Source: Mytilus californianus
Lineage: Eukaryota
Reading direction: 5' to 3'
NCBI RefSeq assembly: GCF_021869535.1
Contig: NW_026262701.1
Span: 18,786,001 to 18,850,000, forward strand
DNA: 64,000 nucleotides
Part shown: piece after piece, positions 1 through 64,000 of the stretch
Layout of the letters: every line of letters starts with the position of its first letter
Position numbering within the stretch: the stretch's first letter is position 1
Notes under the pieces: model-generated
Databases searched by the model: none
The model's input: the letters and a program-made list of their open reading frames with translations, nothing else
Told to the model about the DNA's origin: nothing
Translations under genes and position numbers: made by a program

Positions 1-319
1 GGTAAACTCAAATTATAGATGTCTTGGAAACATGCATCATTTAAGGATTAGATTTGAAAGTGAAATATAAAATTTAAAAATAAAAAAAAAGGCTTCTACA
101 AGTGTTTTAATGTTTTACAGTATATATGATTGATTGATTGTTGATTATTTTACGCTGCATCAGCAAAAAAAAAGGCTATATCGTGGCGAAACTGTATGTA
201 TAATAGCCTCGTACTATCTGGTTCATATTTTTATCCTATATGAAAAAGTTCTCAGGACAAAAGAAATTGAAGTGAAACAATTAAAATTTACAATGTATTT
301 TGTGATGTTATTACTTGTA

Positions 320-446
320 TTGTAATTAATTACATTTCCAAATCAATGATATTATAATGTAATTAATTACATTTAAAAATCAATGTAATTGTAACGTAAT
401 TAACTACGTTTAAAAATAAATGTAACTAAAATGTAATTAATTACTT
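320..446. repeat. Four copies of the 16-bp palindrome ATGTAATTAATTACAT at exact 37-bp spacing
   Basis: Copies, each with a few substitutions, start at 320, 357, 394 and 431. Confidence 0.8.
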
Positions 447-457
447 TGGCATGTAAA

Positions 458-1123
458 AAGTAATATAATAGAAATACCGAACTCCAAGGAAAATTCAAAA
501 CGGAAAGTCCATTATCAAATGGCAAAATCAAAAGCTCAAACACACCAAACGAATGGAAAACAACTGTCATATTTCTGACTTGGTATAAACATTTCCTTAT
601 GTAGAAAATGGAAGATTAAACCTGTTTTATAGCTAGCTAAACCTTTCACTTGTATGACAGTCGCATAAAAATTTCATTATATTGACAACAATGTGTGAAC
701 AAAACAAACAGACATAATACATAAACATGTCAGAAATGGGGGTACAGCAGTCAACATTGTGTTATAATCTTAATCACTATAAAAACAAACAAATATGTCA
801 ACAAAGAAAAACAAAATGGCATATAGACAAAGCACATTAGCAAAATTGAAAGACAGGGATACAAAAAATGACCATAGCACAATAACACAATGGCGGGATG
901 TATAAATACCGAGCCACGCCAAAAGGATATTACCAAAAATGGACTAAACAATAATGGTAAATAATTTACAAAGATGAATGAAAGTATACTATAACACGTA
1001 ATGAAGATGATAAACAACGTCAGTACCTAGAATCTATACTTCAAAACCATCATGTATTATTTGTGAAGCTGATACGGAATATTTATTAACAAGGTGTTGG
1101 TATCTTCCGATGAACTCTTTTAG
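458..1123 (-). mobile_element. 5'-truncated Penelope-like retroelement: RT C-terminal 29 aa plus 3' region (repeat family B)
   Basis: 1123->1034 translates LKEFIGRYQHLVNKYSVSASQIIHDGFEV*, homologous to the RT end LRKFYGRHHELVDCYGITVSQMISDMF at 32.8 kb. The adjoining sequence recurs at ~2005-2265, ~23425-23830, ~40985-41540 and ~63200-63680. Confidence 0.75.
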
Positions 1124-4027
1124 AAATTGTTTGCACCTACCGAAATAAAAATTTACAAACATATACGTATTTAACGAAGATATGGTTAAATTCTCATGTT
1201 TTTGTGTCAATTATAGGGCCATGATCAGAAAGTTAACGAAGTATCATAAGAAATTTGAGTATTTGAACTGTACTTCAAAGATATAAGAACCATTTTAAAA
1301 TGTCCATAAAACTAACAAATTATATCTCTAATAAAGATATCTGACGCATTCAGATTGGAGCATATGTTGAAAAACTATTTTAAAATGACATTTTTATGAC
1401 TTTGTGATAGTATGTAACGGTCCTGAACTTGACGACTAAAGACTGACCATTCTGAAAATTGATCATATTGTCTCTGATAAAAAAAATATACATGTATAGT
1501 GGTACTTATACTTTGCACAGACAAGTACCTATAAAATTGAGATAAAATAAAAAATTATACAGAAAAAGATAACACGTAAACACTTGAAATAAACGGGTTG
1601 AGAACCAGGAAGAAATGCCAATAATAACCAAATCAGGATAAATGAAACAATTAAGGACCAAACCATTTCGGCGCGTGTAACGGAAGGACGCCTTAAGGAA
1701 ACAGCACATCAGTTGACAGGTAATTAAATTTGCGATATTTATAGATATATTGACGGTAAAGGTGAAATTTCTTTTTTCAAGTATAATATTTGGTACCTAA
1801 AGACATTCATCGAATCTTAATTAATGTATTTATAAGAAACTGAAAATGTCAAGAAATGATATTTGTATAGGACTTGAGCTAATACAGACATTTTTAAATA
1901 ATAGACTTTAAGTGTAGATTTACTGAACTGATAAAAAAATCAAGATATTACAGTTCAGACAATATTAAAGGGCTTAAAAGGATTCATAACGAAAAAACGT
2001 TTTACAAAAATACCGAATTCAAACTTAAATTCAAAAAGGAGAAATCCATAAAAGCCGACAAACTCAAACATTATCAATCAGATGAAAAAGTTAAAAACAG
2101 CTGTCATATTCCTGACTTTGTACAGGCATTTTCGGAAGAAAAGGTGGGTTAAACCTAGTTTTATATATGGCTAGGTAAACCTCTCATAGTTCTGTTATAT
2201 TGACAAAATTGGGTGAGCAACCCAAAAAGACATAATAGGTTAAGATGACAACAATTGGCACCCAACAGCCAAAACTGTATAAACGTGCATCACAGGCATA
2301 CAACACAACTGACTAAAACTTTCAAACAACATACACAACAATCTACCAAAGATGCAACTAGCGACGGCAGCGCAATGCAACCTACAAAGTTCGAAACAAT
2401 ATGGCAATGATGATAACAACAATTTAACTACAATCATCATGTTTATATTAAAGTTTGATTTTCCGTCCGTAAATTTAACGATTTTTATGTACCGTATATC
2501 TTTTGCCGTTGGTCTGAATGTTTTCTGTTTCTAAAACCGCGCGAAAAATACAACATGAATGGGTATGTCTGTAGTTTGTATTGAAAATCGAAATTTGCCA
2601 AACGTAAATATTTTTCTATTGCAGTAAAACGCTATTTATCAATTATTAATTTTGAAAATTTATCGTCGTTATAAGATAGATTTTATCTCAGATTCAAATA
2701 TCTAAAATTTTTATCTGCTGTGCAAGATCGACAACGCTCGGGCTATTACCATGGTTTAGTATAATTAAGATCAAAGGTTACCGAATCAAATTTATACCGA
2801 CCGCGTCGGGGAAATGTTATAATGAGCTAAAACTTGTATTTAGTACAACTCTGATGGAAAATTTTAAACGTGTTATGATAAATTTTCCATCAACGGACAT
2901 TAAAGACCAAAATAAGGGAATATGTGTCTCACACTACAAACATTATGCTGTGATACTATTAATTATAGTAAAAGAAGAAGGACCTTTGTCAATTTCACAA
3001 ATGAGAGTGAAACCATAATTTTGAACATGGCAAAGATAAAAAAACGCCAATTATAAGAGTAAAGCCTTAATTTTGGTATGGATTGAAGGACTTTTTCAAA
3101 TTAATTTAACATTAATACTGGTAATGATTGAAAATATTTTAAACAAAAAACTACACTGATGAGAATGAAACATAGACATTCCTGCTTCTACCTATCAATC
3201 TTAAAATAAAGTTGACCAAAAAAAAAAAAAAAAATTAATGTAAAAACTAACTCAAAGACGAGCAACAGTCTACAAAACATTACGTAGAAAACTAAAGACT
3301 GAGCAAAACGAATAATCTATTTTATTTTAGAATGGTTCATAGAAATCTTTCAATTTGAATAAATAATCTATGTATAACATTAAAATCATAGCAGAACAAT
3401 TGTTGTTATCTGCATTCCTTTTGTACCTGACACATCTGTTACAAAAGTAGTTAAATTGAAATTCTCATATGATATCAGTAAGACATTGATTTAAATATTA
3501 AATTAGACCAACATATATTTTTGTATAACAGAATTTATGTTTCAATGCAGTTACATGGCGTGTACTAATAGATTAAAAATTTTAATGCAAGGGTATCATA
3601 TACAGATGGCAGTGCGTATGACACATTCCGGATTGGATTATCTACCCACTTGTTAAGCCTCTATACGCACTGCTGTGATCATTTTAAGCACTTTTAATCA
3701 ATTCCTTTTGCGAACTTTAGTTCCAACTCCAATTTAATCGTTTTAACATATTCGTAGAAAATTTAATCCTTGCAAAAAACTTGAGCTTATGCAATGATCT
3801 ACGTTAAATACACGTACACATGTCACTATTTTGGATACATTGTAAAACACAAAAGAAAGGATATTACTCAAAACTTGAGTTTAAAAAAGAAAATTTATTT
3901 TTTTATTCGTATTTAACAACATCAAGTTATTTAAAATATTTCTCAAACGAGTGTGAACATATTCCGCGCACAGTTTTGAATCTTAAAAAAAGTATCAGTT
4001 GATGCATGCATAACAGGAGACACTTTC

Positions 4028-6223
4028 CCTGTCGACGGGATCCCTGAGCTCATACGATTCGCTCAACAAGATACCTGTCGACGGGATCCCTGAGCTCATA
4101 CGATTCTCTCAATAAGATACCTGTTCACAGGGCCACTGAGTTCATACGATTCTCTCAATAAGATACCTGTCGACGGGATCCCTGAGCTCATACGATTCTC
4201 TCAATAAGAGACCTGTACACAGGGCCACTGAGTTCAGACGATTCTCTCAACAAGATACCTGTCGACGGGATCCCTGAGCGCATACGATTCTCTTAACAAG
4301 ATACCTGTCGACGGGATCCCTGAGCTCATACGATTCTCTCAACAAGATACCTGTCGACGGGATCCCTGAGCTCATACGATTCTCTTAACAAGATACCTGT
4401 CGACGGGATCCCTGAGCTCATACGATACTCTCAATAAGATACCTGTCGACGGGATCCCTGAGCTCATACGATTCTCTCAACAAGATACCTGTCGACGGGA
4501 TCCCTGAGCTCATACGATTCTCTCAATAAGATACCTGTTCACAGGGCCACTGAGTTCATACATTCTCTCAATAAGATACCTGTCGACGGGATCCCTGAGC
4601 TCATACGATACTCTCAATAAGATACCTGTCGACGGGATCCCTGAGCACATACGATTCTCTCAACAAGATACCTGTCGACGGGATCCCTGAGCTCATACGA
4701 TTCTCTCAATAAGAGACCTGTACACAGGCTCACTGAGTTCAGACGATTCTCTCAACAAGATACCTGTCGACGGGATCCCTGAGCGCATACGATTCTCTTA
4801 ACAAGATACCTGTCGACGGGATCCCTGAGCTCATACGATTCTCTCAACAAGATACCTGTCGACGGGATCCCTGAGCTCATACGATTCTCTTAACAAGATA
4901 CCTGTCGACGGGATCCCTGAGCTCATACGATACTCTCAATAAGATACCTGTCGACGGGATCCCTGAGCTCCTACGATTCTCTCAACAAGATACCTGTCGA
5001 CGGGATCCCTGAGCTCATACGATTCTCTCAATAAGATACCTGTTCACAGGGCCACTGAGTTCATACATTCTCTCAATAAGATACCTGTCGACGGGATCCC
5101 TGAGCTCATACGATACTCTCAATAAGATACCTGTTCACAGGGCCACTGAGTTCATACGATTCTCTCAACAAGATACCTGTCGACGGGATCCCTGACCTCA
5201 TACGATTCTCTTAACAAGATACCTGTCGACGGGATCCCTGAGCGCAAACGATTCTCTCAACAAGACACCTGTCGACGGGATCCCTGAGCTCATACGATTC
5301 TCTCAACAAGATACCTGTCGACGGGATCCCTGAGCTCATACGATTCTCTCAACAAGATACCTATCGACGGGATCCCTGAGCTCATACGATACTCTCAATA
5401 AGATACCTGTCGACGGGACCCCTGAGCTCATACGATTCTGTCAACAAGATACCTGTCGACGGGATCCCTGAGCTCATACGATTCTCTTAATAAGATACCT
5501 GTCGACGGGATCCCCGAGCTCATCGATTCTCTCAATAAGAGACCTGTACACAGGGCCACTGAGTTCATACGATTCTCTCAATAAGATACATGTCGACGGG
5601 ATCCCTGAGCTCATACGATTCTCTCAATAAGAGACCTGTACACAGGGCCACTGAGTTCATACAATTCTCTCAACAAGATACCTGTCGACGGGATCCCTGA
5701 GCTCATACGATTCTCTCAACAAGATACCTGTCGACGGGATCCCTGAGTGCATACGATTTTCTCAACAAGATACCTGTCGACGGGATCCCTGAGCTCATAC
5801 GATTCTCTCAACAAGATACCTGTCGACGGGATCCCTGAGCTCATACGATTCTCTCAACAAAATACCTGTCGACGGGATCCCTGAGCTCATACGATACTCT
5901 CAATAAGATACCTGTCGACGGGATCCCTGAGCTCATCGATTCTCTCAATAAGAGACCTGTACACAGGGCCACTGAGTTCATACGATTCTCTCAACAAGAT
6001 ACCTGTCGACGGGATCCCTGAGCTCATACGATTCTCTCAACAAGATACCTGTCGACGGGATCTCTGAGCTCATACGATTCTCTCAACAAGATACCTGTCG
6101 ACAGGGTCCATGAGTTCATACGATTCTCTCAACAAGATACCTGTCGACAGGGTCCATGAGTTCAGACGATTCTCTCAACAAGATACCTGTCCACAGGGTA
6201 ACTGAGTTCATGCGATCCTCTCA
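4028..6223. repeat. 46-bp tandem satellite, ~48 copies, two monomer types, partial 505-bp higher-order repeat
   Basis: Consensus CCTGTCGACGGGATCCCTGAGCTCATACGATTCTCTCAA(C/T)AAGATA. Variant monomer CCTGT(T/A)CACAGGGCCACTGAGTTCA. Monomer starts at 4028, 4074, 4120, 4166, 4212 and so on. Confidence 0.97.
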
Positions 6224-6744
6224 CTTTTGGTATGTTGCCTTAATGTGTCTCTTCTCAAACGAATTACATTATCTTAACATCAGTAAACATTTGTCACCTT
6301 AATGTTGGAATTTCAAAATGACTTTACTATTGTTCAAAGAATAGCTCCATTAGGAAGGCACATACATGGACATTGACTTTATACGTACACTGTAGTTGTA
6401 ATAATAGTTATATTTGCGGTACAAATACTAGTAAGCAATTCATGTTTGGAGTTCCGAGAATCCGTGCTGAACAACGGCAACGGATATAGTAGAACACAAC
6501 AAAAACCCAAAAACCTCAATATGGCATTTTCAAACTTGCAAGTACCAAAATTACTGTGATTTCTAAGGCTCTAATTACCAATTTTTATAAAATAAGAATG
6601 ATTTATAACGTGACATTTTGTATAGACACTGGTCTGTTGTTAAAGACTGTGTCATTTGGTCTATTGTGGTGTGTTGTCTCAAAGACAATCATACCACATC
6701 TTCTTTTTATATGTTTTATATATTGTTAGTTAATTTTATCTTAA

Positions 6745-7134
6745 GGATGTTCGCTACTCTGTTTCAAAATAACAAGCTTTTTAAAAGACTATTATAAATT
6801 GAAAGTATATGAATAAAGGAAATTAAAAAGCAGAAAAAAATTGAGGGTCCGTGTGCTTGTTTTCAAGATATAAGCCATTGAAAATTTGGTGGGAAGTAAT
6901 TCTCTCTAGATTTTTCATAAAATGAGCATTGACACCTTTTTTCTCTCAAAAACTACGAAAAAATAACAAGGATTGTATAAGATTTTCAAATATGGCTTTT
7001 TAAACTATATGTAATAAAAATATGAAAAGAAAAGTAGGGATTTGCGGGCAAATTTTTTTAATGGCACTACATGGATAAAACCAGAGGATTCCGAATATCT
7101 GGTAAAAATTAAAAAACAAGAGGAGCGAACATCC
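6745..7134. mobile_element. Kolobok-type MITE
   Basis: TTAA at 6741-6744 and 7135-7138. Perfect 11-bp TIR GGATGTTCGCT/AGCGAACATCC. TTAA TSD with GG...CC ends fits Kolobok rather than piggyBac. A related copy lies at 27278-27650. Confidence 0.8.
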
Positions 7135-9761
7135 TTAATGCCCTTCGAACGTACTAAATTTATGAGGTGTAATTTACATTTGTTGATTACAAAGACTTTT
7201 GATTTAGGAATTTAACGTCAAATTGCATGTACACATCATGGTATGGACAAATAAGTCCGATTCCTTAATACGCCTACATTATAATGGCAAAAGTTCTATA
7301 GTTACAGGTGTTTTCGATATAATAATCTTTCCTCATTTTCTCCCCAAAAGAATCTAATTTTAGGGGAATTTATTGTGTTTTAAAAATCATAATAACTCAT
7401 TACGGTCTTGACATATCATGGAACTGGTCGAGTTGTTCTTGAACTTAGAAATTGAATATTAGTAATTTGACAAATATTCATCAGCTTTGTTTTTGTTTGA
7501 TACAGTTTTACATAATTTGAGATTACATACACATATGCAGTTTTCATTGAAGTATCTGTTCATTTCATAAACTTTCTATCGTACCTTGAATCTTCGAATC
7601 TCATTGTTATTTCCCACAAAGATTATCAATGGATTCAATCTAAACCCCTTGATTCCTATACGTAATTGTCTGCCTCCATGTAGCCAATAATTGACTTTCA
7701 TTACGTTTCTGACTGGATGGCTAATCAGAGTACATTACCGGCACTATATGAAATAATTATACAAAACTGTTTTCCTGTTTGTGGTCTTAAGAAATCGCTC
7801 AGCAGTTTTTATATGACAAGATTATTGCTTTTACCAAGACTGTCATGCGACCGACGCCAAGGTTAGTAGATTCTATTTTACGACCCATCAACAACAGTAG
7901 TTAAGTGTTTCGATTATGCGTAATTAGTTCGGATAAAAACAGTATTCATTCCATTAAAGAGAACGATCTGTATAATTGAAGAATGAAAACAGCTTCTTAT
8001 TTAGACATAACATATTCAATGGCTTCAGAAAAATGTGTTTGACTGATATCTGGCACTCAGCTGTCTCTTACTTTACCATATTTGTGTTTTTATAGTTGTT
8101 TTTCTGTCTAAGTGACGAGTACTTTTACTAAAAATGATTCTACTCAATGTATATTGCACGTTAATTTTGTTATACACTGGCCATTTAAGTTCACTGCATC
8201 ATATTTTGATAATTTTAATGGGTTTTGAATAGAACAATCCTGTCTCTGTGGACATCGATTGTATCACATCATGTTGTTTTTAAAGTAATGATGTTTGTAT
8301 GTGTTACCTTACTTTTTCTTTGAAAACTTTTAGTTTAATGATGTTGAGATATATTAATCTTAATTATAGCAGATTATATCTCGAGTGGCATGAAACGTTC
8401 CTGTCGTAAGACAAATTGAATTATCATGAAAGCTTAAATCGGATGTTTCCCAGAAGGCTTTTTGAAATTGCACTTTTTAATTGACACTATTGATAGCATC
8501 AGGCTTCAAACAGATGACATGTATGCTGATGTCTTCTGGAATGTAATTGCTAAGCTGTGTAGATTGCCCGATTGGCACTTAACATTCAGTCGAAACCCAG
8601 CTGTAATAAATAATGCTTGGAAACTTTCCCTTAAAGGTATTAGAAAGAAACCAGCGACTCTTTAGGGAATAAAGAAACAAATCTAACGAATAATAACAGT
8701 CATTAAAATTTTAATCCTTAAGTGGTACAAATTTAGATTTTCCCAGCTATACGTATTGGTTTGCGATAAAGTGCAATGGCAGGAATATTTGTTTTTTTCA
8801 TTTTTTCTCTCTCTTTTACAGATATTTCAGTTTTATAGTCGAACTTAGTCCGCATATGTTTCAAATGAAGATATATTAGGGGGCGGAATGAAACCTTAAT
8901 TTAATAATACATTTGTCTTTGTTTTTTATCAAGGCTTAACTAGTCGTTACTAGTCGCCCTTGAGGATGGGTAATAACTCTTGTTAATAGCAGGACACTAG
9001 AGCTAAATATAATTGTTAAGAAATGTTTTTTCTTTAGGGGACATTGTATTGAAATTGGATTCCTTATCACACGACTGTTTCACCAGAAATACCTTCAAGA
9101 GTAAAACCTGCAAGTTTATAAAGGATGAATGTATATGCTCTTTCAAAACGGCAAAGGATTTTTTTTTTGCGATACCAAGGGAAGTAATTATAGGTTATCT
9201 GAAAGAAAACAAAAATCTGAAATTTTCTAACTGCAACAATGTTGGTAGAATTGAATCAAAATATATGACAAAATGTCTTATTGTTTCAGCTGAAAAAGAC
9301 GTCATAAATGTAGGTGAATTTCGCTTAATCCTGATTTTTAATTTCCTACATTTATGACAGTTTTCTGAAAAATTAAAAGTGGCGCCACCCCTTGCCAGCA
9401 AATATTTTTGCTGAAATATTCTAAATATACCGTATCCTTTATTTTTCAAACAATATTTCACGAGGGTTGGCGCCACATATGAAATCACAAGAAAAAGGTT
9501 GTAAAGGTGACACATTTCGAGAAAAATGGACACAAACAAAATATATTCCTATTTCAGGCTAACCAATTTATTAATATGAAGCAGCTATACAATTTTTCTT
9601 GCTATACTTTCCAAAATCATGTATTTAGCAATACATACACAAAAGATTTACTCATTTATTAAGTTTAAAAAAATGCACCTTTACAAGGCCGTTTATCGGG
9701 GTTACTGGCTATACACCTTTCCGGGCTCGGTAAACAACTTCACCGTTAAATTTACGACGTG

Positions 9762-9960
9762 CTATTCCGTCTGAAATAAATTTGTTTTACAGGTACAGCC
9801 AAATTTGCAAACCAAATTTTTGTATCTTTGGAAGAATTTAGTAAAGGTTTTAAGTAATTTGTTGTAACGAAATCCCTGACTTAATAATTTACCAGTAAGA
9901 CATAGATTACGCTCATAGAAATCCAAGACGTTACTACAGACACGGGCATAGCAAACAAGA
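9762..9960 (-). mobile_element. PLE RT C-terminal relic (same subfamily as 51-53 kb)
   Basis: YARVCSNVLDFYERNLCLTGKLLSQGFRYNKLLKTFTKFF matches FARVCNNVFDFHERNLCITEKLLHQGF at ~51.9 kb. Confidence 0.8.
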
Positions 9961-10632
9961 CGGTGTAAAAGGAACATCACCGTCCAAAAAAGGAAAATTA
10001 ACAATAAGAAAAGAAAAATCATCCTTTTGTCGTACATTTTTGTATAGAGTTTCTGGTGTAAAACTGAAATGTTTAATCTAGGAAAGGACAGTTATTGCTG
10101 TTAATATTTGATTTACTGAAGGTAAGTTCCTTTGGGTAAATTAAGACCACCTTGAAAGGTTTTCGTTAAATGTAAAACAAAACGAATACAAAGTTCGCTT
10201 GTATTAAGTAAGAAATTGATTAGACGCATTAGCTCCTGGCAAGCTTCATCCATTTGCTAAGATAATATGATACAGTTTGGATTTGATTTGATTTAAGACA
10301 AATGACATATAAGTTAAAGAAAGAGATGACCACGTGAATGAAAATCAATAATTTAATTCACTTTCAATTTACCGTAAGTCAACAAGTCATTAAGCCATCC
10401 GTCAAACAGCAAGTGCGTCGGATCCATGACAGATTTTGAATGACATTTAATGTTTACTTCTGTTTTCATATCTTTTCAGAATTTTAGATTTGTGCCCGAG
10501 GCAGTTTATAAAAAAAAAAGAACTCGATCACAAAATAAATAGTGTTTTTGTTTTGTTTTATGTTATCCCAGTCTACAAATAACATAATCAAAATTAAATA
10601 TATTGATGATTTAAACATTAACTGTGTATAAC

Positions 10633-11174
10633 CATCTTCACTAGCCAAGCGTTACGATCCACTTCCTTCCTCTCCACCCTTGGCGGATTGAGATAGAATT
10701 TCGGAGACACAAGGTAATGATTTTCATTGGTTGCAGTCGAAACTCACTGCATCCAATCAAAAAGCGCCTATAACATGATCACATGTAAATGTAGAAAGTG
10801 TATGTAAACAATTGCCACGTGCTTATTGTGCAACAAGTCTTTACATCCCTAAACATACGACTATATTTAGTGACAATTTGAATGTTTTTAATCAACTTAT
10901 AGAAGTTCCTGTGTATGTTTCTTGTACAAATGCATTAATGTCAACGTATATGTTCGTTTCCTACTTTACCAAGTGTGTAGAATCTAGACGCTACCGTGTT
11001 TGTACCTCCAAATTAAGAGTTCAAGTGCTACCATTGGTCAAGAATGATGCATTAGAAATGAGTGTGACTTTAATTTACCGATAGATGGCGCAACATTGTT
11101 ATCACAAATGTTGGCTTAATCTGCCAAGGGTAGAGAGGAGGGAAGTGGATCGTAACCCTTGGCTAGCGAAGATG
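10633..11174. mobile_element. Mutator-like MITE with 57-bp TIRs and 9-bp TSD
   Basis: TSD GTGTATAAC at 10624-10632 and 11175-11183. TIRs 10633-10689 and 11118-11174, with a few mismatches. Confidence 0.9.
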
Positions 11175-11489
11175 GTGTATAACGTGTCTGTGCATAAATG
11201 CATTCTGTAATATTTGTAACGTAAATAACCAATAAACAAACACGGACTGCAATCTAGACAGTTCAAATATGTGTAAATAAAATACTTTGACGTTTGATGT
11301 TTTTGACATTATTTGATATTTGTAAAAGTCATTTATGGTACCGAATATATAAGCTTAGTTCACTAGTTTGCTTCAGATACGTACTTAACAGTTAATTTCG
11401 CTTATAAACATCACATATTTACTATTCTGCACGTCTTCAAATTCAATTTTTAAAATATTTTATGCACTAACTAATCATGGATTAAAGAG

Positions 11490-11853
11490 ACGATTAATTG
11501 TTTACAAAACTTTGAATTTTTTGGAATACTGAGGATTTTCTATCCCAAGAATAGATTATCTTAGCTGTATTTGGCAAAACGTTTAGGAATTGTCGATCCT
11601 CAATGCTCTTCAACTTTGTACTTTATAATAAAATTGAGAATGGAAATGGGGAATGTGTAAAAGAGACAATAACCCGACCAAAGAGCAGAAAACAGCACAA
11701 GGCCACCAATATGTCTTCAACGCAGCGAGATAATACTGCACTATTTGGCTTTTTTAACTTTTTTGATTCAAGCGTCACTGACGAGTCTCTTGTAGACAAA
11801 ACTCGCGTTTGGCGTACAAATATAATTTCAATCCTGGTATCTATGATGAGTTA
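11490..11853 (+). mobile_element. Retrozyme/pLTR-like repeat (family 1) with a nested 115-bp PLE 3'-end insertion (11627-11741)
   Basis: Homologous to 36840-36920, 37037-37185 and, reversed, ~23060-23240. The insertion splits GTACTTTAT|TTGGC with TAT duplicated and matches the terminus of the element at 51031. Confidence 0.75.
11772..11815 (+). ncRNA. Type-I hammerhead ribozyme motif, family 1, core mutated (GAA->AAA), probably inactive
   Basis: GCGTCA-CTGACGA-GTCT(CTTGT)AGAC-AAA-ACTCGCGT-T-TGGCGT. Confidence 0.8.
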
Positions 11854-11959
11854 ATTTGGTATAAGTCAATGAAACATCAACCCAACGACAAAGACATCTA
11901 GCTAGCTAGAAGTAAACTTACGGTCTACAACAACAGTAAGGCGTCTATTGTAAATATTG

Positions 11960-12381
11960 ATTTATTGTTGGTTGATTAACGTCCAGTGTCAAATATTTCA
12001 TGCATGTTCAGTACGAGAACAAATTAACAGTAAAAACAATAGGTAGGTCCGGTAATAGAGATCAACTGGTTGCAGGTCGGAAAAAATTGGACTGCCACGA
12101 GAAACTGACGGTATATTGGATAGGGACAGCAATTTAGCCTTGCAACAGGCCACCTACGGACCACTCAAAGAGTTGTAACAAGGGTTCTTAGCGTGCAGAG
12201 AGCGTGACACTCTCTCTACACGAGGCATCGGATTTAACGTCCCCATGCATGTTCTGACCGGAAGTGGCTGCGTACTTGATACATCCCGCACAGCCAAACG
12301 GACACCCCACTTTGGCAAGGATTTTACTGCCGGTCGGAAGAAGACCTGTAGTGACCATATTTCTATTCCCCAGTCACCCCT
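11960..12381 (-). mobile_element. SINE body and 3' tail (Meta-domain-like core; 5' head not seen)
   Basis: GC-rich core GGGGACGTTAAATCCGATGCCTCGTGTAGAGAGAG...GCACGCTAAGAACCC. Tail ...CATGCATGAAATATTTGACACTGGACGTTAATCAACCAACAAT, with tail-only fragments at ~22860, ~34020, ~49805, ~54290 and ~54900. The domain name is from recollection, not a search. Confidence 0.6.
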
Positions 12382-13777
12382 TTACTAGGACATTTAATCA
12401 TAATTGAGTATATATATATATAAATATATAAACAAATAAAAGATATATGATTGGCTATAAGACAACTATCCACTAGACATCTAATGAATAAGAACAAATT
12501 AACGTAGTGTACGGTCTTCAACAACTAATAAAACCAATATCGTACAGTAGACTATGAAAGGCACAGGCATGGCAATTCCAAAGAGAAAACCAACTCCTAA
12601 TTTATGTGAAAACAATAAATAAATAAAACAATAAGAACAAAGAGCAACCAACGACATCCACTGGATGAAAGGCCACAATGTGGCTGGATTAAACATGTTT
12701 TTTGTGCGTTTGACCTCCTTCTTAACAGGGACAGTGCTGTAACAACACAACAGAAGAACAAACTCTAAAAATCATATGTATAGTGTTCGACTCATCATAT
12801 CAGTACTGACCAATACGCTTGTTATTAATTTCTATAACGTTAGACATGTGCAGTATTTTACACACACCGAGTGAGTACTCATACGAGCACCACGACCGGT
12901 GCAACATGTGGAGCAGGATCTACATACCCTTCTAGAGCACTTGATATCACCCCCGGTTTTTGGAGGGGTTCGTGTTGCTCTATTCATATCTTTAGTTTTC
13001 TATGTGGTGTTTTGTAAACAGTTGTTGATTGTCTTTTCGTCGGTTTTTGATTTTTGCCATGTCGTTATCAGTTTGTCTATCCCTTGGTATATTTCTTCTC
13101 TTTTACGGCTTATTACATCGTTTCCAGAAATTACTATGTTCGATATTAATACATTCGGCTACTAAAACAGTTACTCGAATCATTACAGAATTATATATCT
13201 TATTAACCATTACATGAATAGTATTTATGTGTTTTACATTTAACCCCCATTAAAACACTTTTAAGAACGCAGTTGGAGATTTATTAATCAGGTTAATAAA
13301 ACATGGAACATTTTCTATCAGCGTATTTAAAAGCTGCTGTTCATTAACTTGACGATAACCCAGCAGAAATGTTGTTTATTCTCACTCCTAGTCCTGTCAT
13401 AATAATGCATAACTGATACAAATACCTCAAAACTCACTGTCAAGCTGTTTCATTTCTCACAACTATAGCAATTCGTTTTTAGTGGACTATTATACTGTGT
13501 CAGTTTAAATACGTTATTACTTTTGATGGCTAGAGATTATTATTTTTTCTAGGGCAAAACAGGCATTGAATTATAAAAATAAGATTGCTTCGAAGTAAAA
13601 TACATGCACTTTACACACCGAGAAAGATATAAAATATATGTTGTTGATAATAACGTCGTCCATTTTGGAACTCTTTACTGTAGGAATCTTACATTTTATA
13701 ATATTGAATAATTGCTTTTAGTTACACCAAAGGAGGAAGAAAAGAGAACACATGTCTTCATGTCAATTTGCCGTTAA

Positions 13778-14310
13778 AAAAGAGGCAGAAGTCACCAAGG
13801 GAGCACTCAAAACTAATTATTTGAGACAAGAAGACAACACTTTGGCGAAAAACGAAAGACGAGGAAAAACCGAACATGTTCACTAAACACTTCATAAAAA
13901 ACTAAAGACTGAACACGAATCCCGCCGAAAACTGGGGCTGAGCTCAGGTACTCTGTAAGGGTAAGCAGATCCTGCTTCACTAGTTGCACTCTTCGTGTTG
14001 CGCATAGTGAGTACAAATTTGTTGATGATTCTGATTTGGTGATGTCACAATCAAAGAAAATAGAATGGAATGGTGGTACCTACAATTATAACATATCCGT
14101 GGTCATCAGTGACACAGATATCCCATAACTGTCAACCAACTCGTGATGGCGTTCGTTAAACTTTCGAAGGATGACTTCAGCTTTACTACTACGAACCCCT
14201 TAGTCCAATAACTTCTTTGTCAGTAGAAACTCTTTATAAAGGAAATCATCAAAGGAAACACAAGCTCTGGAATATCGTATCAACTGAGAGATATCTACTC
14301 CTATGTTTCC
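13778..14310 (-). mobile_element. 5'-truncated PLE copy: RT C-terminus plus 3' region (repeat family C)
   Basis: ISQLIRYSRACVSFDDFLYKEFLLTKKLLD*GFVVVKLKSSFESFNERHHELVDSYGISVSLMTTDM, followed by the same 3' sequence as 32440-32740. Confidence 0.85.
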
Positions 14311-14869
14311 CTTATTTTTGTTTTTATGTTGCCTATTACTTGTTTTCTGCTCAACGCACTGCTGACATTTTATTAATACGTGAAATTAATGTGTAAGTTT
14401 ATCATTGACATGAGATTATTTTGACAGTCCTTTGTTATCTTCTTTCTTTTTCATAGACGAAGTCCCACATGTCCTCTATAGATTGGTTACTCTCTTATCA
14501 GCATTATATTGAAGATTAGTTTGCCGATTTGTTTGAGTTTATCCTCGCCTTAAAAAGGGACCTGATATTCCGTGTAGTGTAGATAATAATGTTTAAGAAA
14601 CAATAAATAACTTTTAGTGTCTGAAAACTCAGATAACATAAGAAGATCAATGGGAAATCAAAATGTTGACGTCTATACAGAGTTTTTTTTAAATGTTTCA
14701 TTTTTTCTTTACTTTTTCTTCACACACATATTGATGGAAATGACCACTGCAGTTGCAACCCTATGACACTATATGTATAACATATAATATACATATTGCG
14801 GCTAGAATTTTCAAATACAAAAACGTGATGGTTGATCTTCATATTGTCGACCTCAAATATAAACATTCT

Positions 14870-16200
14870 AATTACAACAGATTGCCTGTCCTCGATTCAT
14901 ATACAACAAAACTTCTCTGTGAATTGTGTTAATCAAAGAGTCGAACAACTGTGCACCTAAGATATAAATTGGAAACATTACTATTAAAATATTAATGAAT
15001 TCAGGCAAAAATTATGCCAGACAATGGGGGTACACGTGACATAAAAGATGTAGATACTCTTTCCGAATGGGTTAAAGCTGTGATATTGTTGATACAAATC
15101 AGAATTTAAAAAATTAAACGTAATGGGTCTATGAACACTCATACTACATTTATCATCTAAGATGCAAATGCTGAAATGCAATAACACTTATAAATATGTT
15201 TGATTACGTCATTACATTTAATTGTTAGAGATTACTATTTTATCTAGTACACAGGAAAATCCTCTAGCAACATCGTGTTTCTTTGTAAATCACATACATG
15301 TAACATAGCATAACACAGCTTGGTATATATACATTAATAAGGTTTTGACAATTCACTAGCAAACTAACATATACTCCCACTACACATACCAAAAAGGAAA
15401 TTCGGAACAATGATAGGTTTGTGCTATGTTCCTTTATAATTTTAATCATAGATGAATAATTGGGTCTTCGTTCGCTGTTTTTGATACAGATGATGAATTG
15501 CATACATGTCGTTAAAAAACGTTATATATATATAACTGGGTCTACTAAAGGATCCAAAAACCTTTTTTCCAAGTTATTAATATCTATATCTATCGACTAT
15601 TTTATAAGAGCTTAAGAGTTCTTTTGAAACAACTTATTAGGAGTGGTGTTAAAAAGATGTGGATATTAAAAATGACAAAGATCTGTTATAAAATATATGT
15701 TCTAACTCTCTTTCCTCATGCAATAGCATAAAAAAAAAAACATTTGACTTTTGTACCGTTTTTACTAGTGTTTCACATTCAAAACTTAAAGATGAACTAA
15801 TAGAATTATTCAACTTTTGCTAGTTGAAAAATATTACCAACGTAAATAAGAAATATCTTGTTTTAGGAAAGAACTAATCATACTTTAAAAAAACTCACTA
15901 AAACAGAAAATTCTCTCAAACTGACATCATCAAGATTGTTTAGTTATTTATTGAACTTTTTTTTAAGTTCGGAGGACATGTTTCCAACAGAAAATCGGCA
16001 TTCATATGGGAACAAACTATGCTCCTTTTCATAGCGCCTTGTTATTAATACAGGCAAACTTCAAACGAGAGCTTCTCAGAGAGAATTAAATGAGCAAACA
16101 TTATCATTTATCTTTACATTTTACTACAAAGATGATGTCCTTCTCACTAAACAATTAAAATTTTGGTGACTATGTTGAACACATTTGTCCAATCAAACTT
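14870..16200 (+). mobile_element. Heavily decayed PLE RT (N-terminal region through motif C), interrupted at ~15190-15520
   Basis: Fragments NYARQWGTRDIKDVDTLSEWVKAV, TFDFCT..TSVSHSKLKDEL (motif A region), FGGHV..QKIGIHMGTNYAP (motif B), FYYKDDVL (motif C). Many stops and frameshifts. Confidence 0.8.
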
Positions 16201-16362
16201 GTTTTTTGTATTTGTTTTATTTTTCATGATGAAACATGTGAAATTACATACCACATTGATAGACATAAATTATAAAAATCAAGTAACACTTGTACGATTG
16301 ATCAAGTCATAGTGATATAATAAGATATATTACAATTGATTTAGTTAATTAATTGAGTTAAT

Positions 16363-17900
16363 TAAATGCTGCTTCTAACAATTGCCACTTCTGATCTATT
16401 TTGACTTTTTGTGCAGGGGTTGAGAAACATACAGAGTATTTTTCTATATTAATCCAATACTTTAGATATTCCCATATTTTGTGGGAAATATGTTCTCACA
16501 TCTACATTTGTATATGTAGTAATTCAATAGCAACAACATATTATTTACTGTTAACAAAATCGTCAGACACACCTACAATTATTTCTTTTGCGCTAAAAGG
16601 CAAGACAATGTAATAATTTCTAATCCAGTCTATCATGGATAGCCAAAAATTTTGTACAACATTACATTCCCAAAAAATCTCTGATTCCTGAACAAGTACA
16701 TAGTTCAGTTTCTATTAATTTACATTTCAATAAAAATGAATTACATGGTAGAACTCTATGAGTAATCTTAAATTGGAAATTTTATAAAAACGAATTTCTG
16801 GTTAAAATAAATGGCTAGAGTATATTGTATTCCAATCTTTAATCTGCGTATTTAAATCAATTTCCCATTTATTACGAGAAGATAAAGTTAACACTTTATC
16901 ATCTTCCAAAAGTAATTTATAGAAAAAAATACAGGATTTTGGTTCTTTTTTAACTTTATCTTCCAATTTATTTTCAAAATTGTCCAATTTAGAACTACCT
17001 TCTGTCATACTTATCTATCTTTATGGAATTGCACTTATAATACTATTGAACTCAACAAGCTTAGTATTGATATTATACTTTTTTTCAGAAATCTCCATAT
17101 GAAAATAATGTATTATTATCTGACACTAGATCATTAATAAAGATTACACTATTTTCAATATATTTGAACTTCAAAATCATCTTGCCATCTATTTTGATGT
17201 TTGGGTTTAGCCATATGGACTGGAGCAGAATATCATTATTCTTTTCAACTTTAAACTTATTGCGCAACTTGGAAAAATTACCAGGATATCATGTCAAAAG
17301 GGATTGACTTTCTTAGCTAGATTAAGTAATCCATCCTGACTAAAATTTAAGATTTTGTTTTCCCCAATTTTTTGTATTTCACCAAGGAGCAAAACTTTCT
17401 AAGGTGAGTAATTTTTTGGATCTAATAATTCATACAGCCACGACATTTTACACTTTAGCAAATACAGTAAATATTAGGCATCTTTAGACCTCCATCACAG
17501 TGTTCGGACATAACCACTGATCTCTTTAGTATATCTGGTTTCCTTTCCATAAACAAATGAAAAATATGTTCTGAATCTCCTTCAGAACCCCTTCTGGGGG
17601 TTAGGAAAGACAGTCAGAATTAGAACCAATATTGGACGTGCTAATGTTTTAATAACTATATCCCTTCCAATATATATTATTTCTCTGCAAGCCCAAGTAT
17701 TTAACAATGACTTAATACTGTTTTATCTTAGCTGTAAAATTACATAGAGTTTTATCCACTTTAGCAAGCTACAAACCATATACCTAATAATTTGAACCTC
17801 CCAGAAAGGTTCTAATAAAGATTTTTGTCTGGCAAACGTTTTTCCATACTACTAGGGACTTTTGATCACCATCCAGGACTAATCAAACTTGAAAGTGTTC
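16363..17900 (-). mobile_element. L1/Tx1-type LINE ORF2 3' relic including the zf-RVT region
   Basis: SIWLNPNIKIDGKMILKFKYIENSVIFINDLV (ORF 17085-17267). FQFKITHRVLPCNSFLLKCKLIETELCT...FWECNVVQNFWLSMIDWI at ~16620-16790. Confidence 0.8.
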
Positions 17901-18064
17901 CATCAAATTCTTTACAATTTTGCAGTAATATCAAAACTTCTATTTTCTACGCTTTACACTACTATTCTGTTTGAAAAAATTGAAAGATGTACTACGTTGC
18001 ATTAAACAGCTTTTTGTACAAACATGGGAATCTTAGATAAAAATTAAATGTTATATGTCATGAA

Positions 18065-18960
18065 AAAACTTCCTATATGAAGAACCATACTGCTTCCAAC
18101 AACAAATACACTGAAAATAATATCATCAAAATGTCATAATTTTATCGATAACATATTTATTGAGTTTTGCGAATTGATATTTCAATAAACAGTCGGTATT
18201 CCAATGGGTATTTATTGTGTACCCCTACTGGTCGACTTGATATTGAAGTCATATGAAGCAAAAATCATACAAAACCTTCCCAAACTCAAAAAGAAGAAAC
18301 ACATATTTTTCAAAGTTCTTTAATTTCACACTCAGATATATTGATTATGTCCTGTCACTGCATAACCCACATTTCAACGAGCTTTAATGTCTCATATCTC
18401 CCAGTAAACTTCAGATTAAGGATTCATAAACTTTTCCTCGATGTTGACACAGATGAACGACTTTAAACTAGATAAATGTGAAGATTTCAACTTTCCATTC
18501 CCCAGCAGTTACATACCATCTGTTCCTTCGTATGGCGTTAACATACCTCAATTAATACGTTTCACTCGTGCATGCCCACACTATACGTACATTATTGACA
18601 GTGATGTGATCCTTACACAAAAACTTCCGCAACAGTTATGAGAAAGAACGACTGAAATCGACACGACATAAGTTTTATGGTCACCATCACAAATTGGTTG
18701 TCCAATAAGATGTGTCTATGTCTATAGTCATCGATATATTTTCTCGGTCTTATATATGCATATACCAGAACAATCGTTTGATCCATAACTTTACCGATTG
18801 TGTCCTATTCCCGATTTTATCATTTGACTGATTGTGAATTCGCATGGCGGTTGATGCACATGAAACAAGTACGCTTATCTTGTCGACGCATCCGGTATCG
18901 CTACTTTTGAATATCATGCAATTACACCATTTTTTGTTTGTTACCTTGATGAGTATCTTC
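18065..18960 (+). mobile_element. Decayed PLE RT (motif B to C-terminus) plus 3' region
   Basis: IDNIFIEFCELIFQ*TVGIPMGIYCVPLLVDL, RYIDYVLSLHNPHF, DFNFPFPSSYIPSVPSYGVNIPQLIRFTRAC. Confidence 0.8.
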
Positions 18961-21622
18961 TTAATCGGTTATGGTATTTGAACATGGGTAAACTACTGTT
19001 GCATAAAAAGAGAAGCGAAAAATACCAAAGAAACATTCAAACTCATAAGTCGAAAATAAACATCCATCTAGATATTAAATACGCGCAGGAATGGGAATGG
19101 ACGGTCATAAATGTTATTACAGTCATATTCGTGAAAAAAGACCAACATAAATTAATAAAATGAAGTACATCCGAATAACATTCAAAAATAAGCATAGGTA
19201 CTTTTTACATGATCACTAGCATGTATCTGAATCTTTAATAACAGAAAAGTACAGTTCTATTCAAGTAAGTATAATGGCATTACCTAGGAAATTTGAGATG
19301 TCTGACTTTTTAATATATTTCATGAATATAAACCCATAAAGACATAACAATTATGCATGCTTGTTCATCTCGAAGAAATGCGGAAAGAAAGTTTTCAATC
19401 GAATTTTGAAAATTTGTCTCCTGAAGTAGTTAGTATGCATAGTGTTCACAGATTTGATGAAATAAATGCATGTTTTTGGTCTGTATGTCAAATCCAATTT
19501 TTTTTATAAAGTATCAATAAATGAATTAAGGTGTATTTTATTGAGCAAAATCCTCCCACTCACTAACATTAGCTTTTTATTTGTCAGACCTCAATAAGTG
19601 CACGAAGAGCTGTCTTCGATGTATTAATATGCATAATCACATAATATAACTTCATTTGAGAAATTGAATTTAAATGACCAAAATTTATTAACATCCTTCC
19701 TAAACCTTTCAGGGGAATGAGTAAAGCACTATTCTAAATTAATGTAAAAACTATTATACAGTCTTTAGTTAAGCATAGCACGCAGCAGTTTCATTCAGGT
19801 ATCATTTAAATCAGGTTATATGATTAAAACCGTTAATGGACATGTCATGACGATTGTTTTTTATTGATGTGAAATTGAGCCGCATATTTTCTTTTAATAT
19901 TTTTTTATTTAATTGATATAATTAATGACAATATTATGAATACTAGTCTTCCTGTTAGTAATACATATAACCAGTAATGTTTTTTTGTATGGAAAACATA
20001 TTTGTCATTTTTTATTTGTAGTCTTACTAGTTTATTCAATTGAAGTGTGCAATATGCAAACCAAAGGGCGGGAAAATAATACATATAATGTATCTGAAAA
20101 AGAAGATATTGATATAAATGAACGGGTAACACATAAAGAGTCATCAACCCAACAATACAGAAACCATAATACATCTTCACCTGAACACAAGGTCTTCAGC
20201 TATAGACATAAGTAAAACAAAGGTCTGCGTTAACCCGAATTGCATCTTGTGTAATAATATACTACTTTATCAATATATTGATACTACAACTGGTAAACTA
20301 TATAATTATCCTTTCCCTATCTACTTGCCAAACTACATCTTATACTGTGTAACAACCCTAGATAACGCCAAAGAGGAAATGCTGATTACATGATTACCAG
20401 TTGTAGCATCAATACATTAATAAAGTAATAAATTATTTTAATTTGCAATTCGTATAACCTACATTTGTACATGAAGTTATTTAAGAGAAGTGTCTCCTCA
20501 CACTTTTTATGCCAGTTACGTCACAATTGTTAATAATTGCTGTAGTATTGCTCAGGTAAATAGGGTCGATGGAAGCATATATCATTATTGATATAAGCTG
20601 ATAAGGCTATGAAATATATCACTGAAAAAGTACATTTGCATGACAATAAATATTGTAACACCTGAAGGTTTTGATGTCAACACAATGGTTAACCAAAGAA
20701 CAATCCAATTTGTTTCAGGGCTTGTATAAATGTTCAATCCTGTTAAGACAAACTAAATTGATTGTTTTGAAGCATCATTGTCCTGGTATTGATACAAACT
20801 TGTGCAAATATTTTATTTTATAGTAAAACCAAATCTATGCGAAATAGTTAATAGGAGAGTACTCACATCTGGTAAGTTCATGAAGATGTTCCGAAACCTG
20901 TTTATCTTAATTAATTATCATTACAAAGAACACATGATGCCGATGTCAAAGCGATTTTATATGAATTTGAAACTAATGGTTTAAAAAAGAAGGTCGATCA
21001 ACTAATAGACGTTCCAGTGACACACAATAAATTTAGCACCAATATCAATCGTGCAAATAACAATTTTGATTATTTTGAATGACCTATATTTAAAATACGA
21101 AATTACTTGATTGATAGTTACATATTAATTTATCATTATTTTACGTATCCGTTATATCTAAGGAATGAACTTCGGAATCATATACATATCTCAAATACTA
21201 TGCATACGTTTTCATTTTCTTGCAATGTATGATATACAATTTAATTACAGGAACCAATGCGATATCGGATACCAAGTACACAGGACTCATTACACAAAAC
21301 TAGTTTTGCCTTGTATTTTTGCCATGTTACAGCTTTCAAAATATCAATAATAGTGAATTTAATGTTTTTTGAGTTAATTGTTGATAAATAGGTTTTTACT
21401 ACTGATAACATGATAAAGTAATTAGGGGCAAGGGGTTGAGAACATAATAAACTAGCTCTAAATGTAGTAGCCCATGAGCGTTGCCAACTGTCTCTTTTCA
21501 CATTTTATTACAAACTCGGGGGAGTCTAATTTATCGTCATTTGCTGCTGTGTAATTAATCTCAGTATATTTATTGTATCTTGTTAACCTTTAAACTTGCA
21601 TTAATTTTGATTCTGCTCGAGA

Positions 21623-24600
21623 ATTCCAAAGGACAAGGTACGATAAGCATCGGAGAACGGCCCCCAATTTTCGTTCATAAATTATATTTTTAAAGTTTAA
21701 AACCTATATTCTTGTAAACATCAATAGATTTGTCAACTTCCGCTGAAATTATTTATGCTTTGTTGCTGTAAACACCTCAAGATTCGCGAAAAGGGAGGAA
21801 AAAATGGCAGTTTTCAAACCTTTTTTCTGTATTCCTACGACCCACGATCATATTTATTCCTGACATTCCTTGAATATAAATGTTGATGCATTTCAAATAT
21901 CTTAGTGGGCAATAGGTACGCTCATAGTTAAAAATAAAAAAAAGTTAAAAAAATCGTCGTAGGTTTCATTGAATCATCGAAATATTTAAACGAACTGCGG
22001 ACCGGAGATGATTTACGGTATTCACTGGATCCGACGACAGACTGTTCTTCTTGCTATAACGGCAAGTTTCTTTATGACGTAAACTTTACATCTACGAAAA
22101 AGAAACACAGGATATTCCTGTATTTATTATTGTATGAATTTAAAGTGAGATTTTAGCATACCATCGAGTTCTGACACAAAATCAGAAGGAATTATGACAA
22201 ACTTCAGAAAAAATATTTGAATGTTAATGGTAGATTGGCATGTCGAAGCATAAGTATGTCTTTTGTAACGTAAAAACTGCAGAGATTTGTTAAGCATGTA
22301 GTCTCCGTGGAATGGTGTATTCTAAACAAAAACAAATGTTTAATATAAATTCTATACCCAACAGATCAATATTGGTGTCAACATTAAATTTTAGGACAAC
22401 TTTACCCTTCAGAAACACGTATTTTGCTTTATAAATAACGAAATTGTCGCCCTGGAATGTATAAATATCTGTCGACAATTTTGTGAAAAGTGCTTTCTTT
22501 CACGTCCGCATATCTATCAAGTATGGCATGCCAAGTTAACATTTAGGCAATCATTACGGATGGCGAAAATAAATTACAGAACTGTGAATAATAACATACA
22601 TTGTAATTTATACGACATAAGAAGCCACCATGTGACAATTCTAATTATTTAATTGTGTAAGTGTAACCGTAATAAAGACCAAGCTAAACTATCCAACATT
22701 ATTATGTATCTTGAGTCTTGGTCTTGGTGTTGTTTGTATTTATTGGAATTATGATTTGTAATTGTCCCCCGCCTTCCCGCCGCTATTTTTAAACAACAAA
22801 GCGTGCCACTTCGCATTTCTTGTTTGAAAATTATTCTCTACATTACTTTCCATCATAAATATGCATGAAGTATTTGCCACTGGACGATCAGAAAACAACA
22901 TTCAACCAATCATATATCTTCTTTAATTACAATACTATAATGACTTTAAACATATATAAATATAGGATTCGTTTAATTTTCTAATCAGATATTCACACGT
23001 CAAAGAAAACGAAAAACGAATATTGAATATCAAAGGAAAAAACGCATCATAGTCAAAAATATCATGTTTGTAATTTTGTACGCCAAAAGTGTTTCGTGTA
23101 CAAAAGTCGCATCAGTGACGGTCGAATAAAAAAAGTCAAAAGACAATAAAAGGCTTAAAATTTCGAAACGTTTTGCCAAAAACCGGTTAAGGTTATCTAT
23201 TCATGAATAGAAAATCCGTAGTTTTTCAAACAATTCAAACCCTAACCCTAACCATAAATGCTAGCTCATAAGGTTACAGTCAGCAGGCAGTTATTTTGAC
23301 TCCGACCCAACTAATCTTTGCTCTTACCCCTTAATGCCACGTGATAAACGGAAAATCAGCAAATACCAATGTTAAAGTCTTCGGCCTAGGTCAGAACCCA
23401 TCATATGCGGCTCGCGAGGTGAAAAGTAAAATCACAAAAATACTGAACTCCGAGGAAAATTCAATCGGAAGGTCCCTAATCACATGGCAAAATCAAATGA
23501 CAAAACACATCAAACGAATGGACAACAACTGTCATATTCCTGACTTGGTACAGGCATTTTCAAATGTAGAAAATGGTGGATTGAACCTGGTTTTATAGCG
23601 CTAAACCTCTCACTTGTACGACAGTCTCATCAAATTCCGTTATATTTACAACGATGCGTGAACAAAACAGACATAATAAATAAAATAGTCAAAATATGGG
23701 TACAGCAGTCATCACTGTGTTACAATATCAAAACAAACAATCATTTACAAAAAAGCACAAAAGCATCTATCAAATTAAAAACCACATTCATTGCTTCGCG
23801 TGTCTGACGTCAGAAAATGTAAACGTCACATAAGAAGACGCTTCCACGAGGCAACCGAAACGGTGTTTGTCTCATGAGTTTTACGCTTGGTGGGAAAATG
23901 ACTAACCAAGCAAACCTGTGCGCCACAATGTGCATGTGTTTGAAAAGATGAATAGTTAAAATTCGCAAATTAACTACAACAGACAAATGTGATTATAAAT
24001 GTTTTATATTTCAAACTTGGAAAAAATGTCTATACATCACTTTTATTCTTAGCTGTATGTTTATGCGCATTTAATTAGTGAACTTATTAAGAATCAAATA
24101 CTACTTTTTGTAATTGGAGTGTTAAAGCGATGACCAAAGCATATTTTGAATGAAGCGCGGAGGTTACAAAAGAGGCATTCAAAGTGTTATTACATTTAAA
24201 TGCTACAACTATGAAATTATGAGTTTTATCGAATTTTTCGTTAGTTTTTCCCATGCATTCTTGTGACATTGTCATGGGAAGTACGTGCTGCCATCAATGT
24301 TGCATTTGTTGGAATGCCTCTCAATTGTTGTCATCCAATCAAAAGTATGGCTTCTTATGAGACATACATGTGATGTATTTATTGATATTAAAAAGTTGAA
24401 ATTACCAAATGGCATTATATTACTACTTTTAAAATTGTGCGATTTGATAAAACATTATATGTGCAGTCAGTTTATACAAGATTTTGTATAGTTTTACTTC
24501 ATTTATTCTATTTATTTAATTGTACGATGACTTAAATGAAAGGTGCACATAGTAAGAATCCTTCTTATTATATAAATCCGCGCTTAAACATACGCATCCA

Positions 24601-26331
24601 CCCAAAGAATTGACTTTTGCAGTCATATACTCTTATTAGTAATTTGCATGTCCAAGTATAATTGTTCTTTTTTATAAACAAATTATAAAAACACAAAAAC
24701 ATAACGAAAAAATTTAAAACGCAAAATAAACACATACTATGAACTTACATTATATTTCACGAATCATTCGACAACGACAGGAAAGAGAAACCATTTTTCG
24801 ACATCGCTAGTATCCACATCATAATTACGGATAAAAAAAATCGTTCCATATTTCATTTCATCGTGAAAGAAACAGCAGTTTATTCAGTACTCAGTTCTCA
24901 CTTATCATGTTTCTCTGGCTTCGAAAAAGAAAAGAATGGATACATTATGTTTAACTTAAGTATTCTTTTTCTTCAATTTCTGAATTTTATTCTCATACAC
25001 ACTTGTCCGAGCCGACACTTATTTGATTTGTTGACATTGACTTATGATATTTGGCATAAAGTGTATAACCAAGAGATGTCATATCAGTCTAATATCATTA
25101 TGACCTTTACCGTTGATCTCAAGGTCAAAATAATTGATCATTTGTTGTTGACCTTTGCATTTCAAAGTAAAATAATTCAGTTTTATTTGTCCAACCTTAA
25201 AACCATATATATTCCCACAGGCTATGTCAATTTCTTTTTACTGAACCGAAAGATTTATTCCTTGAAATCAAATCCCCGTTAAATAATGAATCGTTAATTA
25301 TCTCCAAAATGATTTATATCCCCACCCATTGCCTTGATAAATCATTTCTAATTCACCATAGGTTTTGTACCCAGGGGACACATTCACGTCCCCACTCCTA
25401 CATCATATTAATTCTTATTTGCCTGGACATTTTATTCCAGACGAGGTCTTTTTGTGGTACAAGCCACGTCTATTTCATTTCATTAGCTATGAAATATCTT
25501 TAAAAACTGTTCATACCCACCCCTAATTAGTAAATCATTTATATTCTTGTTTTCATGAAAAGACCTTCACATTGAAAGATAGGTTTTGTAGTTGTTTTTA
25601 ATTTACAAAAAAAAGGGTTGCTGCTGCTAAGCAACATGTGGGTTTATATGCTCGATATGGAATTCGTCAAAAAAAGATTAATGATGATCTAGATGTTTAT
25701 AGTATCGTGTAGTGTAACACCATATGAGAAAGTATATTCTACCAACATTACTAAATTCATACTTCAGATAACAGAGAACCCATTATTGAACGGTTGATAT
25801 GCACTTATTATGTAGCTTAGTTGGTGATAAGCATTAAGTGAACTATACAATTGAACCAACTTAAAAGTTGTTCCTAAACAGACAATCTGCATTGAATTCA
25901 ATTTAATTTGTTCAATAAAATGACTAATTGATTAAATATGGAACGATTTTTGCGAAGCAACATTTGTGTTGCTATGCTCAATACGGAATTTGTTAAGAAT
26001 AAAGATGTATATGATAGCATATTGGAATGAAACACCATATGGGAAAGAAAAATCAAAGAAAAAACAACTGTTAAATTCATACTTCAGAGGTGGAAACACC
26101 CATTTTTTAACCGTTGCTAGGCAACATTTCTGTTGCGAAGTTGTTTTTAAGCATATAGTAAACGAAATCAAAGGGACTTTTCATTTGTGACTTCAAGTTC
26201 TTCTTAGACAAACAATATCATTTGGAATTGTTAAAACTTTTACTGATCAAGCAATTAATGTATGATATTAATATAAACTTATTTGGAGAGAGGTCCAAAA
26301 ATGCCCCTTATCGTACCTTATCCTTTGGAAT
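21623..26331. mobile_element. Candidate 4.7-kb TIR DNA element of unassigned superfamily, with nested insertions
   Basis: 25-bp inverted repeats (24/25 match): ATTCCAAAGGACAAGGTACGATAAG at 21623-21647 and CTTATCGTACCTTATCCTTTGGAAT at 26307-26331. No clear TSD. Confidence 0.55.
23060..23240 (-). mobile_element. Retrozyme-like family 1 copy with a degenerate hammerhead (~23080-23121)
   Basis: The reverse complement reads CCGTCA-CTGATGC-GACTTTTGTACAC-GAA-ACACTTTTGGCGTA and aligns with 11510-11815. Confidence 0.7.
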
Positions 26332-27277
26332 ATTAAACCTGTATTTGAATCTTATCTTTTAAGATATTTGTTTTGGGCACCGCTTCGGTATTCATGACAA
26401 TTGCTGACAATTACGGATACCTTAACTTGGTGGAGCTCTTGGGTGACAACTGTAAATGCAATAATGTCAAATTCCTGTAGTAAAATTAATCGAAGGTTAC
26501 ACAGGATCTATATAACCATTGTTTAGCTATGTCTGTTGATTATTAATTTTAGTAAACTTTGAAAATATCAGCCGTTGTTATTTAAAATAATCACATAGTA
26601 GATTATCTTTTTTATTTTTTTATTTTCCCGAGTACTATTTTAGGAAAAAAATTATATTCTATAAATACATTCGTGACTGTAATAAGGAAGTCTTTCTAGT
26701 TTTTTTTAGAGCAATGTTCCTATATTTATTTAACAATGAAGACATTATTCACTATACACGAGAATGACATTTACTGACTTTTAAATAATATATATTTTTT
26801 TTTAATTTAATATACACTATGTAATATAACGTCAATCTTTAGTCAACGTTATATTTTAGACTTTTAACAGAATAAAACACATTTACAACCAGTGCTGGAA
26901 CTCAGAATACAATATGTATTTAAAGAAGTGTGGATAAGTTCAACGACATACTGGTTTAGGGCAGGTTAATTATTAAAATCGAACGCATAATAATATCCCA
27001 CGATACATCGTACACATGTTGGCTTGAAGCTTTATTTCTTGTTTTAGAATCTAAATTAAACTGCAGAAGAAAATTAATTGACATACATAATCTGAACATA
27101 TGGTTTCAATTCAATCGCTATGAAACTAGAAAAAGCACAGAAAACATATCGTTTTCTTTTGATTTTGAAAGATGTATGACCAAATTGAATTTTTTTTGGT
27201 ACGTCATAATAATGGCGAGAGAAAGTTGTATTTTTGAAATGGAGCTTTCCTTTTATACATAGTAAAAATGTTGTTAA

Positions 27278-27650
27278 GGGTGTTGGTTGCTCCGTGTAAA
27301 ATTAACAAGCTTTTAAACTGTTATAGTATATAAATAACTAAACTAAAAAACACAGGAAAAAAAGTAAGGTCCGTGTATTTTTTTTGAGAAATAAACCCTA
27401 GAAAATTTGACTGGAAATGAGCTCTCTAGCTTTTTCATACAATTAACAACTCTGTTCTTTCAAAAACTATGACAAAAAACAGGGATTTTATAAATTTTTC
27501 AAAAATTACTTTTCAAGCTATTTGTAATAAAATTATTAAAAGGAAAGTCGGGGTTAGCTGGGAATTTTTTTTAATTGCATTACATGGATGAAACCCAGGA
27601 ATTCCGAATATCTAACAAAAAGAAAAAAAAACCAACATCAGCGAATATCC
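27278..27650. mobile_element. Kolobok-type MITE, diverged copy of 6745-7134
   Basis: TTAA at 27274-27277 and 27651-27654. Degenerate TIRs. Body aligns with the first copy, e.g. TACATGGATGAAACCCAGGAATTCCGAATATCT. Confidence 0.75.
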
Positions 27651-27781
27651 TTAACAAACAACTCGACCTCATCAAAATGTTTCACTTGTCATGATTGAGC
27701 TTGGTTTCATTTATATTAGTTTTATGTCTTCTGTCATAAACATTGGAATGATTGAACTATACTTGTTGTTTTATTTTGTAG

Positions 27782-28046
27782 ATTGGTAATACAAAAGAAC
27801 AATTGACAAGTTAATGAAGGAAACAGTATGCAGTGGAATTTTCTACATTATGTTATTCATTGCTTAACCATTTCAAATTCGTTTCCTTTAAAAAGCCTAA
27901 TGAGGAAACCAATGCCGCAATATATGGATTGAACAATATATGTTTAAGATTTATTGCATACCAGGGAGACTTGTACTAATTGTAGACGCAGACGTTGTTA
28001 CTGCATTTACGCCTTTGCATACAACAGTGTGTTTTATTGTCAAAAG
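27782..28046 (+). promoter_or_regulatory. Probable 5' UTR part of the GPCR coding exon, containing upstream ORFs
   Basis: Pyrimidine tract plus AG acceptor (TTGTTTTATTTTGTAG) ends at 27781. uORFs at 27814-27867 (17 aa) and 27828-27932 (34 aa). Confidence 0.45.
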
Positions 28047-29144
28047 ATGCAAATATTAACGTCTTTAGCAATGGAAAACAACGTGACCGTGAACAATTTG
28101 AGTTCTTCGTACGTGAATCATTCAAGGAACTATCTAAATATACAAGAAGACGATTCTGTTGAAAGACAATTTGAACATATTGTGAACACGTATGTACCAC
28201 CGGTTTTGATTATTCTTGGTACATTTGGAAATGTATGTACTTTATTGGTTATGAGAACAAGACCATTTCGGCATTATCCAATTGGGTTCTATATTTCAGC
28301 ATACGCTTTAACAAGTTTGTTGACGCTATATTTATTTTTGGGATCAGAGTGGGTAGCGCTAGTAGCAGAAAAAAGATCTATAGACAGTCAGGCAGATTGG
28401 ATATGTAGATTATGGCAATTTTTTAGTCGAGTGGTAACATATTCTAGCATTTGGTTTGTTGTTTCTATGACAATCGATCGCTATATAACGATCTGGCATA
28501 GGAAAAAATCATCGAAGATATGTACTTTGTTCATGGCAAAATTTGCTACTATTTCAATCTTCGTTGGGCTTATTGTTGTTAGTGTACATGCAATGTGGAC
28601 ATATGAACTGATGGATGGTTGCTTCTTCTTTCATAACGATGATGATTTACATGTTGTTATCTGGCCTTGGATGTCTGCAAGTTGTTATTCATTCATTCCA
28701 TTAGCTTTACTCATAACGTTTGATATTTTGATATTTACGGGGCTATGTATGAGAAACGTACCCGAAGAAACTGACAACGAAATGACACCAATGGTACTTA
28801 CACATGCCACTCTAGTTTTATCTATGTTTTACTTTTTGTTAGTGCTGCCACCTACTGTAATTAATATCGTTGATCAGACTTATCCGCCATCATGGCTGCA
28901 AAAACCTCACTTTAGATTGCAGTTGGCAAAAGCTAGAGTTATCGGACATTACATGGCGTGGACAAATACTGTTATTGTATTTTACATTTGTATATTGTTT
29001 TCGCAAACTTTTAGAAAACAGGTAAATAATATGCTCAAATCACTGATATTTTCTAAACCGGACAGGAGAATGTATGAACTTCACCATGGCTCAGATAGTA
29101 GTGCCAGTCAAATGGAAACGGAAATATCTGTAACTCTGGTTTAA
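28047..29144 (+). CDS. Single-exon class-A (rhodopsin-like) GPCR, FMRFamide-receptor-like/orphan peptide receptor group; 365 aa from the first ATG or 357 aa from ATG 28071
   Basis: Longest ORF in the window. Seven hydrophobic segments, N-terminal sequons NVT/NLS/NHS, TM1 GTFGN, WIC (C3.25), TM3 SMTIDRY, ECL2 Cys, TM5 YSFIP, TM6 LVLP, helix-8 QTFR. Confidence 0.95.
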   Translation: MQILTSLAMENNVTVNNLSSSYVNHSRNYLNIQEDDSVERQFEHIVNTYVPPVLIILGTFGNVCTLLVMRTRPFRHYPIGFYISAYALTSLLTLYLFLGSEWVALVAEKRSIDSQADWICRLWQFFSRVVTYSSIWFVVSMTIDRYITIWHRKKSSKICTLFMAKFATISIFVGLIVVSVHAMWTYELMDGCFFFHNDDDLHVVIWPWMSASCYSFIPLALLITFDILIFTGLCMRNVPEETDNEMTPMVLTHATLVLSMFYFLLVLPPTVINIVDQTYPPSWLQKPHFRLQLAKARVIGHYMAWTNTVIVFYICILFSQTFRKQVNNMLKSLIFSKPDRRMYELHHGSDSSASQMETEISVTLV

Positions 29145-32100
29145 ACATTTGTTTAACGATGAATATACCAACTGCAAAAGCATTGGTAAAAAAAAAGAGT
29201 CTGTATGTATATGTTTTAAGATGTTCTGTTTTTTTTAACTACTTGGGTTGTCATAAACCATTTTTAATGCGTTTACACAAAGGTTAGTAATGTTGTTGTT
29301 GGTTAACTAGATGTTTAAATGTTAAACTAATACAATGGCTGTGTGAGTCAAACTAGAGGAAGATTGTTTTCTTATATGCTAAGCTGTGGTGTACAAACTA
29401 ATAGTTTTAGTATAATTACATGAAGTTTCGTACATAAAATTAAAGAAAAAAACGTTGATTTTACTGCTACATTTTCCAGTAGTTCATTTCCATTTATTTC
29501 AGACGGTTTAGACGAGAGAAGAACATGTACCATAATGATTGTGGTTTGTTTAAATACATGTGTTACTGTAAAACTAATAAAATGATCATAAAAATAAAAA
29601 GAAAGACATCTTTTTTCTTGTATACTCAGTTGCGATGTAAAAACTGTATTTGGTTGTGTATTCTGTCATAAAATTTCATTATTAAGACATACATGACATG
29701 AATTGTCACATACAATTTCATTATTGAGACAAACAAGAAATGAGAAATGATTTTACTTCTATTTCAACTTCATTACTTTCAACCGTCTAGACAATAAGAG
29801 ATTGTTATATGTTAAATACCTGTTTTACTGTGAAACTTATTTTGCCAGGAAAATAAAAAGTACAAAGCTTAGTTCTATAAGCTCAGCTGTTATGTACACT
29901 TATTATTATTAGTGTTATAACATCAAATTTCGTAGTTAAAAATATAGTTAACTTTATTGCTAGTTGTTCTACAAAATGTACTACATGTGGTTGTCAAAAT
30001 TCGTTCAACATTTGTATATCCTATTCCTAACTCATATTCTTTCTTGTGAATCTTATTTAATCAATTACTGTTCATCGTCTTTATATATATTTTTTGTGAA
30101 ATGGATGTTAAATACCAGCAATAAAAAAGATTTATATATACATGAAACTATACATGAAACAGTAAAATTGGAAATGATGTGTCTATTGAAATAATCTAAA
30201 TTATACATCATATTGCTGCCGCCTGAACGCAAGTCCAACCTGTTGTGCATCCCTAAATCAATAACAGGATTTTTGATGGAAAACCCGGTTAAAAATCTAG
30301 TCTATAAAACATTTATCCCAACGTGTCTAGTTTGTTTGAAAAAAAACCCTTATTATATGTTGCACGGAAATAAGACTTAAAATTTTCTACCAACAAGACT
30401 TCCTGTTTTTTCAATAAATTATGATTTTCAAACACAAGCCCTTTCATGTCTAATATTAAAAATCCAGACAGAGAGTATATAAATAATTTCAGAACGTGGA
30501 AAATCAAAGAGTTTCATTATCTTCATTTTGCTTTTGTCATTTCCTTCTCATGATCTAATTCTTGTCAGACAATTGTAGTACGTAGCAGCGAACGACTAGG
30601 AAAGACATATATCAATACATATACTGTGCATAATAAATCTAATTACAAAGAATCTACTAAACAAGACATTAATAAATCCGACCCACACTAAAGACGACTA
30701 TCCCCATGGCAAAAAAGGAATAAACAGGATTTACAGACCGCTAACATTTTTACAAAACTTATTATAAAAAATTACGAAAGTAGATTTATAGTAATGTTTT
30801 CAACTTTTGGTAAAGAAACATCTGATTTATTACAATAGTAGTACAAATGTTTTCTTGAAATAACTGAGCATAAAACGTCTGCATTTTGACAACGTGAAAG
30901 ACCAACATAATTGGAGGCTGCTAGGAATTTGAATTGCCCACCTAGACCATTTACCCGTTTAATTTTCAAAGGGAATTTACTTCTTTCAAATATACTGTTT
31001 TCATCATATTTAAAGTTTAACATTTCCCCGTCGTCTCACAAAAGAAGATTTCTGAAAATTGGCCATTAAAATCAAAGATTGCATATGGCGTCTATGCTTT
31101 TCATCCTACAAAAACTTAAATAGAATCACTTGCAGAGGACCTTATATACATTATCTAGTAACGTAGGATGCAAAAAATGTATTGAAGTTATTTTAGAGGA
31201 GTAATGTGATTTACAAAAGTGTTACTTGATCAAATTAAATGTTTAAAATGAATCTTACAATCATCACTACCCGTAGGCATGTTAAGCCTCAAAACAATTC
31301 AGTTTAAGAGGAGAAATATTTTGATAATTTCCCAATCAGAGTCCGTGATCTCCACTTATGTCAATATATTTCATTTAATTGGAACTACATCGTTGTTAGG
31401 AGGTCTATGTGACCAATAGGGGTCTAAAAGAAATAACCAAATTCACTTTATGTAAAACAAATTTAGGGACTATTAAGTTAGTTTCTTAAAAGTTTCTAAT
31501 CTATCAACAGAGAATTTAAGAATGGAATGTTGTATATCATGGCAGTTCTGAAGTACTGATTACTGACCTGGTAATGACAGCGGTATTGATCCACTGCTAC
31601 ATAATCAAAATAACACTTTATCAATTTAAAAACATAATTCACGTTCAAACCCAATTTTCACAGATATCCTTTCATTAGTATTTAAATCAATGCCTAGCCT
31701 AACTGTGGCCCAAATCATATATACAATGAAAGATCGGGAAGGTCTCACAATCATTTAAGCGGTCTCCGGTAGTCTTTTGCAATATATTTTGAATATCAAA
31801 CTGGCACTTTGAGGCTACCTTACATGTCGAAGACAAAAGATTCAAAAATTAGCTCTTAATAGTATATGTATCTATATATATTAACTTATTCTGTGCTTTT
31901 TGAAGGCTAAACACTTATTAATACCTGATCACGCGAGGAGCTATATGAACAAAAAGGTCGGGCATAAAACGAATAGCAAAATTCATCAAAGACAACTTTG
32001 AATGAGGGATTTGGAATCCTACCGTCTCAATAAATTATCAATTAAACAAAGGGAATTTAAGAAAGCCTAAGGTATTTTATAGAGTAAGCCAGCACATGTA

Positions 32101-32439
32101 AAAGTACCGAACCACTGACTACTGAGCTGATCAGACTCTCTTGGACTAATAGTCCACCAGTAGCGGTATCGAACCAGTGCGAAAAATTTGAATCATACGT
32201 CAGTCTTTACTTTTCTATGTATTTTTTTTTCTCAAAATTTTTTTTCGTAGCTTTTTCGTTTTTTTATTGGCGATATCAGTAAATAAATGAGTTTCTCTTC
32301 TACTTATGAGTTATGAATGTCCCCTTGGTGTCTTTTGTCCCTTTTCTTATGAATATTAAAAAATATATATATATTTATGGCACAGGAGACCATTATTATA
32401 TTTGTTTTGAAGATGACTACACGGTTAACCAAAGAGGAA

Positions 32440-33175
32440 CGAAAGATACCAGAGGGACAGTCAAACTCATAGATCGAAAACAAACTGACAACGCCATGGC
32501 CAAAAATAATAAGACAAATAGACAAATAATAGTACAGATGACACAACATAGACAACTAAAGACTAAGCAACATGAACCCCACCAAAAACTAGGGGGGGGG
32601 GGGATGATCTCAGGTGCTCCGGAAGGGTAAGCAGATCCTGCTCCATATGTGGCACCCGTCGTGTTGCTTATGTTATTACAAATCCGGTAAATAGTCTAAT
32701 TCGGTAGGTCACATTCGTGAAAAGGGAAGGGTATTGTAGTTACGACATAAGGAACATATCCGATATCATCTGTGAAACGGTTATTCCATAACAGTCAACC
32801 AACTCGTGATGGCGTCCGTAAAATTTACGAAGGGATGATTTCAACTTCACCATTTGGAACTCTTGGTTTAATAGCTTCCTTGTGAGCAGTAATCCTCTAT
32901 CAAGAAAATCATGATAGGAAATACAAGCCCGTGAATATCGTATCAATTGGGAGATATATACTCCGTATGCAAATTATGCCACATAGAAATGGAAAGTTCA
33001 CAATTGGGAAGCTGAAATCATCTCTTTTGTCGTAAAGTTTTGTTTTCAACCGACCTTCATTGTCAATTTCTAGATGTAAGTCAAGATATGAGGCAGACTT
33101 AACTGTATCTGTAGTATCCTTTATCTCTAGTTCGATGGGATAGTCTGTCATTAAGTCCGAAGTTGTATACATTAC
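32440..33175 (-). mobile_element. 5'-truncated PLE copy: RT thumb/C-terminus plus 3' region (family C), frameshifted
   Basis: YPIELEIKDTTDTVKSASYLDLHLEIDNEGRLKTKLYDKRDDFSFPIVNFPFL, then a frameshift, then IRYSRACISYHDFLDRGLLLTRKLLNQEFQMVKLKSSLRKFYGRHHELV...DMFLMS*. Confidence 0.9.
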
Positions 33176-36100
33176 TTGTTAAATTATACTTAATTTTTTT
33201 AAGTGTATGAGCAAAATTGGATATATAGCAGATGGGGCTTGATATATGATACGTTGATTTTTTATTGGCACTCAGTATATCAATGAATTTATGTTTACCG
33301 TGAATACGAAATATTTCTATGAATCATAGTAAAGGTTTTGTGTCGAGTTTGTATTTTTTAGTTGAGTTTGCTTTTGCAAGTGCGGGCAAGTGCTTGGCAT
33401 GTATGTAAACGTATTATATACTTACAACTAGTATAATAGGTGGCGGGAGTTTGCAGTTGTTTTATCGGCGATGCAAGTTTTTTTCAGTAGGATGCAAGTA
33501 TGTGTTAAGATCATCATAAAATGTAATTCATTTCAACAATTCTATTTTGCATTTTGAGCAATATAATCTCTTTTAGGTGGAAAACTGATGCTTTCTTCTT
33601 TCAAATTAACTGAAATATTCGGAATTGAATAGGTCAACGCGTACAGTGTAGCAAAAAAAAAAAACCCTATTTAGAACTGGCATTCAAAAGATGGGGCTTG
33701 ATATATGATGTGCTGAATTTCTATTGGAATTCAGTATATGAATGAATTTGTACAATTATTTACATAGGAAGTACCGGCTAAATAGACCACTTTGGAATTC
33801 GTGCACTTTTCCGTAAATTTTCTACAGTACGTCACAATGCTTATGCTATTTTTTCACAATAAGAAGAACTTAAAACCGATTGTTTAATGACGCAATTTAC
33901 GCCGAATGACCCCGAAGATAAAAAGGAAAGTAAATCATTTAAAAACCAGAATAAACGAAATTTTAAGCAAACTGATGAACGATTCATCTATGATAAACTA
34001 AATAAGTAGATATATATATAGATTGATTGATTGTTGGTTGCTTAACGTCCAGTGTATATATATAGAATAGGATAGAAAATAATATAGAACTAAGAACTTA
34101 GAAATAAAAACGGGAACATATTTTAATATTTCTAGCTGAGAACCCAAACCAAACCACAGTTTGATTCATTTGAGGTAGACAACAAACTTTTATAAGTTTA
34201 AATTAAAAAAAAGAAGATGTGGTATGATTGCCAATGAGACAACTCTCCGCCAGAGACAAAATGACATAGAAGTTAACAACTATGGATCAGCGTAAGGCCT
34301 TCAACAATGCACAAAACCCATACCTTATAGTTACTAGTAGCTATAAACGGCCACGAAATGACAAATGTAAAACAATTCAACCGAAAAAACCAACGGCCAG
34401 ATTAATGTAGAAAATGGTAAACGGAAAACAAAAATAATATGAAAATGTATATAAATAAGGAATTAAAAAATATTCAATGAATTGTAAAGTTATTAGAAGC
34501 AGAATTTTATTGACCTTATCAGAAAACGAATAAATACATTATATTTTGAACGTGTGAATGCAATTTCGAGTAAATAAACTAGGTTCCGGTATAATCATAG
34601 TCACTAAAAGACTCTTTATATATTTGCCTAATAAGGGCAACAGTAGTATACCGCTGTTCAATAGTCATAAATCGATTAAACGAAAACAAATCCGGGTCAC
34701 AAACCAAAACCGAGGGAAACACATCAACTATAAGAGGAAAACAACGGTACAACAAATACACTGAACGGCTACAAAAACAAACGCCAACATACATAGAAAA
34801 GGACAATTTGATAACAACTGTCCTTGAATTGAATTGGAAACATTTTATTTCATTTAATTACAATGTCCCTTAACGTATATGTCGTGTTTTTGTATTTTTT
34901 TCAAACTTATTTAAGTTCTATGACATGTCAGATTTGACAATACAACCAGAGGAAGACTAGATACAGTTACTTGGTATATGAAGGTTTAAATAGGTTGAAT
35001 ATAATAGAGAATAATGGCCAAAGCAAATAAAGTATATTGAATATTTGTTAAGAATAAAGAAAATGCTTTAAAAATTTAAAGGATACAGAAATTAAATACC
35101 CCCTCACCCATAAAAATCCTCGTATATTCTGACTTTAGTCATATATTGGTTTATTTGGCTATTAAGATGACAATTCCAAAATTAAACACACCAAAGTAAA
35201 ACGTTAACCAAAATCATAAATTTCCGTTAATCAGAAGTCAAACAATCTGAAAAAGAGGCGGAAGATACCAAGGGGAAATTAAAAACTCATAAGTCGAAGA
35301 GAAAATAACAATGACAAAAACAACCTTCTGTACTTTTACAACATTACAGCTGTCAACCCATTTTTTTAGTAACATATAAACTGGTCACAGACAACACTAA
35401 TTAAACAGCGAATTCCATAAGGCAAACATCGAAATCGGTATTCGTGGTAATATGACCACTGTGTATTACAGTTTGATATTTCACTTCCTAATCAGCAATC
35501 TTCATCTGTTTCATGTAGATTGACTTCTTTGTTAAATGTTTTTGTTCATGGAATACCATGTGAGAATGAGGCAAAATGTGACACGCAATTGAAGGTTTAT
35601 TTGTAATTATATTATTCAAACCTAAACGAAAAATAGTTAAAAACGTGATAATGCACGTATCATATTAATCTTGTGATTTTATATTTTTATAAGAATTTGG
35701 TTTAAAGGGGAAGACATTGTTGAAGTATTTTTTCTTGTGTTTTAAATTTTGTAGAAATGAAATATATATCGTACGTAAGAACATGTAATCAGTATACGTC
35801 GAAACGGAAATCTCAAAATAAGTTTGTTTAAGTGTTTTTGTTTCGGATTTTTCTTATATCATCCTGAAACCACTATAGTTTGTATACATATACATTTTAC
35901 AATCTGTTACTAGGAATATCAGGTGTGGGATAATAAGTACCCTTTCCAAATTTCCAAAGCGTATTAAAAATGAGAATTAGTTAATACATTTTTTATCAAA
36001 GCAATACAGATAAAATAATCGTCAAAGATACCAGATTAACGAAAGATAAAAAAAAATACTTCAGAATATTTCGCAATTAAAAAGATTTTTACAATCAGTA

Positions 36101-36296
36101 ATCAGTGGATAGATAAGATGATAGCAATGATAAATGTTACACATTGATTGTAAATGATGAGCGAATAGCTATTATATATTACTAATTCGCCAGGCATGAT
36201 TATCTTTTTCCAAAAGCCAAAAGTATATGTGGCAGTGTTAATTTCTGTTTACCTTAGAGTTTAGTACAGTCGTTGTTATTCTCTATTCCTTAACAG

Positions 36297-36324
36297 GTAA
36301 AGCAACAGAAATCGAGAACAAACC
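36297..36324 (+). CDS. Candidate 28-nt micro-exon upstream of the FReD exon (VKQQKSRTN, phase 0 to 1)
   Basis: TTCTCTATTCCTTAACAG acceptor and GTAAGT donor. The phase-1 end joins the FReD exon in frame (C+AG = Q, then HNIRDC). No homology evidence. Confidence 0.3.
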
Positions 36325-37036
36325 GTAAGTTTCACATGTCAATTTTAAACGGACTAAACAAAATAAATGGTATTTTTTTTAATTTCATTTTCATTGATTT
36401 TTTTATTGCTTTCATTATTAATATACATGCTTGATACACCATACATCTTTGTATTCAAAAATGGATTTCCACGAATGAGGTATCATTTAAGTAATTTCCA
36501 TGACAACATTCATCATAAGAAAACTTATTAGTCTGCATTTTTTCTTTATTATATGAAGAATTAATCTAGGGATTTAGTTTCACCATCATTTCTAGAAGTT
36601 ATCACGAATATCAAAGTTGCCTCTTTAGCAATCCATTAATTATTTTACCAAATGTTTTATAGAGCAAATATCAAATAAAAACCATGTGATGTTGCATACA
36701 ATGATTTTTGTAGCAATACGATTGTCATTCACTTACTCTACATTAAACCGATTTAAATTGTTATTTGCATTTCAAATAACTATCGTAATGCATTTCTATT
36801 TCAGAATAGATTTCTACAGCTGTATGAGTCGAAAGCTTTAGGAATTTTGGGTTCTCAATGATCTTCATATTCGTACTTTATTTGGCCTTTTAGAATTTTT
36901 GCATTGAAGCGACACTAATACCTATAAAATACATAGAACTATAATTTTTGAAGAAGTTATAATTCATTTAACTCATTTATAAAAAGGAAAGAAGAATAAA
37001 AAAAAAAAGAAATCAGAAATTACAATGGAGTGGCTA

Positions 37037-37185
37037 TTTTTGGTCCTCAAGGCTCTTCAACTTCGTACTTTATTTGGCCTTTGTAACTTTTTTGGATTCG
37101 AGCGTCACTGGTGAGTCTTTTGTAGACGAAACGCGCGTCTGGCGCAAATACAAAATTTCAATCCTGGTATCTATGATGAGTTTAT
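37037..37185 (+). mobile_element. 149-bp retrozyme-like family 1 insertion
   Basis: Flanked by CTA/CTA. Absent from the paralogous site GAGTGGCTTAGTAATGAC at 59461-59478. Confidence 0.8.
37102..37145 (+). ncRNA. Type-I hammerhead ribozyme motif, family 1, single core change (CTGATGA->CTGGTGA)
   Basis: GCGTCA-CTGGTGA-GTCT(TTTGT)AGAC-GAA-ACGCGCGT-C-TGGCGC. Stems I and II pair fully, stem III is palindromic, cleavage triplet is GTC. Confidence 0.85.
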
Positions 37186-40100
37186 CTAGTAATGACTTTG
37201 GCAGCTGGTAGATACATATAAGTAAAGGTATTTTTTTCCTATTAATTCTTCCCTTCGACAGATTGATTATTTTCAATCTGTTTGTAATTTAATTTTACTT
37301 AGATAGCAAGGTAGCATTTTCACTTTTTAAGATTCCAAAACTGGTAATGATTATTACTAAATGCAGTTGTATAATGTACTAAATGATTATATATCTCCTC
37401 AAAGCTGTAAGTTTTTGTATCAACAGCTCTTATATTACAACTCAATCTAGACGATGGAATAATATTGTATTCACCTTATCCTCCCGTTAGTCCGTATGTA
37501 CTTTCTTTCAACAAATAGTTTCGTCACACTTTCCTTTGTATTATTAGACATAATTACGTCAAGTGTGGTCAGCAGCTTGACCGTAATGAGTTGTGTCGTG
37601 TAAACACTTGTCCGATCTTTCAAACAACTACATGTATTTGCTGGTTAATTATTTTAGTATGTTTGATGAAATTTCTCCGGTACTATTGAATTACTTCATA
37701 ATTGATCATCAACATAAATTAAACAGTGAGTTGTATCGTGTGTGCACTTTTCTGATATGTCAGACACATACTTCCTGTTTCAGGCTACTTATGAAATTTT
37801 TCAATGTGTTGAATAAACTAAAATGTTTTCGCTACATTTTCTTCCAATATTCTTAACAGAATGACTTCATATTTAGTCAACACCTTGGTAGTGATGAGTT
37901 GTAATGAGTGAGCCCTTTTTTTTTTTTTATCTGTTCAACATCTGTTTCTAGTTTGCAGATAATTTGAACTACACGTGGGGGTATGCTTAGCACGACAACG
38001 CGTGCAATTTCTAGATCGTCTTGATGATTGTCCTGTGTATTTATTCGGTTTCTTACAACACATTTGTTACATAAAACAGAAATCTAATGGTGAAAATTGT
38101 TCCTCATATCAAGATTTCTGTAATGGCCTTTAGTGTCCCTTTATTGCTAATTTTATCCTTAATACTCTTACTCCGGTAAACCAATCATTTAGAATATTGT
38201 TCAAACTTAGTTTAGAAGTTCTTCTTCATATCAAGATATTTTCTTTGAAAAGAACCATTTCTGTTTTACAAAAGAAACTCTACAATAAAATGTACCCCCA
38301 AAATACGGTAAAATACTACTATTTTTCACTGTGGTAACCAAACTAAAACTTCATTTATTTCAAAAATAACAAAAGTGGTGAATACTTATGAATTGTTCGT
38401 TCAAATATAATTGTAGGACTCTAAAGTGCGATGGAGACGCTAAAACGCGATGGTCACGCTTAAGTGCATTATTTTCAATTAAGTTATATTCAAACTAAAA
38501 TGATATGAGTACGTTATTGACTTTGAACCTTACGACTCATCAGTGAACTCAAAACCAGTATAAACATTCCATTTTTGCATAGTACAAACAACATTAACAA
38601 TATGTATGAAAACAACAATATGTGAAAAACCAACAACAATTATGTTTAAGTGTTGTATCAACGATGCGTAAAATAGGAAACGTTATAACAAAAATACAGA
38701 ACCTCAAGAGAAATTAAAAAATTGGGAAGTCCATAATATATTGCCGAAGAAAGCGGTGATTAAATAGAGGACTGAGAAATTATTTAATTTAAAGTATATA
38801 TTAAAAAGTAAATATCACCTGCCGTTCCGATATAAACTTTTACGTTCAGTTGGTATTTAGTTGACCTGTCACCAATGTAGAAGGTAGAATATTTTGCATA
38901 CGCTTTATGGCGATAAAAATCCTCTAGATTGGCTCTGATTTCATATATTCCTTTAGATGTTAATATATGTAGTTTATCATTACCTTTAAAATATCAGAGT
39001 AAAAAGAATGAAATATAGAGATGAATATGTATTTTCATTTTACCCCTTTTTAAATGAAAAATACATTTATTGGTCAAATATATTTTCGTTTTAAAGAACT
39101 GCCAGATATTCAAGATATTAACACATATATAACATGTAAAAGCGAAGTATGGAAAACGGTTATGCCAAACAGAACAGCTTGATTATGAAGGGAAGCTAAA
39201 ACACGATGTCACAAGGTTAAAATTTCCATTCCTCGAATTAGTTGTTATGTGTTTTTTATTTCGAGGATAGACTAGGTTGCAGTTTTGCAGAACTGTGTTT
39301 ACAAAATTTTATTGCGAATTTGAATATTGTTTATTATACCATATGCACTTGTAGCATTTTGTAATCACATGGTTTAAGTTTCAGCGTATTTCATGTACAA
39401 GTTCAAGCAATAATTTGAAAACTTAAATGTAAAACAAAATGCATTGATAACGAATTACTCTAGGACATACATCTTTTCACTTCTCGATATAAGTTATAAA
39501 AAGAGTTTTAAAAAGTTATCATCAAAGTTATTTGGTGAAGACACTAACTTAGTCAAAATTCCGTTTTCAGATCACCAAATCCGTTTACACACTTTTTCAT
39601 CCACGGTAAAAATCTACATTTTTGTCTTGTCTATGATGAAAAACCTAGAATTTGAAATATGTAATACAATATAATAAACGTAAGATGATTTGGCGTAAAG
39701 CATGTAAATTGTATAATAACTAAATGAGACAAATACATGTGTACTAGTAGTACATATGCACATATATAAACATACAAAATTATGGAACTTACCGTCGTAA
39801 CAATAATTCATATCAGTATAACGATAGTTTTTTTCAGAAATTGAAAAGCGAGGTCTACCAATTACTTTACATTGAAGAATACAATTATTATAAAGCAACG
39901 AATTTAAAGACCTTGTCGCATTATTCTGTTTTCTGTATTAACTTATTAATCTATCTAAATTTTCAGTTCTAATTTGACTGTTTTAAGGTGTAAGCTTTTA
40001 TGGAAAACAGCTGAACGTGTACTTAGCATGTTGGTGGCTAGTAAATACAGAACTTTGCTTCCTTCAGGTAAAAATAGGTCTAAACGTATTAAATTTTGTT

Positions 40101-40335
40101 TAAGGTATACTTTTTTGTATTTATCCTCTCCAATCAAGATATGTTTTATGAAATAATCTTCTTATTTTTTTTTTTTTTTTTGGAATGAAAACAAACCACA
40201 CAATTCAAAATTAATGTTAAATATCGCTTTTTTAGTAAGATTAGTTGAAGCACATTAATGTTATATAATATCTTATAGTTTTTAAACTAAATTGCATTGG
40301 CTCTGAAATTGGTCATATCATTCTACATATTTTAG

Positions 40336-40463
40336 AGCATAATATTCGGGACTGCTCGGATTTAGACAGAAACAATGATAGTAGAGTCTACACAATCTAT
40401 CCTGCAGATGACGCTGGATTTAAGTCCTATTGTGATATGGAGATGGATGTGGGAGGGTGGACG
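40336..40463 (+). CDS. Fibrinogen-related domain (FReD/FBG) first exon; possibly pseudogenic
   Basis: TTTTAG acceptor and GTAAGA donor. 128 nt encoding (x)HNIRDCSDLDRNNDSRVYTIYPADDAGFKSYCDMEMDVGGWT, which matches the FBG start motif RDC..SGVY.I.P...VYCDM..DGGGWT. Phase-0 intron after GGWT. Confidence 0.88.
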
Positions 40464-42984
40464 GTAAGAATATTCAAACAGTAATTTAGGAAATGGGAGT
40501 TACTTATGAAAATACATTTAAATAAAAGACACCAATCATTACGCGTAACGTTTTGTGCAAAAATTAAACACACAAATGTTTTTTGTTATAATTACACGAA
40601 TCAAAAGTCAATTCAAAATGATTTTTATCTGAATCATTTGTTGCTAAATACCACCAATTAAAATAAACAACATTGTCAGCGGTTTGTGTATGTTGGAACG
40701 AAGTGTGCATACAACTGGAACTGGACTTATACACGATTTATACATCAAATTTTATTATAACATGTGTACTAGTATTAATTATGCACATGTATCATGTATC
40801 ATGTATATCAAAATACAAAATTATTAAAAGCCATTTGCGAAATTTTCAAAATAAAAAAATATATATGTATTATAAAATGTACAATTACAGGCAGCTTGAA
40901 TTGATCTTAATTCGTTACATGGAACCAACATATGATGAAACTGGATGGGATAAATTATTATAGAAAATTAGATTTTAACAGACGTATTTATGCAATAAAA
41001 GCGGGAGGTTTGGCTATCCACAAAACCAAGTTCAACCCACCATTTGTTTCTTTTAAATGTCCTGTACCAATTCAGGAAAATGGCAATTGTTATCGTATAC
41101 TAGTAGTTTGTTTCTGTGTGTGTTGCATTGTCGTTTGTTGTTTGTTCACTTCAGTGTTTCTGTTGTTTCGTTGTCTAAATGTACTATATTGTATTGTTTT
41201 TTTGCGTAATTCTCTGTCCATAATGTTGTACTGTATTTATGTCATGTAATGGTGTCATTTAAGTGTTATATTTAACATTGCCATAAAAGTGCGAGGTTTG
41301 GCTAGCCACAAAACCAGGTTCAACCCACCATTTTTTTCTTAAAATGTCCTGTACCAAGTCAGGAAAATGGCCATTGTTATATTATAGTTCTTTTTTGTGT
41401 GTGTTACATTTTAATGTTGTGTTTCTGTTGTGTCGTAGTTCTCCTCTTATATTTGGTGTGTTTCCCTCAGTTTTAGTTTGTAACCCGGATTTGTTTTTTT
41501 CTCAATCGATTTATGAATTTCGAACAGCGGTATACTACTGTTGCCTTTATTTATTCAATGAGATGCATATATGTTCGGATGTGCTTACCTCCATCCATTT
41601 TCGTTTGGGTCCATGCGAAACTGGTATTCATACTGCATATTTGTCTGCATAAACCTTGTATAAATGAGCCAATATATACGGGCATGAATAGGGAATCTCC
41701 TTAATTCGTATGATGTGTTATCAAACAGAGTGGTACATTTACAGTTACTTCGAGATACATGTATGCTAGTAAGATAACTAGGGGAACAATGGATGTTTTT
41801 GATTGGGTAATTGTTTTCATCCTTTTAACAGATATTTTTATGGTCTTTCTTCTTTTGCATTACTCCATATTTCCCTTCCTATATTTGTCTGAACATGGAC
41901 TTATAAGATATCTGTTGAACATCGGTTTATTTATTTTACATTTAGTCTAAGAATACTTGTTTACATGTAACATTATGTATGGAAGAAGAGTCATCTTCAT
42001 TATTTCTATAACTCTAATCTACACTTAAAAAAAAAAAGCCTGAAGGGTTTAACTCATTTGGTCTTTAGGGAGAAGACATCAAATAGGCAATCAAACACAA
42101 TAAATCAAAGAAAAATACACCATAGCCAAACGAAAATTGACCATCCGAAAACAGCTATCTACCAAATACTACACTAAAAACTTAGATGAGCAATGCGAAC
42201 TTCACTTACAACTAATGTGGAATCATGTGCTCAAGAAGAATATATAGTTCCTGTTCTTCTATTGACACTTACTTTAAGTATTATAAATCCTCAAAGTAAA
42301 TTTACATTTTTTTTCATTCGGTTATAAATATATTTGAACGAACAATTCATAAGTATACACCACTTTTGTTATCTTTGAAATAAATGAAGTTTTTAGTTTG
42401 GTTAACACAATGAACAATAATAGTAAGCCGTTAAAACCTCGTTGCCCAAGGAACAGCTATATAACTTTCAAGATAAAATGCATACATGGTAAATGATTTG
42501 CATTATGTGCCTTGTTTCAAAGACTCATTCATGCCTTACATCTTTGTTACACCCAAAATAGATATTGAGACATATCTAAGTCATTTTTGATTACTGCAAA
42601 TACAATATTTCTCAATCCGTAAAAGTGTGTATTACGGAAATAATGTTTCAAAACACATTTTTCATTAACTAAGTACAAAAATGTACATGTACTGATAAAA
42701 TGACTATTTATAAATAATATGAGTTATTTTGCATTTTTTTTCTGCATGTGGAATTATGTTGTTTGATTTTGTTCTTGTTTTTTTCGACCATAATGCCGGT
42801 TTTATAAAAAGTGTGTGTTATTTCTTAACTCAATTTTAATGTTGAAGCCTCAAAAGGTAAGACAATTTAGTACTCTTAAAACAAGTTTAACCATGGCACG
42901 TCTATACCTGTCTGAATCAAGAATCCCCGACTATACATTGTATACTTCTATATCTGAGACTTTTGTAGGGTTGGTATATATATA

Positions 42985-43708
42985 GACCTGCTAGTCAAAC
43001 GCGTTTTGTTAAAATATACTTTTTCACTCATTTGGTCTTTTGAAAAATGTTGTTTCTGCTGTATTTAGACCCCTCTACCAAGAAATTTGTTTTGCATGCA
43101 CATGTATAAAAATGGCGGTTTTTATCCAACGCAATGATAGGTTTGAACGTTGTTTTCAGTTTAGACTTGTTTATATTTTTTCGTTTAAGCTTGTATTATA
43201 TTTGCCTTTGGGTTTTTATGATCCGTTCACCCTATTTTGACTCTTTCAAAATCCAAGAGTCTATCCTAAATTGAGGTAAATTATATGGCCTTCCAAATAC
43301 CGTTTCGATTCCTAACATAACTGAAGAGATATTTATTGTCGAAATCCGGATATGGTGTACACATTTTTACTCCTCATGTTTGCGGCATACCATCTTTTCC
43401 GCAAGTTTATTGTTTTCTGTTTGGTAATAAATTAATAATAAGATCTATTTTGTTACATCTTGTGATCCGTTTATTTGGCAATCGCCAATGGCAGTCAGCA
43501 GGGTTTAAGAACATCAGTTGTTCGACCTGCTTGTCAAATGCGTGTTGTTAAAATATACTTTTTCACTCATTTGGTCTTTTGGAAAATGTTGTTTGTGCTG
43601 TATTTAGACCCCTTTACCAAGAAATTTGTTTCGCATGCACACGTATAAAAAATGCGGTTTTTATCTAACGCAATCATAGGTTTAAACGTTGTTTTCAATT
43701 TAGACTTG

Positions 43709-43709
<1 letters not shown>
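42985..43709 (+). mobile_element. Retrozyme/pLTR-like element family 2: ~1.35 tandem copies of a 539-nt unit with one hammerhead
   Basis: 42985-43170 repeats at 43524-43709 (roughly 90% by eye). Hammerhead at 43315-43358. TA repeats at both ends. Confidence 0.7.
43315..43358 (+). ncRNA. Type-I hammerhead ribozyme motif, family 2, catalytic core intact
   Basis: ACATAA-CTGAAGA-GATA(TTTAT)TGTC-GAA-ATCCGGAT-A-TGGTGT. Cleavage triplet ATA, predicted cut after 43352. One A-G mismatch in stem I. Confidence 0.75.

Positions 43710-43712
<3 letters not shown>

Positions 43713-43756
<44 letters not shown>
43713..43756. repeat. Compound microsatellite (TA)14(GATA)4
   Basis: Read directly. Confidence 0.95.
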
Positions 43757-43757
<1 letters not shown>

Positions 43758-43805
43758 GGCCGACGAGGAAAGGTTTACTCGATTGACGAAAGCTATATTT
43801 TTATA

Positions 43806-43958
43806 GCCTGGTTGGTCGAGTGGTCAAGAGCACTGAACACAGTGCAGGCGGCGTTGCCACGAAGTCACAAAAGCAAGGGTATGAATCCCGCTGAGGGAAG
43901 AATAGAAATTTGCTAACGCAAATTTGCAGATCTGTCATTGTTGGGCTGTATTTGAGAC
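43806..43958 (+). mobile_element. tRNA-derived SINE
   Basis: A-box-like TGGTCGAGTGG at 43813-43823 and B-box-like GGTATGAATCC at 43878-43888, followed by a non-tRNA body. No cloverleaf recognised. Confidence 0.7.
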
Positions 43959-44865
43959 AAATTATAAAAAATAAATATTTGTGTTATCATACCACATCTC
44001 CTTATTTTTATTTGAAGTAAACAACCGTATGCACAATTCTAAACATCCTTTTCGGTTGTTGGATTGCTTTTGAATTGATACCAACAATATATTTGATATC
44101 GTGATTGAAAATTAGAATAATTGTACATCTTGATTAAGCCAAATAAAATAACATAGCCTACATAAACTCTATTTTTAAACTGATAGTCAAGGTTGAGAAA
44201 AGAACATTTGTCTTTTCTAATTAGTGATTACCGTCAACATAAAACATGCAATTATGTTCTGACATGAATCTTAAAGGTAATGGTTAGACATTATTTCCTT
44301 TTACAACTCAAGACAACTACAGAAAAGGTCTATAATTTTATATTATAAAACACATAAAGTTGTCAATTACCAAAGGTTATGTCAACTTTTGAATCGGCAA
44401 TTGTTTTCAATTTTCTTTGATGTTGGGTACCAGATATCAGAACGCACAAACATTCTTTAAAATCGCTTGGCAGATAATTGTATATTGAATTTGAATTAAA
44501 CATCGTTTAATTGTAGACACACATTTGTTTTTTTATATTATATACATTTATATTCCATTTAAACAACTGACCTACTGATTTACTTCAGCGGCGGTTACCT
44601 AATATAAATATAGTATTTTCGACAACATATGGTATCATGTAGACATTACAAACTTATTTGTCAATTTTCCACTTATCAACAAAGACACAGATAGTTCACT
44701 AACTCATTCTAAATTAAAAAAATTCCTATAAAACAGAAAATGTCTGCAGACTGTACCTTAGAATGGACAATGCATTATATCATAGGATTACTGTTGAACA
44801 ATTACTACGCGCGGTCCTGCTTGTAAATTTTCCTTTTACAATCATTTATCAAATTGTCTAAAAAG

Positions 44866-45382
44866 CACTAGTAAATATCCTCCACCAAATGGGCTCAGTA
44901 TCTGTAGTAAATATTCTCCATCAAATGGGCTCAGTATCACTAGTAGATATCCTCCATCAAAAGTGTTCAGTATCAATAGTAAAAATGTAATATACTCATA
45001 AAATGATCAGAGTATCACTAGTGAATATCCTTCATCAAAAGGATTCAGTATCCACAATCAAAAGGGGCTCAATGTCACTAGTAAATATCGAATATCAAAT
45101 GGTCCTATGTTTTTGCTCATTCTTTAAGGGCGTACGGTGGCCTATAGTTATTAAGGTCAACGTCATTGTGTCTCATTGGCAATCATACAACGTCTTCTTA
45201 ATTTTATATGCAAAATCAATAGTAAATATCCTCCATCAAAGCGACTCAGTTTCCATAATAAATTTCCCCCATCAAGTAGGTTCAATGTTACTTGTAAATA
45301 TCCTCCTTAAAAAGGTCTCAATATCAATATTAAATATCTTCTAAGATAGGCAGACTATTGCGAGTAAATATCCTCCATCAAA
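44866..45382. repeat. Degenerate 36-bp minisatellite interrupted by a repeat insertion (~45110-45215)
   Basis: Unit ~CACTAGTAAATATCCTCCATCAAATGGGCTCAGTAT. Explains the LVNILHQ..SVS repeats in ORF 45003-45344. Confidence 0.8.
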
Positions 45383-45894
45383 TAAAGTCTTTACACTTTT
45401 TGAAAAAAGTTGCTAAGTTAGTTCATGATGCCATGTCAATAAAACTCAAAGTCGGCTCTATTGCCATGGAAACCAACATATATCATTTTAACATAAATCA
45501 TAAATCCCTTTTTTAAAAACGAACATATTATCCAAAATAACATCTTTGAGTAGAAATTTGATTTGATTCTTTTATAAGTTGGTTAAGAAAGGGTATATTC
45601 TTTAATTTATGCACCTTCTAGAATTTAGACTGACTACACGCACTATACACGCACGGACGATACACGCATGGTGAATGTACGGTGAACGTACGGCGAATGA
45701 ACGATCCACGATCCACGCACGATGAGCGATGATCGGTACACGGAGGATTAACGAAAAATGAATGATGAATGATTAACCCACGATACACCCCCTTTGGAGC
45801 CGCCTTAAGTTGTAACCTCACCTAATTATTGAATATTTGTTTTCGCTGGACATTACGCAAACAACAACGAATCACCTAACACATATCCAAGGGC

Positions 45895-46013
45895 AATCTC
45901 CATTGCAGAGTTCATATCCGTTTCGTAGATGCTTGGCAATACTGCACTTAATACGTATTTGTGTAGTGTTACGTAGTATGGAACGAAACGGATATGAACT
46001 CTGCGCCGGAGAT
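45895..46013. other. Long imperfect palindrome/hairpin
   Basis: Perfect 22-bp arms at 45905-45926 and 45983-46004, symmetric about a central palindrome AATACGTATT (45950-45959). Confidence 0.85.
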
Positions 46014-46667
46014 GGATCGAAGGGATGCCTTATATGCATTTACATGTTTAAAGATTGAATAATCAAAAAAATATTGTGTTGTCAAAAAAGAATTTAACTT
46101 TATAACATATACATTTAAATCAGTTTTTGATTTATCAAAATCTTTGGAAATATATACAAGTAGCAGTAAACAAGAAAGAATAACATGGAGGAAAAGAAAT
46201 AGATATATGTGAAAAAAAGAATGCATTGTAAATGCAACATTGCAGATAATACTTTTTAAAAAAGTCACATTATAAAACTTAGGTAGTTTAGTATTTTTGA
46301 CGGGATAATGAGAAAAATGAGTAGTTCCCGACCCATAGAAAAAAAAACCCAAGAGGCAATAGAAAGCCCTCTAAATGTCAATTCCGTATTTGACATAAAA
46401 AATTCAATAACTATTGATTTTTTAATATATTGGTCTAAATTACCATTTAATTAGTTGGTACTCGTCGATGTTGACGGTATGTCTTTTTATCAACGGATAC
46501 GTGTTATCTCTGCGGTCAAGCGTAACCGGAGTTTAAGACATGCGTTTTTATTTGTAAAGATAAAACCGAACCCGACGGTCCCTAAATAATTGTATATCAC
46601 TAAAACGGAACTATTTAAACAATGACAAAGAATCGAAATTTATCGTGTAAAATAATAAATCGTTTTA

Positions 46668-46803
46668 NNNNNNNNNNNNNNNNNNNNNNNNNNNNNNNNN
46701 NNNNNNNNNNNNNNNNNNNNNNNNNNNNNNNNNNNNNNNNNNNNNNNNNNNNNNNNNNNNNNNNNNNNNNNNNNNNNNNNNNNNNNNNNNNNNNNNNNNN
46801 NNN
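46668..46803. other. Assembly gap (136 N)
   Basis: N run. Confidence 0.99.
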
Positions 46804-48723
46804 TTTCTCTCTCTCTCTGTTGTTTTTGAAGACGCGTGCCACTCGGCACATTCCCAATCATCATGTTCAATCAACCTTATTTGTTAGTTAATGGTAGTTG
46901 TTGTATAAAACATTATAGTGACTTGCGAACATGTATAAATAAATATAACACATTTTACAAAGTTTGTGCAGTCATTGTTGCACCTGCCCGTATGACCTAT
47001 TAATCCCTTTTTTGACAAATTTGGTAAGTTTATAAAAATCACGGACAACATGTAAATATAAAACTTATCAATTAACTCAAAATTAAAATAAATGGTCAAA
47101 TATATTTAGATTAAATATGGGAATAATTTAAATGTTATGGATTTATACAGCAACTGACGTCTATATTTTAGCTGACGAACTATATATTTACTGCTAATTT
47201 ATTTGTGTTGTAAGTCATTAAAAAGTTTAATTTTTCAGCATGATCCACATCTGAGAAATTTTCTCCATTTAAGACTTTATCAAAAATGTTAATTCGAAAA
47301 TTCAATATAAAGAGGGCAGTTAAAGATGAAGATTAAATGGGACTCAGTTTCGGTTTTTCTGTTGTTACACAATTTGCATAGTCTTTCTTCTAGAATTTCG
47401 TTTGAATACCTTCCAGTTTCCACTTTTAAATATTTTTTCTCTTTACTATAGGTACAAATTTTAATAGGTGTTTAAAATAAAAATACAAAAATCGATGTTA
47501 TGGGATCAACTTTATACACAAGAATCAATATATCAGTAAATTTATAAGATCATGGATTTTCTTTTATATAATTTTCATTTGTCCTTATTTTACTGATTAA
47601 TGGACTCATTTTTTTTTTTTTTTTTTTTTTGCAGTTATATTTACAAAAGTCAACAATTTTGTCAAACCTTCATGGAATTTATTAAATTAGACAGACGCTT
47701 TTTTATGTTCAAAAGAAAGTATCCAGAATGAAATTCGGAATTTTTTTATTTTCGTTTGACCGTTTCTAAAATTTCAATTTATTATACATAAAACGAAACA
47801 CATAATAAAACAAAAACACAGAACATGTCTACAAGTTCAACCTGTATACACGTGCGCAATAAACTGGTCGTGGTTGGATGAAATCAATCAATTACACAGG
47901 CGACAATCAATAAAACATCAAATAACTTCGTTATTTTTAAAGATATAATAATGAGATTTGAAAGTATGCATTTTAATTTAGTTTACTTCTATATATCATT
48001 TCATCAGGTCCTTGGTGCGGAATCCAGTTCTTAGTGCACCAAGGAGGTCCTTTGCAGTATTTCTACGGACCCCTGTAAAAAGATTTTTGACAGAAATATA
48101 TACATTTTAGAATTCTATCTATTTATAAATAGCTAAGTTAACGTAATTGCTAACGTAAAGTGTTATTTTTGCGACGTCAAACTGCGAAATATCGTGGAAA
48201 GATGCATTTATCGAGTGATTTTTATCATTATCTTAAAAACGAGCACATGGTCCCCTCTTTTTTAAAGTGACATTTGGCTTGATACTGTATGACTATTATT
48301 TGTTCCAATTTTTATGAAAAAATCACCGACGATTTTTTTTTAAATCATATAAAAAATCAATTTCTTTTCATAAAAATGAATTATTAACAAGGGATTGTTA
48401 CACAAATGAAGAGCCTAATTTTGTAACGAAGATATTCCAAATCTCTTTACCGAAACCCGCATATGTTTATATTTTGAAACAAAAAAGCTAAGGATGTCTG
48501 TCCAATAGACAAAAATGTCCAAGAAACCGAATTTTTTAAAAACTAAATGTCAAAAATTTCGATCCCATTTATCTGTAAATTTAGCACATGAAAATATATT
48601 TTGTATTACATATTTATATTGATTAGGTACAAAATGCAAATTTTCGTTAACAAATCACCGTGGGATCAAAACTGTATCGTATGCTCACAATTGCCATAAA
48701 GCTTAATGTCATCGTCAGATGTT

Positions 48724-48934
48724 TGAGGGTCTGGATGGGGTCCTTCATTTCTGAACTCTTGAATTTTTTAAGCCATTTTTCTCTATTCTTTATACTTTTT
48801 GCCCATTATTCTCCATTCTTTATATTTTAGTATCTCATTATTCTATATTCTTAATTTTTTTGTCATTATTTTCTCTATTCTTTATATTTTGTGTGCAATA
48901 TTTTCTATTCTATAAATCCCATCCACACCCTCAT
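48724..48934. mobile_element. MITE with ~17-bp TIRs enclosing ~5 tandem ~30-bp subrepeats
   Basis: TGAGGGTCTGGATGGGG ... CCCCATCCACACCCTCA. Internal CATTATTCTCTATTCTTTATATTTT-type units. No convincing TSD. Confidence 0.7.
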
Positions 48935-51030
48935 GTATAATGGAAGACGATAAACATTTAAGTATACATACCACCTGTCGTCTTCTTACCTGGACACAGG
49001 ACTTATATATATTATAATAGCGAATGTAAAATTATCGATATGGTTAATTCAGTAGAATAATCTGTATCAATGCACTGGCATGTTAAAGGTAATTTGGTCT
49101 GATTTATAACAAATATATCTCAAATTTTCAGATTATAAATCTAGAAAAAATTATTAAGAAACGAAGGTTTCAGCTCCCTCAGACTAAGTTGACCTAAGAT
49201 GGATTTAGCTCTTATGGAAAAATAAGGAGATGTGGTATGATTGCCAATGAGACAACTATTCAAGAAAGTTCAAATAAAGAGGATGTAAGCAATTATACAT
49301 AGGCAACCGTATGACCTTCAAAAATGAAAAAACGCATACCGTAAAGTCGGCTATAAAAGGCCATGACATGAAAAATATGAAACAATTCAATCAAGAAAAC
49401 TAACAGCCCAATTTATAACAAAGCAATTTACAAAAAAGAAAAAAAAATATGAAACACTTGAAGTAACGACAACCACCGAACTACATGCTCCTGACTTTGG
49501 ACAGGCATATAAAGAATGTGGCGGATGTGTAGCTCCTAAATCTTATCTTTTTTTATACATTCTTTGGCTTTCAAATATTCAACTTTGAACGTTCCTGGTG
49601 AAATTAAATCCAGAAGAGCGTTACGGATGCATGAATTTTATATAGTGTTGTTTTGTGACGTATGGATGTGACGTATTGATGTGAATTAATGTTTTATGTA
49701 TTCAATAACTTCGGCCTCCAAACTTTAGTGTATATATGCAGTTGTTTCATGTAGTTGATATACAAATTTTCACAAACCTTATGATAAGAAGGATGAATTA
49801 ATAGTTAGTTGTTTAACGTCTAGTGGCAATAATTAGATGCATTATTAGGGGGAGAACATTCACTCCACGTTTCTGAATGTATCCTCATTGTGAAATCAAG
49901 AAGAAAAAATCACTAAATGATCAGGCAAAACAAATAATACTGTGTTGAGCTATAAAGCCAAAACGATCCATCGGGAAGGATACATACAAGACCTAAAAGT
50001 TCACTTTTTATTATGTTGAACCAATTTGAAAGTCAAACGTAATGTACTGCATGTATATTTGATGGTTGAATCCTGCATTCTGTATTATTCGCCCACAATG
50101 AAAGCTCGGATTAAAAGGAATTGAAATGATTTAAAAAAAACCAAAAAACAAAGTTATAAATGTACAGAAACAGACAAAAGTGTACTCCATGTCATTGGTG
50201 ATTTAGTTGCATAACATATATTTTGACTCTTATCGTTTTGAATTTGCAAATAATAAACAGCACTTTGCAGCAAGCAAATAATATTCAATCTTATTCATGA
50301 TATGACTTGCATTTCCAGGAAGTGAGCATGTGTTGCGATACACACTGACAGTGTGCGCATTACTAGACCAAATTGCTGGATGGGATATTTTATCTTGATA
50401 GATGCATACGAAACTTCAATGAATTATTTGTATTCATCAAAATACATGTAACTATTATATCCGATAGAAATGAAAAAAAAAATCTATCGGATAAAAACTA
50501 CCGTTTTTTCCTATGAGACAAAATATATCCTATGGAGTCAAATTTTTCCTATGGATTCGTAAAGGACAAAAATATCCTCAGTAAAGGAACAAAATACCCC
50601 CATGATAAAAAAAAACCGTCATTACTAATAATCCTAGAGGGTTCAGATATAGAACCACTAATTCAGGCCCGGTCGGAAAGAGCATACAATAATGTAGGAC
50701 ATATTTTAAACAAAATAGTTCCTACGCATAGCCGTATCTTTATCAATAGGTGAAATATATGGGTAGTTGTTGTATCAAATGAAAGCTTGAGGACTTGGGA
50801 TCACTGTAAAACCCTTGTTGAAAGTTTCTGTTGAATAATAAAGAAGAATATAAAATTATAAGTGGAGGGCACATTTGTCCTTTCTTCAGATCAGAATTTG
50901 TGTACGGTCAATCTTCTTTGAACCAGAACGCTCTAATATGCAATTGAAGGTGAGATCAATTTTTCAGCACAAGTCAGGATGAGGTATAGATTTGACATGA
51001 AATGACTGCCACTTTATTTGAACTAAAGAC

Positions 51031-53265
51031 AAATAAAATTGAGAATGGAAATGAGGAATGTGTCAAAGAGACAACAATCCGACCAAAAAGCAGAAAACAG
51101 CCGAAGGCCACTAATGGGTCTTCAACACAGCGAGAAAATCCCGCACCCGGAGGCGAGCTTCAGCTGGCCCCTAAACAAAAATGTGTACAAGTTCAATGAA
51201 AATGGACGTCACACTAAACTCCAAAACATATAAATGAACAAAATTAAAAAACACACAAGACTTACAATGGCCAGAGGCTTCGGACAGGCGCAAAAATGCG
51301 GCGGCGTGGTTAAACATGTTTTGTGAGATCTCAACCCTCACCCTATACCTCTAGCCAATGTAGGATAAACAAACACACAGCCACACGCACAGTAAAACTC
51401 AGTTCCAAAGAAGTCCGAGTCCGATGTCAGAATAGGTAACAAAAGAAACTAAGCAAAATGACAATGATACATAAATTAACAAAGGACTACTAGCAGTTAC
51501 TGACATGCCAGCTCCAGACTTCAATTAAACTGATTGAAAGAGTTTGCCTCCATCATATGAAAATCAAGCACCGTTAGGGGTTTAGTATCATACCCTCATA
51601 AAATATATGAGAAGAACATAACCCGTATCATGCCCTTCTGAATAAGTCTGTATAAAGGTTTGGTTAGCTTTTGAGGTAAATGTCGACATTTTTGTGCTTT
51701 GTATATAGAATATTACCATAAAAGATTGGATGTGAAATACCTGAACGTTTAGATGTCTGCATGTTGATTTATGTTTACGAATGATGTCCTTGTACCGATG
51801 ATAAAATTTAGTAAATGCTTATACTAGTTTGTGATATCAAAACCCTGGTGTAATAATTTTTCAGTAATACAGAGGTTTCTTTCGTGAAAATCAAATACGT
51901 TGTTACATACACGAGCAAATCGAACAAGTTGAGATATATAAACACAATAAGATGGTGACAAGGGAACGTCACCATCTAAAAATGAATAATTAACAATAGG
52001 AAATGAAAAATCATCACTTTTATCATGAAGTTTGGTATTAAACTTCCCGTTAAAGATATAGATACCAAGATCCAAGAAAGGGCAGTGTTCATTGTTAGCT
52101 TTATTTAAAGTCAGTTAAGCAGGATAAATATCTTTAGTGTCCATACTGAAGTCGTCATTATTGAGAGCCAATATATCATCCAAATATCTAAAAGTGTTAT
52201 TAAATTTTAGTATCAGATGTTGTTTCGATGGGTCTTTGCTGATTTTAGTTATAAATTGTCACTCATAACAACAGGTCCGCAATAAGTTGTGCACAGTAAG
52301 TCCCTATTGGAATTCCGATATCTTGACGATAAACGGAATCTCCATGGCGAACAAAAATGGTATCTAGTAAAAATTCAAGGGCATTTATCGTAACAAAGCA
52401 GGTCCAATTGACATAGTTCTTTTGCCTGTTGTTACTAAAAAAACCTAAAAGAGTTAGAACATATATATTCGCATTCTGACTTTTTAAATAGATATAAGAA
52501 GATGTGGTATGAGTGCCAATGAGACAACTCTCCATCCAAGTCAAAATTTATAAAAGTGAAATATTAAAGGTCAAAGTACGGTCTTCAACACGGAGCCTTG
52601 GCTCACATCGAACAGCAAGCTATACAGGGCCCAAAAATTACTAGTGTAAAACCATTCAAACGGGAAAACCAACGGTCTAATCTATATGAAAAACGAGAAA
52701 CGAGAAACACTTATGAACCACATCAACAAACGACAACTACTGAACATCAGATTCTTGACTTAGTACAGGTGCAAAAAATTGCATCGGGTTTAAACGTTTT
52801 AATGGAACCCAACCTTTACCCTTATCTGAAACAATAGTGTTACATCACAACATAGAAAGACACACTATAAAGTATCAATTGAAATGGCTTAACTCAATCA
52901 AAAGACCTATAAACACCAGTGAACATACACTGAACAAATAAATTTGGTCTATGATACAATGTAAATACAAAATAAATAAACCAAGGTGCCCATTTAATTA
53001 GGTGTGAGAATATTTTCTTAATAAGATTATGAGGCAAAGTGGTATATAGGGTAGAAAAAATAAAAACTTTGAACAGATTCGAAATCACCAATATAAGAAT
53101 TGCAATTTATCAAGTACTCCCAACGAATTTTTAACACTCCAAAAGTAATTAATTCCACTTCTTTCAAATGCCATCTTTGCTCATTTCGTGAATAAATAAA
53201 TCGAATCGTAAACTGATGGTAAAATGACAATAACTCTTTTTGGTATATTGCTTTGAACAATACTT
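51031..53265 (-). mobile_element. Decayed PLE: RT motif A to C-terminus plus long 3' region, with a nested ~500-bp repeat (family A, ~52486-52984)
   Basis: F..FSTLYTTLPHNLIKKIFSHLIKW | KSECEYIC...LEFLLDTIFVRHGDSVYRQDIGIPIGTYCAQLIADLLL, FRYLDDIL, LDLGIYIFNGKFNTKLHDKSDDFSFPIVNYSFLDGDVPLSPSYCVYISQLVRFARVC. Confidence 0.88.
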
Positions 53266-54637
53266 TAGAAAGAAAAGATTTATAAATTGTTTTTTTTTGT
53301 CCAATAATTTGTCACTTTACTAAAATTATGAATCCCACATTTTAAAGTCATTTTCTACGGATACTTAAAACCAAAATACATCATTTTTATTTCTTCATAT
53401 TGGGACAAGGTGAATACCGATCAACGGTAAAGCTATAAAATCAAATAAAATTGCATCAGTTCTAAATTGTATCTGATTTTAGCAATAGTAAAACATGTAT
53501 CAACTATGTCAAGCATACTTGATGTAAAATATATCTAGTGTCAATTGATTTTGGCTACAAGTGGAAAATAACATCTCTAAAATAAAGTATGATGGTATAC
53601 AAATAACCTATAAGTGGAACGTAGGCGTTTGATATATCAAGTATTAATTTGTATGGTATTTAGTTGGATCTGGTATAATATCGGGGCAATTTAAACATTA
53701 TATTATCCTACCTCCTGTTTATACTAAAGACCTTTGCAGTAAAACTACGCAAATCATTCTTAATTAATATCGGAGAAGGAAATTGTTATGTATTTGATGA
53801 ACAATATAAAATAAGTAAAGTTGTATGCGTATGTATTAAAGTTCAAAGCAATAAAAGTAAATCCAAAACGGAAAGTAGACTATACTGTAGACTATACACT
53901 GTTGTCTCTTTGACATATTTCCCATTTACATTCTCAATTTTATACTGATCAATATGACAATAAATAATTAATACACAAGAAGATGAAGGGGTATTGAAAA
54001 ATATAAAATGAGGATAAACTAGATCAGGACCAAAAAAGAGCCATTATAGTACACAAATAATAAACAATGGGCCTCAACCAAACAAACCGGAGTCGACCAA
54101 CCTGTAGGTGCTGCAGGAGGTGGTAAGCATTTTCTGTGCTACTAAGGTTATTCGTTGTGCTGCTTATTACATCTATAAAAATGTGATACTCAATAATATT
54201 GAACAGATTTTAGCTTGTTCACATTGACCACACCCTTGATCACCTGTAGCACAAATTTACTGTTCATTAATTGCCTTCGTAGATTGGTTGATTGATTATT
54301 TCTGTTTGCTTAACGTCCAGTTCATGGCAAATGGCCTCTGTATATGACCTCAACTTTTAAATAACCCGTTAGAATCCTCATTTGTTATTCAGCATAAAAG
54401 AAGCAAACCTATATAAAAGTCCCGTTTGGGAAACCCAGGAATGTCGTATTATTGGAAGATATATATTAGTAATATATACCTAGTATGCAGGTGCTGCTTG
54501 AATGTTGTAACGTGCATGTGCACATATTTACAGGATATATGAATATGGAAGTTCAGTTTTTTACCCGACGCTCACTGTCAATTTAAAGGTTTATGTATGA
54601 ATCAGACCTTCAAGTTAAACATATATCGTGAAGACAT

Positions 54638-54768
54638 NNNNNNNNNNNNNNNNNNNNNNNNNNNNNNNNNNNNNNNNNNNNNNNNNNNNNNNNNNNNNNN
54701 NNNNNNNNNNNNNNNNNNNNNNNNNNNNNNNNNNNNNNNNNNNNNNNNNNNNNNNNNNNNNNNNNNNN
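54638..54768. other. Assembly gap (131 N) with the same 37-mer on both sides
   Basis: ATCAGACCTTCAAGTTAAACATATATCGT(G/A)AAGACAT at 54601-54637 and 54769-54805. Confidence 0.95.
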
Positions 54769-54817
54769 ATCAGACCTTCAAGTTAAACATATATCGTAAA
54801 GACATTTAAATATTCAA

Positions 54818-54819
<2 letters not shown>

Positions 54820-54897
<78 letters not shown>
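54820..54897. repeat. (GAT)26 microsatellite, forming the tail of a minus-strand SINE 3' end
   Basis: Perfect GAT run directly followed by GGTTTGGTGTTTTACGTCCAGTGGCAAATAATCCATGCATA. Confidence 0.9.
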
Positions 54898-54898
<1 letters not shown>

Positions 54899-57800
54899 GT
54901 TTGGTGTTTTACGTCCAGTGGCAAATAATCCATGCATATTAGGACGAAAGAATGTTAATTTAATATATTTTCAGTAGGTGTTCAATGATGTATAAAAATG
55001 ATGATCTTTAATTGGCTGAAAGAGAAATCTTTTTATTTCATCATATTTTTTTCATTTTGTATGAAAACAGCCCATGTCGTTTGAAAGGAACACAAGGTTA
55101 TGGAACTATTAGCTTCCCCCATCTAATTAATCAACGTAGTTTATCGCATTGTTCGTGTACTTCATGCCCTCAGAAATATTTATTTGAAAAAGGCAGTTGA
55201 TAATTCAATATATCGTGTAAATATGAATTACCAATATACATTTTTAACAAGTCAACTAGTATTTTCCTGTGATATAAATGTATAATAATGATTACATTCT
55301 GATAAATATATTACAAGATATCTATTTTAAAATCGACTTCTTCATTGTGCCCATTTCAGCTATATGAGCTACGTACAAATTATGTATATCACGTTGAATG
55401 ATGCTGATTTCATCTTATTAGACAATTTCTTCAAAAGTTCTGTGTTTAAACTTTCACTTTTAGATTTAAAACGTTAATATACATATGTTTATTTATTCCA
55501 AAATCTGTAAATATAAGAATTGGATGCTGTGTTTTTGAACATTTATTCGAAATGAAAGTAAGTGACAATCACATTTTAGCATGAAGCACGGTAATATGAC
55601 AGTCACTTATTATTAGTATTAAAGTGTATTAGAATACAAAGATAAATATGACAAGTATTATCTTTAAAAGATATCTGACGCATTCAGATGTTGGCGAGGA
55701 GTTTAAAACAAACCATGAATTTTTATCTGTTTTTTTGTTATCAAAGTTGCACACAATTTGATGACTATAAAGCCTGACGATTCTGAAAGTTGAGTATATG
55801 CGCTTTTCTCGAAAGAATTGAAATATATACTGGTACTTAACTTAATGTATATATAGGTATTTTTTTCAGAGATAAAGAAGAACATATCCGTGAAATAGAC
55901 ATAAACATAATATATTATAAGGTTACAATCTGTAATGAATAGCAAACTTGAAACAATTTAAAACCATAAAGAAATGTCAATCATAACTATATTTCACGTA
56001 CAACTTTAACAATTAGAGATACAACCTATCTCGATGTGTATATCGGGGATGGACGGACGCCAGTAATTAAATATGCGAAAAATATATTTTCACATTCTTT
56101 AATTCAAGTATGATATTTAGTACTCTTTAAGATTATTCTTACTTCTTGGAAGTTTTAAACTGCACTTACAAGTACACAAAGTCGATACGATACGTTTATA
56201 GCACTTGAGCTATTAATAGCCTGATTGACCAGCATTGGCTTCAGTTGTAGATATAATGAACCTGTCAGTGATATTACCTGCTCATGTATTAAAGGTTAAG
56301 CCTACAAAATCCAAAAAACTTGACAGTGGTAATAATGACGCCTTCTTTACCTGAATTTATTTTTATTATCTTGATAATTTCATTTTTAAGTTTGATTTTA
56401 TGTCCGTTATATTTTTCCTTTTATTGTAGCATATATCTTTTTTTTTTCTTGTTTTTTGTTCTATTCCGTAATTCGTCCAATCAGAGTAATTTAAAGATTA
56501 GTGACATCATGCATTCCGTTACCAGTCAAGCATCCTTAGGTCACAAACCAAAATTATTACTGACTGCGTCAGTAAAAATAAAAGATCTACATGTGTTATA
56601 ACTTCGTCAATAGTAGTTGTATGGTATAGGTTTGTCCTTCAAGGAATTTTTATTTGATGACATTTTTTTATAGTCTTTTGATAGACAAACGTTTCTAGAT
56701 GTAGTCTGATTTAAAAAGTGTACATTTATAAATTTGTTGTATTTTTTTATCGTAAAAAAGGTATGTAGCCTTTTATAGCCGACTATACGGTATGGGTTTT
56801 TCTCATTGTTGAAGGCCGTATGGTTGGCTATAATTGCTTGCATCCACTTTTGTTTTTAACTTTGGTGGATAGTTGTCTCATTGGCAATCATACCTCATCT
56901 CCTTATTTTTATGTATCTAGAAATTAAGAAATAAAGACTTACAAAGTACGTTCACACTATACAACAACCTATAAATACTACATGACGAGATACTAGGGAA
57001 TGGTATCAACTAAGACTACAATAGGTATATAACACATTATAACCAACGTATGTAGAAATGTATAGTGATTTATCAATTATATTGATAGTCTCGATCATCC
57101 AGCCGATTAATTTTTCAAAGTATAGCATCTAGATGATAAATAAAATCGAGATGGTAATTTAGGACAATCGGCCTTTTCCTTAGTTTAAGTGGATAATATC
57201 TAAGACAATTAAACAAGAAGCTGGTTATTGACTAGAAATGGTCGAAATAATTATGACGTCGCTTAAAGCTTTTTATATTGTTTTCGCTGTGTCGCAATAC
57301 ATTGAAAACACCAGACGGCATCACTTCCATCCATGACCGCGAACGAAAATAATAGATAAGCCAACCTTGTTAAGATGCTATAACAATACAAACTGTAACA
57401 TAAACCTTTTGCATTGAGCAGTTATATTTTTTATGCATGTCCGTACTATACAATCAAGTTTATAATAACAGTTAAATGGCAAACTATGTTTACACTGGGA
57501 CCACTCGAACAGTCGTATACTATAAAATAAAATCTGGGATTGATAGCAAATAGTTTATCTTTAAGTACATACATATTTGATGAAAGAGGGTACTGGCGTC
57601 GAAATGTGATGTTCACCCAAAATAAGAATGTTGCATGAGAAAGTTTGCTCTTTGATATATGAAAAAAGTAGGAGGAGAGATTCAGTGTACACATGCCAAA
57701 GAGACAGTTTAAACCATAAGTAGAAGAAAACGGAAAAAAATGTATCTTTAAGATGTCATTTTGCATATACATCCAATATTATAGGGAAACCTAGGACTTT

Positions 57801-59935
57801 TTAACATTTGAAACTAGTTTACAGGTCAGATATAAAGCTAGCTTTTATCATCTATTAATGATAAGAATTGAATGGTTCGTTTATTATACTTTCATAAGGT
57901 TGTAAAAGCCTTGATGTTGAGCCCATTATAATGACGTGCTTACACACTAATAAAAAAAAAAAAAAAAAAAAAAAAGGCGGAAAATACCAAACGGACAAAA
58001 TATTTTACTCAACTTTAAAACATATAGCTTGATCTATACAGATTTGAAAAGGGACACATTATCATGAAAAGTCATTTTGTTTTACTCTTATTCCACTATC
58101 TGAAGTTTTAAATATAATGTTAGTTAACAAAATCGAGACTGGTCAACTTAAAATAGCTAAATACATTTGTTAGTATTATAAAAAGACACAAAAAAAAGTT
58201 TATATATGAATACAAAACTGTTTTCAGAGAAGATAGGAAGAGGCAATATAAACGTGTTTATTTAACGTTAGACACAATGGCATAAAGAATTACGCTGAAA
58301 AGACAATTTTTCGCAAAACAATACACAGAAAAACTATAAATTGAGCAACAATGAAAGGAGGTGTGGGTATATGTCAATGAGGCAGCAACCCAATGTCACA
58401 AATAACTAATAGACACCAGTAGTTCATCATGTAGTCTCAAACAAAAGTTGAAGATAACAGTGCCTTTATGTCAATATGCAGGTATATTTTGACAATCGGG
58501 TTACAATGAAATTAATATATATTTCTATGTTGTAATATTTTTCAAACACTATATGTTTTGTTCATTTATGCTGGTGACAAAAAATGCAAATGGTTTTCAT
58601 ATTTATTTTCTTTTGTAGAGACGAACAAATGTTGATTTTCGAGATATTCATTATATACTTCCACTTTATAAGAATCATTTTCAAAGAAAAAATTCATAAA
58701 ATACTGAGGTATCAATCAGTATAAATAAATCTCAGTACCAAGAATGTTGGGTTAACATTATTTTGACAGTAACCTCAAAGCCAACAAAAAACCCCAAAAA
58801 ATAAAACAAAGCTGTACACATCTATAAATATATATGAAACAAAAATAAAGAAAAACATTTTGTTGTCAGACATGTCAGAGCATTTTAAGACTGGTATTAA
58901 AAAAAAGAAAAAAAACTTTTAAACAATAAAAAACAAAGACAATAGAAGTGGCTTATTGTGTGCAATGACAACATTACTCTACAAATGTATAATACCATTA
59001 CAATATGAGTATAAACATACATGACACATACTTGTTTATTAACCGTAACAGTTTAGTTAGACATTACTATGAATCGTTTGGGGGCATGCAAGTTATTAAG
59101 ATTAAGAAAGAAAGACATGCAATAATAAGGAAACTTTACGTGAGGGAGTTGTATCCTTAAATATTGTACGATCATATTATTTATCTACCGAAATTGTTTT
59201 AATAGAATTTGTCCTTATAATCATACCTGTACCGAGGCACTGGCTACCGATCATGGGTTGCTGTTAATGCTTTACAGAGACTTAAAGGGACAATACTGTT
59301 CCAGTGGCAATACATAAATTTAAATGAGTGGTACAAATTTCCATCCATTTGATGTGTTTGAGCTTTACATAGAAATTAAATTTTTGGAGAAGGTATAATT
59401 CATTCAACTCATAATTGAAAAGCAAAGAAGAATAAAAAAATAAAAAGGGAGTGTTCACATGAGTGGCTTAGTAATGACTTTGGCAGCTGGGCGATATTCT
59501 AAGCAAAGATGATTGTCACTTATGTATCAACTATAAGCCAAATGGCAATCGTACTTCGACCATGTTTGCTAATATGTGTTAGAGTTATCTAGTTTATAAC
59601 TTTATTTGTTTGTAATTAACTGAACGTTGATTTGATACTAAAACATTCCAGAAGAAACAATCATATATATTTTCTCAATAAATTAAAAGTCTTACTGATA
59701 TATACAACACAAGTAGACAGGACAGATGACCGTATTTGATTTCGTAAAATGTTAACAATGATCCAAATTAGCTTGAAAGTCTATTTCGATATCTTTATGA
59801 ATAAAAATTATTATGCAGTAATTATAGTAATTGTAAGCGAATTTTTTGTTTAATCATTTGCAGACAAAATTCAATGGGAAAATGTACAAAAAGAAATGAA
59901 AATTTCTAATCGTTTTCAAATTGCCCGTGTCAGTA

Positions 59936-60383
59936 GGTTGCAATTCTGTAAATACAGACAAAGCAATTTCCCATAGGAACTCCCTTTGCGGCTAAAACTG
60001 TGACACTTTTACTATGAAGTTTCGTGAAAAATAATATCCCAGAACGGAAAGTTTATATGCACTACTATTTTATTCAAAGGTCAAAATATAGGGCTGTGCG
60101 GCATATTTTCAACATTTATATGCCCTGAACTTCTAAGAGTTTAAACTTATACTAAAATTCTATACTACCCTTACCTCCATTTTTGGACCTCCTAAGAATT
60201 AAAATTTAGCCGCTACCATGTTTTTCTATACTGGTTACATTCCCAAGTGATGTCTCTATGAGATGAAACACAGAGATCATCAATGGGAACCAGTACGTTA
60301 ACAAATTAACATACCTATGAATATTAAATATCTCCCCAAAAGAGGCGTGGTTTGAGAAACAGCTGTATTTACAAAGTGCAACC
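59936..60383. mobile_element. 448-bp TIR element (MITE), copy 1
   Basis: Starts GGTTGCAATTCTGTAAATACA and ends TGTATTTACAAAGTGCAACC. Flanks are AGTA (left) and TATA (right). Confidence 0.9.
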
Positions 60384-61619
60384 TATACAAACATTTATTC
60401 AAATAGAAAACTCTCTAAAACACTTTTTCTCACAACAATACTTATTTATCAGAATTATAGCCTTAAAGAAATCACTGCATATACACTAAGTCTCCTTTTA
60501 CAGTACATTTTATACCCCTACCCCTGTTTCAATTTTTTAAAGATTTTGAAAACAAGATTCTAATTATTGCCAGCTTACCCTATGTGCATGTTTTCTGACA
60601 TGAACTGTCTAAAACCTGTTTGAAACTATTCTGATAACAAATTGAAAGCATTTTAGAATACTATGAATGTATTGTTTAGTAGTTAAGCATTCCAACCTTC
60701 AAGATTATACAAAGTATCCAATCCTGCCTGTGTCTCCAGTCCACATCTTACTGTATGCCTTTTTGCCAATGAAAGTTCACAATTTCTGCCTCAAATGGTC
60801 AGTTTAGAATTCTTGTCACAACAGTATCATCCCTAACCATATATCTAACATAAGTTAGTTAATATATGTCCTAGAAGTGTTTAAACAAAGCCATATTTGC
60901 AAAAGTTGTATTGATGAAGATATCAGTCAGGTGCATAAATTCACTAAAAGTTTGATTGAAATGACTGCTTACATCTGATTTTTGCATAACTTCCTAGCAC
61001 AATTATTGTTTACTTTATAAAAGACCTTTAAAATAAAAAAATCATAGCATTTACAAGTTAAATTATCTGTTTTATGACTCAGGGGAAGGCATTTTCTCTG
61101 TTTTTTGCCCCTGGGGCCTCACATTTCCTAATTTTTTTCCCTGTTTCTAGCAATGTGGAATATTTACTACATATTTAGGATAGGACACACTATTGTAAGT
61201 TTTACTGAGGTCTTTTTGTAATTCTAGCTTGTACTTTTTTTATGCCGCAGTCACAAAAAAGCACATTTAGGCGTTACGGCTTACTTTTGGGTTATCGACA
61301 TGACAAAAACACCCCACCAGAAATATTTAGGAAGGATCAATGAGTTGCAATTACTGCGAAGAGTAAATATAAGCACTTCTAAACAATTTAAATTACAAAT
61401 AGGCATATATTATGAATTTATTTTGAATTCAGGGCTTTAAGTAAACCATGCATACTGTAAACTGTGAATTTATGCTGAGTCATCATAGTTAAGGCCCAGG
61501 ATTTTCTCAATCTTCATGAAATATTTATAAAACTTCATATTTGAGTTAAATTCTTTAAAATCTCTGAGATTAACCAGATTTTGTGAAATTCTGTATGTTC
61601 TATTTTTTAACCCTATATA

Positions 61620-62067
61620 GGTTGCAATTCTGTAAATACAGACAATGCAATTTCCCATAGGAACTCCCTTTGCGGCTAAAACTGTGACACTTTTACTATG
61701 AAGTTTCGTGAAAAATAATATCCCAGAACGGAAAGTTTATATGCACTACTATTTTATTCAAAGGTCAAAATATAGGGCTGTGCGGCATATTTTCAACATT
61801 TATATGCCCTGAACTTCTAAGAGTTTAAACTTATACTAAAATTCTATACTACCCTTACCTCCATTTTTGGACCTCCTAAGAATTAAAATTTAGCCGCTAC
61901 CATGTTTTTCTATACTGGTTACATTCCCAAGTGATGTCTCTATGAGATGAAACACAGAGATCATCAATGGGAACCAGTACGTTAACAAATTAACATACCT
62001 ATGAATATTAAATATCTCCCCAAAAGAGGCGTGGTTTGAGAAACAGCTGTATTTACAAAGTGCAACC
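61620..62067. mobile_element. 448-bp TIR element (MITE), copy 2, direct orientation
   Basis: Identical to copy 1 except one substitution found by eye (GACAAAGC/GACAATGC). Flanks are TATA (left) and AGTA (right). Confidence 0.9.
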
Positions 62068-64000
62068 AGTAAGTAGGTGGTATAATAAACTAACCTTTTT
62101 CCGTGTCTTTTCGAGTTATCAGTATTGAATGTCCCCATGGTATTTTCCGCCTCTTTTTCTTTCTTTTCATCTTTAGAAAAGAGAGGTGAAAGATACCAAA
62201 TCGATATTCAAACTCATATATGGAAATCAAACTGGCAAAGTCATGGCAAAAATATGAAAAACGACAAAAAGACAAACAAATATATATCGTTTGATCACTT
62301 TTCTGAGCTGACAGACACATACTTCCTGTATAATGCTACTTTTGAATTTTCAAAATGTTGACTGAACTTAAAATTTGTCGTCACACTTTTCTCAAATACA
62401 TCTTAACAGAAAAACCTTATATTTAGTCAACACCTTGGCTATGATGTGTTGTAATGAGTGAGTTCTTTATGGATACTTCCAAGATGTCGATACTTTGAAT
62501 TAAAACTAAGGGTAAGCTTATATATATAATTAGCACAATAACACGTGCAATTTCTTGATTGTCTTGATGTTTGACCTGTGTTCTTGTTCTGTTTCTGATA
62601 ACAAATATTATATAAAGTATTACTGCCTCAATATAGGAAGGTTTTCAATTATAGAGATTTACTATGAAGACCTTACATTTTTCATATATGACAAAACATT
62701 GTATAAAGAATTCTCATAGTTTGTAATGAAAGAAAAAGATGCTATGTAAATTTAGTGATATATATCAACTTTGTACTTGAAATAAAAGCATTAATAGAAC
62801 TCATGTTTATTTATGTTCAAGTGTGCGAAAAACTGCTTCGATGAGGGATATTTATTCGAAACACGAGGAAATGAGGCGTTTCAGTAAGATGCATGTAGAG
62901 TGACTAATGCACACGTAAGTTAAAATTGTCAAACACATTCCAATACTGTTTTATTAGATATAATTGTTAAGTACAAAATTATGTTTTTCTAGTTATGACC
63001 TTTTAATAAATAAAGGTGATACTCATGTAGATAAGAATTTTGCACCAACTTTTAAAAAATTGATAATAAATTACCATGATATGTTTAATTATTTTGACTA
63101 GTATTGTAAAAATAATTGTCAATTTTTTTATCTCGTTCCATATAATTGTATGAATTTCAAAATTATATATACGTCAAAAAAATACGTCACTTTTTGTGGC
63201 GTTGATCCGTTAATGTGACGCAGTTTGTGGCTCCTGTGCTGTCGTTAATTCATGGCAGATGTCTGGTGTTATTCTGCGGTTTACATTTTGTAATGTACTA
63301 TTATATAATTTATTTATGCATTTCTCTGTGCTGAGTGTTCTTGCGTTTGTTTGTACTGTATTCCTGTCACGTAGTGTTATCATTTTAGAGATATTTTTTA
63401 TCATTGCCATATAAGCGGGAGGTTTGGCAAGCCATATAACCATGTTCAACCCACCATTTGTTCTTAAAATGTCCTGTACCAAGTCAGGAGTATGGCAGTT
63501 GTTATCAAAAAGTCCGTTTCTATCTATGTTGGCGTTTTTTGTTGTTGCAGTTCAGTGTTTCTGTTGTTCCGTTTTTTCTCTTATATTTGATGTGTTTCCC
63601 TCGGTTGTAGTTTGTAACCCGGATTTGTGTTCTCTTAATCGATTTATGACTTTTGAACAGCAGTATACTACTGTTGCCGTTATCAAATTGTTTGTTACTT
63701 TGTCGGTGACAGCTATTGCTTTAAAATAATTTCTCTACATGTCTATTCAGAACATACATCTACTAAATTTAAGTTTCATTAAATTCTATTTGCATTTTGA
63801 TTATAAGTCTTGGATACTCGGCTACGGGTTTCAATGATCAACCCAACAGGAGGAAAAGGAATATTCCATACTTGAGAGTAATTCAAAACTGTTTTACTAA
63901 TAGACGTCAATTTCCAACTCCTGTGTTCGGAATGACTGTTGCTGTTGCCTATAGCAAGACATGAATTTCTACATATCGGGTTTAATCTATCGTGTCTTAA

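What the first reader, a model, noticed from the sequence alone, without database searches (positions are those of the whole stretch)
59932..62071. Composite or cointegrate-like unit: two near-identical TIR elements with swapped target-site duplications
Seen: AGTA-[448-bp element]-TATA-(1236 bp)-TATA-[448-bp element]-AGTA. The copies are direct and differ at one base by eye. Neither copy has matching 4-bp flanks of its own, but the outer pair match and the inner pair match. The anchor offsets in the paralogous region at ~37.5-37.7 kb leave no room for this 2.1 kb, so it is a later insertion. No TG..CA ends, PBS or PPT, so it is not LTR-like. Inference, two models: (a) a bacterial-style composite transposon in which two MITEs moved passenger DNA using their outer ends; (b) integration of a DNA circle carrying one element plus its TATA-flanked neighbourhood into a resident AGTA-flanked element, or a replicative cointegrate. 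Either would be a route for moving host DNA that is rarely documented in animals.
Basis: partly seen in the sequence, partly recalled or inferred. Interest (0 to 1): 0.8.

Follow-up and report, generated by a model that had tools for sequence, protein, structure and literature searches.

The report
Non-autonomous KolobokP transposon in mussel
The two repeats and the DNA between them are one copy of KolobokP, a "composite-like" DNA transposon family already described in bivalves, so this is a recent ordinary insertion and not a one-off capture of host DNA.

Summary
Two direct 448-bp TIR-bounded copies differ at one base, 1236 bp lies between them, and the flanks read AGTA/TATA/TATA/AGTA.

The 1236 bp is not host DNA. 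The same 448-1236-448 unit occurs at many loci in this 1.65-Gb mussel genome at 98-99.5% identity. Each copy has its own 4-bp target duplication and the same inner TATA...TATA.

The family also has solo 448-bp copies, TSD-flanked multimers of period 1684-1685 bp, and INT-INT junctions that share a single TATA. This is the KolobokP architecture (LTDR-INT-LTDR) published by Kojima & Bao in 2022.

A 4532-bp relative in the same genome has LTDRs that align end to end with the 448-bp repeat. It has the same TATA inner borders and a 4-bp TSD. [quoted passage not shown]

A contig from another individual carries the exact empty site with one AGTA, so the whole 2132 bp went in as one unit and is still polymorphic.

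The idea of a unique event that moved host DNA is not supported.

Two points go beyond the paper:
- Every inherited variant is shared by the left and right repeat of an element.
- 18 of 51 insertions carry the donor-type TATA on exactly one outer flank.

Both hint at a one-LTDR circular or concatemeric intermediate.

The parts
59932..59935 (.). Left copy of the 4-bp target-site duplication (AGTA)
   Evidence: The empty allele in run X3 has a single AGTA (table 8, record 9).
59936..60383 (+). Left long terminal direct repeat (LTDR), 448 bp, termini GG...CC
   Evidence: It aligns end to end (64% identity) with the LTDR of an autonomous-type KolobokP in the same genome. It resembles the published KolobokP-3_MyCo LTDR.
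59936..59957 (+). Left TIR of the left LTDR (about 22 nt)
   Evidence: Read from the sequence. It pairs with 60363-60383 with one indel and one mismatch.
60363..60383 (+). Right TIR of the left LTDR (21 nt)
60384..61619 (+). Internal region (INT), 1236 bp, non-coding, starts and ends with TATA
   Evidence: No ORF of 50 aa or more lies wholly inside it. There is no Rfam match. The same INT is found at 94-99% identity at many loci and in tandem arrays.
61620..62067 (+). Right LTDR, 448 bp, one difference from the left one (T at the position matching 59962)
   Evidence: The T is the family state, so the A in the left copy is private to this copy.
62068..62071 (.). Right copy of the 4-bp target-site duplication (AGTA)

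Best explanation
Window 59936-62067 is one 2132-bp 'monomer' (LTDR-INT-LTDR) of a young, high-copy, non-autonomous KolobokP DNA transposon family in a Mytilus-type mussel genome.

Shown:
- The whole unit inserted once into an AGTA target and duplicated it.
- The inner TATA...TATA are the constant borders of the family's internal region, not target duplications made at this locus.
- The insertion is still polymorphic among individuals.

Inferred:
- The element codes for nothing, so it must be moved in trans by the DDE transposase of autonomous KolobokP relatives, perhaps helped by their His-Me finger nuclease. One such relative in this genome has nearly the same LTDR termini.
- The two LTDRs of each new copy come from a single LTDR template. 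The likeliest route is a circular or concatemeric LTDR+INT intermediate. Fast LTDR-to-LTDR conversion is the alternative.
For: 1. Family. At least 16 other full 448-1236-448 copies were read whole, and more than 30 were read at both junctions. They are 98-99.5% identical. 31 insertions have perfect 4-bp TSDs of their own: TGTA 8, TATA 8, TTAA 4, TCTA 3, TAAA 2, TTTA 2, and TACA, TAGA, AGTA and AGAA once each. The left-end 24-mer occurs 333 times, mostly in pairs about 1685 bp apart.

2. Other forms. There are solo LTDRs with 4-bp TSDs, and trimers and long arrays that are bounded by LTDRs and TSDs, for example TTAA on both sides of the C99 and C110 arrays. There are LTDR-(INT)n-LTDR forms whose INT-INT junctions keep a single TATA.

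3. The paper. All of this is described for KolobokP: LTDRs of about 450 bp with their own TIRs, 5'-RR..YY-3' ends, 4-bp TSDs in the Mytilus families, an INT that starts and ends with TATA with one TATA at INT-INT junctions, solo LTDRs and multimers, and non-autonomous families of 1.7-3.3 kb (PMC9587614).

4. Autonomous relative, G000:C154:71149589-71154120. It reads TACA-LTDR(460)-TATA..INT(3612)..TATA-LTDR(460)-TACA. It has a 591-codon frame that hits PF20700 (E 2e-27) and a 153-aa frame on the opposite strand that hits PF05551 (E 9e-16). Its LTDR aligns with the window's over the full length, with identical terminal GGTTGCA and an identical last 17 nt. By eye it is nearly the same as the published KolobokP-3_MyCo LTDR.

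5. Empty allele. A contig from run X3 carries the exact empty site.

6. LTDR concordance. At all 9 LTDR sites with a lineage or private variant, the variant is in both LTDRs of every carrier. All 10 left/right differences are singletons. LTDR site 289 follows the subfamily split seen at INT sites 509, 714 and 778, and LTDR site 100 follows INT site 937.
Against: - No autonomous copy with an LTDR closer than about 64% to this one was found, so the trans-mobilising partner is inferred.
- The transposase frame was matched only to Pfam's 'Mutator-like transposase' model. Its placement inside Kolobok rests on the match of its LTDR to a published KolobokP family, judged by eye from machine-read supplement text.
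- The internal region shows no similarity to the autonomous INT, so its origin is unknown.
- 20 of 51 insertions lack a perfect TSD, which plain cut-and-paste does not predict.
Confidence: 0.93

Rival explanations
1. One-off composite transposon: two independent MITE insertions happened to flank 1236 bp of host DNA and moved it here using their outer ends.
For: The outer 4-bp TSD and the TIR-bounded repeats fit it. Other 2.1-kb copies with new TSDs exist.
Against: The 'passenger' is a constant part of a family with hundreds of copies. It forms arrays of its own. The same LTDR/TATA/INT/TATA/LTDR layout is found in an autonomous element that carries transposase and nuclease genes. The architecture is lineage-wide in seven animal phyla. 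Left and right repeats do not evolve as separate lineages.
Confidence: 0.02
2. Two-step origin at this locus: a solo LTDR first inserted at AGTA, and an LTDR+INT circle later recombined into it. 5b1 of the KolobokP paper.
For: It gives the same flanks. Solo LTDRs with 4-bp TSDs exist. The paper proposes such circles.
Against: The only alternative allele seen is completely empty, with no solo LTDR. A crossover would leave each lineage-specific variant in only one of the two LTDRs. Across the family, all 9 such variants are in both. Here the two LTDRs differ only by a private singleton.
Confidence: 0.03
3. Non-autonomous LTR retrotransposon (TRIM/LARD-like), copied through RNA so that both terminal repeats are regenerated.
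For: It has terminal direct repeats, a 4-bp TSD, solo repeats, tandem LTR-INT arrays, left/right concordance of inherited variants, and transcripts of the family in RNA-seq.
Against: There are no TG..CA ends, and no PBS or PPT next to the repeats on either strand. The repeats have 21-nt TIRs. INT-INT junctions with a single TATA look like excision or empty sites of a DNA element. The homologous autonomous element encodes a DDE transposase and a nuclease, not RT or integrase. RNA reads lie on both mates about equally, with no defined start or end.
Confidence: 0.015
4. Assembly artefact: a falsely duplicated repeat.
For: The family is highly repeated, and short-read contigs break inside it.
Against: The same 2132-bp structure is found at dozens of loci with distinct TSDs. 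The left junction is seen in an independent contig. The skip in the empty allele is exactly 2132+4 bp.
Confidence: 0.005

Closest known systems
KolobokP DNA transposons (Kojima & Bao 2022, Mobile DNA 13:24; PMC9587614), in particular the non-autonomous families and KolobokP-3_MyCo of Mytilus coruscus
   Same: - LTDR-INT-LTDR layout with LTDRs of about 450 bp that have their own TIRs and 5'-GG..CC-3' ends.
- 4-bp TSD.
- An INT bordered by TATA, and a single TATA at INT-INT junctions.
- Solo LTDRs and (LTDR-INT)n-LTDR multimers flanked by TSDs.
- A bivalve host.
- The LTDR shares conserved blocks with KolobokP-3_MyCo, and with that family's counterpart in this genome, which encodes the transposase and the His-Me nuclease.
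   Different: This 2132-bp family (448-bp LTDR, 1236-bp non-coding INT) is not in the paper's Table S1 as far as the held text shows. Its LTDR is only about 64% identical to the nearest autonomous LTDR found. Its INT has no detectable similarity to the autonomous INT.
Bacterial composite and pseudo-compound transposons (IS26 translocatable units)
   Same: Two directly repeated TIR elements flank a segment. A target duplication lies outside the pair. A circle with one element plus the segment would give exactly this product by copy-in cointegrate formation, with both element copies identical at birth.
   Different: The host is eukaryotic. The terminal repeats code for nothing, because the transposase sits in the internal region of the autonomous relatives. 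The architecture is a stable lineage trait rather than an opportunistic assembly. No circle or replicative step has been shown.
LTR retrotransposons / TRIMs, including the biv-TRIM of bivalves (PMC6934838)
   Same: Terminal direct repeats, a short TSD, solo repeats, tandem arrays that share a repeat, and near-identical repeats within a copy.
   Different: There are no TG..CA, PBS or PPT. The repeats have long TIRs. The relatives encode a DDE transposase. There are excision-like INT-INT junctions.
piggyBac and canonical Kolobok (TTAA-specific elements)
   Same: The TSD is 4 bp, with a T-N-N-A preference that includes TTAA. The excision-like junctions keep one copy of the 4 bp.
   Different: The target is relaxed (TGTA and TATA are the commonest). 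The termini are GG..CC, not CCC..GGG. The terminal repeats are long and direct.

Membership tests
KolobokP (Kolobok superfamily) | [quoted passage not shown] | tested here: met
   448-1236-448 bp, with the repeats differing at 1 of 448 bases. The same layout is found at many loci.
KolobokP (Kolobok superfamily) | Each LTDR carries its own short TIRs, and the termini are 5'-RR ... YY-3' | tested here: met
   The TIRs are about 21-22 nt and imperfect. The ends are GG...CC. The criterion is stated.
KolobokP (Kolobok superfamily) | TSD of 3-5 bp (4 bp in the Mytilus families) around monomers, solo LTDRs and multimers | tested here: met
   31 insertions have perfect 4-bp TSDs, including 5 solo LTDRs and 3 multimers. 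20 further insertions lack a perfect TSD.
KolobokP (Kolobok superfamily) | Multimers (LTDR-INT)n-LTDR and LTDR-(INT)n-LTDR, with 3-4 bp missing at INT-INT junctions | tested here: met
   Arrays of period 1684-1685 bp. Forms E-P-P-P-E and E-PPPP-E. The junction shares a single TATA. The paper describes the same thing.
KolobokP (Kolobok superfamily) | [quoted passage not shown] | tested here: met
   Element C154:71149589-71154120 has a PF20700 frame of 591 codons on the + strand and a PF05551 frame of 153 aa on the - strand. Both lie between LTDRs homologous to the window's.
KolobokP (Kolobok superfamily) | The transposase falls inside the Kolobok clade | tested here: inconclusive
   No phylogeny was run. 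Pfam gives only 'Mutator-like transposase'. Support is indirect: the relative's LTDR is near-identical, by eye, to the published KolobokP-3_MyCo LTDR.
LTR retrotransposon / TRIM | TG...CA repeat ends, a PBS after the 5' repeat and a PPT before the 3' repeat | tested here: not met
   The ends are GG...CC. The INT starts TATACAAACATT and ends TTAACCCTATATA. There is no TGG-type PBS and no purine tract on either strand.
Retrozyme (ribozyme-bearing repeat element) | A hammerhead or other self-cleaving ribozyme in the repeats | tested here: not met
   No ribozyme family matched up to E = 10 in 59700-62300. Nothing reached gathering score in the whole window.
Bacterial-type composite transposon / IS26-like cointegrate | The terminal elements are autonomous IS elements that encode the transposase, and the product arises by replicative cointegration | tested here: not met
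   The LTDRs have no ORF. In the relatives the transposase lies in the INT. The replicative step is not testable here; only identity of left and right at birth is suggested.

The most novel reading that the evidence does not exclude
The family's own variation may say how KolobokP copies itself, which the 2022 paper left open.

1. Every inherited LTDR variant is present in both LTDRs of an element, and only singletons differ between them.
2. In 18 of 51 insertions exactly one outer flank is TATA, the flank every LTDR has inside a donor. The bias is to the right end, 13 to 5.

Together these fit a cycle in which new copies come from a form with one LTDR template whose ends abut INT. That form would be an LTDR+INT circle or its rolling-circle concatemer, similar to an IS26 translocatable unit or an IS3-type circle junction. 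Four nucleotides of donor flank would sometimes travel with the element into the new site.

Probability: 0.3. Interest if true: 0.6.

Novelty: new member of a known kind. Interest (0 to 1): 0.3.

Why it matters
As flagged, a rare route for moving host DNA in animals, the finding does not hold up. It is a routine though recent and polymorphic insertion of a published transposon lineage that is common in bivalves.

Its value is as material. The family is young, abundant and non-coding. Monomers, solo repeats, multimers and excision-like junctions all occur in one well-assembled genome, alongside an apparently intact autonomous relative.

That makes the open question of how KolobokP builds and keeps its paired repeats testable from sequence and from circle sequencing. 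The candidates are cut-and-paste, a circular translocatable unit, and nuclease-induced conversion.

Tried and rejected
- **Retrozyme or ribozyme reading.** This was prompted by hammerhead notes on the same window. Rfam gave no ribozyme hit in the unit at E up to 10, and nothing at gathering score in the whole window.
- **LTR retrotransposon.** There are no TG..CA ends, PBS or PPT.
- **The 924-bp insert between INT and LTDR at C88:53.93 Mb as a related GGTTG-ended element.** It is an unrelated foldback element with a 9-bp TSD, TATAGGTTG. The shared GGTTG is just the duplicated start of the LTDR.
- **A 4151-bp LTDR spacing on C2 as a possible autonomous copy.** It is LTDR-(INT)3-LTDR.
- **An exact empty site from the paralogue at 37.2-37.7 kb.** The paralogue is too diverged at the site.
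- **A large fetch of whole arrays.** I worked from loci already held and from 56-71-bp junction fetches.
- **The published supplement.** I searched it for this family's termini and length. There was no exact match, and no 2132-bp family was listed.
- **Our-findings look-up by sequence.** It returned nothing.
- **Explanations for the one-sided TATA flanks that were rejected.** Carry-over of TATA followed by a normal TSD fails, because no TSD follows the TATA. Chance ectopic recombination between copies fails, because TATA is 26% of perfect TSDs, which makes 18 of 20 far too many.
Full report
**1. Observation**

- Copy 1 is at 59936-60383 and copy 2 at 61620-62067. Both are 448 bp, in direct orientation, and differ at one base (59962 A versus T).
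- Between them lie 1236 bp (60384-61619).
- The four flanks are AGTA, TATA, TATA and AGTA.
- Each copy has imperfect TIRs of about 21-22 nt and ends GG...CC.
- A repeat scan of 59-63 kb shows nothing else of note.

**2. The 'passenger' is not host DNA**

I searched the window's own genome (1.65 Gb; the window is C121:18786001-18850000).
- The 448-bp repeat gave 1919 first-look candidates. All 40 that were scored were near-identical and full length.
- The 1236-bp spacer gave 1739 candidates, with 94-99% identical full-length copies.
- In the fetched loci the two always sit together as 448-1236-448. They also form arrays with a period of 1684-1685 bp.
- The left-end 24-mer occurs 333 times, mostly in pairs about 1685 bp apart. 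There are also triplets, long arrays and some singles.

**3. Target sites**

I read both outer flanks of 51 insertions: monomers, multimers and solo repeats.
- 31 have a perfect 4-bp duplication of their own: TGTA 8, TATA 8, TTAA 4, TCTA 3, TAAA 2, TTTA 2, and TACA, TAGA, AGTA (the window) and AGAA once each.
- 29 of the 31 fit T-N-N-A.
- Five solo repeats have 4-bp TSDs.
- Arrays of about ten units on C99 and C110 are bounded by repeats and by TTAA on both sides.
- Where two spacers abut without a repeat, they share a single TATA (also seen in contigs of other individuals).

So the outer AGTA is the TSD of the whole 2132 bp. The inner TATA...TATA is constant family sequence.

**4. Identity**

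A literature search found the description of exactly this architecture: KolobokP (Kojima & Bao 2022, Mobile DNA 13:24; PMC9587614). The paper reports:
- each LTDR with its own TIRs and 5'-RR..YY-3' ends;
- TSDs of 3-5 bp (4 bp in the Mytilus families);
- solo LTDRs, (LTDR-INT)n-LTDR multimers flanked by TSDs, and LTDR-(INT)n-LTDR;
- for one family, an INT that starts and ends with TATA, with only one TATA at INT-INT junctions;
- non-autonomous families of 1.7-3.3 kb;
- a distribution across seven animal phyla, 'especially rich in bivalves', including Mytilus.

The published KolobokP-3_MyCo LTDR shares the termini and several blocks with the window's repeat (by eye).

**5. An autonomous relative in the same genome**

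The His-Me finger nuclease model PF05551 has at least 150 hits over its cut-off in this genome. Many lie in arrays with periods of 2.2-4.5 kb.

The best-scoring loci carry, right beside the nuclease frame, a full-length homologue of the window's repeat. It is 62-64% identical, aligns 1-448, and has the same GGTTGCA and TGCAACC ends.

I completed one such element, C154:71149589-71154120, 4532 bp.
- It reads TACA-LTDR(460)-TATA...INT(3612)...TATA-LTDR(460)-TACA.
- Its two LTDRs differ at one base.
- It has a 591-codon frame that matches PF20700 (Mutator-like transposase, E 2e-27 over its C-terminal 486 codons).
- It has a 153-aa PF05551 nuclease frame on the opposite strand.

This is the same 'swapped' flank pattern as in the finding, here in an element that carries the genes. 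The window's copy has no ORF of note, so it is non-autonomous. No family of this length is listed in the paper's table as held.

**6. Reads**

- Run labels point to a marine mollusc.
- A 1110-nt contig of run X3, from another study, joins 59930 to 62067 with nothing between. That skips 2136 bp, which is 2132 bp plus one AGTA. It is the exact empty site.
- Run X1 has an 88-nt contig across the left junction at about half the depth of the flank.
- The insertion is therefore real, entered as one unit, and is polymorphic.
- RNA reads of the family cover LTDR and INT on both mates about equally, without defined ends. That gives no support for a dedicated RNA intermediate.

**7. How new copies get their two repeats**

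Step 1, the comparison. In 16 full copies I compared left and right LTDRs.
- At all 9 sites with a variant that is private to an element or shared by a subfamily, the variant is present in both LTDRs of every carrier.
- All 10 left/right differences are singletons.
- LTDR site 289 follows the subfamily split seen at INT sites 509, 714 and 778. LTDR site 100 follows INT site 937.

Step 2, what this rules out.
- If both repeats were simply carried along by cut-and-paste, inherited variants would sit in one repeat only.
- If monomers were rebuilt by crossover between a circle and a resident solo repeat, variants would be split between the two repeats.

Step 3, what remains. The two repeats of a copy go back to one template. 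Either they are identical at birth, from a one-LTDR circle that integrates by a copy-in reaction or from its concatemer, or they are quickly homogenised, for example by nuclease-induced repair. The data do not separate these two. This step is inference.

A side result: INT collects private changes somewhat faster than the LTDRs. There were 50 such changes, where about 33 would be expected at the LTDR rate.

**8. Unexplained flanks**

20 of the 51 insertions lack a perfect TSD.
- In 18 of them exactly one side is TATA, the flank every LTDR has inside a donor. It is on the right in 13 and on the left in 5.
- The partner flank is TAAA in 7 (always on the left), TTTA in 5, TGAA in 2, and TTCA, TGCA and TTAA once each; in one solo LTDR the other flank was not read cleanly.
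- TATA is 26% of the perfect TSDs, so chance recombination between copies does not explain 18 of 20.
- No TSD follows the TATA, so simple carry-over followed by a normal duplication fails too.

One reading fits the paper's remark that excision removes a few flanking bases on one side only, as in IS3/IS256 circle junctions. Four donor bases may travel with one end and be ligated in when they nearly fit the target. I could not test this, because it needs the empty sites of those insertions.

**9. Verdict**

The unit is composite-like, it is a later insertion, and the 4-bp TSDs are real. But it is a member of a known lineage and not a one-off movement of host DNA.
- Novelty: a new member of a known kind.
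- The concordance of the two repeats and the one-sided TATA flanks are modest additions that bear on the lineage's unknown transposition pathway.

Noticed in passing
Family-wide; for example L034, L049, L053, L054, L008, and G000:C1:40862953-40865083: In 18 of 51 insertions of this family exactly one outer flank is TATA, the constant INT-side flank. It is on the right in 13 and on the left in 5. The partner is usually TAAA or TTTA. TGTA, the joint commonest target, never pairs with TATA.
   Followed up: partly
L025:577-1500 (G000:C88:53929566-53930489): A foldback-type element of about 915 bp with long inverted arms is inserted exactly at the INT/LTDR junction of one copy. It has a 9-bp TSD, TATAGGTTG, which is a Mutator-like TSD length.
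   Followed up: partly
G000:C154:57869528-57954194; C88:39608505-39677046; C154:49955633-49996719; C99:49331531-49371828: Long tandem arrays of His-Me finger nuclease frames, with periods of about 3.7, 3.7, 4.1 and 4.45 kb. They are probably multimers of several autonomous KolobokP families. The genome has at least 411 candidate hits.
   Followed up: no
window 1-64000 (notes at 42985-43709 and 37037-37185): Earlier first-reader notes call two hammerhead ribozyme families in this window. The Rfam scan of the whole window at gathering thresholds returned no match at all.
   Followed up: no
window 59508-62419: One contig of run X7 joins 59508 to 62419, a skip of 2910 bp, with only 28 nt on the shorter side. 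It may be another haplotype with a larger gap around the insertion site, or a repeat-driven misjoin.
   Followed up: no
window 62121-62214: An inverted-repeat hairpin just right of the insertion gives weak, sub-threshold hits to several miRNA precursor models on both strands (18-21 bits against cut-offs of 65-117).
   Followed up: no
window 60384-61619 versus the 15 other copies: The window's internal region has 11 private substitutions, while its two LTDRs have one between them. Family-wide, INT collects private changes about 1.5 times faster than the LTDRs.
   Followed up: partly
window 59300-59413: Read depth is hundreds of times that of the neighbouring unique flank, so another high-copy repeat ends there.
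   Followed up: no
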